From the NCBI GenBank assembly GCA_002898395.1, contig BEHE01000029.1:1-12023 (forward strand): 12,023 nt of DNA, given 5' to 3'. The notes below the pieces were generated by a model. The model was not told the origin of the DNA and made no database searches. It worked only from the letters and a program-made list of their open reading frames with translations. The translations under genes and the position numbers were made by a program. The number at the start of each line of letters is the position of its first letter. Within the stretch, counting starts at the first letter, position 1. This document shows positions 1 to 12,023 of the stretch, in pieces. The stretch is from Candidatus Calditenuaceae archaeon HR02 (lineage in GTDB: Archaea; Thermoproteota; Nitrososphaeria_A; Caldarchaeales; Calditenuaceae).

Positions 1-336
1 CTAATAGTCAACGATGTCGAGCCGACGTATGCCAAGATTGTTGAAGAGCTCTTGGGAGAGATGATTGCCGTAACTAATATTAGCACACTACTAGACGCCT
101 ACAGCATGAATGAGGCATGTCTATACGGGGCTATAAGGCCTAGGGGACGACTCAACGGTGATAGGCGGAGGGTCATAATAACATCACCACCATACGGCCT
201 GCTGGTGAACAGCGAGTTCAGGCCAAGGCTTGAGAAACTAGTCATTACTAGTGGTGGGAATCTTGCACTGATGATTGGGAGACACCTAAGGGCAGCATGG
301 CTAGGAATACTGGCAAGCATAGAGACATCTGCGTGA
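1..336 (+). CDS. C-terminal part of a putative SAM-dependent amino-methyltransferase (N4-C/N6-A DNA MTase or Trm11/Trm14-like); 5'-truncated by the window, possibly a pseudogene
   Basis: Frame 1 is open from base 1: LIVNDVEPTYAKIVEELL...LLDAYSM...RVIITSPPYG. 'IVNDVE' resembles the acidic end of beta-2 in the SAM site. 'IITSPPYG' matches amino-MTase motif IV (N/D/S-P-P-Y). The stop comes soon after the motif. Confidence 0.5.
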   Translation, partial: LIVNDVEPTYAKIVEELLGEMIAVTNISTLLDAYSMNEACLYGAIRPRGRLNGDRRRVIITSPPYGLLVNSEFRPRLEKLVITSGGNLALMIGRHLRAAWLGILASIETSA

Positions 337-556
337 TCTTGGAGCCTGAAAGTAGCAGCCATGCTGACTGCCGCCGTCGTAGCGAAGTACCTGCTGTTGG
401 CATTGATTCTCCAGACGGTGATGTGAGAGGTGTTTCCGGTGGGCCACCTGACGGAGCAGTGGTGGATACTCAACGATAGGAGGAAGCAGGTGAATATATC
501 CAGAGACGGGATGGAGAATGCTGGAAGCACTGCTTACAGTAATACCGGTGAAGGTG

Positions 557-1402
557 ATGAAGTGGGGGATGAAGCTTAGAGACCTTGAGCTGAGGATGAT
601 ACTATACGAGGAAGTTAGGAGACTACGAGCCGAGGGGAAGACTTACAGCCAGATACAGAGAATTATCTACGAGAGACACGGAGAATGGCTTTCAAAATCT
701 ATTATAAGCTATTGGTGTCGTAGATGCCATACGCCTGATAAGAAAGGCCTAGGGAGACCTAGAGAAGACCAGAGACTAAACAGAATAACCATATGCTCAG
801 AGCTGGCGTACGTCATAGGCGCCAAGCTTGGCGACGGCTACGAGAAGCTCGAAGGCGAGTATAGATACACAATAGTCCTTGCGGTTAAGGACTACGACTT
901 CGCCGAGGAGTTCGGAAGATGCGCAGCAATAACTTTTGGTAGAGATAGACCATACAAGCCACGCTGGGATAAATATCTCAAAAGATGGGTAGTGAAGGTT
1001 AGGAGTAAAGCATTGTATGAAATTCTAAGGAAGCCCATAGACATGGAGAGGATTAGACCATATATTGAACACTACGAGAAGAGCGTAGTGATGTTCATAA
1101 GAGGCTTAGCTGACGCCGAGAGTGACGTAGGAAAAGATGGACGAATAAGGATATATAATACTAATAAGCTTATTCTCGAATATGCAGCCGAATTATTAGC
1201 AAAGCCGGGAATACATTCAAAAATTTACAACAGAAAAATGAATACAGGGGTCATCATTAAGGAGCGCTATTACTTGAGGAGAAAGTCGATTTGCTATGTT
1301 TTGCAAATCCATCAAAAAATCAGTATAATGAGGTTCAAAGACCTCATAGGATCGTCTATCAAAAGGAAGCAGATTAGATTAGGAAAACTAAATGACGCCT
1401 AG
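557..1402 (+). CDS. Free-standing double-motif LAGLIDADG homing-endonuclease-like protein with an N-terminal helix-turn-helix
   Basis: Motif 1 is ELAYVIGAKLGDG (~799-837) and motif 2 is MFIRGLADAES (~1091-1123). The N-terminus is HTH-like (LRAEGKTYSQIQRIIYERHGEWLSKSIISYW). There are no intein splice residues and no flanking host gene. The start is probably ATG557 or ATG569, each preceded by GGTGA; the ORF track begins at 518. Confidence 0.88.
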   Translation: MKWGMKLRDLELRMILYEEVRRLRAEGKTYSQIQRIIYERHGEWLSKSIISYWCRRCHTPDKKGLGRPREDQRLNRITICSELAYVIGAKLGDGYEKLEGEYRYTIVLAVKDYDFAEEFGRCAAITFGRDRPYKPRWDKYLKRWVVKVRSKALYEILRKPIDMERIRPYIEHYEKSVVMFIRGLADAESDVGKDGRIRIYNTNKLILEYAAELLAKPGIHSKIYNRKMNTGVIIKERYYLRRKSICYVLQIHQKISIMRFKDLIGSSIKRKQIRLGKLNDA

Positions 1403-1411
1403 CCAACCCTA

Positions 1412-1430
1412 CCCCTATTTTTCCTTCTTT
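1412..1430 (+). terminator. Putative archaeal pyrimidine/T-rich terminator of the LAGLIDADG gene
   Basis: CCCCTATTTTTCCTTCTTT lies about 10 nt after the TAG stop. Confidence 0.4.
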
Positions 1431-1460
1431 AAGATGACACTAGCTTGTTAATGTTATCTT

Positions 1461-1480
1461 AATGTGGGCCGGGGGGATTT
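1461..1480 (-). repeat. Stray tRNA 3'-end fragment (end of T-loop, T-stem, acceptor 3' strand) downstream of tRNA-Ala
   Basis: Plus-strand AATGTGGGCCGGGGGGATTT vs AATTGGGGCCGGTGGGATTT at 6109-6128 (tRNA-Pro 3' end and trailer): 17/20 identical with no gaps. Confidence 0.65.
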
Positions 1481-1491
1481 TGTATCCCCAT

Positions 1492-1591
1492 TGGACCGGG
1501 CGGGATTCGAACCTTATCGGCCAGCCCCTGTGGAACTGGCTCGCGACCTCCCGCACGCCAAGCGGGCGATCTTCCGCTGATCTACCGGCCC
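1492..1591 (-). tRNA. tRNA-Ala(GGC) with a 28-nt intron at non-canonical position 51/52 (intron 1514..1541)
   Basis: Acceptor GGGCCGG/CCGGTCC-A with the G3:U70 Ala identity pair; D-stem GATC/GATC; anticodon arm CCCGC-TTGGCGT-GCGGG. The T-arm GCGGG-TTCGAAT-CCCGC is restored only by removing AGCCAGTTCCACAGGGGCTGGCCGATAA. CCA is not encoded. Confidence 0.95.
1514..1541 (-). other. Archaeal BHB-type tRNA intron in the T-stem
   Basis: Central 4-bp helix GUCG/CGAU, 3-nt bulges CG|A and AA|G, inner helix GCCAG/CUGGC. Cutting after the second nucleotide of each bulge gives exactly the canonical T-stem. Confidence 0.9.
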
Positions 1592-1614
1592 GTATTTTGT
1601 TTTTGTTTTGGTGG

Positions 1615-1622
1615 AATTTAAG
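1615..1622 (-). promoter_or_regulatory. Putative TATA box for tRNA-Ala, overlapping the aldolase stop codon
   Basis: Minus-strand CTTAAATT lies about 24-31 nt upstream of the mature tRNA 5' end. Confidence 0.45.
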
Positions 1623-2415
1623 CCTGTCTAGATTTTCTGGCATCTATCTCTTTTCTTGTGTTTTTTGCGATCTCTGAGGCGGCTCTGTATAGTATTGCTA
1701 CATCTACTGAGTAGGCTAGATATTGTATGCCCTTAGCGGCCCATTCCGCGGCTGCTTGTCCTGTCTCGACGAATGTGCCGGTCGCAACCCCCCTCTTCGT
1801 GGCCTCCGCCACCGCCTTCTCGATGAGGCCGGTGACTTCTGGGCTTCTCACCTGTCCTGGTATGCCGAGGGACTGGGATAGATCGTAGGGGCCTAGGAAG
1901 ACCACATCCACCCCGCCCCTCTCCAGTATCTCTGGGAGCCTATTGACGCCTTCAGCGCTTTCTATGTGTATGATGACTGCCACTTCCCTGTTTGAGATCT
2001 GGACATGCTCTTTCGGCTCTCTGGCCCCGTATCTCCCAGCCCTGGTGTATGGTGAGAACCCCCTCATACCCTCTGGATAGTAGTGAGCGGCCTCGACAAC
2101 TCTCCTCGCTGTCTCTGGGTCATCGACATGAGGAACTTGGATACCGTGAGCCCCGCACTCCAGGGCCCTCAGAATATAGGCCTCTTCACTCGAGGGCGTC
2201 CGAATGATGGGTGTGGTTCCAACAACCTCGGCTGCTCGGACAAACTCCTCGGCATCAGCGAAGCTGAATGGGCCGTGCTCCATGTCGATGATGACGAAAT
2301 CCATCCCAGCCTCTCCGAGAATCTCCACAACATCCGCCGAGTTGAGGTAGACGAAAGTTCCTAACAGGGTCTCACCGGCCCTGAGGCGCTCCAAGAATCC
2401 CATATTCGAGCCCAT
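1618..2415 (-). CDS. HpcH/HpaI family class II pyruvate aldolase (GarL/RhmA-like)
   Basis: Family motifs GMDFVIIDMEHG, RALECGAHGIQVPHV, YYPEGMRG, HIES and DVVFLGPYDLSQSLG. The start is likely ATG2415 or ATG2403, downstream of a TTAAAT box at ~2452-2457, rather than 2463. Confidence 0.9.
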   Translation of the reverse strand: MGSNMGFLERLRAGETLLGTFVYLNSADVVEILGEAGMDFVIIDMEHGPFSFADAEEFVRAAEVVGTTPIIRTPSSEEAYILRALECGAHGIQVPHVDDPETARRVVEAAHYYPEGMRGFSPYTRAGRYGAREPKEHVQISNREVAVIIHIESAEGVNRLPEILERGGVDVVFLGPYDLSQSLGIPGQVRSPEVTGLIEKAVAEATKRGVATGTFVETGQAAAEWAAKGIQYLAYSVDVAILYRAASEIAKNTRKEIDARKSRQA

Positions 2416-2662
2416 CCCAAAGCCACAAAACTCAACATACAGAGGACTACAATTTAACCGCACCTCCTAGTGAGGCTGGAAAGAAGAGCTGTGGCGCTTC
2501 GCAAACCCAGGGGAGCCTTTCTCCTCCTCGAGGGGCGTTTATTTAGGGCCTCTATCCTTTATCCTCCAGTGTTTAACGGCTTTTTCCATACCTATAGAGC
2601 AGTTGCGGCCGCTGATACTATGATCATACGCATGCTTCTGAATTTTGCCGCTGGTTTTACCT

Positions 2663-3127
2663 TCATCTCCAGACTTCTCTGACGGTCTTGTCTATCCTGA
2701 ACTTAACCAATGTGTAGCCTCCGGGCTTCACTACCGCAACATCTCTGTCAAAAGATACTGAGAGCGGACCCTCCACGTGAGCAGAGAGCCTCGTGCTGGA
2801 GAGTAGTCTGCCGCCGGTGTCCGTGGAGTTTAGAGATATTTCGTAGCCACCTGTTCTCGGTAGGAATAGCCTTAACTGGGCTTTGAAAGGTGGCTTACCC
2901 GTTTCTGGGACCACCTCTACTTCTCCTCCTACGGGTCCTGAAATCGAGGCCTCAATCTTTACCTCATCCACTCCTCTCCCGACGACGCTGATAGGGATGG
3001 TATATGTTCCTGCATGGTCAACACGGATATTCGCTGACGGTATGAGTATCTCAGCCTCCTTTCCCTCCCCGATGACTGGTGCATGGACAAGAAGGTCTAT
3101 GTAGCCGCTCCCTAAGATAGGTGAAGG
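2663..3127 (-). pseudogene. Frameshift-separated 3' segment of the upstream surface protein (beta-rich, Ig-like repeat)
   Basis: This frame is open from 3127 (…LGSGYIDLLVHAPVIGEGKEAEILIPSANIRVDHAGTYTIPISVVGRGVDEVKIEAS…VVPETGKPPFKAQLRL…). 'PETGKPPFKAQLRL' echoes 'NPSGIPPFRTTLAI' in the upstream ORF. There is no convincing start of its own. Confidence 0.6.
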
Positions 3128-3198
3128 TCATCGTGCCTGGGAGGTTTAGAGTCTCTGGGAGATGGGGATTGAGCATCAAAAACCCCGCCGTAGCTAGT

Positions 3199-4119
3199 TC
3201 ACTGAGCGGCATTCCCGGTAGGATGAATCCAACCCCCCATCAGCCCCATACCCATCATCAAACCAAGCATTACCCTGATAGGCGCGGTGAAAACATAGAG
3301 GAGCCCGGCAAGCCAGCTACCTGAGGTCTCCACCTCCTCGTTCCCGAAAAGGAACGTTAGTGTGCCGCCGCGTGGATTGCCTCCCAAGACGAGAACTCCC
3401 TGCATATTCTTGTCAACATAAACCCTTTCAATTGTTATTGCTAGGGTGGTTCTAAATGGTGGGATGCCTGAGGGGTTTGAGAGGGAGTATTTGATGGGAC
3501 CTTCAGCCCTTAGTGAGAGGGAGACCTCTTCGCTGAACCCACCAATCGGGACAACCTCTAGCTCCATATTGTAATTGTTGCCTGTCTCGAAAACCTCTGG
3601 AAGCTTGTTTAGAATCCTTATTGCATAGGATGGTCTCTCCAACACGGAGATAGTAAGGCTGACGGCGTCAGTGTAACCGTCTCCAGATATTCCATAGACG
3701 TAAAGCCTGTAGAGGCCGGGCTGGCTTTCCACTCCTGCTCTAACCCTTACGACGACATCAGATGGAGGTACAACCTCTGCCTTAGAGAGCGATACCTCAA
3801 GCCCCTCTCCTTCAACGACATAACCCAGCGAAACACCTCCCTTTTGTTCTCCTTCAACTAGTATCCTTAGTTCTGCCTCCTCTCCCTTAGCTATGACGGG
3901 AAAGTCATCAGAGGTGGACAGCGAGAACGGACGTGCTGCTGCTAAGACCATCTCGTGAATGGTCTCGGTTAGAATCTCCGTCATATGACCATCCGCGGTC
4001 TTCTGTATCGATGTAGTTGCCTCCCTGCTTCCCCTCTCAGAGGTGATAACTCCTAGAATCAACAGGCCGGCCACCACCAGTAATACCAGCAGGGCGGCTA
4101 CCTTGAGGAGCCTAGGCAT
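3199..4119 (-). CDS. Membrane-anchored/secreted surface protein with Ig-like beta-sandwich repeats; probably truncated by a frameshift
   Basis: N-terminal basic residues followed by a hydrophobic helix (MPRLLKVAALLVLLVVAGLLILGVI). Beta-rich repeats (VVVRVRAGVESQPGLYRLYVYG; GGFSEEVSLSL). A TATA-like AT tract lies ~25 nt upstream (4141-4157). Confidence 0.7.
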   Translation of the reverse strand: MPRLLKVAALLVLLVVAGLLILGVITSERGSREATTSIQKTADGHMTEILTETIHEMVLAAARPFSLSTSDDFPVIAKGEEAELRILVEGEQKGGVSLGYVVEGEGLEVSLSKAEVVPPSDVVVRVRAGVESQPGLYRLYVYGISGDGYTDAVSLTISVLERPSYAIRILNKLPEVFETGNNYNMELEVVPIGGFSEEVSLSLRAEGPIKYSLSNPSGIPPFRTTLAITIERVYVDKNMQGVLVLGGNPRGGTLTFLFGNEEVETSGSWLAGLLYVFTAPIRVMLGLMMGMGLMGGWIHPTGNAAQ

Positions 4120-4176
4120 GATGTCCTATTCATTGGGAGGTTTATTTTATATTTTAACGACTTTTTAGCTTAGTTT

Positions 4177-4700
4177 TCATGAATCCCGGCTGGCTATGGT
4201 CGGCTTAGACGGGATTGTTTTCAGGCTTTCCATAATCTGGTACAGAAGGACTCCATATTTCAGGCAGTATCATTGTTCAGTGGAATTCGGGGCTTGGCAG
4301 TTATGGCAGAAAATTTTTCAGATGTCTATGGACGGTTGTACCGAGCATTGCACCAAGCTCCAGAAACTACTCCTTTTCATTAAAACATGGGCGCTGAATA
4401 TCATTCTTGCCGTGATAAAAGTTGTAAAGCTGTATCCCTAAGCGGCCTGTTCATTGACTAAGTCGATATTGAGGTTTTGGGTCATGAGCTTGACTTCTTC
4501 GCAACAGCCTTTTTTTGAATGGGCTGGAAGGATGAGAGTAAACGACCACTCGTTAGAATTTTAACACATCCCCCCACAGCATGACGTCATCTACATCCAA
4601 GCCTGCCCATGCGTAAAATCATATGAGGCAAACATTCAGCCACGCGGAAACTTAAGTGGCTTTAGACGAGATGAGACCGTTTGCCTGATGATTGAGGGAA
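4177..4700 (-). pseudogene. Heavily decayed tyrosine recombinase/integrase with a C-terminal Zn-ribbon
   Basis: Minus-strand fragments appear in the expected order: SFRVAECL (~4628-4652, box I-like GxRxxE), GLDVDDVMLWGDVLKF (~4559-4603), then one frame with internal stops: YSFTTFITARMIFSAHVLMK…LVQCSVQPSIDI*KIFCHNCQAPNSTEQ*YCLKYGVLL. This resembles RHSxAT…GWxxGSxMPxxY followed by CxxC…N…CxxCGxxL of archaeal XerC/D-like integrases. Confidence 0.5.
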
Positions 4701-4755
4701 CGGGCCAGTTTTGGGCTGTATGATGTAGATCATTCATCCATGTAGGCATTCCCGG

Positions 4756-4763
4756 TTAAATAT
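4756..4763 (+). promoter_or_regulatory. Putative TATA box of tRNA-Arg
   Basis: TTAAATAT lies about 21-28 nt upstream of the tRNA 5' end. Confidence 0.5.
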
Positions 4764-4783
4764 TAGGTTAAGATTCTTAAAAT

Positions 4784-4858
4784 GGGCCCGTAGCTCAGCA
4801 TGGATAGAGCGCTGGCCTTCGGAGCCAGAGGCCGAGGGTTCGAGTCCCTCCGGGCCCG
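4784..4858 (+). tRNA. tRNA-Arg(TCG), intronless
   Basis: GGGCCCG/CGGGCCC-G acceptor, GCTC/GAGC D-stem, CTGGC-CTTCGGA-GCCAG anticodon arm (TCG at 4819-4821), GAGGG-TTCGAGT-CCCTC T-arm. Confidence 0.97.
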
Positions 4859-4884
4859 ATTTTAGATGATGAGTGTCGCAGAAG

Positions 4885-4890
4885 TTTTTT
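4885..4890 (+). terminator. T6 tract, putative tRNA-Arg terminator
   Basis: TTTTTT lies 27 nt downstream of the tRNA. Confidence 0.4.
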
Positions 4891-4984
4891 GGAATTCGCC
4901 GCGAGTCGTACTTGGTGTATCGTATATTCGGTATAAAGAGGGTTACTGTTTAGACAGTCACTAGACGTATGTCTGGATCTGGTG

Positions 4985-5635
4985 TTATGGAGGGGCCAAA
5001 GAAGGGCAAGTATTCCGTCTTTTTCGGGGACCTGCGGCGAGGAGAAACGGTATGATTGGGTAGACTAGTCTAGTGATTGCGTTGAGCAGGTAGGCTATCG
5101 GGTCTCCTGATTCAGGCAGCTTGTACCCGGTAGCCACCCATATCGCGAAGAAGGTCAGCGCAGCAATCACTGCAGCCACAACACGGAGAGTATTCCGCCC
5201 CCTCACCCAAGGAGCCAGTACACTTAGGTATCCGATTTTAACGGCCAGCCAACCGGCGTTCGGGGCTATGTGTTCTTCAAATGCTCTCCAACCAAGGAAT
5301 AGGCTCCCAACTCCTGTGAAGGTTAGCTCGTAAAGCTCGAAGATAGCGAGTGTTGAGGCCCTAGCCACTAGGAAGGCTATGAGGAGACCCGCCAGACCAC
5401 CACTCAACCTCCAAATGGTTACACCTGTGAGAATCACCCCCAGCACGGCTGAGGCAACTGTGAACGGGTAAATCTTCTGCCCTTCACCCTCGAATACTAG
5501 ATTACCAGCCGCATCGCGTGATGGATTCATGATACCTGCTAAAAAAGTTGCTTCATACCAATTGAAGACCACTAACGAGCTTAGGAGATATGCCCAGTAA
5601 GCGACCCACACGCCTCTAATCTGATGCAGCCTCAT
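4985..5635 (-). CDS. Hypothetical polytopic membrane protein (216 aa, about 6 TM segments)
   Basis: Uninterrupted ORF with several hydrophobic helices and a basic C-terminal tail. A TATA-like CTTATAAA lies ~26-33 nt upstream (5661-5668). No family recognised. Confidence 0.7.
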   Translation of the reverse strand: MRLHQIRGVWVAYWAYLLSSLVVFNWYEATFLAGIMNPSRDAAGNLVFEGEGQKIYPFTVASAVLGVILTGVTIWRLSGGLAGLLIAFLVARASTLAIFELYELTFTGVGSLFLGWRAFEEHIAPNAGWLAVKIGYLSVLAPWVRGRNTLRVVAAVIAALTFFAIWVATGYKLPESGDPIAYLLNAITRLVYPIIPFLLAAGPRKRRNTCPSLAPP

Positions 5636-5727
5636 CCTCTTGATGACGTCATTGCAGGCCTTTATAAGCAGAGGTCAGCCATCTAAGCCGCCAAACGGTA
5701 CATAAGAGTCCCAGAAGGGGGTGGTGG

Positions 5728-5898
5728 ATGGTGTTTGACATACTCACGTATCCGCTTAGGCTGGGAATGTATCGGAGGGTGCTGGAGTTCAGGAGAGGGG
5801 GGCTCTCATACAGGCGGATATGGATAGAGTCTAAGAAGGACGCATATGTGATCTATGTACATCCTGCGGACTATAAGAAGTCCTTGGAGAAGGCTTGA
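5728..5898 (+). pseudogene. Internally deleted HTH-LAGLIDADG homolog (56 aa; N- and C-terminal ends fused)
   Basis: MVFDILTYPLRLGMYRRVLEFRRGGLSYRRI aligns with LELRMILYEEVRRLRAEGKTYSQI of the 557..1402 protein. It runs directly into WIESKKDAYVIYVHPADYKKSLEKA, which resembles that protein's C-terminal YYLRRKSICYVLQIHQKISIMRFKD. G-rich RBS upstream (GGGGGTGGTGG). It is too short to appear in the ORF track. Confidence 0.7.
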
Positions 5899-5925
5899 AA
5901 TCTATACTGGGGGGATACCTCATCA

Positions 5926-6110
5926 AACTCTCAACAAAGATGATACAGTATTGCATGGATGAGATAAGAGAGGTAAAGGATTGGTGGGAGATTTGTGAGA
6001 TTTTGAAGAAAAGTATCGGCAGTAATATGATGAAGCACAGACGAAAACCCACCCCCGCCTCCCTTTAACCCCTCATACCTACCACATTGAAAAATCCATA
6101 ATTATTAAAA
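5926..6110 (+). repeat. Dispersed ~175-bp repeat, copy 1 (abuts the tRNA-Pro 3' end)
   Basis: Aligns with 11298-11465 plus 11761-11770. I count 17 mismatches in the 111-nt core (5940-6050 vs 11312-11422). The distal CCCCTCATACCTACCACATTGAAAAATCCATA is identical in both copies. Confidence 0.92.
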
Positions 6111-6111
6111 T

Positions 6112-6187
6112 TGGGGCCGGTGGGATTTGAACCCACGACCTCCTGGGCCCAAGCCAGGCATCTTAGACCATGCTCGACCACGGCCCC
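6112..6187 (-). tRNA. tRNA-Pro(TGG), intronless
   Basis: GGGGCCG/CGGCCCC-A acceptor, CCTGG-CTTGGGC-CCAGG anticodon arm, GTGGG-TTCAAAT-CCCAC T-arm. An AT-rich TATA-like box lies at ~6214-6224. Confidence 0.96.
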
Positions 6188-6243
6188 CAAGCGTTGTAGT
6201 GGGTTCTTCGCGGATAAATATTATGTGGTGTTTTAGGGTCTAG

Positions 6244-7491
6244 TTATTTCTGTTTCGCGAGCACTTGTATTCCCGGCATCGGCTCGCCAGAGAGGAATGA
6301 TATTAGTGCGCCCCCGCCGAGGCTCACGTAGGTGAAGTCGCTTGGCCTGAGGCCTAGGATCTCTATGGCGGTGACAGAGTCTCCGCCGCCAATGAGGGTT
6401 GATGCCCGGGACCTTGCAAGCGCCATGTAGACTGCCTGGGTGCCTTTCCTGAACTCAGGTTTCTCGTAAACCCCTAGGGGCCCCTTGACTATCACGGACG
6501 TGTCTGGCTCGAGGCCCTTAATTATTTCCCGGTAGTGCTGGATTGTTTTTGAGCCTATATCCTGAATCTCGCCGGGACATGGGAGGCCTTCGCGTAAAAC
6601 CTCCATCCTCGAGCCATTCTTACCAGCATAAGCGAAATCGAGCGGCGCAATTACACGGTCTCCAATCTTCTGGTCGATCTCAGATATCATTCCAAGGAGC
6701 TCTACGTATTTCTTCTTCATTAAGAAATCCTCGGTCGGGCCGCCGAGGTTGTATCCGCGCACCTTTGTGAAGAGCTGGCCCAAGACTCCTCCGGTCAATA
6801 CTGCTTGGACGCTCTCCGGCCTCTCTTTTAAGAAGCGTTGGAGGACTTTTATACACTCTACGGGCTTGTTCCCACCTAAGGTGAAGACGATCTTATTGGT
6901 TAATGCGACCGTCTTGTTGAGGGCGGAGAGCTCCCTCTCCATCACCCTTCCTGCGTAGGTGGGGAGTAGCGCCGCTAGCCCGACGACGGAAGCGTGGGAG
7001 CGGTGGGCTACGGAGAATGCGTCTAGGACGAATATGTCGAGGTGGGGGGCCAGCGTCCGCGGGAGCGTGCTGTTAGCGTGCTCCTCGGGGGCCTTTTCGA
7101 CGTCCTCATCCTCTAGCCGTCTCACATTGTCTAGTAGTATGGCCTCCCCTTTAGAGAGGCCTTTAATCGCGTTTACCGCCTCAGCCCCAACGACATCGGG
7201 GATAAACTTCACCTCCTTTCCCACGAGGCTCGAGAGTATCTCGGCGTGCTGTTTCAGGTCTGTGAAGTCTGGGTCGCCGCGCCTGCCTTGGTGGGCGAGG
7301 ACTACGAGTTTCGCACCTCTATCCATCAGCTCCTTGACTGTTAGCGAGTGGGCCCTGAAACGCTCGTTTAGCTGTATCTTCCCTGTTTGGGGGTCGATGG
7401 TTGAGTTGAGGTCTACTCTGAGGGCTACTCGCTTTCCAACTACGTCTACCTGGTCTAGAGTCTTGTACTTAATTTCACCTTGCCCTGCCAC
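6244..7491 (-). CDS. pgk: Phosphoglycerate kinase (archaeal-type)
   Basis: Motifs RVDLNS, AHQGRRG, LLDNVR, DAFSVAHRSHAS, DIGSKT, GPLGVYE, IGGGDS and YVSLGGGALISFLSG. The GTG start overlaps the end of gap by 17 nt. Confidence 0.97.
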   Translation of the reverse strand: MAGQGEIKYKTLDQVDVVGKRVALRVDLNSTIDPQTGKIQLNERFRAHSLTVKELMDRGAKLVVLAHQGRRGDPDFTDLKQHAEILSSLVGKEVKFIPDVVGAEAVNAIKGLSKGEAILLDNVRRLEDEDVEKAPEEHANSTLPRTLAPHLDIFVLDAFSVAHRSHASVVGLAALLPTYAGRVMERELSALNKTVALTNKIVFTLGGNKPVECIKVLQRFLKERPESVQAVLTGGVLGQLFTKVRGYNLGGPTEDFLMKKKYVELLGMISEIDQKIGDRVIAPLDFAYAGKNGSRMEVLREGLPCPGEIQDIGSKTIQHYREIIKGLEPDTSVIVKGPLGVYEKPEFRKGTQAVYMALARSRASTLIGGGDSVTAIEILGLRPSDFTYVSLGGGALISFLSGEPMPGIQVLAKQK

Positions 7492-8512
7492 GCCCAGACA
7501 CCATTAAGACTAGGTCGACTAACCTGTTGCTGTATCCCCACTCGTTGTCATACCACCCGAAGACCTTGACGAAGTCGCTCTTCTCGCCTAGGACAAGCGT
7601 CTGTGTCGCGTCAAAGATGCATGAGTGCGGGTTGCCTATAACGTCAATGGAGACTATGGGGTCCTCAGTGTATTCTACTATACCCTTCATCCTACCCATA
7701 GCCTCCTCCTCGAACACCTGGTTTACCTCCTTCACCGTCACTTGTCTCTCTAGAACTGCTGAGAGGTCGGTGAGAGACCCGTTAGGTACTGGGACCCTCA
7801 TAGCAATGCCGTGAAGCTTCCCCTTTACTTCAGGTATAACCTGGTGGAGGGCAGAGGCTGCTCCTGTCGTGGTGGGGATTATCGATGTGGCCGCTGCCCT
7901 AGCCCTTCTCAAGTCCCTGTGGTAGAGGTCTAGGAGCCGCTGGTCATTCGTGTATGCGTGGATGGTTGTCATGAAACCTTTAACTAGTCCGAAGTTGTCG
8001 AGTAGTATCTTTACCATTGGTGCGAGACAGTTTGTGGTGCAGGAGGCACCCGAGATGACGACATGCTTAGACAGGTCTAGAGCCTGGTCATTCACACCCG
8101 GCACTATCGTTACGTCCGCATCGCTTGAGGGGGCAGAGATGATGACCTTCTTAACGCCATGTTCAAGGTGGCCTGCGGCGTCTTTCCTCTTGGTGAATAG
8201 GCCTGTTGACTCGACAACCACATCGACGCCCACCTTATCCCACGGTATTTCTGAGGGCTTAGAGACTGAGAAGTAGGAAAACTCCCTACTTCCAATCCTA
8301 ATTCCCCCCGTGTCGGTTGTCTTCACCTCCTCACTCAGCCTACCGTGGACAGAGTCGTACTTGATGAGGTGGGCCGTTGTCTTGGCATCCGCGATGTCGT
8401 TGAGAGCCACAACCTCGAAGGCCTTTCCATAGAGCGGGTCCTTGAGGGAGGCGCGGAGGAATAACCTCCCGATACGTCCCATACCATTTATCCCAACTCT
8501 TACGGGAGCCAC
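7475..8512 (-). CDS. gap: Class I (bacterial-type) glyceraldehyde-3-phosphate dehydrogenase
   Basis: Motifs GINGMGRIGR, YDSVHG, VVESTGLFT, ASCTTNCLAP (catalytic Cys), TTIHAYTNDQ, DLRRARAAA, RVPVPNGS and WYDNEWGYSNR. A TATA-like TTATAC ~25 nt upstream suggests a leaderless mRNA. Confidence 0.97.
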   Translation of the reverse strand: MAPVRVGINGMGRIGRLFLRASLKDPLYGKAFEVVALNDIADAKTTAHLIKYDSVHGRLSEEVKTTDTGGIRIGSREFSYFSVSKPSEIPWDKVGVDVVVESTGLFTKRKDAAGHLEHGVKKVIISAPSSDADVTIVPGVNDQALDLSKHVVISGASCTTNCLAPMVKILLDNFGLVKGFMTTIHAYTNDQRLLDLYHRDLRRARAAATSIIPTTTGAASALHQVIPEVKGKLHGIAMRVPVPNGSLTDLSAVLERQVTVKEVNQVFEEEAMGRMKGIVEYTEDPIVSIDVIGNPHSCIFDATQTLVLGEKSDFVKVFGWYDNEWGYSNRLVDLVLMVSGRGRAR

Positions 8513-8628
8513 GCCTATACTATATGAGATGTTGTATAAGAATATGGGGGCCTGAGTGAATATACCTGTGTGGACTTGTATGTGGGGTGTGGTGGGGGTT
8601 GTGGAGGCTGGGGCGAATAACTTAAATA

Positions 8629-10245
8629 TTGGCGACTTTCAGGCATGATGCAAGGGGTGTCTCAATCGATTACGTCGAGCTTCTTGACACGACGCTCCGG
8701 GACGGCGCCCAGACTAGAGGCGTATCTTTAAGCCTAAGGGACAAGCTGAGAATAGCTGAGAAGCTCGACGAGCTCGGCATAGACATTATAGAGGCTGGCT
8801 GGCCGGGTGCGAATCCCAAAGACTCTGAGTTCTACAAGGCCGTGAAGAGTATATCGCTCACCCACAGCAAGCTCGCCGTCTTCGGAAGCACCAAACACAA
8901 GAACTCGAAGGTTGACCAAGACCCCATGCTCAAAAGCCTAGTCGAGGCGGATGTCCCATACGCAGTAGTATTCGGTAAGAGCTGGCTACTCCACGTGAGA
9001 GAGGTCTTGAGGGCCACGCCGGAAGAGAATCTAAGGATGATAGGTGAGACGGTCAACTATCTCAAGGACCACGGGATTAAGGTTATCTTCGACGCTGAAC
9101 ACTTTTTCGATGGTTGGAAGGACTCACCTAGCTATGCCCTCGCGGTATTGAGGGCCGCCAGTGAGGCTGGGGCGGAGACGCTGGTGTTATGCGACACAAA
9201 CGGCGGCACCCTGCCATCCCAGCTCTTCGACATAGTCAAGAAGGTGGGGTCCGAGATCAAGGCCCCTCTCGGTATACACGCCCACAACGACGCGGGCTGC
9301 GCAACTGCAAACAGCCTAGCGGCCGTGGAGGCGGGTGTGCGCCATGTCCAAGGCACATTCATCGGGCTAGGGGAGAGATGCGGCAATGCAGACCTGGCTC
9401 AGATTATACCGGCTCTCAGGCTTAAGATGGGGTTCAAGGTGCTTAAGGACGGCGATGTTGAGAGGTTAAAGAAGCTTACCGAGGTTGCGAGGTTCATAGC
9501 TAGTGTGACTGGGTTCCACCTCGCACCCAACCACCCCTACGTCGGGAGAAACGCCTTCGCCCATAAAGGGGGAGTCCACATAGACGCCATAATCAAGCAC
9601 CCGAGAACGTATGAGCACATCGACCCCTCGCTAGTCGGAAATGAAAGGGTCCTCTCCATCTCAGAGCAGGCAGGCAGGTCAGCGCTCATGGACTTGGCTA
9701 GGCGAATGGGCCTAAACCTCTCTAAAGATGAGTTGAGAGCGGCGACTGAAGAGGTAAAGAGGATGGAGGCGTTTGGATACCACTTGGAGCCTGCAGAAGC
9801 CACTGTAATCCTCCTTATCCTCAAGCACATAGGCATGTATAGGGAGCTCTTCCAGGTCAAGAACTGGTGGGTCGAGTCCGTCAACATAGGCCGAAAGATC
9901 TCCAGAGCTATAGTGACAATTTCTGTGAACGGTGACATAGTTACTGCAATGGGCGAGGGGGTGGGGCCTGTGCACGCGCTGGACGAGGCGGTCAGGAGTG
10001 GAATCTCATCCAGGTTTCCGGCACTAAAGGACGTCAGCCTCACAGACTACAAGGTCTACGTCGTCGACAGCAAGGAAGGGACAGCAGCATACGTCAGGGT
10101 CTTTACAGAGTTTACGTGGAGAGAGAAGAGCTGGATAACCACCAGCGTCTCCAACAACATTATCGAGGCAAGCCTCTCCGCAATAATAGATGGCTATAGA
10201 TACCTGCTACTAGCTTTAGAGCCGGGACTATTAGATAATAAATAA
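8629..10245 (+). CDS. cimA: Citramalate synthase (DRE-TIM family, LeuA/CimA-like)
   Basis: Motifs DTTLRDGAQ, EAGWPGANPKD, FGKSWLLHV, FDAEHFFDG, LCDTNGG, HAHND, GERCGNADL and AFAHKGGVH, plus a C-terminal allosteric domain (GVGPVHALD…IIEAS). GWPGxNPKD and DAEHFFDG are typical of the bacterial-type CimA clade. The TTG start is uncertain. Confidence 0.88.
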   Translation: MATFRHDARGVSIDYVELLDTTLRDGAQTRGVSLSLRDKLRIAEKLDELGIDIIEAGWPGANPKDSEFYKAVKSISLTHSKLAVFGSTKHKNSKVDQDPMLKSLVEADVPYAVVFGKSWLLHVREVLRATPEENLRMIGETVNYLKDHGIKVIFDAEHFFDGWKDSPSYALAVLRAASEAGAETLVLCDTNGGTLPSQLFDIVKKVGSEIKAPLGIHAHNDAGCATANSLAAVEAGVRHVQGTFIGLGERCGNADLAQIIPALRLKMGFKVLKDGDVERLKKLTEVARFIASVTGFHLAPNHPYVGRNAFAHKGGVHIDAIIKHPRTYEHIDPSLVGNERVLSISEQAGRSALMDLARRMGLNLSKDELRAATEEVKRMEAFGYHLEPAEATVILLILKHIGMYRELFQVKNWWVESVNIGRKISRAIVTISVNGDIVTAMGEGVGPVHALDEAVRSGISSRFPALKDVSLTDYKVYVVDSKEGTAAYVRVFTEFTWREKSWITTSVSNNIIEASLSAIIDGYRYLLLALEPGLLDNK

Positions 10246-10266
10246 AAAATCTGATGGCGATGCGTT

Positions 10267-11079
10267 CTAGCTTGACGGCTCAAACACGTAAGTGATATCA
10301 ACAGTCACCGTATAAGTTATCTCGCCGGTCATAATGGGTGGTCCACCAGCACCCTGCGCCGTGGGTACTCCCTCGAAACCAATCCTTGCTAATGGTATGG
10401 GTACACCGCCCTCGTCTGGGAATGAGACTTGAACCTGCTCTATTGCTTTAATCCTCATGTTGAGATACTCGGCAATCTTTGAGACCTTAGCCGTGACGTC
10501 GGAGAATGCGATCTGGAGTGCCGAGTCCCTCAGATTCTTTCTTGTCTCGTCCTTGAGGTCGAACCATGCTCCCTGTAAGTTTGTCGCCCCTGCCTGGATC
10601 GCGTCGTTGATGATTTTCGGAGCCTCCGGTATCAGATTGTCCTCGAGCGTTACGGTTACTTGGTTGATGGCGACGTATCCTTCCTGACGACATCCGTCCT
10701 TGTCACACTTCCAATCAGGGTTTATCGCTACGTATGACGTCTTAATGTTCCTCTCGCCCACCCCGTTTGTTAGGAGTGAAGAGACAACCCTCCCAGCAAC
10801 CTCACTGTTCAGGTTGGAAGCCTCCAGCGGTGTCGCTCCACGAGTCTCCACTCCGAGCATGAATACCATTCTGTCTGGTTTTAGCTTAACAATCCCTATC
10901 CCTCTGACAGGTACGCGTATGCCAGAGACCCCACCCCCGCTATCTCCCGTCTGCAGGTTGTATGGGACGCTACTCGCACTGCCGAGCATATTCATTGCAT
11001 AAAGGGAAGCAGCTAGGACAGCAGCTATAGCCACTACGGAGACAGTCAAAGCATAGACAGTAGGTATCTCACCCCTCAT
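10267..11079 (-). CDS. SIMPL/DUF541 domain protein with N-terminal membrane anchor
   Basis: Motifs VRGIGIVKLKPD, LGVET, IKTSYVAINP, GYVAINQVTV, IINDAIQAGATNL, ALQIAFSDVTAKVSKIA and GEITYTVTVDITY. The likely start is ATG11079 (MRGEIPTV…), downstream of a TATA box at ~11118-11124. Confidence 0.9.
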   Translation of the reverse strand: MRGEIPTVYALTVSVVAIAAVLAASLYAMNMLGSASSVPYNLQTGDSGGGVSGIRVPVRGIGIVKLKPDRMVFMLGVETRGATPLEASNLNSEVAGRVVSSLLTNGVGERNIKTSYVAINPDWKCDKDGCRQEGYVAINQVTVTLEDNLIPEAPKIINDAIQAGATNLQGAWFDLKDETRKNLRDSALQIAFSDVTAKVSKIAEYLNMRIKAIEQVQVSFPDEGGVPIPLARIGFEGVPTAQGAGGPPIMTGEITYTVTVDITYVFEPSS

Positions 11080-11247
11080 TTTTCTTATCTCTCTCACGGC
11101 TAATAGGCGACCCGTAGTATATATGAGCCTATGCCAGATACCTAGAAGGCCCACGCCTACGCCTCTGAACTGAATGGATTATCCTCAGCCTCCTATCTTC
11201 TTGGTGTTTTTTTGTTTTGTGTTTATGTGTTGTTGGTGTTTTGGGGA

Positions 11248-11255
11248 GTATTTAA
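11248..11255 (+). promoter_or_regulatory. Putative TATA box pointing into repeat copy 2
   Basis: TATTTAAG follows a long T/G-rich tract. The predicted start (~11278-11282) coincides with the tRNA-like left edge of the repeat. Confidence 0.35.
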
Positions 11256-11279
11256 GGCACCTACTATATGCACCACTAC

Positions 11280-11302
11280 TAGCGTCGGGGGGTTTCGAAC
11301 TC
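11280..11302 (-). repeat. Degenerate tRNA T-loop/acceptor 3'-end fragment
   Basis: Minus strand reads GAG-TTCGAAA-CCCCC-CGACGCT-A: a 7-nt T-loop, 5-nt T-stem strand, 7-nt acceptor strand and discriminator in correct register. The rest of a tRNA is absent. Confidence 0.5.
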
Positions 11303-11465
11303 TCAACAAAGATGATACGGCATTACAGGGATGGGATTAGAGAAAGGAAGGAGTGGTGGAAGATTTGTGAGATTCTGAAGAAAAGCATCGGCAGAAATAT
11401 GATGAGGCGCAGACGAAAACCCGCCCCCTTTATCCCCTCATACCTACCACATTGAAAAATCCATA

Positions 11466-11752
11466 CGCTCATCTCGTTCTCATAAGGGATTTAATTACAT
11501 ATTCTCCTTAGAATTTCCCTTGGCCATGGACCCAGACGCGGTCAGGTCTGTATTCCTTACCGGAAAGGGGAGAGATGTGCATGTTAAAAGATGCGAGAAC
11601 AGGCATTCTTTTCTGAGGTCATTCCTATCGAGGTTAAGAGAGGCGTGAGCACGAGGCACCTACAGGGATACCTGTCATTCCTAGCACTATTGATCGACAT
11701 GCCAATAGGTTGGTTCAGTACATTCCTATCCCTTACGATGCCGAGATGAGCG
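11466..11752 (+). mobile_element. 287-bp non-autonomous (MITE-like) derivative of an IS1595-family, ISH4-group element
   Basis: 24-bp TIRs: CGCTCATCTCGTTCTCATAAGGGA vs the right-end reverse complement CGCTCATCTCGGCATCGTAAGGGA (20/24). 8-bp TSD AATCCATA at 11458-11465 and 11753-11760, with an empty site at 6093-6100. Internal transposase C-terminal remnant DVHVKRCENRHSFLRSFLSRL/RGVSTRHLQGYLSF. Confidence 0.92.
11526..11749 (+). pseudogene. Frameshifted C-terminal fragment of an IS1595-family transposase
   Basis: MDPDAVRSVFLTGKGRDVHVKRCENRHSFLRSFLSRLR, then a frameshift at ~11636-11644, then RGVSTRHLQGYLSFLALLI…MPR*. This matches the IS1595 HxNxxE…S…RGVSxxxLxxYL motif. The stop lies in the right TIR. 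Confidence 0.8.
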
Positions 11753-12023
11753 AATCCATAATTATTAAAAGACCCATACCTCTCCTAAAGAACCTCATAA
11801 AGCCTCTGTAGGCTCATATCGGAATCATTATTGTTGGATAATTTAAGCAGGAGAGGCCACTAGTATAGGTGTATGTATTCTTCTTTCTTCTCGTCGTATA
11901 TGCCTACGGCTATATAGACCTCGCTAAACTCGTGTCCACACATGCACCTAATCCTGAAATAGGAAAACTGTTAGGGTTGAGCATCTAGCCGTTATGAACC
12001 CATACCTAGCCATCTATCTCTGG

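What the first reader, a model, noticed from the sequence alone, without database searches (positions are those of the whole stretch)
547..1591. Candidate integrase-free mobile element family: HTH-LAGLIDADG genes docked at tRNA 3' ends
Seen: a free-standing HTH + double-LAGLIDADG gene converges on the tRNA-Ala 3' end and is followed by an extra antisense tRNA 3'-end fragment. A deleted homolog converges the same way on tRNA-Pro 4.6 kb away, and a third tRNA-3'-like fragment marks the related repeat at 11280. No intein or intron host, transposase or intact integrase is present. Established: archaeal LAGLIDADG genes normally sit in inteins or rRNA introns; phage T4 SegB (GIY-YIG) is a precedent for a free-standing nuclease homing a tRNA region. 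Inference: the nuclease recognises the conserved T-arm/acceptor sequence and spreads among different tRNA genes by cut-and-repair, leaving short tRNA-end duplications.
Basis: partly seen in the sequence, partly recalled or inferred. Interest (0 to 1): 0.85.

Follow-up and report, generated by a model that had tools for sequence, protein, structure and literature searches.

The report
Homing-endonuclease gene cassettes parked behind tRNA genes
A selfish DNA-cutting-enzyme gene sits tail to tail against an alanine tRNA gene in a hot-spring archaeon, and copies or wrecks of the same cassette sit behind most of this genome's other tRNA genes, which suggests a mobile element that targets tRNA gene ends without an integrase.

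Summary
Observation confirmed and extended. Window 518-1402 encodes an intact I-DmoI-type double-LAGLIDADG protein with an N-terminal three-helix domain. tRNA-Ala(GGC) lies 89 nt downstream, tail to tail (1492-1591). It carries a 28-nt T-stem intron that three congeners lack. Between gene and tRNA lies a 25-nt fragment like a tRNA 3' end (1465-1489); 0 of 19,916 random 25-mers score as high.

In this genome 19 of 26 family loci converge on a tRNA 3' end within 350 bp, against 6 of 1,712 other ORFs. 33 of 44 tRNA genes have 3' flanks that resemble other tRNAs' flanks, from 0-5 nt after the tRNA where I read the junctions.

Congener G002 has the tRNA-Ala and tRNA-Pro sites empty and only 5 of 44 tRNAs occupied. 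G007 carries a different lineage (34-42% identity) at the same tRNA-Ala. Copies cluster by genome, not by tRNA species. No tyrosine integrase was found in the genome.

The deleted copy at tRNA-Pro is real. The 'third fragment' at 11280 is probably coincidence inside a gene remnant. Cleavage of tRNA-gene DNA, the proposed mechanism, is untested.

This scan has reported related cassettes before, in this genome and in other archaea. In print I found only the unrecognised 'a+b' element of Sugahara et al. 2012.

The parts
1..314 (+). End of a multi-copy ~0.8-1.1 kb repeat ('X') lying just upstream of the endonuclease gene; the contig starts inside it
   Evidence: 92% identical to C2 sequence that also lies just upstream of the endonuclease copy there. 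Further copies sit at contig ends of C3, C18, C19 and C24. No Pfam or Rfam match.
518..1402 (+). Intact free-standing HTH-like + double-LAGLIDADG endonuclease gene (294 aa). In-frame alternative starts at 548, 557 and 569.
584..718 (+). N-terminal three-helix bundle (aa 23-67), probably a helix-turn-helix DNA-binding domain
   Evidence: AlphaFold2 helices at pLDDT 89-97. Weak Atlas leads to HTH_23 and transposase N-termini. No Pfam match.
803..841 (+). LAGLIDADG motif 1 (aa 96-108), with the invariant Asp106
   Evidence: Alignment A1 invariant columns. Aligned to motif 1 of I-DmoI.
1091..1126 (+). LAGLIDADG motif 2 (aa 192-203), with Asp199 invariant and Glu201 at the catalytic position
1403..1464 (.). 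Trailer between the stop codon and the tRNA-like fragment. It shares short blocks with the trailers of the G006/G007 tRNA-Ala elements and of L044/L076.
   Evidence: Sequences. The shared blocks were read by eye.
1465..1489 (-). 25-nt tRNA-3'-end-like fragment: T-arm-like hairpin plus a 7-nt strand complementary to the tRNA-Ala 5' acceptor strand plus A. Closest to the tRNA-Pro(TGG) and tRNA-Gly(TCC) ends.
   Evidence: 0 of 19,916 random 25-mers score as high. (hairpin and pairing in the MFE fold).
1492..1591 (-). tRNA-Ala(GGC) gene, convergent with the endonuclease gene
1514..1541 (-). 28-nt intron in the 5' strand of the T stem, absent from the orthologous tRNA-Ala of G002, G006 and G007
   Evidence: The mature sequence folds as a cloverleaf.
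4885..6110 (.). 1.2-kb segment between tRNA-Arg and tRNA-Pro that G002 lacks (67 nt there). It holds a 216-aa membrane-protein gene (4985-5635, -) and the decayed cassette.
5743..5826 (+). Possible N-terminal (HTH) remnant of the decayed copy; weak
   Evidence: HMM i-E 6.6e-3. Not significant by BLASTP.
5916..6068 (+). C-terminal remnant of a decayed endonuclease gene ('A-type' subfamily), converging on tRNA-Pro
   Evidence: 63% identity over 46 aa to the C25 copy, E 1e-17. About 290-300 nt of flank is homologous to 19 other tRNA flanks.
6069..6111 (.). A-type trailer that abuts the last base of tRNA-Pro; the same sequence follows at least ten other tRNA genes
6112..6187 (-). tRNA-Pro(TGG) gene
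11295..11770 (+). Second A-type remnant with no tRNA beside it, split by a 287-nt MITE-like insert (11466-11752)

Best explanation
The gene at 518-1402 is an intact, probably active, free-standing I-DmoI-type LAGLIDADG endonuclease gene with an extra N-terminal DNA-binding-like domain. It belongs to a selfish cassette of about 1.1 kb: a ~0.2-kb leader, the gene, and a 40-130-nt trailer. The cassette lodges tail to tail directly behind the last base of tRNA genes.

Shown here:
- The family is multi-copy.
- Copies and wrecks sit behind most tRNA genes of this genome.
- Occupancy differs sharply between congeneric genomes, with empty sites at the same tRNAs.
- Two different lineages have hit the same tRNA-Ala.
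- Copies are each other's closest relatives within a genome, across different tRNA species.
- Copies decay by frameshift and deletion.

Inferred, not shown:
- The enzyme binds the conserved 3' part of tRNA genes, which is nearly identical among many tRNAs here. The HTH-like domain may read the T-arm box.
- It cuts at or just beyond the gene's end.
- The break is repaired by copying from an occupied tRNA locus.
- Only events that leave the single-copy tRNA intact survive, which would explain why junctions fall at its last base.
- Bases of the donor's tRNA end are sometimes copied along. That would explain the 25-nt tRNA-Pro-like fragment at 1465-1489.

Roughly 0.85 that this is a tRNA-end-docking mobile endonuclease cassette. 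Roughly 0.5 that it moves by cutting tRNA-gene DNA as described. The confidence given (0.6) is for the statement as a whole.
For: Fold and catalytic positions.

Enrichment in this genome: 19 of 26 loci (25 if the two tandem C11 copies are merged) converge on a tRNA 3' end within 42-343 bp. Only 6 of 1,712 other ORFs of 150 aa or more do so. Binomial P is 7e-39 for 19 of 25, treating loci as independent.

Flanks: 33 of 44 tRNA 3' flanks share nucleotide similarity with other tRNA flanks. In the flanks I read, the shared sequence begins 0-5 nt after the discriminator base.

Relatives: G002 has tRNA-Ala and tRNA-Pro without a cassette, with similarity to the window ending 1 nt beyond each tRNA. 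Only 5 of 44 G002 tRNAs have a family hit in the 700-nt 3' flank. G006 has a 220-nt remnant and G007 a broken copy at tRNA-Ala. The G007 copy is 34-42% identical to the window's, while the neighbouring aldolase is 82% identical. Matches per genome range from 0 to 58 among 31 related genomes.

Tree: the G001 copies at Thr, Ser, Pro and Asn form one clade (100/99); the G002, G005 and G006 copies at Ile, Ala, Pro, Val, Arg and His form another.

New copies arrive on the tRNA side: at tRNA-Trp on C11 a B-type copy lies between the tRNA and an older A-type copy.

Carry-over of tRNA ends: the fragment here; a ~45-nt tRNA 3'-half fragment between tRNA-Arg and the cassette in L076/L044; and 4 nt equal to the end of tRNA-Leu between tRNA-His and a flank 98% identical to a tRNA-Leu flank.

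Other archaea: 9 of 17 loci from other lineages, including Bathyarchaeota, Thaumarchaeota and Archaeoglobaceae, have a convergent tRNA 26-322 bp away.

No tyrosine integrase: 0 matches to PF00589 in the genome.
Against: No cleavage, binding or target-site data exist.

The tRNA stays whole after insertion. A site lying wholly inside the tRNA would therefore remain cuttable, and nothing here shows how occupied loci would be protected.

Empty flanks in G002 show no common motif that I could see by eye.

tRNA 3' ends are the same in the lightly loaded G002 and the heavily loaded G000, so there is no sign of co-conversion of tRNA ends.

One well-supported subclade does not sit by tRNAs: 7 loci in G019, G022 and G025 have none by ARAGORN or Rfam. 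Among the 30 best matches in G000 and its relatives, 14 have no convergent tRNA. A few of those have a tRNA in tandem instead, as does C28 here.

A different multi-copy repeat (X) adjoins several copies and might play a part.

The 4-nt carry-over could be chance.
Confidence: 0.6

Rival explanations
1. The cassettes are moved, or were first placed, by another mobile system of this genome. The endonuclease gene would be cargo or a bystander.
For: X lies directly upstream of the endonuclease gene in C29, C2, C6 and C24. The same X plus leader precedes 256-292-aa open frames of another kind at C3, C18 and C19. Sugahara et al. 2012 also found their ORF 'b' coupled to a repeat 'a' in 5 of 7 cases (section read).
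Against: The four G002 copies compared share only ~0.2 kb of leader, the gene and the trailer; similarity between them does not extend further upstream. I did not search G002 for X directly. The gene-tRNA arrangement recurs in other phyla. X is 85-92% identical between copies while the endonuclease genes are ~40% identical in protein, so they have different histories.
Confidence: 0.1
2. The cassettes spread passively, by ordinary homologous recombination between similar tRNA ends and repeated flanks, with no role for the nuclease.
For: Many tRNAs here share near-identical 3' 25-30-mers. Remnants far outnumber intact genes: only 3 fully open full-length copies in this genome.
Against: Both catalytic acidic positions are conserved across 29 aligned family members: Asp106 is invariant and the motif-2 position is Glu or Asp. 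Intact open copies persist in many genomes. Passive recombination does not explain first arrival at an empty site whose far flank is unrelated.
Confidence: 0.1
3. These are leftovers of integrase-borne viruses or plasmids that used tRNA genes as attachment sites, and the endonuclease gene is a passenger.
For: Archaeal integrative elements do target tRNA 3' ends and leave tRNA-end repeats (Sugahara et al. 2012 discussion, passages seen). A tRNA-end fragment is present here.
Against: No match to PF00589 in the whole genome, which is 93.65% complete, while the control rang in 14 of 14 genomes. The shared unit is a single gene of ~1.1 kb. The fragment lies next to the tRNA, not at the far end of the element. 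No far-side tRNA repeats were found: only 21 T-arm-like motifs lie outside tRNAs genome-wide, and 3 of them are near cassettes.
Confidence: 0.05
4. The protein is a domesticated DNA-binding factor, WhiA-like, that serves tRNA gene expression or processing.
For: HTH plus LAGLIDADG is the make-up of WhiA, and WhiA structures appear among the fold matches (ranks 42-50). The position by tRNA genes is constant.
Against: Copy number runs 0-58 among relatives. Pseudogenes are frequent. Sites are empty in G002. Catalytic residues are kept. The HTH is N-terminal here.
Confidence: 0.05

Closest known systems
I-DmoI, and Pfam LAGLIDADG_3 monomeric double-motif homing endonucleases of archaeal rRNA introns
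   Same: Same fold and both motifs with acidic residues at the catalytic positions. Archaeal and thermophilic.
   Different: Not inside an intron or intein. Carries an extra ~90-aa N-terminal domain. Sits beside tRNA genes rather than in rRNA. Many copies per genome.
Free-standing phage homing endonucleases with intronless homing, e.g. T4 SegB in the tRNA gene cluster (PMC2330249; search listing and start of abstract seen)
   Same: Free-standing nuclease gene next to tRNA genes. Presence or absence differs between relatives.
   Different: SegB is GIY-YIG, phage-borne, at one locus, and spreads between co-infecting phages. Here the enzyme is LAGLIDADG, chromosomal, and found at dozens of different tRNA genes in one genome, which looks more like transposition than allele-to-allele homing.
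The 'a+b' insertion at tRNA-Thr(GGU) of Candidatus Caldiarchaeum subterraneum (Sugahara et al. 2012, PMC3293823; abstract, passages and section 6 read)
   Same: Same archaeal group. An 813-bp ORF in seven copies next to tRNA-Thr on the same strand, coupled to a multi-copy non-coding repeat. The copy at C28:8987-9802 here lies 427 nt upstream of tRNA-Thr(GGT) on the same strand.
   Different: The authors called 'b' a putative DNA recombinase from a plasmid with a pNOB8-type integrase, and the text never mentions LAGLIDADG (0 occurrences). They saw tRNA-Thr as the specific target. I could not compare sequences, so identity of 'b' with this family rests on position only. No tRNA-Thr 5' fragment exists in this assembly. 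Their supplements were not seen.
Integrase-borne archaeal elements at tRNA genes (SSV-type and pNOB8-type)
   Same: They target the 3' part of tRNA genes and can leave tRNA-end fragments.
   Different: No integrase was found. No bracketing repeats. The unit is a single gene.
WhiA (HTH plus degenerate LAGLIDADG regulator of Gram-positive bacteria)
   Same: Same domain types; distant fold match.
   Different: WhiA is single-copy and non-catalytic, with a C-terminal HTH (recalled). This family is multi-copy, decaying, and keeps its catalytic residues.
tRNA-gene-targeting retrotransposons of eukaryotes (Ty3, Dictyostelium TRE; recalled, no call)
   Same: Genome-wide preference for the flanks of tRNA genes as safe landing sites.
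   Different: Those are retroelements guided by Pol III factors. This one has no reverse transcriptase or integrase.

Membership tests
LAGLIDADG homing endonucleases, monomeric double-motif type (I-DmoI-like) | Two LAGLIDADG motifs in one chain | tested here: met
   phmmer alignment to I-DmoI covers both motifs. Pfam LAGLIDADG_3.
LAGLIDADG homing endonucleases, monomeric double-motif type (I-DmoI-like) | Acidic residue at the catalytic position of each motif | tested here: met
   Asp106 is invariant. Glu201 aligns with the I-DmoI motif-2 Glu. That position is Glu or Asp in the 29 sequences of A1.
LAGLIDADG homing endonucleases, monomeric double-motif type (I-DmoI-like) | Pseudo-dimeric alpha-beta fold | tested here: met
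   Predicted model only: pLDDT 85.5; Foldseek to I-DmoI TM 0.66-0.72 by target.
LAGLIDADG homing endonucleases, monomeric double-motif type (I-DmoI-like) | Site-specific cleavage of a long DNA target | not testable with these tools
   Needs purified protein.
LAGLIDADG homing endonucleases, monomeric double-motif type (I-DmoI-like) | Encoded within an intron or intein | tested here: not met
   Free-standing ORF between repeat X and a tRNA gene.
Free-standing homing endonuclease genes (intronless homing) | Occupied and unoccupied alleles of the same locus among relatives | tested here: met
   G002 is empty at tRNA-Ala and tRNA-Pro. G006 has a remnant. G007 has another lineage.
Free-standing homing endonuclease genes (intronless homing) | The nuclease cuts the unoccupied allele near the insertion point | not testable with these tools
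Free-standing homing endonuclease genes (intronless homing) | Co-conversion of flanking donor sequence | tested here: inconclusive
   Donor-like tRNA-end pieces of 4, 25 and ~45 nt lie beside cassettes. There is no homogenisation of tRNA 3' ends.
Integrase-borne tRNA-targeting elements | Tyrosine integrase gene | tested here: not met
   0 PF00589 matches in G000. None in window ORFs.
Integrase-borne tRNA-targeting elements | Direct repeats of the tRNA 3' part bracketing the element | tested here: not met
   The fragment is adjacent to the tRNA, not at the far end. There are no far-side repeats in the G002 copies. The far side of the window copy is cut by the contig end.
WhiA-like domesticated regulators | Single-copy, syntenic, non-catalytic | tested here: not met
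Sugahara 'a+b' element | Sequence identity of the ORF with 'b' | not tested
   No sequence of 'b' was at hand. There is only a positional parallel at tRNA-Thr(GGT).

The most novel reading that the evidence does not exclude
These HTH-LAGLIDADG enzymes form a class of nuclease aimed at tRNA genes in general. The HTH-like domain would read the near-universal T-arm box and place a relaxed-specificity LAGLIDADG core at the gene's 3' end. The cassette could then home into any tRNA gene, behaving like a transposon without a transposase. Repeated cutting and mis-repair would then be a main driver of the fast gain and loss of odd tRNA introns, tRNA fragments and split tRNA genes in archaea.
Probability: 0.3. 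Interest if true: 0.9.

Novelty: new variant of a known kind. Interest (0 to 1): 0.7.

Why it matters
Why archaeal tRNA genes gain odd introns, break into pieces and scatter is an old open question, and the agent has never been identified. This genome has repeated cassette-like flanks at 33 of 44 tRNA genes. A congener has only 5 of 44 tRNAs occupied, and the two differ in intron content at 7 or more orthologous tRNAs. That gives a concrete candidate agent and a matched pair of genomes for testing it. If the enzyme does read tRNA gene ends, it would also be a homing endonuclease with dozens of natural targets per genome, which is unusual for this enzyme class and of interest for nuclease engineering.

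Tried and rejected
Third tRNA-like fragment at 11280: rejected as coding-derived.

Co-conversion of tRNA 3' ends by the cassette: no sign. Orthologous tRNAs have the same 3' 30-mers in G000 and G002.

Link between introns and cassettes: not clean. Of 7 tRNAs whose intron content differs between G000 and G002, the intron-bearing allele has a cassette or repeated flank in 6, but the intron-less allele also has one in 4. In G002, by my count from the lengths, 3 of 5 occupied and 11 of 39 unoccupied tRNAs have introns. No test was run.

Origin of the intron and fragment: both are unique in the genome by short-word BLAST.

BHB motif of the 28-nt intron: simple folding gives a 9-bp hairpin, and I did not establish a bulge-helix-bulge.

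Apparent double tRNA-Val in L084: a scaffolding artefact, duplicated sequence around a run of N.

N-terminal domain: no Pfam family even at E 10.

X repeat and the G000-only ORFs: no Pfam, NCBIfam or Rfam match.

tRNA-Thr 5' fragment as in Sugahara's clone: none in this assembly.

Sequencing runs: no RNA holder is listed. In DNA contigs of run X1, one 289-nt contig (1248-1536, 0 differences) bridges the gene end, the fragment and the tRNA 3' part. No contig showed an empty allele. The run may be the source sample, so this is not independent.

Literature: seven searches and passages of four papers gave no description of LAGLIDADG genes docked at archaeal tRNA genes. Subscription journals are not covered, and supplements were closed.

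One search used fragment coordinates shifted by 2 nt; one search repeats it correctly.

Tree rows: 43 rows. These were the 30 best matches, two more G000 copies, the G002 tRNA-His copy, and 10 of the 17 loci. L042, L046, L049, L050, L053, L055 and L056 were left out by my choice, as partial, distant or redundant. Internal stops were written as X.

The tRNA list of 44 is 41 Rfam matches (one below the cut-off) plus 3 ARAGORN calls that I added. Anticodon labels come from ARAGORN and some are unsure. Merging of HMM rows into 26 loci was done by hand.
Full report
WHAT IS THERE

The window is contig C29 of a 1.73-Mb, 36-contig assembly. Protein relatives carry names from Aigarchaeota and Nitrososphaerota.

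ORF 518-1402 (+) encodes 294 aa. Pfam finds LAGLIDADG_3 at aa 190-278, E 3e-13. phmmer against solved structures aligns aa 94-248 to I-DmoI residues 9-163, covering both LAGLIDADG motifs. In an alignment of 29 family members, Asp106 (motif 1) and Asp199 are invariant, and the motif-2 catalytic position is Glu201 here and Glu or Asp elsewhere. An AlphaFold2 model built on that alignment has mean pLDDT 85.5. It matches PI-PfuI (E 1.3e-9) and many I-DmoI chains (TM 0.66-0.72 by target).

The first ~90 residues form three confident helices (23-38, 43-54, 60-67). No Pfam family matches them even at E 10. The ESM Atlas gives only weak leads to HTH_23 and to the N-termini of rve and IS transposases. 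'HTH' is therefore likely but not proven.

Rfam finds a tRNA at 1492-1591 (-), 38.4 bits, with extra bases in the T arm. Default ARAGORN missed it. It reads as tRNA-Ala(GGC) with G3:U70. The gene and the tRNA converge, 89 nt apart.

At 1465-1489 (-), 2 nt beyond the tRNA, lies a 25-nt piece. It has a 5-bp stem, a 7-nt loop, and then a 7-nt strand plus A that is perfectly complementary to the tRNA-Ala 5' acceptor strand. It scores 12 against this genome's 44 tRNA 3' 25-mers, best against tRNA-Pro(TGG) and tRNA-Gly(TCC). None of 19,916 random genomic 25-mers reached 12. Its loop is not a working T loop and it lacks U70, so it is a fragment, not a gene.

THE SECOND AND THIRD COPIES IN THE WINDOW

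Next to tRNA-Pro(TGG) (6112-6187, -), the first ~290-300 nt of flank match the flanks of 19 other tRNAs. ORF 5895-6068 is 63% identical over 46 aa to the C-terminus of the LAGLIDADG pseudogene on C25, E 1e-17. A possible N-terminal piece at 5743-5826 is weak. This is a copy with its core deleted.

The repeat at 11295-11465 plus 11753-11770 is a further remnant. It is split by a 287-nt insert with inverted ends and an 8-bp duplication, and no tRNA lies beside it.

It lies in the remnant's reading frame and corresponds to coding sequence of the first copy that lacks the motif. I do not accept it.

THE WHOLE GENOME

A family HMM, built from 64 of the 93 homologs, was run over all six-frame ORFs. 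It finds 26 loci at i-E of 0.01 or better (merged by hand). Nineteen converge on a tRNA 3' end at 42-343 bp. The seven others are:
- C28, in tandem upstream of tRNA-Thr(GGT).
- C6:91983, which faces a tRNA-like fragment and a 5S rRNA gene 345 bp away.
- A second, outer copy at tRNA-Trp on C11.
- C14, at a contig end.
- Two distant free-standing ORFs (C1:95901, C7:31096).
- One inside a 1,042-aa ORF.

Of 1,712 other ORFs of 150 aa or more, 6 converge on a tRNA end in this way. Binomial P is 7e-39 for 19 of 25, treating loci as independent.

At the nucleotide level, 33 of 44 tRNA genes have 3' flanks similar to flanks of other tRNAs. In the flanks I read, the shared sequence starts 0-5 nt after the discriminator base. 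By my reading of that listing, some of the other 11 also show 15-60-nt traces. Several copies lie at contig ends, as expected of a repeat that breaks assemblies.

RELATIVES

In congener G002 the aldolase next door is 87% identical. Its tRNA-Ala(GGC) is 72 nt with no intron, and similarity to the window stops 1 nt beyond the tRNA. Its tRNA-Arg and tRNA-Pro face each other across 92 nt, where the window has 1,226 extra bases.

G006 has a 220-nt remnant at tRNA-Ala. G007 has a frameshifted copy 32 nt from it. The G007 copy is only 34-42% identical to the window's protein, against 82% for the aldolase. Two different lineages have therefore landed at the same tRNA.

Only 5 of 44 G002 tRNAs have a family hit in the 700-nt flank, and 9 of 44 flanks are repeated, against 33 of 44 here. 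Across 31 related genomes, matches per genome run from 0 to 58, and 20 genomes have at least one.

Of the 30 best matches, 16 have a convergent tRNA by ARAGORN. Within the window's genus the count is 14 of 16. A separate subclade in G019, G022 and G025 (7 loci) has no tRNA nearby by ARAGORN or Rfam. In other lineages (Bathyarchaeota, Thaumarchaeota, Archaeoglobaceae, unnamed archaea), 9 of 17 loci have a convergent tRNA at 26-322 bp. Rfam added none for the other eight.

HOW IT SPREADS

In a maximum-likelihood tree of 43 copies, copies group by genome rather than by tRNA species. The G001 copies at Thr, Ser, Pro and Asn form one clade (100/99). The G002, G005 and G006 copies at Ile, Ala, Pro, Val, Arg and His form another. 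The window's copy groups with one at tRNA-Pro(TGG) in another Aigarchaeote and with the C28 copy (100/99). The cassette therefore moves between different tRNA genes. This is closer to transposition than to classical allele-to-allele homing.

At tRNA-Trp on C11 a B-type copy lies between the tRNA and a truncated A-type copy, so newcomers arrive on the tRNA side.

Four G002 copies share about 0.2 kb of leader, the gene and the trailer, and nothing further. That makes a unit of about 1.1 kb with no second gene and no bracketing repeats.

The genome has no match to the tyrosine integrase family, while the control rang in 14 of 14 genomes.

MECHANISM (INFERRED)

Many tRNAs here share nearly the same 3' 25-30 bases; tRNA-Met and tRNA-Ile are identical over 30. 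One enzyme that reads that region would therefore have dozens of targets.

I propose the following. The enzyme binds the tRNA gene's 3' part and cuts at or just past its end. The break is mended by copying from an occupied locus. Only events that leave the single-copy tRNA whole persist.

Pieces of foreign tRNA ends lie between a working tRNA and a cassette in three cases. That fits copying that sometimes starts inside the donor's tRNA:
- 25 nt in this window.
- About 45 nt in L076/L044.
- Perhaps 4 nt at tRNA-His.

The fragment here is nearest to a tRNA-Pro(TGG) end, and the closest relative of the gene sits at a tRNA-Pro(TGG). This is suggestive only.

Against the proposal:
- There are no biochemical data.
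- The site would remain present after insertion.
- No common motif is visible in empty flanks.
- There is no co-conversion signal.

THE INTRON

The 28-nt intron (1514-1541) splits the T stem exactly where such an enzyme might bind, and three congeners lack it. Seven or more orthologous tRNAs differ in intron content between G000 and G002, but the link with cassettes is not clean. The idea that introns shield tRNA genes is a published hypothesis (Sugahara et al. 2012 discussion, passage seen). It is neither supported nor refuted here.

WHAT IS KNOWN

The enzyme class is known, free-standing homing endonuclease genes are known (T4 SegB), and tRNA genes are known targets of integrases.

Sugahara et al. 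2012 described a multi-copy 'a+b' insertion at tRNA-Thr in C. subterraneum and took 'b' for a recombinase of plasmid origin. LAGLIDADG is not mentioned in that text. The C28 copy here has the same position relative to tRNA-Thr(GGT), but I could not compare sequences.

Seven literature searches found no account of LAGLIDADG cassettes at archaeal tRNA genes. A 2023 meeting report of the same school still ties homing endonucleases only to rRNA introns.

This scan itself has noted related cassettes many times, including one in this genome at tRNA-Gly. Those notes are leads, not evidence.

VERDICT

The nuclease mechanism is open. I rate it a new variant of a known kind, interest 0.7.

Noticed in passing
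window 11466-11752: A 287-nt MITE-like insert with ~28-nt inverted ends (82% complementary) and an 8-bp target duplication (AATCCATA at 11458-11465 and 11753-11760). Its ends match about a dozen other places in the genome, some enclosing longer insides (e.g. C6:16104-17039).
   Followed up: partly
window 1-314; C2:61539-62652; ends of C3, C18, C19, C24: Multi-copy repeat 'X' with no long ORF and no Pfam or Rfam match. It lies directly upstream of the endonuclease gene in at least four copies. At C3, C18 and C19 it lies upstream of 256-292-aa open frames of another kind, possibly the IS110/TasR-like genes of earlier notes. The window's right end (11771-11963) resembles sequence beside X on C3.
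   Followed up: partly
window 2467-4778: A 2.3-kb stretch between the aldolase gene and tRNA-Arg that G002 lacks (60 nt there). It holds ORFs of 102, 306 and 81 aa with no family match.
   Followed up: partly
window 4985-5635 (-): A 216-aa membrane-protein gene inside the G000-only segment next to the decayed cassette. Five congeners have single homologs at other loci, only 43-48% identical, so this may be a second, foreign copy.
   Followed up: partly
G000 vs G002, all tRNA genes: Intron content differs for at least 7 orthologous tRNAs between two genomes of one genus: Ala GGC, Ala TGC, Phe, His, Ile, Pro CGG and Arg TCT. This is very fast intron turnover.
   Followed up: partly
G000:C6:91520-92870 (L003): One nearly intact copy (1 TGA) faces a 5S rRNA gene 345 bp away. 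A decayed tRNA-like piece with a T-arm motif lies between them at 91847-91863.
   Followed up: partly
L059-L061, L071, L072, L080, L086 (G019, G022, G025): A well-supported subclade of the family (7 intact copies in three genomes of another family of the order) has no tRNA within 1.5 kb. Its target is unknown.
   Followed up: no
G002, G005, G006 copies: Many copies in these genomes lie in open frames of 359-471 aa, which suggests an extra N-terminal extension of ~130 aa that the window's protein lacks.
   Followed up: no
window 1460-1595 (-): In the minimum-energy fold of tRNA plus trailer, the tRNA's 5' acceptor strand pairs with the fragment's perfectly complementary strand rather than with its own 3' strand (z -3.2). 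A read-through transcript could misfold.
   Followed up: no
G000 whole genome: No match at all to the tyrosine recombinase family PF00589 (not even a Xer-type gene) in a 93.65%-complete assembly.
   Followed up: no
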